Assembly: GCA_050575255.1 (NCBI GenBank) | Contig: JBNZDD010013718.1 | Coordinates: 3,786,540 to 3,850,539, forward strand | Direction: 5' to 3' | Length of the DNA stretch: 64,000 nt | From: Harriotta raleighana | Lineage: Eukaryota | In this document: piece by piece, positions 1 to 64,000 of the stretch | How positions within the stretch are numbered: the stretch's first letter is position 1 | Layout of the letters: every line of letters begins with the position of its first letter | Program-made: the position numbers and the translations under genes | Notes under the pieces: generated by a model | Told to the model about the DNA's origin: nothing | Database searches by the model: none | What the model saw: only the letters and a program-made list of their open reading frames with translations

Positions 1-1561
1 GGTCAGAGTGTTGTATACTGTATATCGGAAGATTATAAACACCACAAAAGCATCTTCAGATGGGGCAGGAGGGAAATTAATTTGAAAGAGAATAGTTGAT
101 GAAACAGATGTCATTTTTTTGTTTTTTTAAGAGGGAAGGCAGCCTACATAATTAATTGAAACACCCGCTTCAATAGAAATCCAACATTTCTAGTGAAATC
201 TTCCCATCACTGAACAAGTGATAATCATCCATACATTTGAAACAATGTCTTTCACATTGAGAGGATCCAGTCTCAAAGTGCTTCACAGGATTTAATGTAA
301 AGTGTAGTGACTTATATTTTGAACGTCTCTCCCAAGATTGTTATCTTCAATGCAGTTAAAGGTATTTCTTTTCACAAACCATATCTAGTGCCAAGCATCA
401 TTTGAGGAAGATGTAATTGTACCTCTTTTATTTGTAACTTTTGAATTTGAACATAACCCACATGACTCCAGTATTCTTAGAGAGACACAGAGAAATCAGA
501 CATAAAACTCAGCACGACTTCTGACAGTCTGTTTAAAACTCCCTTGGATTCCTGAAAAAACAAAAGATACAGCATAAATTTGTCATCTAGAATATTGTCA
601 ATTTGTTCCCTCAGTATGCAACTTCTGGATAGTAATTCTAAATGGCACTTGATTGAAAGCATTTGCGGTAATTTCCCTCATGCTTGTCCACTAAATCCAA
701 AGGAATGAACAAAGGCTGATATGTGGCTGTTAACCCATTGCAGTCAGCGGTTGAGGACTTTCAAAATGTTTGTACCTGATTCAGGGAGCGTGAACGATTT
801 TAGGGATTTGGAATCAGCATGTGGTTGTATATATCACTTTGCAATCATAACTGTTTTCTTTGGCGTTGCAAAGTAAATGTAACCCAGAGAGGCAGTTACA
901 GTAGGAAACCCTGTCCGTGAACCACCACTCCCCATCCCCTAGAGATATCCTTATACCATATGGTATGCATTTAATGTGTGAATTAGGCCTAGACACCAAT
1001 TATCATATTATATAAACACAGGTGAGATAGATTTTTGCTCAAGATCAGTGGGTTTTCGAAGTAAAAAAACCTTCCTAATGCTTTATTGCACATAAAATGT
1101 CACATTTGTTGCATTTTCAGGGCATCTTGGCCTTCACTTTCAGGCAATTTATGGTAAAAAAAAACGCACATCTGGTCTTAAAACCTATCAGCTTGGGCTT
1201 GCTGTGCTAATATCAGACAGGAAATAGCAATCTAAAGGCTGAGGGGGTAAATGGCTGCCTCTGTGGTCTGTAATTGGTTCTTTCTGGCTTGTGAAGAATG
1301 GCAAAAGGGGCAAAAGGTGGGAGGCAGTTTAATAAAAAACACATGGCCATCAGCAAGCTTGTGACAGGCTATAAATGTGCTCCACTTACCATTCAGCAAA
1401 ATACGGATCTTGAGTTTTAATAGACTGTACAAAGGAAATTCTCCATTTAAGAGGCTGTAATAATTTTGAATGTTATTCTGCATTGTGGCGCTATTATGGG
1501 AAAGAAAAAGATCACTGTTCTGCTAATTTGATTGTTAAAGAAAAAAATAACAAACGTAATT

Positions 1562-1770
1562 CAGATAGATGTTTAAGAACCTGTGGCACTATTCAAAAAG
1601 ATAAGGAAGTTTCTCTTAATCTTCTGACCAACAATCCCCCAAATAAAATTGATTGTTCACTTCATGGCTGCTTGTAGGATTTTGCTGTGCACAAATCAAC
1701 TGTTGCATTTGCATACAAATACATTGTCACCACACATCACAGTAAAAAAAATAGTGAGTCACTTTGAATT
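1562..1770 (+). mobile_element. Old long-form DeuSINE fragment
   Basis: GATGTTTAAGAACCTGTGGCACTATTCAAAAAGA resembles the 5' Deu domain; then GTAGGATTTTGCTGTGCACAAAT. Confidence 0.7.
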
Positions 1771-4234
1771 GGTAAAAGAGAAATTGGTTGGAACAAAAAC
1801 ATCGTACATATATAAATCTAAGCCCTCCATTTGGAGGAAGCTTTTATTCTTTCACATCTTGCATGACAGTGGTCAATGTTATGGATTAAATACTTCTGTC
1901 AGTGTGCTATTGAAAATCCCAAACAAAGGTGATTATATTTATTTTGTACCCATGCAGCATATTTATTGCAAATAACTCTTATTATCATAGAGCGCTGTAT
2001 ATGAGTTCATATCCTTCAAGGGTCAAAACTCAAGACACATAATTATTTAGCTGTACATAGCTTGTGTTCAATATCTTAGCAAGACATTGACCCATCGTGT
2101 TGACAGCACTGAACCACCCTAGCTGAATCAATATTGACGTGTTAATAGATAATGAGTAATGACTGTTTTCAATGAGAAATAGAGTAATTATGTTATGGCT
2201 TGTTTTTCTCCCTCCCTTTCTAATATATTGGTGAAACTGGATTAATATAAGCACACTTCTGCCCATAGCATTACAAAACAGATATTGATTTAAAGGCCAT
2301 CTCCATAATATTCCAAATCTTAACAAACACAAGCTATTTTAACAACAGAAATCATACAATATCAAATTATTGATTGCATAGATGTGCAGTGTACAGCCAC
2401 ACCAATGGGACGATATCCTGTTGCACTATCCAAATGTAACAAAATTACATTTGGATAGTGCCCTTCACATTGGAGAATGAACCAAGGTGCTAGGAACCCA
2501 AGACATGGATTCAACTCCCATGGTATTAAATCCCTGATCTCAGTTATGTTCATATGATGAGCAGAAGCTAAATTATATTTCTTCACATTGAGGAATATAG
2601 AGGAAGGAGAGAAGAATGGGGAAAGATTGAATCGTCCCAAGGTCATTCTCATGTTCCTCTTACAATTTGCTTCAGGACTCGATTGATGCTCCTTTTGTAT
2701 CTTCTTTGCTATCTATCCAGTCAACCATTTTTGTCCTTTGACTTTCATCTTCTACTGCTGTCACCATGATTTATCATTTGAGAAGTGTTGAAAGTTTTCT
2801 TCTCTTTCAGAGTCACATGATCACAAGTCTTAGCCAATTTCGCTGAACCTCTGCCCTTTTCATCCTGTGATTATGGTACAAGGGAGGTTTTTTTTTGCTT
2901 CACTGAAGCTATTTATATCAAGCCTGTTGTACAGTAATCTGCGTTTCATAAGTTATTGATACCTTTGCAAACAGAAGCAACTACTTTTGGTGACACTTCT
3001 TGTCCACTGGTTTATTTATTGACATTCGTCAATAAATACAGTAGTTAATTTATCCCAATTTTCAGACTGAGTTGAATTAATATTTAGTGAATGATAAGCC
3101 TATGTCCTCAAATCATTTTGTTTTGCAAAGATTCATTCATTAGAAGTCAAGAATCTAGCCAACGTTAAATTGGTTCTTTACAGCAAGTTTACTTAAACTT
3201 ACTCCAGATATAAGACATTACTGATGGTACAGGCGCTCTAGAAATGTAATTTTGTTATTGTCGTTGTACAATACTGTATTGAAAAATGTATCAATGGCAA
3301 GTAATATCCTGGTCAACATTATTTTCTAGAAATTAATAAATTTTAGTTTAATTCCCATGGATAAATCTTGTTCTTTTTACACTTTACTAATATACTTCTT
3401 TGTGTACTTTCCATGACACAAAAAATACTGTTTCATTCCGAAAGAACATTTAGCTAATATAATTTACAACACATTTAATCTAACAAACATACAAACTGTG
3501 AAAAAAAGGTTTGAGCTCTGGGGTGAGATTATATTTGACATTTTTAAAGGTAATTTTGTTCATAATTCTGACTCGTTTTTGGATCCTTTGCAATAGCACA
3601 TAATTGTATGATAAAGAAATTGAGCATGTAGAGTAACTCCTTAAACTGGATTGGCCTGATCAAATACTCCATGGGATAAAATGGATTAGGTGATTCTGAT
3701 ACCAGGGAAAGTTAACACGTGCAACACAGCTCAGGTTTAATAACAGCAAAATGAAGGCCTGTTGTATGCAACTCAGGTATGTAAATAACAAGTTGCTTGC
3801 AAAGACTCTGATATCATTGCTTTGTGTTTCTAGGTCATTGCTTTTCATTTGTGCATCTCTCATCCCTTTCTTTGTCTGTCCCTCTCACCTGACTTCCTAC
3901 CAGTGATGTATTTGTATATTACACAAATACAAAAAGACACTGGCATTCACTCATGCTCCTAAACACAGTTACAAGGAATCACGAGAATCCAGAAAAGTGA
4001 CACTTAACCAGGAAACCAGTGTCATGGAATATGGACATAAATGTACATTAGCTTTGTATAAATATTTTTTAAAAGTTAAATGATTGAACATGTAAATGCC
4101 AGCTGGGGGGAGGAGGGAGACGAAATGTACATACACTACACAGTATAAAGGGCACTATTTAAATGCAAGTTGTGGTTGTATATCCATCAAGACTGCAGAA
4201 TATAAAATCAATGGATATAATACTTCTATGGAGT

Positions 4235-4525
4235 TGGAGGAGCACTGCTTTGTCAAAGACATTAAATCAAGGTCCCACCTGTATATTCAAGTTAGATGTG
4301 AAAGATGTAATGAAACCGTCGAAAAAGAGAAGCAAATTTCTCCTGGTGTCCTGGCCAACAATCCTCTGGGTAAAAGTAATTGTTGAATTCAAAGTAATTC
4401 AATGTAGGACATTGGTGTGTACAAAATGGCTGCCACACTTGCCTGCAAATAAAGTTACTGCAGCAAATCTCTCTCAGAAATCATTTCAACATTATAGGCA
4501 CTATATCAAATGTAGGGATATTAAA
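4235..4525 (+). mobile_element. Old long-form DeuSINE (5' Deu domain through tail)
   Basis: ATTAAATCAAGGTCCCACCTG..GATGTGAAAGAT..TTCTCCTGGTGTCCTGGCCAAC..AAATGGCTGCC..GGCACTATATCAAATGTAGG. Confidence 0.75.
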
Positions 4526-5599
4526 ATGTGAGGTTTATCAAGTGCTTAACTGTGAGTTTCACAAGAATCAGATATGGCATTTTTTTCAGGGACTGGGGTC
4601 TTGAAAAAAAAAGTACAAGAAAAAGCACAACTTGCATTTATATGGTGCCCTTCACAGCAGATAATGTCGCTGTGCACTTCACAAAGGCAGGCCAGACAAA
4701 TGAAGAGATGGTGCGAGAGTGATGGAGAATTAGTAATGGTTTTGTGTTTTTAACAGATAAACAAATCCCTGATCTTAACACACTTTAAACAAAGAGTTCC
4801 AAGAGGATGAAAGGATTGTTTTTTTTGCCATGTCCTTCACATCATTTGATAAGCAGTTTTTACAAACAGGTTAAGCTTAACATAAAAGCCTTTCCTTTTC
4901 TCTGGTTCAGTAATGGAGTTGAATTAGCTCAAAAACATGGGTAATAAGAGAGGTTTGGCATCAAAAGAGGCAAAGAGACTTCAAACAGCAAAAGTTTCAT
5001 GCAGGAGCAGTACTCAAGGGTTGTAGCTCAGCTTTTAGTCCAGTTACTTTGAAGGACTGAATGGGAACAAACAAGCATCATCACAGATGAACTCTGTAGC
5101 CAAAGTTACACACAGCTAAGATAAAAAGAAACCCGTTTTGACTCTGATAAAATATAAAAAGGCAATGATATTGCTGTACTCATTACCCATGCCTATAAGG
5201 TGCTTCAGAGATCAATGTCATCAATGGCAACACAGACTTCAAGACCACAAGAGAAACCTCTTTATAAACATATCCCGGGTAAGTGTACTTCAGAGAGAGC
5301 TATGTACCCTTGCATCCTTAGAGTGCACTATGCATTACAGGTCTCAAGGTAGCAGGCTGGAGATGCATGGTAAAAGTTTTTAATTGGTTCAAAGGTCAAG
5401 TGATGAGGCTAATTTATTTTTGATCCATGGCTGTTACCCAGAATGAAAGAGTACTAGAGGTACCAGAGTTGGGAACCAGAGAGAAGATACATGAACTTTG
5501 TTCACATTCTTATTTTGTCATCACCAGAACAATTAAAATATGTTTCAACAAAAGAAATAATTGATATTCTGAAGTACAATAAATCTGTCGGTCTAGCAT

Positions 5600-5737
5600 G
5601 CAAGCTGATCCCCTAGCTCATCCTGTTGCAACTGCTCCTGTCAACTGTTCCATCTCTTCTGCATGGAAACCAGCAAATGTTGTACCTCTCCATCAAAAAG
5701 TCATCACGTCAGACTCAATCACTGCAGCTCCCGTCAA
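5600..5737 (+). mobile_element. Ancient LINE ORF2 fragment (region preceding the RT domain)
   Basis: LAHPV..SISSAWKPANVVPLHQK..SD resembles the CR1/L2 motif P..WK.A.V.PI.KK. Confidence 0.6.
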
Positions 5738-6988
5738 AGTTTGGAGAGAAGTTGTCGAGAAATATAGGGAGAATTCACATTTTTATAGTGCTCTATCATA
5801 TCAAAACATTTAAGGTAATTAAGATCAAGTTTAGCCAATATTTTTGCAGGCAAATTTGGCAGGATTTTTACACACAGCAAGGTACCCAAACAACTATGAG
5901 CTCAATGACTCAAGGAGAACGCTATCTTATCATTCCTTGTAACTCATTGATCTTCTCTGTATAGTTTTAAGGCACCGATAGCCGCAATACAGCTACCTAA
6001 TCAGTTATGACAAAATACAAATATGTACATTTAATATATATATAAATCCAAGACAAATGCAATAATTGCAAGTTTATAATCCCAAGATTTAAGTGACATT
6101 TTCTCACTCTTCAAATGAAATTGAGTAAAAATATACGTTCATAAGAGCTCCCGTTATACTGAAATTTGGATGGACGCATCCAGCTATAGATAATGAGCAA
6201 CTTTTGAAGCTCAATAGTAATATTCAAGACACAACTTAAAACATCACAATGTTAAAATTGTCTTGAATTATGTATTTATTCCTTAAAACCAGCATTGTGG
6301 GGAGAGAGTTGTGCTGGTGAAAAGAGTAGCTTTAGAATATTTCACTATGAAATAATTTACATTATTTTGACTTGTGAACAATGGAGACAGGATTTTTTTG
6401 CGTTCTACAGCTGATTAGATTTTAATGGGAAATACCTGAAGGTACAAAACAATACAGAAGTACATTATTAACCTTCGGCAATAATCTATTTTCCTTTAAT
6501 ATCTAGTTGCTAGGACACCAAAGCACTATTCTGCGATTTAACCTCCAGCAGCATCAATGAGCTCTACTTTTGCTGAAACATTTAAACAGCTGAAACAGGT
6601 CATCATGAGGAGATAACTTCATGAATTACAAGAGTTATTGTTTAATGTGGCTTACAAAACCAGACATGCTAGCGTTAATTGTGGTTCATTTATGAACGTA
6701 CAATGGAGTAAAGCTTAGGCTCATACTCTTTTGAAATTTCTATGGATATTCTGCTCTATTTGCTCAATGTATCAAATTAGCTGAGGTGTATGAGTCCATT
6801 CCATTCAATCTTTGTCTATAATGTAGTTTTACTTATAACTCAAATTTATTCTTTGCAGTAATTTATAAACCCACATTGCCATATGCCAACTTTAGCTAAT
6901 AGAACAGAATATCCAGATCACACCAACACCAAAACAACAACAACAACAAAATTACACTTATAGAAAGTTACTTCCTTAAGTTATTTTC

Positions 6989-7722
6989 TTAAGGGGGATG
7001 AACATACAGAGAGATCTGGGTGTTCAAGTAAGCGAATCATTAAAAGTAGCAGGGCAGGTAGATAAGGCAGTAAAAAAGGCATTTTGTGTACTGATCTTTA
7101 TTAGTAGGGGCATAGAGTTTAAGAGTAGGGAAGTTATGGTTAATTTATACAAAACACTGGTTAGGCCTCAGCTGGAGTACTAGGTCCAGTTCTGGGCACC
7201 TTACTCCAGGAAGGACATTAATCACTGGAAAGGGTGCAGAGGCAATTCACGAGAATGATTCCAGGAACCTTAACTATGAAGACAGGTTGGAGAAGTTAGG
7301 ACTTTTCACATTAGAGCAGAGAAGGTTACTCGGAGACCTGATAAGAGGTCTTCAAGATCATGAAAGGTTTCGACAGGCTAGATAGGGAAAAGCTATTTCT
7401 GCTGGTAGGTGTTTCTGTGACCCGTGGTCACAGTCTTAAGATATCTACCAAAAGAAGCAGAGGGGAGGATAGAAGAAATGTTTTCACTCAACAAGTTGTT
7501 CGAATTTGGAATGATCTGCCTGAAAGGGTAGTGAGGTCCGATTCAATAGCAGCTTTTAAGAGAGAACTGGATAGGTATCTGGGGAAGATGGTTTGCAGGG
7601 TTATGGGGAGAAAGCTGGTGATTGGGGTTAATAAAAATGACATTGCTCTGTCAAAGAGCCGACACAGACTCGATGGGCCGAATGGCCTCTTTCTGTGCCG
7701 TAACATTCTATGATTCTATGAT
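6989..7722 (+). mobile_element. CR1-clade LINE, 5'-truncated: ORF2 C-terminal region (stop and frameshifts) plus 3' UTR
   Basis: Peptides QRDLGVQV, LYKTLVRPQLEY, KGFDRLDREKLF, TRGHSLKI, NVFTQQVVRIWNDLP and FKRELDRYL are typical of the CR1 ORF2 end. The 3' UTR has GATGGGCCGAATGGCCT and ends in the (ATTCTATG)n CR1 microsatellite. Confidence 0.95.
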
Positions 7723-7909
7723 CAGAAGAAATTAACTCCCGATATTATATAATAATAATGATTATAATAATATTATAACTCCCTGTATTCTCTGCTTACC
7801 AAAGTTTGTGGCCAACTGATCTTTTTAAGTTGTTTGTATTAGATAGAGATGTGCATTGTCTCTAAGTAAGTGAAAGAGCTATTATATATCCCTTCATTGG
7901 CAACTAAAA

Positions 7910-8101
7910 CCACAATAATAAAATTGGTAATTTCAATCTCTGACTGTTTGTGGGACGCTGCTGTGCGCAATTGGCTGCCGCATTCCGCCCACAAATATAC
8001 AGTCAATTCACTTTACAGTATATTCTGTGAAGCGCTTTGGGACGTCGATAAGATGTGAAAAGTGCTATATCAAATGCAAGGATTATTATTATTATTATTA
8101 T
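7910..8101 (+). mobile_element. Deu-core SINE, 5'-truncated, well preserved (CpGs retained)
   Basis: TTTGTGGGACGCTGCTGTGCGCAATTGGCTGCCGC..CTGTGAAGCGCTTTGGGACGTC..TATATCAAATGCAAGG(ATT)n. Confidence 0.92.
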
Positions 8102-8356
8102 AACCACCTATTATTTTTAAATTGGTGTCAATTTGGAAATACAACAATGTGATACAGTTCACCTACTCTCTGCCTTTTTACACAAGGTGCTAATCGATAA
8201 GGTAACTAAATGTGCTATTTCCCTTTCTGATATGCAACAACAGGCACTTAGTCACACCATGAAAACACAGTTGAGATTTCACTTTCAGGTTGATCCAGTT
8301 CTACACATGTAAAATTAGTCCACATTGCTACAGCAGGATATAAACTCATATAAGCT

Positions 8357-8442
8357 TAGGTTCTATCTAGTTTTCTAAATTCTTCAGGGTTGAACAGAAT
8401 AGGTTCTATCTAGTTTTCTAAATTCTTCAGGGTTGAACAGAA
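8357..8442. repeat. Perfect 43 bp tandem duplication
   Basis: TAGGTTCTATCTAGTTTTCTAAATTCTTCAGGGTTGAACAGAA occurs twice in succession. Confidence 0.95.
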
Positions 8443-8481
8443 TAACTTGTGTCGCACATGTCCCGTAGATATTTCATAAAG

Positions 8482-8657
8482 AAAATCGGTCACTTCAGTT
8501 CATGACTGTTTGTGGAACACTGGTGTGGCAATTGGCTGCCGCGTTTCACCCACAAAATATACAGTCAATTCACTTTACATTATACTTTGTGAAGCTCTTT
8601 GAGACATCTAGAAGTCGTGAAAAGTGCTATATCAAGTGCAAGTATTATTATTATTAA
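8482..8657 (+). mobile_element. Deu-core SINE, 5'-truncated
   Basis: Same core and tail as 7910-8101. Confidence 0.9.
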
Positions 8658-9211
8658 TTGTGACATTTCTGCTGCTAAGTGCAATGTACTGACATTTGCA
8701 ATATGCATTTGATGATGGAAAATGTCATGCCCTTAAAAATCTTGATAACACATTTCACTGATATCTACCTGTTTTAGATTTTTGAGTGAAACTGTGGATC
8801 TTTTACTGGACCAGAATCTTGATTTCTAAAAAAAGTGATGTGATAGAACGTTTTGCATCCCTTGAAATACTTAGCTTGGCTTCATCTAGTTGGCTACAGT
8901 TAATGTTTCTCTCTGAAGTAGTAGCAAGGGCTGTATATCCTTCTGATTTCCCTGTCATCCTCATGCAGTGCTGATCAGAAATGAAACTCATGATTTGGGG
9001 AAGAAAAACATTTCAACCCTTTTGCGTGGACTTCAAATTAGCATGGAATCAAAATAACCTTGAAATTAAAAAGTAGGAAACTGGCACAAAAAGGGAACAT
9101 AATGAAATAAATGTAACCTGCCAAGTAATATTGCATATAAAGAATGTCAACATATATGAACAGTTTTCTGTGTGTTTTATTTGGAAAGAAGGAAATATGA
9201 TTCTAAAAAAA

Positions 9212-9353
9212 ATCCTTGCATTTGTTCAAGTGCCTTTCAGAGCAGGAAAGCGTCTTAAAACACATCAAAGGAAATTATTATAATGTGTAGTGACTGTATT
9301 TTGTAGGAAAACAAGGCAGCCAATTCACCTAAAGCAATGTGCCACAAACAGCC
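9212..9353 (-). mobile_element. Deu-core SINE, diverged
   Basis: ATCCTTGCATTTG..GGCAGCCAATT..GCCACAAACAG matches the reverse complement of the family core and tail. Confidence 0.75.
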
Positions 9354-11505
9354 ACTCCAAATAAACAAACTGCAGTACTGGCATGTTGAATAGCTTTCTT
9401 TGGAGAATTTTGAGCTATCTTATCACTCAGCTGAATTGCAGCTGAATATTTTCTATTTCTAGAATATCTTTGCCTTTTCTATTTGGAAAACTACGTTTTT
9501 ACTGTGTATTTTTTCCTTCTTTATCTTCCAAATGATTTTACATTATACTGCAATTTATTCTGATGCTGGCTTATTGCAAAGTTTAAAGGCAAACTATTTT
9601 TTTCTGAAAAGCTAGGCCATTATGTATGCATTAATCCTTTATCCTGAATTTCTTTCACACTGCAGCAAAACAGACATTTTCCATCACCTAATATCTATTA
9701 AGAACAGTTTTCTATAACAGGTAAGAATTGCAAGATGGAGGGGTGAGAGAGTCACAATGGTAAAAACATTTATGTACTCATTCAAGCAGATTGAGATCTT
9801 ATATTGAGATGCGAATGAATGGAGATCTCAAATTTTCAATCCTGAAATAGTTTGAACTCTCCCTCCATTTCTTTTTAATCCCCAGTCTAAGAGATGTTTG
9901 CGTTTCTCTTCCATACAGACTGCTGCATTCAGGCAGAACGCATAATGGGCACTCCATTTAAACAGACAAGGAAGAGTTTGCACTATTGGAAACATTCATT
10001 GGCTACTGGAAAATCCTTCACATCCTCACAGATCTGTTAGAGCCAATTCCAACTGTGGTTCAATTGTGTAAGAATATGTATGAATCAATTGGCATTCACT
10101 TCCAAACAGAAGTTCTACAAGCCCAGTCTTTTGCTTTGCCTGCCTAGTCAAGATTGGTGAGCTCCGTCGAACATTAACAAAGTAATTTTGTGCAAAGCAG
10201 ACGTCATCCTGACATGAAAGGCTCTATACAAGTGTAATTTTGTTGTTGTTGTTGAAAAGGATGGGAAGAAGTCACTGATATCGTCCAGCTAACATCCCTT
10301 CGATCACAACTTCTATGTGTAAATGAAGGAATGCTGCAGGTCACAGTTCTGGAGAATCAACAGGTTATACTACTTGAAATCAACTGATAGAAGGTTGCAC
10401 AACAAGCAATCTGCAAAGTGAACAAGGGAAGGGGACGATTTATTTTTAAATCTATTATTTTTTTCCATTTTTCACTATGGTGAAGTTTTTTTTAGAAAAC
10501 ATTTGTTGGGTGCAGCTGAATTCAATTTTGCACCTTTTTATGACTACTTTCAAAAATTGTCAGAAACTCCATCGATGCACAATTTCGGCACGTGAAAGAC
10601 AAAGTTCATATGGCGAAGGCCCATTAGCAAAACATTATGGACCCATTAATGTGCAGCTGTAACAACAAAATATGAAACTAAATCACAAGTTGAGAGGAAC
10701 CATTTCCCCTGCATTGATTTAGACAATCACGAGTGGAAAAATGTGCATGAGTGTTTTTGATATGAAGGAATTCTGTTATTTTAGAACACAGTATTGTAGA
10801 TACATATTTTTAGTTCATTCTCAGCATTGGTATGTATAGATAGATTCTGTAATTGTTTTGTAAAATGTTCTGAAGTTTACTATAGATGTCCATCATATAG
10901 AGTTTAAAAGAAACAAAAGTAAAGGGTACTGGAATGAGTGAGAAATCGCAATAAATAGGTTCAAAGAACAAAATGCCTCATTCTTGGCTCTAATTGTCTA
11001 TGATTTGAATATCTGCTGGAATTAGAGTCTGCCTGGCTCGTTGGTGGTACTTTCTCCGGCCATTTGTTATAGGAACCACAAGTGGTTTCATTCTAATCTA
11101 CTCTACTATCTGATCCTTGTGACTGCTTATAGGGATGAGAGAATATATCCTTTTATATTTTCATCTTCAGAAGAGATAACAGTGTTCCAAACTTTTTGCT
11201 GCAATGGATCTGTAATTATCATCATGTAAACCATACATATCTGTGGAATCTGCATCCATTACAATAAGTTTTATTGAAGGAGCATTTATATAATCTAAAG
11301 TAATTCACTAAAACTTGGGTTCGCTTATAGCACAATTGCGGTTGTGACAATTACATATCAAAAAATCACAATATACCATTTAGAGTATTTTCCAACATTG
11401 CAATTTGAAGCATGATGCAAGCTGATGGAACTGACTGGTTTTGTGCATTTGACCTTGTGGTCACAACTTCCCTTGTCTTTGTAATAAATACAAAGAAGCA
11501 AAGCA

Positions 11506-11735
11506 TTGATATGCCTAACAATAATCCCTCAAAAAGAAACAATAATAAATTGGTCATTTCAATCGACAACTGTTAGTGGGACACTGCTGTGCGCAATTGG
11601 CTGCCGTGTTTCGCCCACATATGTACAGCCAATTCGCTTTGCAGAATATTCTGTGAAGCACTTTGAGATGTCTATAACATATGAAAAGCACAATATCAAA
11701 TGCAGAGATTCCTCTTCTTATTACTGTATTATTAT
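11506..11735 (+). mobile_element. Deu-core SINE, 5'-truncated
   Basis: GTGGGACACTGCTGTGCGCAATTGGCTGCCGTGTTTCGCCCAC..CTGTGAAGCACTTTGAGATGT. Confidence 0.9.
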
Positions 11736-12529
11736 ACGTACTTTTAAAAACCATTATAACGACACAGAACCAAATTAGTGATTTTATTTGCCACCATTAG
11801 AATACCAGATTTTTTTTTTTAAATCACAATTTGCATTTGTAAATGATTTATAGCCAACAACACATTGGCAGATAGAAAGTAATTACAGTCAGGGTTATTG
11901 GCTATAAGTACAACTGTGTTAAAAATGGCCAGTGATCAGAGTTAATCCCATTGTTAAATAGTTCCAACTATTATTTGCTATGCGAGAAATTGCTTCGAAC
12001 ACTGAACAATATGGCCAGGCCTATGAAACAAAGGAAAAAAGATGTTGAATCCAGGTAGGAAATGTACTCCCAGCTGTGCTATATTTTCAGAGTACTCAAC
12101 AAACCTTCAGAGAATGACACACCAGTGCAGCTTGAGGGAGTACAGAAAACCTCCCAATGCTCCCGTGTATTCTCCAGTTTACTTGACGATTCTCTTTGAT
12201 GCAGCATTGACATCTGTTCAGTTTTTTTTTACTACTTTGGTAAGTTGGGATCAGTCTATCATCCCTTATGTTCAGAACCAGCATCAAATATTCCTGACTT
12301 TTCTGCAAGTAGTTTGAAATACTGACATGAAACAGCACACCCCCTCCCTGGCACAGTTTTTCTTTCTGCAGCACCCCCACTCCCCCGCTTTGAGACGTCC
12401 TCCCGATGTGAAACAGGCTATGCAATTGTAATATTGTTTGTTCAACCATTTTAGAGGTCACTAAAGGATTTAGATCTCTTTTAATTATTATCTAGCTCAT
12501 GTTGAAGATTGTTTAGGCACAGAAATGTA

Positions 12530-13600
12530 GAACAACAACAACAACAAAATTCCACTTGTATTGTGCCTTTCATGTCAGGAAGACGTCACAAGGCGCTGGT
12601 CAGTCAATGTTTCAGACCCGAGCTGGGGTCGGGAATGGGGAGGGTGGAGGGTAGGGGGGTTATTAGGGGGGAACCAATGGGGCCATCAAAGTGGAGGGTC
12701 TTGAGGTGGGACTTGAAGGAGGCTAGGGAGGGGCGAGGTGGAGGGAGGGACTACAGAATGAAATTCCAGAGGTTACGGGCAGGGTGGCTGGAGGCTCGTG
12801 CGCCAATGGGTGGATCTGGAGACATGGAGCAGGCTGGGGTCTGCTGAGCAAAGAGGGTGGGCAGGCTTGTAGAGGGTTAAGAGATTGCAGAGGTTGCGTA
12901 GGGCGAGGCCACGGAGGGCTTTGAATGTGAGAACCAGGATCTTTAATCAATTCCTCTGGGTAATGGCGATCACAGGTTCGACGTTGACAGAGTCAAGCCT
13001 GAAGGCTTGAATGAGGGTTTCAGCGGCCTGAGGGGTGAGATAATGGTGGAGTCGAGCAATATTACAGAGGTGAGGAAAAGCAGAGTGGGTCATGGCTTGG
13101 ATGTGGGTGAGGATTGACAGTTGCGGATCAAACAAGAAACGTAGGTTCCTTACTGTCTTGGTGCGGTTGAGTGTGCAATCACAGAGGTTGATGCAACCAG
13201 TGCCTGATGTGTGATGGCACCGGAGCGAGCCAATCAGGAAGGCCTCGGTCCTGTTGTCATTCAACTGTAGAAAGTTAGCTCTCATCCAGGACTTGATGTC
13301 TGACAGGCAGTCTGTCAGGACAGTAGTGGTCCTGAAGTCAAGGATAGAGGCAGAAAGATAGAGTTGGGTGTCATCAGCATACATGTGGAAGTTGACCCCA
13401 TGTCTGCCGTTGATGTCACCAATATTGTGATTTTGTGGCATGTAAATATTGAAAAGCAGGGGACCAAGGACAGAGCCCTGCCGAATGCCACAGGTTACAC
13501 CAGGGGGGCTGGAGGAGAAGCCACTTGTGGTGACAATGTGGAGACGGTAAGAAAGGTAAAACTCAAAACAGGCGAGGCCAGGTCCATAAAGAACAATGCA
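12530..13600 (-). mobile_element. L2-clade LINE, 5'-truncated: reverse transcriptase core to 3' tail
   Basis: Minus strand reads VTCGIRQGSVLGPLLFNIYM, FHMYADDTQLY, CLSDIKSWMRANFLQLN and LCNIARLHHYLTPQAAETLIQAF. It continues into a pyrimidine-rich 3' UTR and a (TTG)n tail at about 12530-12546. Frameshifts are present. Confidence 0.95.
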
Positions 13601-14062
13601 GAGAGAAGATATATTAGAAGCCTAGAGATCCTTGGAACCTAAATACAGTGCTTTTGATGTTCAGATATTCTAGATATTATCTGAACATTGGATATCATCT
13701 ATAAAGACCAGTTTTTTTAGTTTTCCTTCATTTTGCCTTGCCAACGTTTTAGCACTTTTCTTCACTACAAGACTGCTATCAGGAGCTGGCAGAAGTACAA
13801 TTGTCTGTATTCTTTATTTTAACATATTCATTTAGTTCACACCAATTTTATTGATCAGCGCATGGAACCATTATTGCGTACTATGAAACAAGAGGCCAAT
13901 CTTTGCCTTAGAGGGTGAGCCAATTTTATATAATGTGGCGTGCAGGGAGGATTGAAAGCTGAATAGGTGAAATTGTAAACTGTCGACATGGAATTGATCT
14001 TAAGGTCCCTTAAGTCAGACGTTGCCTGGTCATCACCAGAGATAAGCGATTATTTGCTAATC

Positions 14063-14123
14063 AGTGCCTTGGGACGTCCTCCCGACGTGAAAGGGGCTCT
14101 ATAAATGTAATTTTATTGTTGTT
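14063..14123 (+). mobile_element. Isolated L2 3' terminus (similar stubs at about 2437-2492 -, 3225-3266 +, 4628-4685 -, 10198-10254 +, 12385-12442 +, 16047-16089 +, 16935-16980 -, 20307-20362 +, 34265-34320 +, 43635-43685 +)
   Basis: TTGGGACGTCCTCCCGACGTGAAAGGGGCTCTATAAATGTAATTTTATTGTTGTT matches the terminus of the longer L2 copies in this window. Confidence 0.8.
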
Positions 14124-14530
14124 ATCAGGTGCCAAATCCAAACAAAAAGATTGCAACATAGCATGTATTGGTTTTCCATTTCATATAGTGGGTTTCACAT
14201 TGGGAGGACATTGTATGGTTTATACACAGTAGTTCTCTCAGAATGTTTTTTTTCTTTAATAAAGAATCATTGTAGAATTTCTAGTAACCCGTGGAAACTC
14301 TATCTTATAAGTACATTGAATCTGTTGAGTTCCCTGTAGGTGAGTGTGAGATGATCCTGGGTACTGGCTTGCATTCTTATTAAGAAATTCCATCAAGAAA
14401 GTTAGGGTTTAAAAATAAAACTTTGGAGTTACTTTTTAAGTTAATTATCCAGCAGTCCTATCTGATGAATATGTCTACTTTGCAGAAAAACAACTCCTCA
14501 AAGAGACTTATTATGGAATGTCTTTTGTAG

Positions 14531-14828
14531 TAATAATAATCCTTGCATTTGATATAATGTTTTTCACGTCTTCGAGACGTCTCAAAGCACTTCACGGACT
14601 ATGGTGTAAAGTGAATTGACTGTATTTTTTTGTGGATGAAATATGGCAGCCAATTACGTGTAGCAGTGTACCACAAACAGTTGTGGATTGAAACAACAAT
14701 TTTTTTTAGGGATTATCATCAAGCATATATGCATAAAGGAAAGTTGCCCAAGATTTCACCCGGCCTGGAATCGAACCCAGATCTCCCGCTTACAAGTAAA
14801 GTGTTCTAACCACTGACTCTACAAGACT
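14531..14828 (-). mobile_element. Near full-length tRNA-headed SINE with Deu-type core and (TAT)n tail
   Basis: Minus strand has an A-box-like TAGAGTCAGTGG and a B box GGTTCGATTCC. These are followed by the core TTTGTGG..CTGCT..AATTGGCTGCC and the tail GTGAAGTGCTTTGAGACGT..ATCAAATGCAAGGATTATTATTA. Confidence 0.92.
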
Positions 14829-17208
14829 TGATGGGTAGAATCTACAAAAGTAACTGTGTTGTGCTTTCAATACTCACAGCCCACAACATTGCTTTTCATG
14901 CTACGTTTATGCTGTTTGTTTCCACCAGGTAAAAATCCATTCTTCTCATTTTTGGTTTGAAAATAATGATCAAATTCTCTTCTCAGAACTGTAGTCCAGT
15001 TCCTGGCACCAAATCACAAAACAAAGTGGTGGTGGGTTGGGGAGAACACAGCACTATTTTGCAAGTTATTAAATCCATATCTATCTGGCTAAAACAATGA
15101 AACAAATAGTGTCATGAGACTTTCATTAATGTTTCAATATTTATGATATGCTATATTGAAAATCGCTGGCTGCTTTCTGAATATTGAGCCAAGTGAATAA
15201 AAGACTTAATACTTAATTGTTCTTTCATCTGAAGAAATATTTTTGGAGTACTTACTCCTTCCATTAACTAGTTCATTTAATTTTTTGCAGTACTGTTATT
15301 ACAGCAACGTTTATTTTTACTGTAATGTAGTGTGATTCAGGTTCAACAGGCTAGGTTAAGGCAGGGTTAATGGGATGCTGGACGTATGGTTACATACGCA
15401 AAAACACTGTTTTAGTTTCCAATAATAAAATGCCACTATCAGTTAATCCCAAATCAATAGAGTACATGGGTCCTAGTCCTGTTAGTTTCTTTTGAAGATA
15501 AAGCTAAAAAAACTGGCATTTCATTTCAACCTTTGCCAATATAAATGGGTCCATAATAGGCATAAAAAAATAAAAATTCAATCGTAGATGCATCTTGTTT
15601 AGTTGAAATGACCCTGGCACTTTGTTCAAAACAAATTTATCTCTCACGAGTTGCAGAATTAAGTTGGATTTCCTTACATTGAACCAAGAGGATTTGGTGT
15701 GGGTTCTCCCTTGAGGTTTAGAGTATTTTTATAAAGTATTTCCAAATGCTGCTCTTGGATTAACCTTGGTTGAAAAATGCTTGGTGTTCCAACAGGTGGA
15801 AACACTTAATCTGAGCCTCTCTCCATCATGAGTCAAGGGAGGAAAATTCCACGATTGGCAAAGCACCATTGTAAACCAGCATTGAGAATGTCTCGACTTG
15901 TTTCGGAGGAAAAGGTACACAAAGATGCGCAAAATGAATACCATCCAACCTTCTTTATTATTAAAGCAAACAGGCGATGTCAATGGCTTGGAGTGAATTA
16001 GAAGATAGGAACTCAATAAATCTGTAAAGCAAAGCTCAAGTTACTGCTGACGTGAAAGGCACTATACAGATGTAATGTTGTTATTGTTATATAAAAACAC
16101 ACCATTTACAACTTTTATTTGTGTTTTAACATTGTAAATCATACCCAGGTTTTACAGAATTTACAGAGAGTGACATTGCATTTTCTATTCATCAAAGGCA
16201 ATGTTTTACCATGTTAAAAGATTCCAACCAACAAAAATATAACTTGGTACAGAATGTGTCCTGTTTCTATGGCAACTCATGCCCAAGTGTTCAGTGACAG
16301 ACTCCAGTGCTGTATAGAATATCTGCATCGAGTGAAAAACTTATTGAACTGTGCATTTCCAAAGAGGCACTATGCTTTATAAACTCATTCAATTCTGTTC
16401 ATGCATTAAATGCTGAATCCGGTGTTTCTCCATAACAGATTTTTTTTTTAAATTGTTGGAAGCAATTCTGATCTAAATTGCAATATATAGAGCATGGAGA
16501 ATGCTATTCTTCAACACTCCGACCAGGCACTGAAACTGGCTAATATCTGGCAATGGGAGAGGACTTCATAAGTGTACCCTAAAAATCCTCTATATGTTGT
16601 GCTAGTACACATGTTTTGTACACTGATCTATCCTCAGATTGCAAATCAAAGTAATTTATGGATTATTATATGCAGTATTTGTCTATTTATCACAAATAAA
16701 ATGGCAAATTTCTTCATTGTTGCTCATATAGCATCTTGGGTGTCTTTTATCCAAAGATATTTTGTTACAGGATTACATGTTATGTATTTCAAAATTCTTT
16801 TAAGAACAGAAGTTCATTACCATATTGCACCTATATTGCACCTATTCCCCATATACCGTATATTGGTATTTATTTCCCAACTGATCAGATACAATTGTTA
16901 TGTATTAATAGAACAAATTCATTAGAACTACAATGACAACAACAAATTGCACTTATAAAGCACCTTTCACATTGGGAAGAATCCAGCATTTGTTTGTTGC
17001 ATTGCAGTGCTGGGTGGGAGATCTTCCTATGGAACTGGAGTTCAAGTTATTAGCCTTAAGAAACATACCTAAAGCAACGACCAATGTATTCTTTGCGCTC
17101 TTGTTAACTGCAACTTCACACACTCCAAACCACAAAACAGTCAGCAAGCGATGTTTTTAATTGATGGGTGTGGTTTGTAGAATGTCATAAGGCCACCTTC
17201 ACTCTCAA

Positions 17209-17712
17209 ATTGATCCTAGCAAGTCTCTAAAGGTTGGCATGGAGCAAAGGAAAAGAAACTCTTAAATTCAGCAAATGCCGATAATGAGCTATCATTACTC
17301 AAATTACTCAGAACACTGATTAGGTTTTAAGTAATGAAGAGGCCAACATGATCAATCATAATCTAGCCTTAGCTTGTCAATATACATTGAAAGGTTAGGT
17401 GGTGCATACATGTCTAAGCAACGTCAGCAAAAATAAATCTTTCTGTCTGTTTGCGGGGGCAACTGTGAAGCTCTGTATACTACAGGATTGATCCTATAAG
17501 GTCTCTAAAGGTTGACTAGTAGGAGAGCATAAAAAAACTCTTAAACTTGGCAAATGCCGATAATGAGCTTTCATTACTTAAATTGCTCTGAACACTGATT
17601 AGGTTTTATCAGGCGAATACGGCGACATGATCAATCATAATGCAACCTCGGGTTGTCGATGTACATCTAAAGGTTAGCCAATTCTAACAGCCTCCGCCCG
17701 TGTCAGCAAAAA
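17209..17712. repeat. Diverged direct repeat pair, about 225 bp units (about 17209-17433 and 17487-17712)
   Basis: Shared ordered blocks TTGATCCTA, GTCTCTAAAGGTTG, AAACTCTTAAA, GCAAATGCCGATAATGAGCT, GAACACTGATTAGGTTTTA, ACATGATCAATCATAAT, AAAGGTTAG and GTCAGCAAAAAT. Confidence 0.92.
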
Positions 17713-18984
17713 TTAGTCAAACTGATCAAAAGCTGACATTCGTCCTCCCAAGGAAATTAATGAACAATTGAAATACTGGTGTCCAAGAATCGCTAATTCA
17801 ATTTTTTTTAAAATCAACTGATCACATAGGTGTTACAACTTTGTGCCCTGAGAATAATAAATTCAGAATGCTTGTTACGTGACAACGAGCATGTCATTCT
17901 CCAGCGAAGGGGGTCATCTGAAAATAAAGCAACGAGACACAAGTCGAAATGATTCCAGAGTTTGTAATTGCTTATTCCGCTAAGTCTGGTTTTATCAAAA
18001 AAAAACCTTTCCTCTTTGTAAACGAATAACCATTTAAATTAAAATTGGATTGTTTTATGCCCCTCTTGTCCTTGAGCGATGAAAATGTAAACTTTATTCT
18101 CATTTAAAAACTGGAGATTCAATCTTCTTTTTGTACACTGCCCATTTGAATAAGTCGACATAGCCTCAGCACTCTCTGGCTTTATTGTTTGACTTGACAG
18201 TAATAATACTCGAGCTGAAATTGTACATGCATTCACTAATTTAGTGATTATTTACATGGCAGCAGGCTGAAATGTTAGCAAACAGATGCTCCCATAAAAG
18301 AGAAATGGAATAAAGGCATTCACTGCATTGTTGAATATTATTTTATACCTTTTTTGTGTCATAAGTGGGCCCATTGCACCCTTCCATTTCCCTGCACATT
18401 TATAATTCATGCTCTGTAATAGCTCCAAATATTTTTTTGGGCGAAACTCAATGTTTGCCAGTTTGAGCTGACAAAACGCTGAGCACGAAATGCACACATG
18501 GTGAGGTGACGGGGAGCTGACCCCAGACTTCTATGCAGCAGCAGTGACACACTTTTCTGTTATTCTTGTACAATACAAATTCATATCTGTGCAAAAATCC
18601 TGTAAACCTGCTTTCTTGACTGTGGATTTAGCAAGCAATACAACTCTTATAATTTCATTGCTTGGATTAATTAAAACACCCAGCTGCACAAGTCCCCTCT
18701 AACCATTACTTTTTGACAGTCGTGCTGTCCCACTTGCTGCCTCAACCTACTCTGGGGATCTTCAGTCTTCCCATACACGTTTAACAGTGCTCACAGCTAA
18801 GCTGCAAATAAATAATTCCTATGTCCAGGATGTCAAATGGATGCATTTTTCCCATGATGAAATAATAAAGTGTGACAATAAATAAAATTTCAAATAATAC
18901 CCCTAAACAAAAAAAATGAAGCTTTTAATTTGTGTCCATTTGTAATTTGACTTTTCTGGAGTAAAAGCTTCAAATCAATTCTCA

Positions 18985-19155
18985 TCATGGTCTGTATTTT
19001 GTACGCTGCTGTTTCTTACAGAATCTGTCCTATCGTGTTCGTACATTCACCCATAAAAATATAGTCACATCACTTTACAGTAAATCCTGTGAAGTGCTTT
19101 GAGACATCCACCTGACATGAAAGGTGTTATATGAGATGTAAAGATTATTGTTATT
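18985..19155 (+). mobile_element. SINE 3' fragment
   Basis: CACTTTACAGTAAATCCTGTGAAGTGCTTTGAGACATCC..TGAAAGGTGTTATAT..GATTATTGTTATT. Confidence 0.8.
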
Positions 19156-20807
19156 AATATTACCACTGATTTAATTAAATCAATAGACCCAGGTGCGGGT
19201 GATGAAATTCACCCTTTTCTGTAGGTCATGATCAGAAATCAAAATTGATTCAGTGGAATTGTTGAAGTCAGCATAGTTAGCTTGATAAATAAGTAGCACT
19301 GCTCTATGTAGCAAACATTCTTTAAAAAATGCCTTAGCTTTATAAGCAAATACAAAACTACAATAACAACTTAAAATGTTATAAAAATGTGAATAAAGTT
19401 TCACTGGGCTACAATTTCTTTTGTTCAATTGCAATGAGGGTAACAGATTTGGATTTTGAAATCTAACGCTTGATGAAGAATCCACTCCATAAGTTAAATG
19501 ATGAAATAATTATTTAGCAGATTGAGCCTATTTGAATGGTAAGGAATCAAAAGCAATTCATATTCAGTACTGTACAGGCCAAACGTTTATTCCCCCATTT
19601 CATTCTGATTCTGAGTGTTTGCAGGTTTTCTTATTACTTGTGTTTTATGCGTGGTTTCCGAGTAATTATGGCTCAGTGCAATCAGCTTTTGGAGTTTGCC
19701 TTCAGACTTTACGACTGAAGTAATGCCAGCAGAAACTGACATTGCTGCTTATTGGCACCACCATTCAGTACCCTCTCCAGGAATAAGACAAACTTCACCC
19801 TAATGGGCTGACTAAAGCTTTGTTTGATTTAATTCAGTGGCAGTTGCCTGATATTATAAATTGTGTAGTAATTCAAACTGGCTTTATTCCAGAAACACTG
19901 GCCAGTAGTCAGGAAAATAAATTGATGAAGGGTGTTCTGAAGATTTTTCTTTTGACAATCAATATGTCATACAATGAATTTAACAGGGACAAAGCATGAT
20001 ACATGATGATTCCTTATCTCTATGGTCATTGACGAGTTTCAGAGCTGATAGAAACCATGGTGAATAAGAAAGTAATTCATGATTTGAGTTTCTCTTGAAG
20101 CCAATTATGCCGGAGCAATATAGGCAATCATACATTATGAGCAGACACATTCCTAGGAGTCTATGCAGACAATACTTAAAAAGAAGAAAAATCACATTAC
20201 ACTTAAACTCCCCTTTGGTGAGGAATCTAACATTTCAGATCTTCCACCGATTTCAAATTTCAAATTCCAAAATGCAGCAATTTTAAATTGAGTAATGTTT
20301 TGATGAGGTGCCTTGGGACATCCTCCTGATGTAAAAGGCGCTTTACAAGTGTAATTGTTGTTTCACAAATGGGAACCCCTTTCCTTTATCCCAAAGGACT
20401 GTTCCTGAGCAGTTTTGGCTGAGCACAATGGATTGACATTGACATTCATTTCATCATACCAGGGTATTAAGTCCCTTAGATATTCACTTTGAGCATAAAC
20501 ACTGGGTTCTAAGTCTGACTCAGCTTGTACAGAATTTATGCTGTCCTTATTCAACATGGTTTAAGAGGTGTGGAGACTATCCAGAAACCCTTGGTATTTG
20601 CCAATGGTAAATATCTCCACTGCCTAAAGGATTATAAACGTACTCTATAATTTAGGTGCAAGATGCAATTTTATCACAACCTCTCAATGGTGAGAATGGA
20701 AGATATTGTCTCTTTAGAACATCTATCTGCCTTGTAGGTGTCTGATCTATTTATACATAGAGATTCTCCATTTACTATCCTCTTAGTTAGAATAAATCGG
20801 CACCTTA

Positions 20808-20968
20808 ATAATAATAATCCTTGCATTTGATATAGAGCTGTGGATTGAAGTGACTATTATTTTGTGTGTGAGGTAAGGAAACTTGCCAAAGGTTTTGTCA
20901 TGCTGGCAATCAAACCCAAGTCTCTTGCTTCTGAGGTGAATGCTTTAACCATGGAGCTAAGGACTCCA
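20808..20968 (-). mobile_element. Internally deleted SINE (head joined almost directly to extreme tail)
   Basis: Tail ATAATAATCCTTGCATTTGATATAG abuts GTGGATTGAAGTGAC and the head (AAACCCAAGTCTC..TTAACCATGGAGCT..GGACTCC). The core present in 14531-14828 is absent. Confidence 0.8.
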
Positions 20969-21210
20969 CAAATGGTCTGGATTGTGTGTAGACTTACAAT
21001 ATTGTAATACCATTTACATTTATCAACCTGTTAAATAAATTACACTGTTCCTCCTCTTGCTTATACCTCTGATTCCTGGGTTATTTTTCAACAACATCTA
21101 CAGCTCAATTCCTTGATCACTCCTGCAAACGTGTCAAAGTGAAGGGACACAGTCCCTGTAAACTGGCCACAGTTTCTCAATGCTAGCCACATTTTCAGTG
21201 ATCTTTGAGT

Positions 21211-21720
21211 AACAACAACAATAAAATTACAGTTGTATAGTGCCTTTCAAGTCGGGAGGATGTCCCAAAGAGCTGAACAGTCAGGTCGGGACCCGAGCAG
21301 GGGGGAAGGGTCGGGGGTAGGGGTAGGGGGAAGGAGAGTGGGAGAGGGGGAAGAGTCAGGGGAGAGCCAAAAGCACGGTCAAAGAGGAAGGTTTTGAGAT
21401 CGGCCTTGAAGGAGGAAAGGGAGGAAGCAAGGGAGGAAGCCGTGAATGTCCTTGAAAATGAGGACAAGGATCTTGAATTCGATCCTCTGGGGGATGGGGA
21501 GTCCGTGGAGACGGGCGAGGGTGGGATTGATGTGATCATGAAGCCTGGTGCGGGAGAGTACACGAGCTGCAGAATTCTGAATGATCTGCAGCCTGTGAAG
21601 GGAGGAGTTGGGAAGGCCGAGGAGGAGAGTTCCCGTAGTCAAGCCTGGAGGTGATAAAGGTGTGAATCAGGGTTTTGGCGGCATGGGGCATGAGGCAGTG
21701 GCGGAGCCTGGCAATAGTAA
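21211..21720 (-). mobile_element. L2-clade LINE 3' fragment
   Basis: IARLRHCLMPHAAKTLIHTFITSRLDYGNS, LHRLQIIQNSAARVL, LHGLPIPQRIEFKILVL and SSFKADLKTFLF, followed by an L2 3' UTR and (TTG)n tail. Confidence 0.95.
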
Positions 21721-22094
21721 TAGATTTCATAACAAATGAAATCTTATTGAGACGTCTCTCTGATATGAAGAGTGAAATATGATTATTATCATTCTGTCGG
21801 TCTCAAAATCAGCCAATTCTTGATGGATTTTAAGATGGCGCAAGTTGTATCAATAGCAGAATAAACTACTTCTTTTGATGATATATACCAGATCATTAAA
21901 GGCAAGAAAGAATTCCTAGCACAGATGCTGCATAAAGATTATTGCCTATTTATCATAGTATTTTTCCACTGTACATATGGATGGTAATGGCTTACCAGAT
22001 ATATTACAGCCGAAAAGTTTTGCATGTGATCTAGATGCAGCAATACATAAATCTGCACTGATAAATGCTGAGAACATAAACGCAGTGCAAGTTA

Positions 22095-22200
22095 AATATC
22101 TGAAATAAACAAAATCGGAAACAGAAATGTGTGGAACTCACAAGGTCAATCAGAATAGAAAGAATAAAATAGGTTAACAAGGCCCTTCATCAAAACTGGC
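22095..22200 (-). mobile_element. Decayed Penelope-like terminal fragment
   Basis: Co-linear similarity to 50715-50840 (AAACAGAAATG..GGAACTCAC..AGGTCA..GTTAAC..CCCTTCATCAAAACTGG). Confidence 0.55.
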
Positions 22201-25200
22201 TGCACAGATGTTAATGGCTGCCTCTTTGACTTCATGCTCAGCGTCAGGAGATTTCCTCCACTTGTAGACCATGATATCAAGAGCATCACGTGTTGAACAC
22301 TTTGCTACAAAGTCAAACTGGCAACCTGACAGCAATTGAAATCATGAATTGCCTTCTTATTCACCATGGTTTCTATCAGCTCTGAAATAATTGACTGTAG
22401 ATGTACACTCTCTATTCTGTGGGTCTAATTTGCTCCATTCTTTTGGATGAGCCTGATGTTTCTTGTTCTCTAGACAGATGGGAATAACATAGTTCAGAAC
22501 GTCTATTGAAATAGAAGCCTGCTGCTGTATCTTTAATAAGTGCAAAAATTATATACCCGTGCTTCAGCAAAATTCATGAAAAATCTTCTACACGTAAATC
22601 GATAAATTAAAAACTTTTTTGTGTAATTAACATGGTTCACTGTGTGCGCAAAAACTCTAAAAATTAAGACCAACAACACTTAGCGACATATAGAGGAACC
22701 TCATTCACGTTTTACTATGATTGTTGCGGTTGTCTTTGTAAGGTTTTTCTTTTAATCCACTTTGTTGATGGACACAGCTCTGTAATTCCAACACTCACAG
22801 GAATTGTACTGTTTTGTGTAGTGCAATCATGAACACTATTCAGAGCACATCAGGGAACTCTCCCACACATTTCACCTCACTGAAGAGCAGCATGAACAGA
22901 TCCCAATTAATTATTGGCCTCTTGTAGGTGCCTAAAGGGATGAGAAACAGGAAATCAAGTGGCTTCAGCAGATGGACAACACGGATACCCTTCATTATTT
23001 ACCTCTCAGTCAGTGATTGGCTGAAGCAAACCCATTCGTAGGTTTCCTGACCCTGAAAATGTTCAGTTTGTCAAAGAATTATTCAAGGTCATCAATGGTC
23101 ATATTTCATTGGATATAAATAATCTCTAGAGGTGGAATGAATGAAGTTAGGGTCAGGCATTAGGGAACCAATGAGACTTCATAGTGTTATTACTATATTG
23201 GACAATTCTGTTCTCTTTATTTGATTTGGTAGAAGATGACTTTCCTTTTCCCATACTCAAAGAATATTTTCTCTGCGTCTGATGAGAGAGAGCTCAAACA
23301 GTTCTGACAATATGTGATACAGCTTTAGTATTTAAATCTGATCTTCGAAGGAAAGAAATTGCTCATTTGTGGTCCATAAATCATGCAGTATCGACGTCAC
23401 CGATTACTGGACCTACCGATAATCAATTATTACAATTCGAACTATCTGAAAGAATTGGATCAGAAAGTACATTTACCACTCCTTGTGATGAATCACATGG
23501 CCCTCACTAGAACAGGACAAGTGACCCAGGGCTAGGAGCAGAGGGCAGAAGCAGGGAACAGAGCAACAAAACTGCTACACCAATAACAATTCTCTGCACA
23601 AGTAATTATTCACACCAATTGCAGAAACAACTCAACAGCTAGAGTTATTGAAGCCAGGACACTGGACTCATCGAAAAAAAGCAGATATACTGCAGTTTGC
23701 AAATTGTTCTGAAATAGTAACGCAGTAACACATAAATGACCATTCAATAATAAATTGTCAGTCACAATGTGCTTTGATGTAGCAACAAATGAATGCATCA
23801 GAATTGGGCTTCCATTCTTTAATATTATTAAAGAATACCTTTGAAGGTCTTTTTGTTTCCTGTAGCATTTCTGCAACATTGCATAATTCTCATTCGGATC
23901 GACCTTTGTAATAGCCGGAAGCCACCTTACTAAGTGACCAAGCAAGCATTATCCGAGCTGTCACATAGCTTTGCTAAGCATTGTTTAAATATGATGTACC
24001 CCACCTCATTCTCCCAATCCTCCCCCCTAATGGAAAATCTTATCCTGACTGACTGCACAGAAAATTCTGTTGGCAAGGTCTCATAATGGACATCTGTTTT
24101 TGACAGTTCTTTCTGATTTGTCTGAGCTGTACCCTCTGCCAGCACGGGAGAATACATTTCATATTCAGCAGCTGGTACCAACAGTACATGTAAATTTACA
24201 CATGAATCAACTGTCAGAAACATAGACACAATGCATTGACAGCTCAGGAATGTGTAGGGAATTTTGTTGCCTTCTTAAAAAAAAGCTTGGTATTCCTGAA
24301 GTGAGGTATCTTTTGTACAGTAAATGCTTTTGTTATCTGATTGTCTGCTCACAATACCTGACTGATTAACGTTTCAGCCTCTCAGTCCATATATAATGTG
24401 CAGGGTTCCTGCATGAAGGCTTTGGAACTTCAAACCTTGAAAAAACATCAATTGGCTTGTCTCCATATATTGCCCTTTTTGCTGTTTTCTGTACCCTCTG
24501 AATGGCATATCATCACTGCATATTCCACTGCTTGTCAGAAAGAGCTCTGCACAATAGGACCCTAAGGCTTAGAAACCTAGGAGTTGTAGGATTGAAGTAT
24601 AGTGTTCAAATAGCACTTATTAAAAACAGCCCACATCTCTGATCCAAATTAGATTGCGGTGTAAGATAGTATTTAAAAATCAGCAAGTTCAAATTACATT
24701 CAGCTGCAATTTCTTTCTTCAGTTTTGGTTACCCCCTACCTTCAAAAGCAGATTGAGCAATTTGGAATAATTTAGACAAGAGTAACACACGTTTTTAGCT
24801 CTAAGTAATGAGAAGTTTGAGGAGCTTTAACCAGTTATCTTTGGACAAAGGAAGTTTGAGATGAGGGGATAGGAGTGAGGGACATGATCCAGAAAATAAG
24901 CATATATAGTATGTATTCAGAATGCAATTTGATTAAAATCCTTTGCATATGACTAAAGGGTAGATTTTCAATGATTTGTGATAAGGTGTTTGCTTGAATG
25001 GTCATGATCTCTTGTGTTCTTATACAAATTGTAAACAAGTAAACAGTTTGGCATCTTAGCAAATCTTTAGCTAATATGGAAATATTTAGGGTGAATCGAG
25101 AGGTTTTAGAAATTCTGTTCTATTCTGTATGGGCAGAATGTTAGCTTCACAATCTGAGACACCTGGAAATTGAAATGCTGTAAGAAGCTGATAGTGTTAC

Positions 25201-25510
25201 GTTATCTGTATCTGCTATGGGAAGAGCTACAAGTAAAAGCCTATTTTGGTATTCCTGCACATCCTCAATTGTAAAATAACACTACAATATTCCAGTAAAA
25301 CTGAAACAAAATAAAATTATGATCACTAAAGCCACCTCACAGTCAGATCCAATACAATGTATTGTCATGTAAATGAATCATTTGTGCATCCATATTACAA
25401 ATTGATTTAAAACAATTACTTAACTCAATCTCCTTGCCACTTTTAATAAATTTTAATGAAATAAATAGCAAAAATACTTTGAAAAAATAGGTAAATAATA
25501 ATAAGGAACC

Positions 25511-25766
25511 AAAAATTCCACCCTGGTCTTAAAATTCAAGATGGGGCGAATTTGTTTTAAAAATCTTAAATTCGGTCTTGAATTGATAGCCAATTATTTT
25601 TATAAAATGCAAAATAACTTGTTATTTTTCCCATTTCTGATACTATAATGTATTTGCATTTATGCAGCGCCATTCAACCTGGATGGCATCTTGGAGCACT
25701 TAAGACCAAATTTAAGACCGATTAAGAATTTAAAACCCATTCATGACTGAATTTAAGAATTTTCCA
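25511..25766. repeat. Inverted-repeat, MITE-like remnant built from GGTCTTAAATT-type units
   Basis: 25564-25583 and the reverse complement of 25739-25758 match at 18 of 20 positions. Confidence 0.55.
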
Positions 25767-27154
25767 CAAATACACATGATCTTAACGTTTAAACACCGGA
25801 CTGCCATTTGGGCTAAGACTTGGTGAACATTCAGAGCAGAGAGATGATTGCTGTGAAACCAGAAATGCAAGAATTGTCAGTGCTAGAAGATATGGTAAAG
25901 AATAATACCCATGGAGGCTTGTTGTTTAGATTTGGTAATGGCACATTCTTGAGACAACATACTGATATTCATACAGTCTCACTCAATATCTATAAATACT
26001 CTGAATGAATGACACAAAAATCCATAGATTCCATTCTCTCTTTTGCTGAGGTCCTGCAGGTGGGTATAGCACTATAGAACAGTGTCCTTTTTGTATCTGT
26101 GGAGTCTGAGCTGTCACAAGAGCTGCTATGGACTGTCATCGGGTTATCAAGACATCAAGTCATGCGTAACGTGAAAAGCAGGTGTTTGGCTTATCATAGA
26201 ATGTAAAGCTTTCCGGCATATTTTATTACCTCTATTCGCATAAGTAAGTTTCGGAGCTGCAGTGCAAAGAAATTTGAAGGATAGCCGCTAATACAATGTA
26301 TAATCCTTTTAAAAGTTGTTTGTAGATGGTGTTGTTATTAGCACCATGATGATCCTATTATAATTTAGGATGCACTGTTCAAAGAATAACCGGGATTTAA
26401 TAATTCTTTTGGTCCATTTCACTCAACAGCAACTCTCTAAATTGATTGCCTCGAGTTTTACTGCATTCAAGAGGGTGTGTTTAATGAACTGAACTCTGAC
26501 TGACTTCTAAAAGCTCCAGTCTGATTGATGCTTCTCTTTCTCCCTATAACATAGACCCAGGAGCTGCTTTGAGAAGATAATCATCAGAATCGGTGTAAAA
26601 ACACCTTGTTTACTCAAGTTAATCTACTACCATCTGAAAATGAACTTATTGCTCGTAACAGTTAACTTGATAGAGCACTTACCCAATTGTCCGCAACCTT
26701 CCAGAAAAGTTAACCTAATCAATCAGCGATCAATATTAATGGCTCGTGCAGTTGTTCTTCATCAATAAATGTTCCCAATTGGTTTGACAATATAAGAGCC
26801 ACTGTTCTACTGTACTTTCGAGGATTACAGTAGGTCAGTAATTTCTAATCAATTTGTTTCAACCTCATCAAAACTGTTACAAGGGTCAGGTTTCTGTGTT
26901 TTCATCCATTTCAAATGCAATGCAGACAAATATAAATATTTACGATCTAAGACACCTGTACCTTCAAAAGTGATCCATCGTTCAATTACTGAATAACCTA
27001 TGTCATATTTCATGGCGCAAGCATGTGACAGTATATCAGATAACTTGAGATGGGGTCTTATACTGTCACATACTGTGCTGCTGAACAATAAGATAATTGT
27101 TTCCCTCCAAAGTTTCTGTTTTGAGAGTTTTGCACAGGCCCATCACCTGCCACT

Positions 27155-27260
27155 CCACTGATGTCAAAGGGGCAAAAATAACATTTTATTATTTGTCATA
27201 AAATGGAGTGGATTTGGAAGGCTCATATAATTGACCTCTGATTTATGGTTATCGGGCAGT
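27155..27260. promoter_or_regulatory. Candidate Hox/TALE-type enhancer
   Basis: TGATTTATGG (27239-27248), GTCATAAAA (27195-27203), TGTCA and TAATTG within about 100 bp. Motif evidence only. Confidence 0.3.
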
Positions 27261-27594
27261 TTAAAGAATTGTCACAACAATTGATCCTGAAGGATTATCT
27301 TTGGTTGTGCAAAAGGAGGTGTGATATTTAATTGGAGTAGTCTATATTCAGTGGTAATTTCATTATTTTAAGAAGTTGTTTTTTCATACAAAATCTGATT
27401 TATTTAATGGTACATTATTGTGAATAATATAAATGGCAGTACTGTATTATCCATTTGGATAATGCTGAATTTGAACATTGCATTTTGCAACTTAAAGCCC
27501 ATATTCATGCTCCCACAGTGGAGATCCTCAGAACTGTTCCAGATTTGATAAAATATGCAAACATAATTATTTTATATATATAATAGTGCATAAA

Positions 27595-27820
27595 TATAAT
27601 AATCCTTATATTTGATATAGTACATTTCGCTTCAGAAAGGAAGTCTTAAAGTGCTTCACAAGTTTGCTATAGAGTAAGGTGACTGAGTATTTTGTGGGTG
27701 AATGCAGCCTCCCAGCACTGCATTGACAACATCAGTCAAAAAAACATCCTCTGACGTGGGCTTGAATCCACAACCTTCTGACTCAGAGGTGACAGTGCTA
27801 CCAACAGAGCTATGCTGATA
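27595..27820 (-). mobile_element. SINE with a second type of tRNA-derived head (SacSINE1-like by recall), internally deleted
   Basis: Minus strand TAGCTCTGTTGGTAGCACTGTCACCTCTGAGTCAGAAGGTTGTGGATTCAAGCCCAC gives A and B boxes; the family tail lies at 27595-27710. Confidence 0.8.
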
Positions 27821-29870
27821 TTGCACCAACTCCAGGACACAGGCAGTGTTCCTGTAGTGGCTGAAATCATTTGTAAAATTACTAATTGTTTCAAAGTGGG
27901 AAACTCCTGGATTTTCGGTATCTAATTTCTGTAACTTCAATCCAGTGATAGAGTGCACAGATGCTTCTTGAAAGGGTTAATATCAATCTGTCAAACAATT
28001 GCACACATATGACAGTGACTTCCGTTAATAACAGCTTTACAAAGAAACGATTGACAGCGCAATCAATGCAGAGCAAATCATTCATAACCTCTTGCATATT
28101 TGGAAAGCATTTTTTCAAGTGGGTAAACACTATATATCATTATTCCCTGACATTTTCCGAAAGTTTTTTTTCCCCCCATTTTTAATTTGGATGTAAAACT
28201 TCAGTAAGAAAGGCAATAAAACATTTCCTTTTTCTACTTCTCTTTAAGGAGCACTGCACAGATGAATATTAAAACAGTTTGCAGAGAGATTCTCCACAGC
28301 TGTTATCTGAATCATTTCATCCTATTTTAATTTCAGACTTATTCCTGCTGTGCTTATGCCATAACAGAGAATGGTGCATTTTAGCAGCAAATTACTAAAA
28401 GTTGAAGAACTTCCATCGATTAATGATCAAGATATTTGCCAAATATTATTAATGTTGTACATTGCATTCGACCTCTTTTCAGATCCTTTGATACCATATA
28501 TGATTTATGAAACATAATCACATCACTCTTTATTGCAAAATAATCACACAATTCAAAACTTCATCAATGATATTAAAAGCTGACACTATTTCACATTTTA
28601 TTACATTTATCACATGGCAATTGGTAACTTTGTCAGTTGCTCCATCTATTCCAATGTAATTGTACTACTGTATTAATTTAATCGTTTTCATGTTTTCATT
28701 CCAATGAGGCAAAGTAAACACTGTTGTACATAGGTAAGAAAACCATGACCATGTACAGTATATCAAGAATGTTTGATGCCTGGTGTGTAAAACCTTACAG
28801 TCTTGTTGTTAGCTGGTCTCAGCTTGACCAGATCAACAATGGACTCAATGTCGCACTGCTACGGGTGGGAGAAATTGGCAACTTGTGACCAAGATCCAGT
28901 TACACTTCCAAAAAATGCACAGTTTGGAAAGATTACGTGAGGACAGAATTGAGCTCAGCTGTGACATCTTTCCCCAGCAACCCCAACCTTTGCTTGTGCT
29001 CCAAGTGCTTGTCTGGCTAAAAGATGAAGTGTGGCATTGGAATGTCAATGATATCTGTGGAACATTGAGCCTCCAGGAAGAAAGACAACAGGCAAATATA
29101 TAGCACTTTCAAAGAATCACAGTGTGTATTTTTTCCCTGTATTTAATAGTTATTTTACAAGAAAGTATGCTAAAATAAGATAAATCTGTTATCTACATAA
29201 CATCCACAGTTCTTTACTGTCTTCTATGTGCTTAATAAAAATGATAGGCTTGTAATGGCTGTGTTCTTATGGCTTAACCCACAGACTATTTCCTCTAGTT
29301 CTACACCTTGCACATTAAGATATTTATTGTGATGCTAGACCTCTGACATTACATGCCATTGCTCATAATTACCAGCCACCTCCTCCACTGTACAGGCAAT
29401 TTACACTGACACAACGCTGGCCATTTTTCACAAAAGAAACCAAGTAAATAATAGGCAATCTGGGATGTTACAGATATGTATGAGAGTGCCTAATTGGCTC
29501 TGGGTTCATCGTTGCACCACTTGTGCACTTATTGGCCCTAAGCTGATTTGGGAATGCATTCCCATCTCTAAATTACTGCTTGCGATCCATTATTTATCAG
29601 TAATTTTACTTAGCATGTCATACATGCAAATATACATACACACCATGAATTCCGGCAAACTAAGTCTGACAGATGAAGTTAATGGACCTAAGCTCTGAAC
29701 AGGGCCAGAACTATCAAACCCAGTAAAGCAAAACAAAAGTGCTGTTTATTGAATTTATAGCTTCATTGAGGGTGACCGGTGTTTATAGAACAAGTAACAA
29801 TCCATATCATACTAGTCCATCTTCAGCTAAGATTCAAATGAAGGACATCAGTATAAAACAGCAATGACTT

Positions 29871-29982
29871 GCCCACAAAATACTGTATACAGTCAATTCA
29901 CTTTACGGTACATTCTGTGAAGCGCTTTGAGAGATCTCAAAGGTGCTAAGGTGCTATATCAAATGCAAGGATTATTGTTATG
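29871..29982 (+). mobile_element. SINE 3' fragment
   Basis: CAGTCAATTCACTTTACGG..CTGTGAAGCGCTTTGAG..GCTATATCAAATGCAAGGATTATT. Confidence 0.85.
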
Positions 29983-32900
29983 ATAATTACTTAATCAGAG
30001 GCTTTAAAATGAATAAATAGTGTTTGCAGTTCCATGATTCACTGCAATGAAAATCAATGCAATTTAATTTTGCTTGAAAACGTTTGCGCAACATATAGAA
30101 AACAAAGCCAGTTTATGGCAAGCTGGTAAATGGAATAGTTGCCTAAAGGAAGATCCTGTTCCGGCAAGAATCCTGATGCTTGTCCAGCTATGTCAACCGA
30201 TTAGGGCTTTGGATTACAGGGTTAGCAGGAGCAGCGGGTGAAGAGCTAAATCCTTGCTCTCGGTCTACCCGTCCGAGTCTTGCTACCAAGTGAGACTGAT
30301 AGCCTATGTGTGTGAGGTGATTCCGCCGCATACAATCCAAAGAGAATTGTGTCGGTGCAAAAGCTAACATAAGGACCAAAAATATGTTTGAGGTTGACAC
30401 TAGACGTTTTTTTTAAAAACTGCTTTTTTATTGATGATGAATCAATGCTGAGGAATGGCAACCAAATGGATATATAATTAAATTTATATTTAGAATCAAT
30501 GCAAATTTTAAAATAAATATATTTAACAAGTATTTTTTAATACATGAGTTTTGTCAAAATCTATGATTCAAATGTCATATTTCAAGCCTAATATCTGCCT
30601 GAAAACAGCTATATTTTCAATATTGCTTTGATGCCTTTAAAAATAAAATTGTTTGTATTCTATCTCATACCTCCAAAAATGTCTTGACCGGTACAATGTT
30701 AGCCACTTGAATAAAACTTATGGAATCCACTCACTATGTTTCATTTTGTACATAGAAAATATGTCAATTGCAATAGAACTGCCAAATTAGATCTGCCTGA
30801 AATGATATTTCTAGTTTGTGTATATTTGAATTCTTTCATCTTTGGTCTGTCACAGTTTCTTTTCAGAAATCACTTTACTTACTGAGCAACACACAGTATT
30901 TAATGTTATCCTAGCCATATGTTAATTTTGCATATCCATTCTGTAGAATTCCAACAGAATACAACTCTATTCTTATTTTGCTCTCATATTAAGCTGAGAA
31001 ATATTTGCTGGTCTCCTGCCCAGTCCATGTCAGAATCTACAGATGTACTATTTGATCCGAACGATGCAAGCTGGAGCGAAGGTAAAGCCAAGATAGATTA
31101 GGACTTCCTTCATACCACACATTAATCTTCATTCAGTAAAAGCCTGTGATGACAGAAAAGTAGAGAAAGAATCAAGTGGAAACAAGCTGGGGGTTGCATT
31201 TCTCTCAATGCCATGCAGACAGTAGATAAACAACAGATACTTTTCTATTTAGTTTATAGTCCTACTTTTCTCATACTTTCCTGATTACCCAGAAGAAAAT
31301 GAACTATAATTTACCCAGTACACTTGAAAACAAAATTTAGTGTGCACTTTCGACAGAGTACGTTGAACATTTACATTAAATTCCATTAAATGAGTTATAT
31401 TTACATATAAATTAATGTCGCCATACACAGCTAAATTAACAAGAGGCGTCACTTAGATACAGTAAAAAATCCCAATCTGATGAGGTAATGTTTTTCAATT
31501 TCCACAGCTTAACCCCTTCAAGGCTACATTCATACAGCACACTGATATCTTAATTTGGTTCCAGTATTGTGAGATTACCAATTAATGGCATTTTATTTAA
31601 CCAAGTCTGGATTTCCTTCTATTACCGCTAAATACAGTATTATTATTACTATTTTTAACCACACCCATTGGAATGCATCATGGTGGAAAACTGGTTTTAT
31701 GCTGAAAATGCGCAAGATCTCGACAGACCTGAATGAAAATTAGACCAAATAATAGGTTTGCCTCATTCATATTTAACAAGGGTTTAGTGAGTAAGATACA
31801 TTTCTGACACTTTGCATTCTACCCCATGAACCTCTTCTTATACCGATTGTAGCCTGAGAATCAGGTTGAGTAGTTTTTGTTCTCATTTCAATTAATCCAA
31901 ACTACATTTCTGCAGTAAAATATGACTGAACGCTGACAATATTTTCATAAACATTATGACCATTTCCCTCTCTCTGAAGGAAAAAAAAATGGTTTGGTTT
32001 GATTGGATTTTAACTTCCAAGTATATCGCTGGTTTGGCTCTGTCACTCAGTAAAACAGCTTGAAAGTTGATTGTCAAATTTTAATCGCTGTTTATTGTGC
32101 ATTAAAATTCCAGCCATTCCAGGCTGAGACGGGTTTTAAAATTTTATTTTAAAATTCATAGGCTGTTCAAGCTTTCAATAAGGACTTCACATGGAAGAGC
32201 AACAAACAGCCTCATCCCATATGCTTGGAGGGATGCAAACCTTATGTTGCTTTTATACATTCACAGCCCATTTGAACTTGTCATCATTGTGACAGGAGCA
32301 CCTGAACTGTTTCTAATTAGAGTGGCTGGAATGATACAAAACTGCAATAAGAACAGTCGTCTGTCTCTTCAGCAATGAGACTTGAGGATTCAAGACTGCT
32401 GATTAAGATATTGATAGATGTTCACCCCACTGGTGTCATTTGTGGCATGAATAATATCCTGTAGAGGTCAAGACTGAGGTAACATTGAGAGACTCTCGGC
32501 AGGCAAATACGCTTTAATTTTTAATACTTATTTTTACACAATACCTGGGGGTAGTAATTAGAAGAAATCAGATGACCCAAGTTACATGTTCATTCCCTTT
32601 AATTTAAAAACAGATATCTCCTTTCTCACAGTTAATCAACAAGTTGGGTTTCCAGCACATTAACCAAGTAAAGTACATTTTAGCAAAACATAAAACAGCT
32701 TTAATCAAAAACAAGATCACACACAAAGAAAGAAAAAGGCATTTTGGGGGGTTGGAGTGGAGGGGAAGGGATAATAAATTCACTTTCTTTCTGTCACATG
32801 ACTTTAGCTAAATCTCATTGTTTTGGCCAAACTGCCAATTCAACCGAAACATCAGTTAAAAGACTTGTTTTTGATAATGCTGTTCATTACGTCTCAGGAG

Positions 32901-33524
32901 ACTGACTTGAGTTGAAAACAGTTGTAAGTTTTCTGATGTATACTGACTTCCTGCTTTCTAAACCACACAGTAAGCACGTAAATAAAACCAGAAATTGAGC
33001 CCATGTGAATTGAGGAGACCAGAGTAATTTTCATATTTGAAAACAATTAAAGATCATGAGCTAAATAGTAAAAATAATTTAAATTATCTCAGGAGTGTGA
33101 GAGGTCTAGTGAAACTAGTCCGTGGACCCATGAATATGGAGTTCCATTCCACAAATATTATTTTAACTTTATGTAATATGGTAATGGGATTACATTTGAA
33201 ATATCGTGTTCGCAGTTTTCTCAAGGAAAATCAAAACATTTGGATTACCGGATTACGATAATAGCCAAAGCAAACTAATTCTCCTTAGCAAACGTGATGC
33301 CTGAGTAATTCTGGAACCTCTCAAATTTCTACGCATGAATATGAACTGGTTCCTATTTGTATTCTGCACTTGTGAGACTCTCCAATCTATGAAAAGCACT
33401 CTCCAATCTATGATCATCAATAAGATCATCATGTTCACTTTTTAACTCTAATTTGTTTTTCTCTCCCCTACTATCCTCAACCACATCCATTTCAAAGGCC
33501 TCCTATGGATAATTGCAAGTTATT

Positions 33525-33625
33525 TAGAACCATAGAACTTTATAGCACTGAAGGAGGCCATTCAGCCGATGGTGCCTAGGCTAGTTTGGTTCTCGGAAAG
33601 AGTGATCAGTTTAATCTAATTCGCT
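33525..33625 (-). mobile_element. CR1 3' terminus
   Basis: AGAACCATAGAACTTTATAGCACTGAAGGAGGCCATTCAGCCGATG resembles the reverse complement of 7670-7722. Confidence 0.65.
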
Positions 33626-35164
33626 ATTTGTTTTTTACCTTTACACCTCTAAATAGCTTTGGTTGTAGGAATAAAAAGGATGGCACTACCTGGTGAGTCC
33701 TTGCATGTGCTCGCTGATAATGCTCTACATTGACACCAACCGAGTATTGAGTCAGGGCATTCATTTGACATGAAACAATGGATCTTCACATTTGTGCAGT
33801 TCAACAATATTAATAATGATTTCTCCTGTAGTGTAGGCGATGTTGCTTATGGCTCTAATATAGTGAAAGAGATGCTTTGCATTGTAATTTCTCCACATAC
33901 AAACAGGTTGAAAATTCAAATTATTGTTCAGTGCAGGAAACTAGTGGATATGGATTTGTCAATGGAATTCCAATATAATTGCTCCATGATGAAAGATGTG
34001 CAAGGTTGTGCTGCAGGCTTTTATTTATTGATGCAATTTCTTTTCTTACGGTAACTTATTGAACTCATTTACAAAAAGGCTTTGTCTGTATTGTCAGTAC
34101 ATATATCTTATTATTTGCCTCATACATCTGAGTTACTTTGGAATTCAAGAAAACTAGGTCTGTTTACAAGTCTAGCACTCAGAGGAATACATTTTTCAGA
34201 TGCTCAGAAAGGGCACAACTGAAGTATGTTTGCACCCCATTATCTCTGTGCGTGTCTCTGTAAAATGCTCCAAGACTCTACCCTCTTGTGAAGGCCGCTA
34301 CAAAAACGCAAGTTATTGTAAAACACAGCTGGCCAATGCAAGCTACTGTAGTGCCTTTAGTGCTGGAATGAAGACAGAATATATAATTTCATAGTTTCTT
34401 GGCTCTGATTACCTGGAGTCTTAAAGAATATAAAAAAAAGGCAGCTGTACCAGATTTGCCATAGCATAAAATGGAGGAGTGAACAGATTAGGAGCCTCAA
34501 TACATACATGAACAAAACAGTGCAGAACACCTGTGTTTACCTGCACCTGACAGAGAACTTCCCACTGCTTTAGTCTGTTAACCTAAAGATGTCTGTGACA
34601 TGCCCGCAGGGACACTAAATACGCTTTGTGTTTATCTAATAGCTTTTAGGGAATTTTCCAGCTGACAGTGATTGTTCTAATTATTAAATTATTCAACACA
34701 ACTCAACAGCATGAGACATATTTACTCATCACTCAAAAAGCAGAGTTTCCAGAAAATATTATGCTTTTAAATCTCAATTGCATGAAGATTTTATGTTCCA
34801 GTGAGTGGAAACAAGCTTCTGATCAGATCAGTAGTGCATTCCTAATGTCAGCAAAATTATATTCAAAAGCTTCTTCAAAAGCCCCCACCACCTATTGAGC
34901 ACACACGAAAAGTAGGTTTTATTTATCAACCAGAAACTAAACTGGATTGGGAAATAAAATGTACATTATTTAGGTATCCATAAAACCATATAAACCTACA
35001 GCAAAGAAAGAACATCACACTGCTCATAAAAGTACGAGGTGTAACCTTTTGCTGTCCTTTATGTTATTCTAAAGTGTAATCCTGAGGTTCAGAGAGATGT
35101 AAGATGTTATTATAGATCAGGAAGTTATAGCTCAGTTATATGTAACAGACATTAAAAATCAAAA

Positions 35165-35670
35165 CGTGGTGACAGTAACTGGTGGAGTGTCACAAACATC
35201 TGTTCTGTGTCCCCTGCTGTTATTGTTATTCTAAACTGATATGAAGGGGGTTATTCCTTGTAATACAAAACTTGGTACAGTACTTGGAATATAAAAACTT
35301 GCTGACACCAAGTTATGTGGTCAGGTGACAAGCAGAGCAGTGGGAGGTGAACAGTTCACAGCCAATGATAGGCTGGAAAAATGGAAAATTGGCATTGCAG
35401 ATCTGACTGGGTCAATTTCTGGCATGTTTTGAAATCTAAAGCAGGAAGTGGGAGCAACAAACAAGCAAACTTGATAATGGCTCGCAATGAACAATTGTGC
35501 TTCGATGAGTGAATTTGTCCTCATTGCTTTAAGGGAAAATACTGGACAAATACTTGATTGGCAACAGGACTCAAGGGCATGGGTGCGAGCATAGAGCGAG
35601 ATGATCAATTACTGGGTGGAATGCAATGGTTCTAGAGCTGCGGGGGCTATAGCAAGGATCGAAGTGATTC
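35165..35670 (+). mobile_element. Highly decayed CR1 LINE (RT core remnants and 3' end)
   Basis: VTGGVSQTSVLCPLL corresponds to VTSGVPQGSVLGPLL, and KLADTKLCGQV to KFADDTKLGG.V. GATAGGCTGGAAAAATGG reads DRLEKW. CTTTAAGGGAAAA.CTGGACAAATACTTG follows later. Confidence 0.65.
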
Positions 35671-38600
35671 CTTAGTTGAATCAAAATTCAATAATATAAG
35701 CGGTACGTTAGCTAAGAATTCATGCCTTTCGCTCAATTACTTTGGGGCAAGCAGCAAAGTAAACATAGCAGAAACTTTTCCTCGGGAGATCTGGATTTTC
35801 CAGAGATGCTGGGGTGAATAGTTGCTTAAATTCTGGAGGAAGCAGACTGCTGGGTTCAGTTACCGTTATGTGGTATATACATATTAGAAATTGATTAAAG
35901 ATCTTTCATAGAGCTGACATCTTTAGAAAAAGAACTCCAGGCCATTTGCAAATATATCTTAATATTTAGAATAATGTTACAGTCTTCTTCTCATTGTTCC
36001 CTTAGCTGGCAGATACCCATTAAAATTGTGATCCAATATAAAAGTTTCCATTCAATGGGACACCTTAGGAAATAGCTTGCAGATGCTGACAACATGATAT
36101 TTTATAATTTACACGGTATGCCTTCCAAACAAATGCATAATTGGGAGAAATATTGAGGATCACAATGTGATTGTGTTGTCTATCAGCAATATATTTCTCC
36201 AAGTTGTAGATCTCCTTTGGAGGAATTTATGTAAAAACAAAATCCAATTTTGTCAAGACAGTTTTATGAGAATCACAGTCATAGTTATGAGGAGCACTGG
36301 TGCATTTTTACGTTTTTAATGCTTGTTGTCCTTAGGAAGCATCTAATTCAATTGCATTTTCTCATTTGGCTTGAAACCCAAGTTTTAAACCCAAACATCT
36401 CCAGATCTGTTTTACTTCACTATAAGCAGCATTTGGTTAGATTTGCTGTGACAACCCCATTTCTGTGTGTTTGCCACTGCAGCAACTCAGGAAATGCCTT
36501 CAATAACTGAATAGTTCTCTTTTGTTTCGACTGAAGTTCACACCTGTGCACAAGACAGGTATGACTTTGACAAATTATCATTTGTCATTGTTCAGGAAAT
36601 GGTCCTGGATACATTCGATGGGGATGTAATGAGCTCAGACCTTAATGCTGCATCATAGTTCAAAAACATGGAAATCATCAAATTTACACTAAATTGAATA
36701 ATTAGAGCAAATCTGGGTAATTTCAACTTTGTCCCGAGAGACACAGCAAACACTCTCAAAATCAAGACATTCCCAAATGTTTTAGTACAACTGAATCTCC
36801 TGACATAGCGAAATAATTTGTTTTCCATTACCATACCATTATAGATGCTTTCCGACATATATACCATAGTGAAATATCATTAATTTTGCAGCCAGTCCAT
36901 GAACAGGCTGATGGCACCCACTGAGGCGGCCAAAGCTGTCAAGCCCTCCCAATTGCAAAGAATCAGTAAGTGCAAGAGGCACTTGGGAGAGAAGATAAAA
37001 GGGAACGCTGTGCAAATAATAATCAAAATGTACACAAATAATTAAACACATATAGACCTTCATGTTTCCACAATTCATTATACAGATCTAAATTTCATTG
37101 CACAATTAGCTCCTTGATTTTTTTTCCCGATGGGTTGACATTTTACATTCAGCTACTGTGAAATCATTTGCTGTTGTTACAGAAAATAGCTTTGGCCAAT
37201 GCTGCTATCTTGTACAAAGCAGCTTATGATAGTTGGGAATCACACTACCACTACCCTGGGTTACCACTTATCACCATTGTAGGGATAAATCTGAATCCAG
37301 CCCAGTGTTAGGTTCGAGAGGTCACAATATAATCGCTGTTAAGTATCATTGGTGAAAACAGAAAAAATCTTGCAGTTTCAGACAAGTCCCCAGTGAAAAC
37401 AGCTGCCCTTTATTTGCCGATCTGAACTCTGAGAGGCCTGGGGTTGATTATGTGGGAAACAGTGCATTGGAACACATTCTTCTAAGGTCAAGGCAGCAGT
37501 ATCAGACTGCGCTTCAGAATTCCTAGCATTAATTCTAAAACTCATGGCTCGCCATCTCATGCCTTTGAACCAGAAATGCTAGAAATTAAAAAGAAATATC
37601 AAGCACAGTCTCCAATGTAGATCAGCAAGACCTAACATTTTTGCTATTACACTTCAGTTTTATGATAAAGTGTTTTCCCTCAAAAACACTGTTCAGTTTT
37701 TCGCAACTGACAATATGCTCTGCAAACAGAAATATTTAAGCGACTGTTACTAGTCTTTCCAAGTTGAGTTAGACACCCGAACAATCTCAAAGTGCCTTAT
37801 AGCTATGACTTGATTTTGGTTGTTAGGATTGACTCTAAGTATAAAACATAGTGTCCCAGCTGAAAAATTCAATGGATTCAAGCATGACACAGTCCCTGTA
37901 GTGAAAGTGCATGACCTGACATACCTAGCTGCAGTTGGCATTGATGATTGACAGAAAAATGAAATAAGTTGATATCTTTCACATGGGAATCACAGCTTGG
38001 AACAATTTAAAGCAAACGTTTTCTGCAAGAACTTGTGGGAAAAGTTAATTGTATTTTTAAAATACCTCTCTTTCCCAAAGATTGTAAAAACACTATTTAT
38101 TTACACATATCAAGTAGCAGCTGTATGTTGTAATGATTGGAATCATGTGATGCAATTTCCCTAAATAGAACCAGGCATTATCAACACAGACGAGAGAATC
38201 CTGTTGTCTCTCATTAATTCTGTTTGGTTTTGTACTTTTAACTTTTTTTTGTGAAGGTGTTTACAGTTAATGAAATATATCAAACCTCCAACAACTCTTC
38301 TCTTTAAGTTTTTAATTTGAAGGCAAAGTAAATATTGTTTAAAAATTGCTTTAAAATGATGATACCCTTTGAGAAATTGGTAGATATGTTATTTTAAGAA
38401 GCATTTTCACCACAGAAAACTAAATATACAATACATTATGTAGAAATCCAGTATACTGTATCTGTTGATTGATCTTTTAGATTTCTATGGTTCATATATG
38501 CAATCACTCAACTTTACGATGAATCATGCGAAGGGCTTTAAGATGTTTTCCCAATATGAAAGGTGTGATATAAAATACAATGATTTTTGTTAAATAATTC

Positions 38601-41279
38601 CAATTATTCACTGAATATTTTGGACAAAATATTTTAGGTGGAAATTCCAGTGGACGAAGAGTACTGGAGTGAAGTTCTCTTGCCAACTTTTGGGAATAAC
38701 TTTTTTCACCAGAATGTGTTTCAACATTACTCTGACAAGCTCAAAATTAGATGGCTTGCCCATAATTAATCGGAAGCCATTTTCAGAATGCGGCATGAAT
38801 GGTTTTAAACATAAAAATGGGGTGATATTTGCCAGTTGGATGTGTCCGATCTACACATAGAGCAGGTTCAACGGGAAAAGAATGTACAACCAAGGGAGAC
38901 AGGTCTAACCAAGTGAGAGAATGTAGATTTTCAGAATTGCTTTGCTCAGGACATGCTGGATAGCGGGAATGTCTGATCAGGTGTGCAAGGATAGTATTGA
39001 ATACAATTTAGGCTTTGACTTCACTTTCTACAGTTTACCATCAAAACACCACATCACATTAATAGCACATTTAACATTCTCACTTGTTATGGAACTAGAT
39101 TTGACCAATTTTAAGGAAAGTTTAACTAAATATCAACTTACCATAGGCTGGAAATACAGATGTTGTATAATCAGAATTTGTAGGGTTTCCATAAGGATGG
39201 TATAGACACATAACTGCCTGAAGTGATTAAAGCCTTGCAAGTCAAGATATTGCCTTCAAAGATTCCTGATATAGTATCAGTAACAATCTAGGAATGGAGG
39301 CAAACCCAACAGATTTTTCCCACTTTTATTTTAATGGCACATAGGTCAAAACCGTTTCCTAAAAACTAATAGCTCACTTGTGTTTTATGTGAAGTTCTTT
39401 AACCCATGAAGCTCTGTATTTAATCCCAACAATCTCCCAAATAAAACTGGTCACTGATTCCATTGCTATGTGTGGGATATTGCAGTGCACTTTGCTTTGC
39501 AGGGTTAACAGGAGTCGAGTGAGAAGAATCCTTACTCTCAATTGATCAGTCAAGTAATTTCCAAGTCATGCCAGAAAAAGTCAAACTAGATGTTCTACCA
39601 GCAGCAGATCTTACCAACAAGCTGAGAAGAACTCCTAATAAATACAAACTTCAGGGCAGAGGAAGGATTAGAACAGAAACTAAACTGGTAAATAAAGAAA
39701 CAGGACTTTCAAAAACCCACTTTAACAGATATGGAAAGGAAACTGATCTCTGTGAGAAGGTAGCAGTGGCTGAGTGAGATGATCAGAAATAACTTAAAAA
39801 CTAAACTGAATTATTTTAAAAGATACAAGTAAACAAAATATAATGAGTACCAAGAGTCATGCATATGAACACTAAGAGTCATGCACTATTTCCATTGACT
39901 GGGGGAAAAAAAATCCAGAAGATGCACAAATTTCAGCACAGCACGTTATGAAGGAGTTCAAAGAATCAAGCAGATTATTCTCCTGTGTTTACTATATGTA
40001 GTGAATCTTTCAATATCTGCTTGCAACCCAATTTCCCATTCTTAGGGCACACCACACATATAGTACACAAGCAGAATATAACCCCTTGCATCACTTGTGA
40101 TACACCCTACAATATTCAAAGAAAATGGGCAAGGTTCAATTTTCTCTGTATAAAAACTTTGTAAATATCCTGACTGTACTCAAATGATTTGAATTTCCTT
40201 GATATTCAAAAATAAATGTGAGACTTGAACAAAATATTTACAGACCATATGTGCAATTTTTTTTTTGCCTAACTCATTCATGTAGGTCTAAACTTCCCAC
40301 TATAATAACAACTGTTCAACCTGGCACATGACGACAGCAAGAGGAAAAGAGTCAAAGAGATATCAGCAGTTTGTACTGCAGTCCAAGCTCTTCCCTATCT
40401 GTGGAACAGAGGATGGTCCCTTTGTTCTTTAAGAAATGAGACAAACCATTACCCAATGAATAATATAAAAACAAATGCCTACAGTGAATTTCTTCCTTCA
40501 CTCGCAGGTTCTGTATCACCTCGCACAAATCCCCTTTACATGGGAAAAAGGGGCTAGATGGGGTTCTCTTAAATAGGCTGCTGCTTTCAATTACCTCATC
40601 AGCCCAAGCAATGAAGTATTCCCACATGGTTTTTGAACTGGACCTGTTTTGTTGTCCCCAAGCACTTTTCTGCAGTGTCAAAGTCCCACTTTTGCTTCAT
40701 CTGTTTTTCCTCCACTTTGACCACAGAAGTTTTAATAGCATTCTGCCAGCGAGGCCTGACAGTTACGGTATCAGTCTCTACACAAGCCTGATGGGCTGAG
40801 TGAACTCACTAGGCTAAATTTAGGGTGCCTGCGGTTTCATTTCTTTTGATTAAAAAGTACTGAAGGTCAGGTAGAAAATAAAACAGTGGTGGGAAGCTAT
40901 TGGAGCACATGAGCTCCATTCACATGTATGGTTTACCATCCATCCCCTGGGCAGCGAGCGTCGACCTTTGTATTCCCTGCAATGCCAATAAAGGTAGATA
41001 TAAGATAGGCAGAGTTCATTATACTAGCAACGTGCATCTGGTCTGTTGAAAAGTGATGGCTCAACAGACTAAACCTACTTATAAGGTTACCGAGTGGACA
41101 GTGGATTACAAGACTGTAATCCAATTGAGGGAGTCAGAAGAAAATCTAAGCAGTTTGTTCAATAATAGAATTCTGATGCCAGTTTCCCGAGAATGGATTG
41201 GGACCATGGGCCTTCAGGAATTCAAGTTATTCTTAATTAAAATAAACACTGTGAAATGATTCCTTTTATGCTGCAGGCT

Positions 41280-41725
41280 AATAATAAATAATAATAAAAA
41301 TAATAAACCTTACATTTAATATAACGCCTTATCATGACTTTGAGACATCTCAAAGTGCTTCACAGAATATACTGTATTGGCAGGCGTACTTTCAGTCACT
41401 CTGCCCCCAACCTCTGGAACTCCATCCCGAAGTGCCTCCGCCTCGCCCCCTCTCTGGCCTCCTTCAAGTCTCACCTCAAGACTCTCCTCTTCGATGGTCC
41501 TAATGGCAACTCCTGCCTCCTCACCCCCCACCTATCCTTAGCCCGGGTCTAAAGCAGTAACGTGTCTAGCATCCTGGGATGTCCTCCTGACGTGAAAGGC
41601 ACTATATAAATATAATTTTGTTGTTGTTGTAAAGTGAATTGACCATATTTTGCAGGGAAAACCTGATAATCAATTGTGCACAGCAGTGTCCCACAAGCAA
41701 TCTTGATCGACCAAATTATTTTTTA
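41280..41725 (-). mobile_element. Deu-core SINE split by a nested L2 insertion
   Basis: The family sequence CACAGAATATACTGTA|AAGTGAATTGAC is interrupted between 41376 and about 41631. Confidence 0.85.
41377..41630 (+). mobile_element. L2 LINE 3' end nested in a SINE
   Basis: GRRTFSHSAPNLWNSIP..LASFKSHLKTLLF is the L2 ORF2 C-terminus; then GGGATGTCCTCCTGACGTGAAAGGCACTATATAAA and (TTG)n. Confidence 0.92.
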
Positions 41726-41769
41726 ATATATTAACTAAAGGACTCAACAGCAGTCCAACGTTCTAGCAA

Positions 41770-42190
41770 ATAATAATAATATAATAATAATCCTTACATT
41801 TATATTGCGCTTTCCACATCTTACCGACATCCCAAAATGCTTTACAGAATACGACAACGTCCCAAAGTAGGGACCAGAGCGGGGGGTGGGGAGAGGTCGG
41901 GGTAGCGAGAAACAGAGAGGGAAGAAAGGGGGGAAAAGTGTAGGGACCAGAGCAGGGGAGAGGGGTCTTGGTAGTGGGAAGGAGAGTAGGAAAATCGAAT
42001 GTAAATTTGTGGGTGAAATGCGGCAGCCAAATTGCGCACAGCAGTGTCCCACAAACAGTCATGGAAGTGAGTGGGCCAGGAATGAAAGGGGGGAAGGAGT
42101 TATGGGAGGGGTCGGGGTAGGGGGAAGAGAGCAGGAAAACCAACTGTATATTTATGGGCGAAACACGGCATCCAAATTGCACATAGTCAC
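41770..42190 (-). mobile_element. Composite dimeric SINE: two Deu cores interleaved with L2-3'UTR-like pyrimidine segments, plus SINE tail
   Basis: Cores at about 42000-42062 and 42140-42190. The intervening segments resemble the L2 3' UTR at 21290-21345. Confidence 0.75.
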
Positions 42191-42578
42191 GGAAATGGGG
42201 CCGGGGGAGAAAGGGAGAAAAAATGGCAAGGGGGAGACGGAGGGAAAGGTGGGGTGGAGTAAAATCAGGGAGAAAAATGGGGGGAGAAAGGGGGACAAGA
42301 GGGAAATCAGGGAGGACAAGGAGGGAAAAATGTTGGCAATGAGGAAGAAGGAGGGAAAGGTGGGTGGGGGACAAAATCAGGGAGAAATGGGGAGAAAGGG
42401 AGCTAAGAAGAAAGAGGGAGGGAAGGGGGGAAAGAGAGAGAGGGAAGAAGAAGAAGAAAAAGGAGGGAGAAAGGTCAGGGGCCAAGGGGGAATTAAACAA
42501 TAACAACAAACATCAACATCAACAATAATAAACAAAAAGCAACAATAACAATAGAAAGAGCAACAACAACAACAATTA
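42190..42578. repeat. Low-complexity purine (G/A) tract followed by degenerate (CAA)n
   Basis: About 300 bp composed almost entirely of G and A on the + strand, then AAC/CAA repeats. Confidence 0.9.
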
Positions 42579-44499
42579 ACATCAGTCCAGCAACCTCTCC
42601 CTGTCCTCGCCGCCCGTCTGGATGATCTTCAAAAATGCGGGAACCAGGCCAGTTTGCTAGTTTGATTCACTTCCAAATTTAACTGGAGCATCTTGCACTA
42701 TGAGACTATGAAACCAGGTCATTCATGCACAATACAAACAAGTGGATTATTAACCAGCCTGTGTAAATGTCAATTCCTGAAGTTTATTGAATAATTATCA
42801 TCTCAGTGGAGGCAATCAGACTAAACTGAGCACACACACAAGTCCACCAGCATTTTAGAAACTCAATCAATGAATCTTATATGTTGCACATTTAATGTGT
42901 ACATGTTCAACATCTTATTTGTTGCACATTTCACTCTGCTTTCACTAGTGTGCAGCTTAGACTGAACGTGACATGTGTTATTCCATGCTGATAACTACAT
43001 TCAGTGAAAATATACAGCACTGTGACCTCAGATGCTCAGACGTTTAATGTCTAATAAAAAATAGTACACTTACCAGAAAACTAATATAATTTTACTTCTG
43101 AATTAGTCATACACTAAAGACTTATCTGCAAGGAATTTTACTGAGTTAATTTCACGTTTTAGGTTTATATGGCCAATTTGTTTAATTCATATAGCTTGAA
43201 GAGTTAGGAGATGTACGTTTGCCCTAAATATTCATCCCCGCTTCTGAACGGAGCATTGCAATGTATGTTATGAACTTATCAATGAATGTAATAGAAAGTA
43301 CTTGTGGAACTCTCACAGAAACATTCACTTAGCTTCGAACATCTTAAATTCATCAAAAGTTTCAGTGGACTTTATGCTTTGTGGGATTGACGATAATGGT
43401 CTCGAGAGAGATTTCCCCTTTATTAATTGTTTGTTTCTAATGTCACTGTATATAATGTTACAAGAATTTCAGGACTGAAGATAGTCTAACTGCACATCGA
43501 TATCATATACCCCAACTGTCAATGTTGAAATATGGATAAAGGAATCAATGAATTGTACAGATTTCTTGAAAATAGCAACTTGGTTTTAGATTGTAACAAA
43601 ACAGTGTAACTTAGTAACACTTTCAGGTGTTAGTACTTTGGAATGCTACCCTGTCCAAGAGGTATTATATAAATACAAGTTGTTGTACACCATAAGTCCA
43701 TCTATCCGACTCCTTCAATTTCTCTCATGATTCATTCAATGTATCTCTCTCTAAAATAAATAATCCTGAATGCTTTCAGTTGATGGGAATCTGTGTAGTT
43801 CGTTTCTGAAATCAGATAGGTCTTTTAAGGAATATATTGGGTAGAAACATCCTTGGAGCATCAATCAATGACAGATGTGTTACATGAATTCTTCACTTCA
43901 GTCCTTGCAAAATAAAGCTGGGTATAAATTCCACATCTAATTGAACTGGCTAAAAATCTGCAGAGATCAAAAAAGCATTTGCTACAAAAGAGCTCAAGGT
44001 ATGAAATATTTAACATGAATTTGAACCAGATGGGATACATCCTAGATGGCATAGGATATGCCCTGAATTCCTTGAGGAAATGATTAAGGAAATACATGAA
44101 GCTCTAGTTAGTATTTTGGGATTTCTTGGATGCAAATGTTTCACCTGAAGATTGATTGGCAAATTCCTCGTGCTTGGAATAGAATTGAGCAATACTGTGA
44201 GTCTAGAATAAGTAGTCAGGGAAATTATCAAGAGGATTTCATAGAATCCTTTCCATGTTCTACGTGAATATTTCCATTATAGGTTTGGAAATTAATGTGT
44301 GTTGGTTAAAATGTCAAGGAAGAATTCTCGCTTAAAAATGAAGGCAAAAATAAGACATTAGCCCCAACTATTATTGAGAATAATTTATACATATGTGATG
44401 AAGATTATTTACATAAATCAAAATATTTAGTATACATGAACAAGACTGAATAGAGAGGTATAAGAGAGGGGGAAAGGAGAGGGTAGGGAGCTTGTGTAG

Positions 44500-44790
44500 G
44501 ATATAAACATTGGTATAGACAAGTTATGCTGAATGGCCTGTTTCCATGTTAAATCACTCTGGGCAACTCTAAGTACTTGGAACATGCTCCCTATTAAAGC
44601 AGTAAATAATAAGTACATGAATGCCTTTTAAAGAAAAGAACTGGATAAATATCTGGTGAGAAAAGACATTGAAGATTAAAGGGATATTGTTAGACAGAAA
44701 TAGCGGCATGCTCAATGTGATTGACAATCCATACTGTTGGGGCAAATCGACTTGATAGGCCGAACAAACTTACTGTGTGCTCTTTTACTG
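44500..44790 (+). mobile_element. Decayed CR1 3' ends
   Basis: GCTGAATGGCCTGTTTCCATG; TGGAACATGCTCCC..GAACTGGATAAATATCTG..GACTTGATAGGCCGAA, compared with 7500-7700. Confidence 0.6.
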
Positions 44791-45099
44791 TATTTAGGCC
44801 TTGGTTAAAGTTTTGTGATGTTCCCCTGATGTCAAAAGCACAATTTAAATGGAAATTACATTGTATTCATGCGCAAAGGGAATTTAACAGTGACATTGTG
44901 GCAACCAACCACACTCATTCTTTTTCGCTTTGAAAAATGATTACTCACAGTTTCCAAAATTTGTGAAGATGAATGCTATTATTCAGCAATTGTCTTAATG
45001 TTCTTTTAAATGTTATTTACACTATTGTGCTCTGAATAAAAATCTGTTGATTTAATTAACCTTTATCTGTGGAACAGATAGCTGATTAATCTGCATCAT

Positions 45100-45332
45100 T
45101 GTCCCATTCCTACTCCTTCCCACTACCACGACCCCTCTCCCCATGCTCTGGCCCCTACCCTTTTCCCCCCTTCCTTTCCCCTTTTTTCTCCCTACCCCAA
45201 CACCTCCTCCCCCCCACCTGCTCTGGTCCCCACCTTGGGACGTTGTCGTATTCTGTAAAGCGCTTTGGGACATTGATAAGATGTTGAAAGCGCTATATAA
45301 ATCTAAGTATTATTATTATTATTATTATTATC
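45100..45332 (+). mobile_element. Second, 5'-truncated copy of the composite SINE
   Basis: Co-linear with the reverse complement of 41770-41995, including the junction GCTCTGGTCCC..TTGGGACGTTGTCGTATTCTGTAAAGC. Confidence 0.85.
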
Positions 45333-48300
45333 ATCAAACTTTAGTGTTGGCATTGGTACATTGTTACTGTGAACTTCCCTAGCTGTATGCTTTTCCTGCT
45401 GAAGTAATTTACTGTTATTACTTGCAATCTAACAAGGAATGCGGACTCATTCCAAAAGCACATCACCATCGATACATTGTTATCGACAGAGCGCTTGAAC
45501 ACATATATTTTCACAGCATGCTGCAGGAAATTTCATGGCCAGTGTTTGTAATGCTGCAAGACACAATTGTTTAAACTCCAGCAGTTACCCCAACACATAA
45601 TCTATGGTTACCAAACGTTGGCTCTTACCAAGCCCACTGGTAGCTGAGCAGGGTGTATGCCTCTCAGGCATCGACCAAATCGCTCCCTGAAATGGCTTGG
45701 TATTTTCAAGTAAAATAAAGGTTTAAAAGGTCTTGTTTTCCATTTCTCTGGATGACTCTGCGTGCATTATGTATGAGGACAAATCCCGGTCCGAGTGTGT
45801 TGAATGCACCGAGACCAGCCTTAGATGTGTATCATGAGGTGATACTTGGAGTGCCACCACACATCACAAAAGAGTGGGTGCATTTTTCTGAGCTGGAAAT
45901 GATCCATCACAAGGAAGTGGACATGTGCCATCCTAAAGTAATGCTCATAGCTTCAAAAGAAGCTAACACCAAACCTTTTTACCTTTAACTCAAATGCACA
46001 TTTTTGCACAATGGATGAGCATTCTTGTTTACTTGGCACAGTCATGATAAAAAATGATTAGTATTGTTACTGTATAGATATTGAAAGAAGCACAGCTTTT
46101 ATTAAAGACAATCATGAATGCATCTAGTCAGTCAAACAGTCAACAACAGAAACTGACCCAGTATGCAAGGTCTGGATCAAAACACAGATCAAAAAGTCAA
46201 CGGAATTCAAGAAGGATCATTTGATTTTTTAAAAGGAATTCTGTTTGCCAAGATATAGCCTTGAGATTCCTTTGCAGATTTGCTTTCAATGTAATGTTGC
46301 AGCAGTCATAACCCCAGTGTATACAGACATAATTGCCAGTGACAAGAGGGCTGCAAACTGGCAGAGTCTTGATAAGCATTACATGCAGATGACAGAAATC
46401 AGAGATGTATTAGTGCTGCTGTGACATATCGCATTACTGTTGTGAATAAAATAAGAGAGATACTAAATGTTTCGGCAGTTCAAAGCTGGGCCATTTCTTG
46501 ACTCTCTTGTGGGGCCATTATCTCCATTTACTGCCACTGATAGCCTGGTCACAACTGTCATCCAGGGATCCAGTTGCATTTCAATTGAATAGGAACTGTT
46601 AGAGCTCCCTGTGAATCATGAAGTCCTTTAGCACTAGAAAAGCAATTTATGTTAATTATTTTTACACAGCTTTTTTTTCTCTGCACTCTGTTAAAAAGCC
46701 ATGTGACATGTAATCTGAAACTCCTGATATGGGCACAGGTTCTGATAGCATTGACATTAAATGGTTTATCCCTGTTAGAATATAAATTATTTCCACTATG
46801 TCAGACCTTTGGGAATGGCGCTCTGTCAATTTGGCTTCGTCGTAACATCATTTAATGTCATCAACAAACTGAGGGATAAAATTTCATTCTAACATGAAAT
46901 TTTGGACCAGATACACCCTTTATATTGAGTTATCAAGCTTAGATGATCAGCATGCCTTGGAACTAAGGTGTCAGGTCCAGTGATATCAAATAACGCTTTT
47001 ATTCAGAAGAAAGATATTTAGACAGCCTTAAAGGTCAACTGACAATACTTGAGATTGTTACATATTAACAGGTTTTATATGTGTAAAATATATGGATCAA
47101 ATTGTCTTTTTTTTTCTTCGAGATGATGTTATTTCTTATTTTTCCTTACTTTTAAATAATAAGGAGCCACAGTTCAGGTTCTGTACATGATTTGGTTAGC
47201 TGTAACACCCTGTCTATAATAATATGGTAAATCATGTCAGAAATGACAATACCGGGGCATAATCCATCAGTGCTGATCAACTGGTTAGCTTCGAATATAA
47301 AGTATAGGAAACATATGGTACCTGCTGTGACATTGTCACTCTTGACATCAGTCACCTTGAAATACTTGAAAGCGTTTCTCTTTCGAAGAGATTCTTTGAA
47401 ATCCAATGGTTAAATCCATTTAGGAGAATTAGACATGAAAATATACATGCTGTTAAGCAAACTAACATTTGGTAATAAAACCTCACCCTGATAGATGCAT
47501 ACTTCCATTCCGTTTAATATCAGAATCAAGTCCATTTTAACATATCCATTGATCCTTTAAAAACAATTATAGATAGTTTCAGTGAATTATATTTTTTAAC
47601 AAATTGATGTCCATATCCGTTTACTTCTTCTCAATGTTTTTATCAGGGGTTGAGGGTTGAAAAAGTAAATATGGAGTAAATGGCTTCCACTGATTGGTAG
47701 TCAGGGGGGTTTCTAATCGCAATCATTTTATTCATTGAAGCAATATTATACAACTCTTCAGCAATGTAAAGAGAGCATTACATAACTCAGGGAGTGAGTT
47801 GTGCTGTACACGACAGAGTCCTTGATGTAGCGATGGAATCGATATTAAGCAAACCAAATCACCTTGATCCTGTGAGAGTAACTGTTTGTTATAGAAAACA
47901 GAATGAAAGAATGCTGAAATCCTTTCATATTAATGAACTTTATCAACTGGTTAGGCCAAAAGTTACCGTGTTATATAGGTAAATCTTATAAATCCATATA
48001 ATATAAGCTCCAGTCACCATCTCGCAAGCATTTGGGGTTATTATTGTGTTTTACCATCAACAATAAATTCCTTATTTCTGTTTTGCTTCTCAATGACAAT
48101 ATCCACATTCTTTGTGCAGTTGATTGGGAATGTTATTGATTGAATTAAAAATCCCAAATAGCTCTAACTAGCTTTGGACAAATAAATAATTGAATATATA
48201 TTTTTTGCTGGCTTGCTATCAGATTCAGGCACAGCGTGTCATTAGTCAAAGTACAAAAAATTATGTTGAGGAATGATTTCACACTACTTTTAATTATATT

Positions 48301-49244
48301 GTCAATTTGTCCACAATCTATTTAAAATCTGTGCATCATCAATTGTTTTTCCCCTGCCAGACGCTTTCGATTTAACATATTTCCAATCTCACTTATCCGA
48401 CCACGTAGGGAGGAGGGGACACCCAGCTTCTCTTTCTGAAAATGATGTATTTGTTAAGCAATGATAAGATTAAAATTATGTTGCATCGAAGCTCAGACAG
48501 CTGAGTTATGATGATTTCTCTTATAATTAAAGAGCCTCTACAAAATCCAATACAATCGAGCTTCTAAGCTGGACAAGATGGTCATTAATTGTGGGACTGA
48601 TAAAAGGATTTAGGACATCATTACAATGAAGTCACTTTGCTCTTATCTCGCTTGCCATATTACTGTACCAGCAAGAAATTGTAGTAGTACTTGTTGGGGG
48701 AGATATATACTTTTATATGAAACAAAATTGATGGCATACTTTACTGCCTTCTCTTCAATGAATTGTTCTGTTTTCAGTCATTCTACTCTAATTTGCCAGC
48801 ATCTTTACTTTGTAAAATGTATCAAAACTTTCTGCCAATAATCTAAGATTTACAATATACAGTAACACATATGGTGGGGGGAAGGGGGAGGTGGGGTGGA
48901 AGCAGTATGTAATAATAAGAATAATTTCCTCCTTGCCCACAATTAGCTCTTAACCAGCTGTATGAAACACATTAGGACGAGTTAATGACACAGACTACGT
49001 ATTTGTTCTGTCTCATAAAGATAAGTACGTTGGTTTCCACCATTTCAAATCAGTTTCATCTGATCCTAAAATGTAATAGAATTGATCTGTTTAATATTGC
49101 CAATGTCAGAAGTGTTTGGTTCCATGTTAAGAGTGGAGTGAGACTTGCTTGAGACCAGTGAAATAATGAATCATTCACATTTTCTTTCAGTGTGAAGACA
49201 AAAAGTATTTAGACGTTTCTTTGAGTACTCTTCGACTGCGCCTT

Positions 49245-49354
49245 TGGTCACCTTTCTACCCCTACCTCGGTCCCAGGATCCACTATTGTGAAGCGCTCTG
49301 AGACGTCATCCGGCATAGAGCGAGCTATATAAATCAAAGTTGTTGCTGTTGTTG
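49245..49354 (+). mobile_element. L2/SINE 3' tail fragment
   Basis: GTGAAGCGCTCTGAGACGTC..GCTATATAAATCAAAGTTGTTGCTGTTGTTG. Confidence 0.7.
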
Positions 49355-50384
49355 TGCCCCCAGTTAATCTTCTATAAATTAACCTACATTTATCAAATAA
49401 ATCTAATACAGTTCAAATGATCCAGTCAGATCTCCTATGTATGACAAATCAAGAAAACTCAAGAATTTTGAATCCTTGTAAACCCTAGACACTTATATTA
49501 GAGTTACATATGAACACTTTAAAACTGTGTTGCTAACTACCAATAAAGGTGGGAGGGAACAACCCAATTATATAAATTAGTAGAAAGACACTATGTGTGG
49601 GTACTGATTCTGTAAGTTCATGTTGATATGAACACAGCATATTATAAAATTAAAACCATTAGCCAAAATGATGAAGAACCTGCCAGATACATCTTCACTT
49701 CTCCCTATTAAATGCTTTCTCAGCAACTAAACAAATATGTTTACAACTTGATACTTCATGTGCTCTGTATGACATAGTATGTTTGTATGCTGATGGATAG
49801 CATTATGGTGAATACACCCTTTGTAAATCTAGTTAATCTTTTTGAATTAACTGGGGCAAGACCTTCTTGATCTGAGTATCATAGCATAATATTTTTGATT
49901 AATATTTATTTCATTCAAATTCACATCTCCAATTTGGTTTTAAGAAAAAGCAATCAGTTTTGATTGCAACAGCATTTAAAAATATGAATTAAGGCCCACA
50001 ATAAGAATCTTTGCATTTGATATGGGGTCTTTCGGGTAAGGAGAATATCTCAAAGCAATTCACAGGATATACAGCAAGGTTCACTGACTGTTTTGTGGAC
50101 AACTCTAAACATATGATTCTAAATAATTTAATTTAAACTTTTAAGGTTTGTCACCTCCCTACCATTTCTCATATTTCTGATCATTCCACCCTAACTACTT
50201 CTATATTCATACTTCTTTCCACAGTTACCTACATTGTGTTATACACTTTCATTCATTATTTCCCTATGTCACATAATGCGGCACAATATGTCTCTCCCAT
50301 GCCTTTGAATGCTGTCGCAAGTTCATTAGAATAAGTGTCAGCCTGGCTTGTTTAGTTCAATCTTTCCTCCGAGGTCTTGTTTTC

Positions 50385-50605
50385 CTTTGCAAGTGGATGT
50401 TAAAGATTCTGTGACAGTATTCAAAAAGATAAGCGTGTATCTCCCGATGTGCTGGTAAATACTTTGACACATAAAATCGGTCACAGCTGTTTGTGAGCCA
50501 TTGCTGTGCACACATTGGCTGCCACATTCGCCTACAAAATACACAGTCACAACACTTCACAGGATATTCGTGAAATGCTTTGAGACATCCCCCTGATGAC
50601 ATATA
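50385..50605 (+). mobile_element. Long-form DeuSINE fragment
   Basis: AAGTGGATGTTAAAGATTCTGTGACAGTATTCAAAAAGA..CTCCCGATGTGCTGG..TGCTGTGCACACATTGGCTGCC..TGCTTTGAGACATCC. Confidence 0.8.
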
Positions 50606-50694
50606 CAACCTCGCAATGTCCCACAAATAGCCATGAAGTGATTGACTAATTTTATCTGGGGGAGTTTCTAAAGCACAACAAGAAAAACTCTTCA

Positions 50695-51895
50695 CAAAAC
50701 ACAAAACACAAAATACTACAGATGCTGGGAATCTAGAACAAAAACAGAAGTTGCTGGGGAAACTCAGCGGGTCAGGCAGCATCCATGGAGAAAGGAAAGT
50801 GAGTCAACATTTTGGGTCCATGACCCTCCGTCGGAACTGGGGCATGTTTGGAGGGAAAAGTTTTTAAGGACATTGGGAGGGGGTGGCGGTGGGGAGGGAG
50901 GACATGGAAGACAAAGGAGACAAAGAAGACAAAGGAAAAAGAGTGTGTAAACTGATGGGTTGAAAATGTGATAACGATGTACAGGTGAGAAACAAAAGGG
51001 GGATGGGTTTCAACGAACCTGGGGAGAAGAGGTGTTTAGTGGTGACAGAACAGACAAAACACCAGAGAGGCAGGGGGTGTCTGGAGTTATGATTGTGACG
51101 GGGAGCTCTATGGTCTGAAGTGGCTGAAATCGATGTGGAGGCCAGAGGGCTGCAGAGTCCTCAGTAGATGGATGAGGTGCTGTTCCTCAAGCTTTCGCTG
51201 TGGGTCACTGGAACAGCGCAGGAGACCATGGATGGAAAGGTCAGCCTCTGAATGTGAGCGCAAGTTGAAATGGAGAGAGACTGGAAGATCAGGGTTGACC
51301 TTCCGTACAGAGTGAAGGTGCTCTGCAAATCGGGTTCCCAATCTGCGCTTAGTCTCCCCAATCTAGAGGAGGCCACATCGTGAGCAGTGGATGCAGTGTA
51401 CTACATTGGTGGTAGTATATGTGAATCGCTGCCTCACATGGAAGCTGTGTTTTTGGCCCCTGGAGAGTGGTTTGGGTGCAGATGAAAGGGCAGGTATTGC
51501 ATCTCCTGCGATGGCACAGGAAGTGCCAGGGGAAGGAGAGCAGCTGCGGCTGCTGACGGCGGAGTGAACCAAAGAATCCTGGAGGGAGCGGTCCCTTCGG
51601 AATGCGGAGAGGGGAGGGGAAGGAAATATATCCCTGGTGGATGGGTCACATTGCAGGTGTCGGAAGTTTCTAAGGATGATATGTTGAATATTGAGGCTGG
51701 TAGGGTGGTAAGTGAGGACCAAGGGGACCCTATCACGATTCCGGGATGGGGGGACGGGGTGAGGGCAGAGGTGTGGGAAATCGGACGGACACGGTCAAGG
51801 GCCTTCACTACCATGGTTAGTGGGAAGCCTTGGTCGAGGAAAAATGAAGACATCTCAGTCACTCTGGCATGAAATGTTGCATCGTCAGAGCAGAA
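50695..51895 (-). mobile_element. Penelope-like retroelement, 5'-truncated: RT thumb/linker, GIY-YIG endonuclease and terminal sequence; pseudogenised
   Basis: CSDDATFH..MSSFFLDQGFP, LVLTYHP, FRRDRSLQDSLVHS, NVVHCIHCSRCGLL*IGETKRRLGTRFAEHL (YIG tyrosine replaced by a stop), HFN..HS and RKLEEQHLI..LQPSGL. The terminal segment GATGCTGCCTGACCCGCTGAGTTT..CCAGCA lies on the minus strand. Confidence 0.92.
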
Positions 51896-53928
51896 AGAGA
51901 AACTCCTGTCTCTTTCTGAGAAGGAATAGAAAATACACCACAAAGTGCAACAAAATGGGACCGATTGCTTTCTGCTGTTCTCCCATTTTTAACCAGATGG
52001 ATTTTTGATAGAATGGGTCTCCTCCACAGGACATGTTGATGAATTGTATATTTAGGAAGGTCAGCAATTTTATTCTTAAGAAACAAATTCAAATCTCACA
52101 ATGTTAATAATTGTCATATTGCCATGAAGTCATATTGTGACAAGCCCAGCCTCGTCCTCAGTTACCTGTTCTCATTATTTACTTTTAAAAAAGACATATC
52201 AAAATATCATTCCATGTTACCTCTAACTACTGTAGACAGGAAATGTCAGCATGCTGTGACTTTAACGATAGGTGAATTGACTCTGAGAATGCATTTGATG
52301 TTGTCACACAAGAGTATCACACACAGGGGATAACACTATAAGATTTTAACCCATCAGTTGAAGAAATGACAAGAGTAGAAATATATGGCCATTGAAAGTT
52401 GTACTGTTCACTGAGTTCGAAATTTCCTGATGGTGTAAACATTTTTTTGTAAATGTGTGAGTTGTCATTCATGTTTGTGGATGGGTATTCCCAAACCAGT
52501 TAGTTGAACTTCTCTCAACTTCACCAAGCTATGCTATAAGTTTCCTGCTGCATTCGCTCTGCTTTATTCTGCTATGCCTTCTGGTTGGTGACTGCTGTAA
52601 CAATGTCTGTCTTAATGGAGGTCGATCCAGCACAATCCCAACAACTACAGCATACAGTATTGATTCTGTCAGACTTTGTTCATCCATTCGTGAGTTATAA
52701 CCATACCACTGTAGTCTGATGCTGATATACCAATGTACCATTATCAAGCAGCTTCACTCAGTTCTGGATACCTTTATTCTTACCTTGATCTGACCAGCTC
52801 ATCCTTTTGATCTTCTGCAGATATTTAAGTTGAAAGGCATCAACTTTTTATCTGGCTGTCTCACTTATAGCCAAATCTCTTCAACGCATGATCTGGACTA
52901 GAATCATAATAGAATTTTTGATGCTGATTCAAACTTCAATGGTGATCTCTTTTCTTTTGCTTTATTAGTATCCGTTTTTACATCTGCTGGTCTTAAGCCA
53001 GCAAAAAAAAATAGATACCACTACCGTCTGTTCAATTAGTTCGCCATATCGATCAAATCCAATCATTTTTTTACCTGTAAGGACAAAACATCCTTTTGAC
53101 TGCTTCATAAAATAATTAGATTGCTCTTTCTTGAACTATAGATTTATGACAAAACCATCAGCCATTCAGCGTGAGTGGGGTTTATATAATAATATAGTGC
53201 CACAGTGAGGCAGTTATAATATACATAAGCCCTGTAAGTGACACTCTAAAATGCCACAGTGCTAATTCAGGAATTGCATTTTTCTATGTTGAATTCCTAA
53301 GATACTTTGACAACTTAATCCAAATGGCATATTCTCTGAAAATAGTAAGAAATAGATGCTAGTTCCACTCTGATCCCTTTGAACAGAATAGGATGTTTTC
53401 TCTTTATATGTAAATTATAGTTATACAATAGGTTTTGCTGCATGTGGAGAAGTTGCTCTTCAATGAAAGAGTAACTTATAACAGAGCCTTTTATTTTCTT
53501 GGATTTTATTTGTGTCTGTATAATATTCTAGGTCATTTGTGCAGTTTCATTTTTTGTCTTTTTATTCTGGTGACCTGTTCTTCTTGTTTCTGATGTCTGG
53601 TCTGAAAATCTGTTCTGTTCTAATTTGGTTCCATCAATGTAGCCACAGATAGTGCACCAGATCTTATCTATAGAGCTTTACCCTTCACTGTACCTACTTC
53701 ATTTAACATAACTGTCAAAATAAAACATATGTGGGTGGAAGAAAGACATTCTGAAAGTACAGGAAAATATTAGCTAATCTCTCCAGTCAGCTAATTCATT
53801 GAATTGCAAAAAAATGCTGTAAAATTAGAGCAAAATGAACACAATTAAGATTGCACTGCATTTGCTATAGAATTATAAAAAATGCAGTTATGCAATTTCC
53901 ACATTTTATACCACCAGCGTTTTTCAGT

Positions 53929-54316
53929 GCTATACACGTATGCTGTGGCATAATTAGTTGGATCAATTTAATAATTATAGTATTCTTTGAAATTGAAACA
54001 GAAACTTATCATATCACTAAAAACATCTCAAAGCCGTTCACGGGATTTTCATCAAAGTGTAGTGACTGTGTATTTGTAGACCGAAGAGCAGCCAATTTGC
54101 ACAGAGTGTCTCACAAACAGCCNTGCTATACACGTATGCTGTGGCATAATTAGTTGGATCAATTTAATAATTACAGTATTCTTTGAAATTGAAACAGAAA
54201 CTTATCATATCACTAAAACATCTCAAAGCGGTTCACGGGATTTTCATCAAAGTGTAGTGACTGTGTATTTGTAGACTGAAGAGCAGCCAATTTGCACAGA
54301 GTGTCTCACAAACAGC
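53929..54316. repeat. About 194 bp near-identical tandem duplication flanking the single N at 54123; probable assembly overlap. Each unit contains a minus-strand SINE fragment.
   Basis: TGCTATACACGTATGCTG...CACAAACAGC repeats on both sides of the N, with three substitutions seen. Confidence 0.9.
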
Positions 54317-57300
54317 TATGAAGTCAATGACCAATATTTTTCCACACAGTGTTCAACTGTCTCTATCAACCATCTATTAACTGGGTAGAGAACATATAGG
54401 ACTTGATTTATTAATTGATATATTATGAGAATACCAATGTCAATGTAAGTTAACAGTAATCATGTGCCTTGATAATGCACTCTCTGTCGTTGTTATTGCA
54501 TCCAACTTGCTGGAATCGGAGATGGTGGAGCTAATAGCACTGGAACCGAGATCTAACTCAGTGGAGGAAATACTGGTTAATTAGTACACTGTACCCAAAA
54601 TGTATTTTATAATAACCAGGAATTACTGTAAGTGCAATTCCAAAAACTACTTTTATGCTGAAATATACATCCCATTTCAGAGTAATACTGTTTTAAATCT
54701 TTAAAAGCTTTGCAAAGTCGCTTGGATTCTTATGCAAGATTGTTTCTGGAGCATATCTGAGTTAAATTTACACACTGCATAGTTGACTCAGAAGTGTAGT
54801 CGAGTTCAGTAGTATAACACTGTGCATCTAAAATTAAGACAAGATGGGAAATAGAAACAGAAAGCTTTGTAACCACATGAATACCATTGAAACAAAGGAG
54901 ATAGAAAAATCTCAAATCTACCACAATTTCGAAGCAGTCAAATCGATCATTTGTGCAAGATATGTTCGCGTGGTAAAGCTCTCCCCTTTGAATTTTTGCA
55001 CTGCACAACAGACCCTGATATATGCAAGGATGAGGCAGTCTGGTTTGAGGTCACAGACTGTCAGAAGCTGCACTGACAGGTACACTGCCAGAATCTTCAT
55101 GCAGAGGAAATTCTTACATTTGCTGTGGTTCTCCTTGGGCTCTGTTTCACAGCAAATTAAAACTCAAACGCAAATGCTTCTTTCACAGGTTGTTTACAAT
55201 AAGGGATATACAGTATTATGCAATTAATTGATTGCATTTAATTTTGACCATCTTAATGTTTGATTAAGATAATACTGTTCATTTGGATTATTAAAGAAAC
55301 AATGAAAGATAGCTTTGATGTGTGACAAACATGTCAACACTTCTCCCTTGGCCATTGCCCAAAATTAAGAACAATACCAAAATGTTCTCAGGTTTATATA
55401 GGAGTTGCTAAATTAGTTGGTAGGAGCACAGTCATGGTCTTCTGAATTATGGTGGGATAACCAATGCTAAATTTGGGGATGTTTGCCCTGTGCCTCCGTG
55501 ATCATAAACAATTGAGTTATTTTTGGACAAATTTATGTCATACAAGATTTGCATTCATCAGAAAGAGGCAATCAACGGCTTGGGATAGATTTCAATCCAG
55601 GGCCAGAGGTGAAAGGGCATTATTCTAACCCACCCAAGTACCTCAGCCCCCATCTGATGTGGTGACCTAAAAGCGTCAGGGGTTCGGGTGACGCAAAGCA
55701 AAAGGCTTGCTTGCTTTCTCCTCTCCCAATCTCTCTAAGAGCATTTCCACATGAAACAAGGTAGGTGGGTTCTATCCAGTTACTAGTAGCTATAAACCAC
55801 AACATAAAACTAACCCTAATTTGGTATTAATTGGCAGTCTCAATCAGAAAGGTCACAAGGTGGCTGAGCGAGAAATTGACATGTCACAGCCATGTGGTGC
55901 ATTCTCCTGAGGTTGAGGATTAATCTAGATTGCTAGGAAAGTATAGCAGGAGCTTTAACCTGCGCTACATCTATTTTCAAATTACTAGACAGATACAGTG
56001 AGTGCAAATAAAGTCAGAGAATCTTTCATTGCAGTGGCAGCTCTCATCACAAATAAAATAGTTTTCAAAATTTTTGGAAACATGCCCTTTTTAGAACATG
56101 AGGTGGTTTGCTTATCTTTCACTAATAGTTCCTCTATGTATCTTGGTAACAAGTGGAAACAGATTAATTTAATACAGTAGTTTAATTGAAAACATCTTTC
56201 TAAAAAAAGATTAAGCTTGTTTGATATGGGTAACAGAATGGCAGGCATTAATTTGAACCCTTTTAACACAGAAAGATGATTACAGCTTGCAAAACACTTT
56301 CTTTCCTTGAAATGTTTACATGGCAATTTGCTGTACATTTCCAATAGTGAAAGTTGCAAAGTAGAATTACATCAAATGTAGAAGACTTTATTTAAATCTT
56401 TGCTTGGTATTCTTGAAATAAAATACCAGTAATAATCAGATAGTACTAGATTATTAAATATGATTATAATGTAATGTCTGTTACAAAAAGGGTTAAAAGG
56501 ATTTGCATTTGAGGATTTGCATTTCTTATGTAGTTTGTAGTTTATAAGATTGAAACCTTGTTTTCTTTATTGTTTACTTGGTGTTCACCTGTAACATACC
56601 AGTTAAACAGCAACTGTATTTTTAGGAAGGAAAAGTAAATCTAAGCAACTCTTATTTGTTTGCAATGGGAGACGATCCAGCAAAGCAATGTATCATTTTT
56701 TGTTGCATTACATCTCTGTGCTTCATCGTGATTTGTACTATCATGCTGCATGCTTGTGAACAAAAGAATTCTGCAAACATATTTTCTCATGTCAGGTCTG
56801 GACAAAGCAGGCAGCTCTGTAGACCACTGTCATTTCTGAGGTATGAGCGCAGCAAAGAGCAAATGAAAGGCCAATAACTGGAAAAATCCTGCCTAGACCG
56901 TTCTGTAACAAATTGACTTCTGCACTGATGAGTTCAATACCCAGCGTAGCTTTGTGTTTGAATAGCCAGTGTGCTCTCGAGGCAGGTGTGAACCATACAG
57001 CTTTACAAGGGAAGAAGGCTAAAGAGGCCTAAAATGATTAGAATTGCTTAAAAATTGTATCGGCCTAATATGTCTTGCATGAGCACGCATAAGGTCAGAG
57101 CGCTCAGATTCCGAAGCCATTCATTTGCTCATCAAACCATTTGATGTGTTGCATCATGCCAATGGAACATCTCCCTCTAGGGACAAGAAAACATAATCAG
57201 CACCGTAGCCAAACAGCATGTCTTCAATTCTTCTGGCTCAGTGTGGAGCAATACAGGTACCAGAGGCAGAACATCCCTTCCTTTGTCATATACGAAGGGA

Positions 57301-59404
57301 ATATTGGGCCCTGAAATCTCAGAGGAGTTCATATTCACAATGGATGGATCACGAGAAAGTCCGAATGGAGTCAGAAGGCAAAGCAATGAAGATATATGAA
57401 AACATGAATCCATTGCAAGTGTTTGGCACTATTTGTAATTTAAAATATAATGATTAATGTGTCATTGTGGTGTGAGAAAAATAAAATCTATTCAATAAAC
57501 TGCACATGCACCAAACCTTAGTAACAAGCTTTAGAGCTAAGCAGCCATGTAGGCTGGCTGAACTCATAGGAACTTCTTATCTAGCGTGTACATTTTAGTG
57601 AAAAATATACACCAATTGGACAATCATGTTTCCAATATCAAAGCAGCTCCTGATTCAATGTTAACTTCATTTTTATGGTGTTCTAACACTTCAGAAGATT
57701 TCATCTGTATAAGTGAGATATTACAGATCCTGCACACAGTGACAGACAGATATGAAAATTGTGGTGAAGTCTGAAAAAGGCTCATGGTTTTTTTTAAAAA
57801 GAAATATAATCTTTTTGGAAACACGTAGGTTATAAGTGAAAGATGGGAAGGGTTTGAGATTTACAAGCTGTTGCAGACCAAGCTAACTCTGTGATTGTTG
57901 GAAATGTGCAAACATCAAGAATAGTTTGTGGAGTGGCATCACTTATAAGACAATGTTATAGCTGTTTCTAACCACTTGCCTTCGATTAGTAGGATGGTAG
58001 GTAGAGAGGATTTCACGGAAATGCCACAAAAGATGCTGTCAATTCCTGGCCCCAGTGTAATTTGCAAAGATGAATGAAGTGTTTTTTAGACTGTCATCGC
58101 TTCTGTTCAAATGTATTTGCATCTCTTACAGCCTCTGCCACTTGTATCTGACACTCGGTCTTCTGGGTAACGTTACGGGGATGATCTCACTGCTAATCAC
58201 CTATCACATGTGATGAATTTCTGCAGACTCAGTCCTGACTTGTTAAATTTGGAGCCAAGGGCTGTGGCTTCATTCCTGGCAGTTATTTATCAAAGATGAC
58301 AGCTCACAAATATCTCAATCTTGGAAAAGGCACTTTGGTGACACAGAGGCTCTGCGTGAAATTGCAAAAGTCAGCAGTCAGCGTTTATTTCATCAGAGTT
58401 GATCCAATCATCAGAGCTAGTTTGACAGTTGGGATTGTTGCCTCATGTGGCTGGCTATGTTATGGTCACTTTAATCTATTCTTTGCGGATCGACATGAAG
58501 TGGCGATATGAAAATGCAAAGAAAAGCTTAGAATAGTTTTTCTATCGCTTTGAACCAATTTTAGCCATGATATATTTGGGTATTAGAATAAGCCTGCTCA
58601 CTATATTCCAATATTTTAATTCATTACTTGGTGTCACTAGTGCGGACGGGGAGGGTGGTGGGGGAGAGAGATAGGAAATATAATTCTAAGTGTTCTGCTG
58701 TGCTACAAGTGTCTTCATAATTACGTGTTCCACGTCATAGTTTTTATCCTATTTTTGACAAAGGAGGAAGCTATCATCCTCTATGAAAAATATATTTATG
58801 TAAAACCTCTGCAATGGGTTTTATGAGTTGAATATTATATGAAGGAATATTTAACACCCCTAATTCTGGCATGGTTGCCTCCTTAGCTGTTTCAATGCCA
58901 AAGTAAACCTTTCCACTCATAATTGAATAATAACCATAGTCGTTGAATTTCATATAGCACCTTCTATAGGATGACCACATGTTGAAAGGTTACCACAAAT
59001 TCTGAAACTATAAAGGACAGGAAAATGTTGACATTCAGAAAAGTAACAGCAGCTAGAACTTAAACCCTTTGTCAGTGAGCATGAAATGTAGTGCTTGACT
59101 GGGAATAGCATCTGGTAAAATACAAATTGAGAAAACTGCAAAAATATTATGAAAAGGAAGAAAATAATTTAATTTAAATGAAGGAAGAGGTGGAGAGGAA
59201 GAGAAAAGCAATTACCCAAATTCCATAATTTCCACTACAATCATTTTTAATGGGTATGTAATTTCCTTACTTTTTAAAAAAAACTCTGAACTCATGTTCC
59301 TCTACATGACCTGAACTCAGGATAAGTCAGTCAGATATTTAAGAATTTGCCTTATTTTTTATAATAAATAAAGGATCCATAAATAAATAAGTCCCATATT
59401 GTTT

Positions 59405-59620
59405 AAACAACAACAACCTGCAATTTATTTTGTCCATTTAATGCAGGATGTAATCTCAGGCCCTGAACAGTGACAGACCTTAAAGCAGAGCCAAGGAGAG
59501 GCACCATTTGAAGAGGAAGGTCTTCGGGTGTGATTTGCAGGTGGACAAGGAGAGGGCAATGGAAGCACAGCAGTTCACAGTGAAACGAAGGGGATCAGGG
59601 ATGTGCAGGTGAGCGAAGGG
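59405..59620 (-). mobile_element. Decayed L2 3' end
   Basis: (AAC)n tail, CTGAACAGT, and TTGAAGAGGAAGGTCTT..GATTTGCAGG, similar to 21211-21420. Confidence 0.6.
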
Positions 59621-61829
59621 GGGTGGGTAGAGAAGTGAGGGGTAAGCAGGTCAGATAGGGAGGTGCTAAGGCATGACGTGATTTGCAGCTTTCCTCTTAT
59701 ATCCAGCTTGAATTCGTATAATTTGTACCATGGGACCTTATCTGAACAGGCAGACATGACATTGTTTTATGCCTTATCCAAAGGCTGGCAACTCCAACAA
59801 TGTAGCACACCCAGCACTGAATTTGGAATTGTCCAACTGGCATTACAAAACTACTTTTTGTTAAGTTAACCAGGTGGAAGTGAGGCAACATACATGACCT
59901 GCTTTTCACTTGATTTATTGTCAGGTAAAGAACACAAAAGGTAGCAATAACAAAACATTTCACCACTATTTTGACAATATGTCCAATCTTCTGAACCACA
60001 TATATACCAGCAATGAACATTTAGCATCAATGGAATAGAACACCATTGGGCATTTTTGGAAGTGTTTGAGGCCATCCTCATTGGAATAATGATATATCAT
60101 CCACGCAAGTACTGAATATAGCTACAACTCCTGTAAGAGAAATCTGAACCATAACATTATCCCACTGCTGGGGATCGAAGGTATCAGTGTAGTGCATCAC
60201 TGGAAGGAATGGATTTACCTGTAACTACTTGACAACTTATGCAACAACTTTTCTCATGAGTGGCATAATAGTATGGGATATGCCCATAACACAGGACATC
60301 TCAAAATTATGGACGTCCAATATCGCTGCATGAAGCAGGTAAATTAACTGTAATTGCAAAAGTACAGTAGGCCAACTATGTTTTAATTATACACTACTCA
60401 TGTAGTAAACAGTCCAACTTCTACAGTGCAATCCAAATACAGTATTGGGTCAATCCAGCCACAAATATCAAAGTGTTGAGCTACAGTGTTCAGATCAAGG
60501 TCTGTGTAAGAAACAGGATTGATGGATACTAAGATAACTCTGTCATCATTACATTTAGGTACAAGAGGAAACTAAGAGGAAATTTCACCCTCCCTCGAGT
60601 GTATCAGTGCATAAGAATTTCAAGATTGAAATACAAAGTTAGGGTTCAGATTATGTTCATACACTGCCTCGGATTCTGTTTTTAAATTTATTACTCAATG
60701 ACTATTATTCTAGATTCTTTACTTGGACTAATGTACAGATTGTTTGCAACACGCCAAGGAGTATGAATGGCTCTCTTTTGTTTGTTGTTCATCATGTTTG
60801 TTGTACAGTGAGATAGAGAAAAAGAGATAATTCTTCATAAATATTCTAGCTAATGGAAGTTATAACATTGTTTTGAAGAACAAAGTATGTCTCATTGAAA
60901 TTCACCTTGTCTAAAATGATGTATTTTTGCATATGTCCTCCCAGGAGGATGGACAGAGCCTAACATCAACAAAGTTTCAACACTCACAATTAGCAATTGG
61001 AACTCTTCCCAGCATTCTTCGTGACAGGACTTCCTGAACAAGGCTAGCCTATTGTTCATTTGCTGGGAGCTATCAGAAAGAATTAGCGAAACTTAAGCTC
61101 TATAGCTACCACATTTTGCATACTTTATTGGAGTGTTTCTAAAGTTTATTGTAACAATCAACTTAGAACGGTGGGTACAAGAAATCTATGTTGAATAGCA
61201 GACAAGAACACTTTCAAAATGGTTTTCTTTTCCGAAATTTGTTTGAATGGTCTTTTTGAGAAAGAATAAAATGATGGTTTCTGCAGGCAATACTTTGGCT
61301 CATTTATTCTATATGTGTAGCCAATTCAGTCACTTTGCAGGACCTTGGTTACGAGATGGCAGCCAAACACTGAGGTATTTTAAGTACTGCTATCAGCAAT
61401 GTGGTATTGTGAATGTAAATGTTTTCATTGAATATTGCTGTCAGTCTGCATTATATTGAAAGCACTAGCGCACAAAGCATTTGTGAGAAGTTACCATTGA
61501 TTTTAATAAGCCAAATTACAAGCATTAAAACTTTTAAGAATCATAGCACATTAACTTTTCTGCCTTTTCATGATTAGACAGTATTAGTGCTAATGAATAG
61601 AAATGTATGCCGTTTTCTTTGCAGAAGAGTTTATAGCAACAGAAGAATGATTTGACTGGTTCTTTTGTGGCTTGTCAAAGTTCTGTATAAATCAAGTAAT
61701 AGAATTTGGTACCAGAACTACACGCACAGGATTTATTACTTGTTACTTAGACCAAATGCATTTATCATACTTGAAATTTGAATACCTTTGTGCTAACATT
61801 TGTGCTGATTGAAGCAAAAATAATTAAAT

Positions 61830-61990
61830 AAGTGGTCATTCACTTCATGACTGTTTGTGGGACATTGATGAGTATAAATTGACTGTCTTATTCGCCTGCA
61901 AAATTCACAGTTGCTGCACTTTACAGTAAATCCTGTGAAGCGCTTTGAGAAATCCGCCCAACATGAAAGGCCATGCAAGGACAATTATTC
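61830..61990 (+). mobile_element. Deu-core SINE, diverged
   Basis: GGTCATTCACTTCATGACTGTTTGTGGGACA..CACTTTACAGTAAATCCTGTGAAGCGCTTTGAGA. Confidence 0.8.
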
Positions 61991-63300
61991 TCATTAAAAA
62001 TAAACAAATAAAAATCCACTATGTTAAACAAAATAGATATCAGAGGGTACCTTTTGAAGAGTGATGGAAGTTACTATGGCTTAAACACTGTTTTCAAACA
62101 GCACGCTTAAATACAGTACATTGTTTGCATTTATGTTATTCAAAGTGTTGTATCCATAACAGTTTCCTTTTAACTATGATGAAACAAGGGATTAAGATGC
62201 ATTTACTATGTTTATATGGTTCACTATTTCCATTATGTTCACCCAATCGGCAAAAGGAACACAAGTTTACCTAATAGTTTGATAAAAAGAAATGTTTTCC
62301 AAGCAGAAAATGAAATGAAAGCATTAATTTCATAACATTGATAGTTCCTTTCAATCAGAAATTTTTAATAGTGCTTTTCGGAAGGTGCACAGAAGAAGGT
62401 TACTTTGAATAGCAAAATCGACAATAGAAATCGATCACCATCTAAAAGAGGCATTGTCCAAAAACCTTGAATGGATTTCCCCCCCCAGCTCCCCCTCTAA
62501 ACACACGAAGGTTCACGAAAAGATGATTTCTTAAAAATCTATTTTCTTTGAAGGGCATGGTTCTATTTAAAAGTACACTGCAATCTGTTCAGTGCTGTCA
62601 CCCTTTCGAGGTTCCATTTTGAATGTGCTAAATGTCTAGCAACAACAGTAACCATGATTTTATTTTTCATCGTGCAGAGATGTGACCTGCTACGCTTGAG
62701 ATTATAATTCCTTACTTCACTTCCATTTCAACCATTTTATGCAGTGAAATAGAAATTAATATATAATCTTTACCACTTTTTCCAAAGATTTATTTTTCTT
62801 TGTGTGTTCAGAATCAGAAGAAACACAATCCATGTTAAGGCCGGTTTTATGTAACATGTTTTTACAATCATAGGAGAATTGTGTGCACAAATCAAATTCA
62901 CATTAAAATTTGATTGTGAAATGAGGGCAGTTTCATACAAGACACCCAAAAAAAACCTAAAGTTCAACTACCTGAATGTTACCATTTGTTTGAAATGAAA
63001 ACAATATTTATCACATCTTGCTCTTTGAGCTTTAAAACTTATGACCTTATTTTAGAAAAAAAAAATGGTTTCCAGTTCTATTCTGCTGCTGCTAAACAAT
63101 CCAAACCTATTTTGCAACTTCAAAATCTTGTATTTTACTTTTACAAAGTAAAGTATTTGGTTGAATATATGACAAGTGTATTATTTGTCAAAATTACACT
63201 TGTATAGCACCTTTCATATCACATCATCTTTTTTTTAAAAATTGCATCCTTCATCTCTTTCTCACTTAAAAGGTCTTTTATTCCAAAATGACTTTTCATT

Positions 63301-63578
63301 ATTACAATGATCCTGGCATTTCATATAATCCTTTTCATGTCTTCTAGACATCTCAAAAGCGCATCACAGAACATACTGTAAAGTGAATTGATTGTATATT
63401 TATGGGCAAAACGTGACAGCCAATGTGCACAGCAGTGTCCCACAAACAGTCGTGGATTGAAATGACCAATTTATTATTGTTTTTTTTTCAACTGATTATT
63501 ATTAGGCATGTGGAGTAAGGAAACTTGCCCTGTTTGGATTAGAACTCAGGTCTCTCGCTTACTGAGCTACTGGACTCC
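63301..63578 (-). mobile_element. Same SINE family, head partly deleted
   Basis: Co-linear with 14531-14828. Head GGAGTCCAGTAGCTCAGT..GAGACCTGAGTTCTAATCC; core and tail intact. Confidence 0.9.
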
Positions 63579-64000
63579 ATTATGGTAGAGTTATGCTAAA
63601 TTTTGCCCAAGCACATTGCACAATTTTCATCATAGAATATTATCAAGCAATATTCTGAAATGGCTGCCTATTGAGCAATGCTCCAAACCTGTTGTAATAC
63701 ACCTCAAAAATCAAGTCTTTCTGGTCTCCCAATAGTATAAAAAGAAACAAAATTTGACCTGTAGTATAAACCTATTATTAATTGAGTTCTTTCATCACTG
63801 TTTCAAATCACTTTAAGGCATCTTTTGCAGATGAATGTCAAGTTAAAAATATCCCTACAGTAAGATTACTCTGGGTTAGTTTAAGAGTTAATGTTTTGTT
63901 CACATAATATTTGTGCTTTAACAATAGAGATAATACTCGTAATATATTTACTGTCATTGTCCGATGTTCCTTTGTCCCCCATGAAGGTACAGTTCAATTT

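What the first reader, a model, noticed from the sequence alone, without database searches (positions are those of the whole stretch)
17209..17712. Old tandem pair of ~225 bp elements with block-wise conservation and two palindromes
Seen: two direct copies about 278 bp apart. Blocks of 9-20 bp are identical (GTCTCTAAAGGTTG, GCAAATGCCGATAATGAGCT, GAACACTGATTAGGTTTTA, ACATGATCAATCATAAT, GTCAGCAAAAAT). The spacers between them are largely unalignable but keep nearly the same length. Both copies keep the palindromes TAATGA-N4-TCATTA and ATGAT-CA-ATCAT and a CpG, in CpG-poor DNA. It resembles none of the other repeats here. Inference: neutral decay would scatter changes evenly, so this pattern suggests selection on both copies. 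Candidates are a duplicated homeodomain/TALE enhancer with fixed site spacing, an exapted ancient repeat, or a structured ncRNA pair.
Basis: partly seen in the sequence, partly recalled or inferred. Interest (0 to 1): 0.7.

Follow-up and report, generated by a model that had tools for sequence, protein, structure and literature searches.

The report
Ancient tandem enhancer pair near NR2F2
Two side-by-side copies of a 226-letter non-coding stretch lie between the genes NR2F2 and MCTP2 of what is likely a chimaera (ghost shark) and recur in sequencing runs of six other organisms; they are likely an old duplicated gene switch (enhancer) for NR2F2, a known kind of element in an unusually tidy form.

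Summary
The pair is real: 17209-17434 and 17487-17712, 173 of 228 columns identical. Identity is clumped beyond shuffles (p 0.00015) and neutral simulations (p 0.001). The genome holds only these two copies; no Rfam family, shared fold, reading frame or paralogue beside NR2F1 was found. The window lies in the NR2F2-MCTP2 interval of a likely holocephalan, 301 kb from NR2F2 and 135 kb from the orthologue of a tested zebrafish nr2f2 hindbrain enhancer. Runs of four closer organisms differ by 2-3% in the element against 5-8% in flanks. A more distant organism (F) holds both copies in one contig (8% changed, linker 21%), already as different from each other as here, so the duplication is older than that split and each copy has since been held nearly still. 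Best reading: a tandemly duplicated conserved enhancer, likely of NR2F2, with Maf half-site and homeodomain-type sites. Activity, tissue and target are untested. A known kind of element; moderate interest.

The parts
17209..17434 (+). copy 1 of the duplicated non-coding element
   Evidence: 18 substitutions and a 6-base gap in organism F
17487..17712 (+). copy 2 of the duplicated non-coding element
   Evidence: 11 substitutions in F over 17487-17618, table cut beyond
17435..17486 (.). 52-base linker; no likeness to the DNA after copy 2 or before copy 1; changes faster than the copies but keeps its length
   Evidence: p 0.97, 0.69; F 11 of 52 changed; G has 80 letters where the window has 79 across 17400-17478
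17280..17343 (.). best-kept core of copy 1 (chosen after seeing the data): TAATGA-N4-TCATTA and GAACACTGATTAGGTTTTA blocks plus the copy-specific spacer
   Evidence: no change in F over 64 bases
17559..17618 (.). matching core of copy 2
   Evidence: 2 changes in F over 60 bases
17348..17359 (.). overlapping TGATNNAT (loose PBX-HOX) sites on both strands and ATCAATCA / ATCAAT (PBX1- and CUT-class-like, recalled); same at 17627-17638
   Evidence: consensus TGATNNAT from PMC4489388 passages; F breaks the plus-strand site and the palindrome, keeps the minus-strand one
17423..17434 (-). AT-rich Maf half-site (TGCTGAC with A/T-rich 5' flank); same at 17702-17713
   Evidence: background 0.008 per 226 bases; consensus from passages of 10.64898/2026.02.05.703983; F changes one flank base and keeps the core
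17281..17290 (-). AGCTCATTAT, a homeodomain-type site (POU6F-like, recalled, from no call); same at 17560-17569
   Evidence: background 0.001 per 226 bases; motif picked after seeing the sequence
17209..17214 (-). ATCRAT (CUT-class-like, recalled) at the start of each copy; same at 17487-17492
   Evidence: in F and G the copy-2 site changes to the other form of the same consensus

Best explanation
The stretch is an old head-to-tail duplication of a conserved non-coding element in the interval between NR2F2 and MCTP2, and both copies likely act as a distal enhancer of NR2F2. Shown: two copies only; non-coding; place in the locus; slower change than flanks and linker; both copies present and already about a fifth different in a distant organism. 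Inferred: a roughly 278-base unit duplicated, the copies drifted apart early, then each was held by selection, so the pair would give either a doubled dose of one input or two slightly different outputs. Inferred inputs: a large-Maf factor at the AT-rich TGCTGAC half-site with homeodomain factors (PBX or CUT class at ATCAATCA, TAAT-binding factors at TAATGA and CTAATC). Hindbrain or other neural tissue is my first guess for where it acts, at no better than 35%. NR2F2 rather than MCTP2 as target is about 80% given an enhancer.
For: Locus: NR2F2 exons at contig 3.502-3.506 Mb (best PDB match COUP-TF II, E 5e-96), MCTP2 exons at 3.916-4.034 Mb; element 301 kb from the first NR2F2 coding exon and 112 kb beyond the last MCTP2 coding exon. 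The interval holds the orthologue of the zebrafish-tested hindbrain enhancer nr2f2_8394 135 kb away and several non-coding stretches with paralogues beside NR2F1. Constraint: element against flanks B 11/519 vs 115/2104 (p 0.0008), E 13/520 vs 161/1966 (p 1e-6), D 16/546 vs 107/1997 (p 0.018), C 15/479 vs 24/351 (p 0.019). F: copies 29/358 vs linker 11/52 (p 0.009); 23 of 24 columns that differ between the copies in the core are unchanged in F; the copies differ at 27 of 125 compared columns in F and 24 here. Length is kept (4 gap columns in 228). Three changes in F that hit a named motif keep its core (17350, 17430, 17489). Single-copy, no RNA family, no frame.
Against: No functional data: no reporter, chromatin or contact evidence. 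Organisms B-E share the branch to the window's species, so the four tests are not independent; against the right flank alone D is not significant (2.9% vs 4.0%, p 0.33), and the right flank may itself be conserved. Blocks are not significantly better kept than spacers in F after removing circular sites (p 0.11). The strict hindbrain syntax (TGATNNATKR plus CTGTCA) is absent. Most motif names are recalled and were picked after seeing the sequence. Only 40 of the 61 substitutions of F were listed (none beyond 17618); G rests on two 151-base records of depth about 4. F and G lack 6 bases of the longest block and G has lost the 5' block of copy 1. No bony-vertebrate orthologue could be sought. The organisms are coded, so the age of the splits is unknown.
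Confidence: 0.72

Rival explanations
1. The identical blocks are partly the work of gene conversion between neighbouring copies, on top of weaker constraint. If F and G are successive outgroups, the window's lineage made copy 1 like copy 2 at the 6-base gap and at four single sites.
For: At the four sites inside the copies where F and G share a letter that B and E do not (17396, 17489, 17496, 17521) and at the 6-base gap, the window's two copies agree with each other.
Against: 76% of columns are identical anyway, so four of four is expected about a third of the time if F and G are sisters. No homologous column carries the same change in both copies of F, and the copies differ as much in F as here (27 vs 24 of 125). 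Conversion does not explain slower change than the flanks.
Confidence: 0.12
2. The pair works as RNA: two modules of a long non-coding transcript or a pair of small structured RNAs.
For: Runs X18-X20 that hold it are guessed to be RNA, and X18 has a 3,379-base contig across it; the tool marks this as a guess, not as transcription shown. The minus strand of copy 1 folds at z -2.1.
Against: The other three folds are at z -1.1, -0.8 and 0.0 and share no structure. Consensus folds have 2 of 37 and 1 of 43 pairs changed on both sides. Changes in F break 2 of 7 pairs of the best shared hairpin (17363-17399) without compensation. Rfam: two chance matches, E 1.1 and 5.8. No RTGATGA C box.
Confidence: 0.1
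3. It is a neutrally decaying local duplication or a remnant of a low-copy mobile element.
For: Old local pairs do occur: a second pair of like size and age lies on the NR2F1 side (80.7% over 254 bases). Three of five clumping statistics did not beat neutral simulation.
Against: That other pair shows no clumping (p 0.29). Slower change than flanks in four organisms and than the linker in a fifth. Two copies in 1.1 Gb (the search may miss diverged copies); no terminal repeats or tail seen.
Confidence: 0.03
4. It is a pair of exons, live or eroded, for example of a bystander gene lost from the NR2F2 desert.
For: A FAM172A exon remnant is reported in the NR2F2 desert (PMC7530604, passages and supplement). 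The gap in F and G is a multiple of three. One minus-strand frame is open for 29-36 codons.
Against: Differences between the copies fall 10/6/12 on the three codon phases; all six frames have stops, at different places in the two copies. No Pfam match for 4 of 4 open pieces. No translated or DNA match in 610 kb on the NR2F1 side (best E 0.45 and 0.15).
Confidence: 0.03

Closest known systems
Conserved non-coding elements of the NR2F2 regulatory block, e.g. nr2f2_8394 (Grice et al. 2015, PMC4489388; abstract, passages and supplement rows seen)
   Same: Same interval, similar size, single-locus, loose PBX-HOX-type site.
   Different: A different sequence, 135 kb away; doubled in tandem; lacks the strict PBX-HOX and MEIS pair; untested; no bony-vertebrate orthologue shown.
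Duplicated CNEs (dCNEs) from whole-genome duplication (described in PMC2020477 and PMC2781166, passages seen; McEwen 2006 itself not held)
   Same: Two related non-coding copies, both kept, with shared blocks and diverged spacers.
   Different: dCNEs lie beside paralogous genes; these two lie 52 bases apart at one gene, and no copy was found beside NR2F1.
Shadow enhancers born by duplication (Ness et al. 2026 preprint, PMC13345019; abstract and passages seen)
   Same: Duplication as the route to a second enhancer of one gene; reported for 18.3% of fly and 33.9% of mouse shadow sets.
   Different: Overlapping activity is not shown here; these copies abut and may act as one unit; homology runs over the whole 226 bases (fly matches there had a median of 18 bases).

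Membership tests
Conserved non-coding element (CNE) | non-coding | tested here: met
Conserved non-coding element (CNE) | changes more slowly than neighbouring DNA across species | tested here: met
   not independent tests; not significant for D against the right flank
Conserved non-coding element (CNE) | lies near a developmental regulator | tested here: met
   NR2F2 at 301 kb
Conserved non-coding element (CNE) | shared between cartilaginous and bony vertebrates (pan-gnathostome set) | not testable with these tools
   no vertebrate genomes other than the own one are searchable; run labels are coded
Enhancer | drives expression in a reporter; open, acetylated chromatin; contact with the promoter | not testable with these tools
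   no assay or chromatin data
PBX-HOX plus MEIS hindbrain syntax (Grice 2015) | TGATNNATKR site | tested here: not met
   only the loose TGATNNAT, twice per copy
PBX-HOX plus MEIS hindbrain syntax (Grice 2015) | CTGTCA within 100 bases | tested here: not met
   none in either copy; only TGTCA, at non-homologous places
dCNE from whole-genome duplication | a copy beside the paralogous gene | tested here: not met
   profile of the two copies finds nothing (best E 2.3) in 610 kb from NR2F1 to MCTP1; the same method finds paralogues for 4 of 4 control stretches, three of them picked because they had one. The other side of NR2F1 was not searched.
Shadow enhancer pair | same target and overlapping activity | not testable with these tools
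   needs reporters and deletions
Known RNA family (snoRNA, microRNA, other Rfam) | match to a covariance model | tested here: not met
Structured RNA | shared fold with compensatory changes | tested here: inconclusive
   two sequences only; changes in F lean against
Interspersed repeat | many dispersed copies | tested here: not met
   2 matches in the genome; pattern search 28 hits against 21 for the control, only the 2 own copies exact
Ancient exapted repeat (UCON, Eulor, MER121 type; names recalled) | match to a Dfam model | not testable with these tools
   no Dfam library on hand

The most novel reading that the evidence does not exclude
The pair is older than the split of chimaeras from sharks and rays (if F and G are elasmobranchs, which is not known): an enhancer of NR2F2 doubled head to tail, the copies diverged by about a quarter in a short early window and both then froze, copy-specific spacers included, for some 400 million years (date recalled). 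It would be a natural two-version experiment in enhancer grammar with distinct outputs per copy, and one or both copies may sit unrecognised in the human MCTP2-NR2F2 desert.
Probability: 0.3. Interest if true: 0.58.

Novelty: new member of a known kind. Interest (0 to 1): 0.38.

Why it matters
NR2F2 is a dosage-sensitive developmental regulator (recalled) whose desert holds many conserved elements. A pair of abutting, same-length copies that differ at 51 sites, each version itself conserved, tells which bases an enhancer cannot lose and whether a local duplicate is kept for dose or for a new task; that can be tested with two reporters and a few swaps. It does not reveal a new mechanism: conserved elements near NR2F2 and enhancers born by duplication are both described.

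Tried and rejected
Rfam near the element and over the window: nothing above chance. Folding of both strands and consensus folds: no shared structure. Coding reading: an apparent third-position pattern by eye did not hold up (10/6/12; Pfam 0 of 4). Two pattern hits on the NR2F1 contig looked like a paralogue but lie in a repeat remnant inside a recent 2.27-kb duplication; 8 of the 26 non-own pattern hits were checked with the profile, best E 0.014, none extended. An old tandem pair on the NR2F1 side at a similar distance is unrelated in sequence (8 of 8 comparisons p > 0.24). PRT_C family search rang nowhere; MCTP2 was mapped with proteins instead. The test 'columns identical between copies are better kept in F' (p 0.0015) is partly circular, since 9 of 14 changes at differing columns equal the other copy's letter; corrected p 0.11. 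No RNA holder listed on record. Earlier findings: 4 look-ups, none returned. Papers: words of the element gave 13 unrelated papers (listing only) and none in the 10 supplement files of PMC4489388 that belonged to an nr2f2 element; searches (listings) showed no title or abstract start on this pair; the library lacks most subscription papers and CNE databases (CONDOR, UCNEbase, VISTA) could not be queried, so a catalogued orthologue is not excluded. One search did not give sources for the PBX1, CUT and POU6F consensus; these stay recalled. The interval was not fully annotated: 150 top-ranked of 7,985 frames were read by eye and 17 scanned in Pfam, so a small gene nearer than MCTP2 is not excluded.

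Full report
Observation. The window holds two direct copies at 17209-17434 and 17487-17712 with a 52-base linker. They align at 173 of 228 columns with 4 gap columns; transitions and transversions are equal (26 and 25), as expected if the free sites are near saturation. Identity is clumped: 111 bases lie in identical runs of 9 or more, against 53 in shuffles (p 0.00015) and 63 in neutral simulations with realignment (p 0.0013); window variance agrees (p 0.028) while three other statistics do not (p 0.14-0.30). The spacers are about half identical, not unalignable, and palindromes of this strength are common by chance.

Copy number. DNA searches of the 1.10-Gb own genome with copy 2 and with the core return only these two copies. 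A 19-base pattern with two mismatches gives 28 hits against 21 for its control; 8 of the 26 outside hits were examined and none extended. These searches can miss diverged copies.

Locus. The window is contig C13718:3,786,540-3,850,539. A nuclear-receptor gene with three coding exons lies at 3.502-3.506 Mb on the plus strand; its second exon matches COUP-TF II best, and a sister gene with NR2F1-like residues (recalled) and an MCTP neighbour lies on C13604. MCTP2 exons run on the minus strand from 4,033,781 to 3,916,249. Of 17 MCTP2 proteins laid on them (out of 120 returned), the elephant shark one is 76% identical, nine shark and ray ones 57-62%, seven bony-vertebrate ones 54-59%: the genome is likely a holocephalan. 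The element is 301 kb from NR2F2 and 112 kb beyond MCTP2. A motif from the zebrafish hindbrain enhancer nr2f2_8394 (PMC4489388, supplement rows: 60 of 60 GFP-positive embryos in hindbrain at 48 h, human hg19 chr15:96,259,185) finds a clear orthologue at 3,669,028, so this is the counterpart of the human MCTP2-NR2F2 desert. The interval was not fully annotated.

Conservation. Twenty of 23 listed runs, from 10 studies, hold part of the stretch; one may be the source. Six runs of six other coded organisms were laid. In B, C, D and E the element differs by 2.1-3.1% and the laid flanks by 5.4-8.2% (p 1e-6 to 0.019); single contigs of B and E span both copies. These tests share a branch, and D is not significant against the right flank alone (p 0.33). 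Organism F has one 3,379-base contig over 17207-17720 with 61 substitutions and 12 gap letters; 40 places were listed, all up to 17618. There the copies differ at 29 of 358 bases and the linker at 11 of 52 (p 0.009). A core picked after the fact has 2 changes in 124 bases against 27 in the other 234, and 23 of its 24 copy-specific columns are unchanged. The copies differ at 27 of 125 compared columns in F and 24 here: distance between copies is about 0.27, between orthologues about 0.09, so the duplication and most divergence came before the split from F. Organism G gives two 151-base records of depth about 4: the core of copy 1, and a piece from copy 1 into copy 2 with 80 letters where the window has 79.

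F and G lack 6 bases at 17270-17277, inside the longest block, so spacing is not fixed. F loses the CpG there and breaks the ATGAT-CA-ATCAT palindrome of copy 1 while keeping ATCAATCA. G has lost the 5' block of copy 1. With circular sites removed, blocks are not significantly better kept than spacers (8 of 201 against 12 of 148, p 0.11). Constraint is thus on a core of each copy, spacers included.

Mechanism. Each copy carries an AT-rich Maf half-site (consensus from passages of 10.64898/2026.02.05.703983; background 0.008 per 226 bases), two overlapping loose PBX-HOX sites (consensus from PMC4489388), ATCAATCA, two ATCRAT, two TAATGA, CTAATC and two AAAGGTT. The names PBX1, CUT and POU6F for some of these are recalled, and the motifs were chosen after seeing the sequence. 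The strict hindbrain syntax is absent. Three changes in F that hit a named motif leave its core. I read the pair as a duplicated distal enhancer, likely of NR2F2 (0.72); factors, tissue and target are inferred and untested.

Rivals. Gene conversion may have shaped some blocks if F and G are successive outgroups (0.12). An RNA role rests only on runs guessed to be RNA and one fold at z -2.1; Rfam, the other folds and the changes in F lean against (0.10). Neutral decay (0.03) fails on conservation; an unrelated old pair near NR2F1 shows no clumping. An exon remnant (0.03) fails on phase, stops and searches, although such a remnant is reported elsewhere in this desert (PMC7530604, passages and supplement).

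Comparison. It meets the testable marks of a conserved non-coding element. It is not a whole-genome-duplication dCNE: no copy in 610 kb on the NR2F1 side, where the same method finds paralogues of four control stretches. Enhancer birth by duplication is reported as common (PMC13345019, abstract and passages). Ten paper searches (listings, with passages of the papers named) did not show this pair; databases of CNEs and supplements of preprints could not be seen and may hold an orthologue.

Verdict. Real, constrained and old; a new member of a known kind. Interest 0.38; up to 0.58 if it proves older than the chimaera-shark split with different outputs per copy (probability 0.3).

Noticed in passing
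L110:1362-1872 (G000:C13604:719361-719871): A second old head-to-tail pair, period 262, 80.7% over 254 columns, about 285 kb 3' of the NR2F1-like gene; unrelated in sequence, two copies among the loci held, no significant clumping. Conservation not tested.
   Followed up: partly
G000:C13718:3.50-4.03 Mb: NR2F2 (plus) and MCTP2 (minus) face each other, as the NR2F1-like gene and its MCTP neighbour do on C13604; in human both are on one strand (recalled), which would mean a local inversion in one lineage.
   Followed up: partly
L011:2360-2590 (G000:C13718:3669028) and L115:9464-9645: Orthologue of the tested zebrafish hindbrain enhancer nr2f2_8394, with a paralogue on the NR2F1 side (E 1e-14).
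   Followed up: partly
G000:C13718:3527930, 3537666, 3617056, 3638859, 3687609: Five single-copy non-coding stretches with collinear paralogues on the NR2F1 side, 76-84% identical over 53-276 columns: likely dCNEs.
   Followed up: partly
window 17713-18760: The right flank changes less (4.0-6.6% in D, B, E) than the left flank (6.9-11.6%), so a further conserved stretch may follow the pair.
   Followed up: no
L076/L077 (G000:C13604:857124-862413): Recent 2.27-kb tandem duplication, about 96% identical, made of repeat remnants.
   Followed up: partly
window 7116-7713, 12947-13621, 21379-21802, 51108-51988, 53928-54316 and many 50-200-base pieces: Retroelement-like remnants (CR1-, L2- and Penelope-like by recalled motifs), a dispersed SINE-like family and a 195-base tandem pair at 97%.
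   Followed up: no
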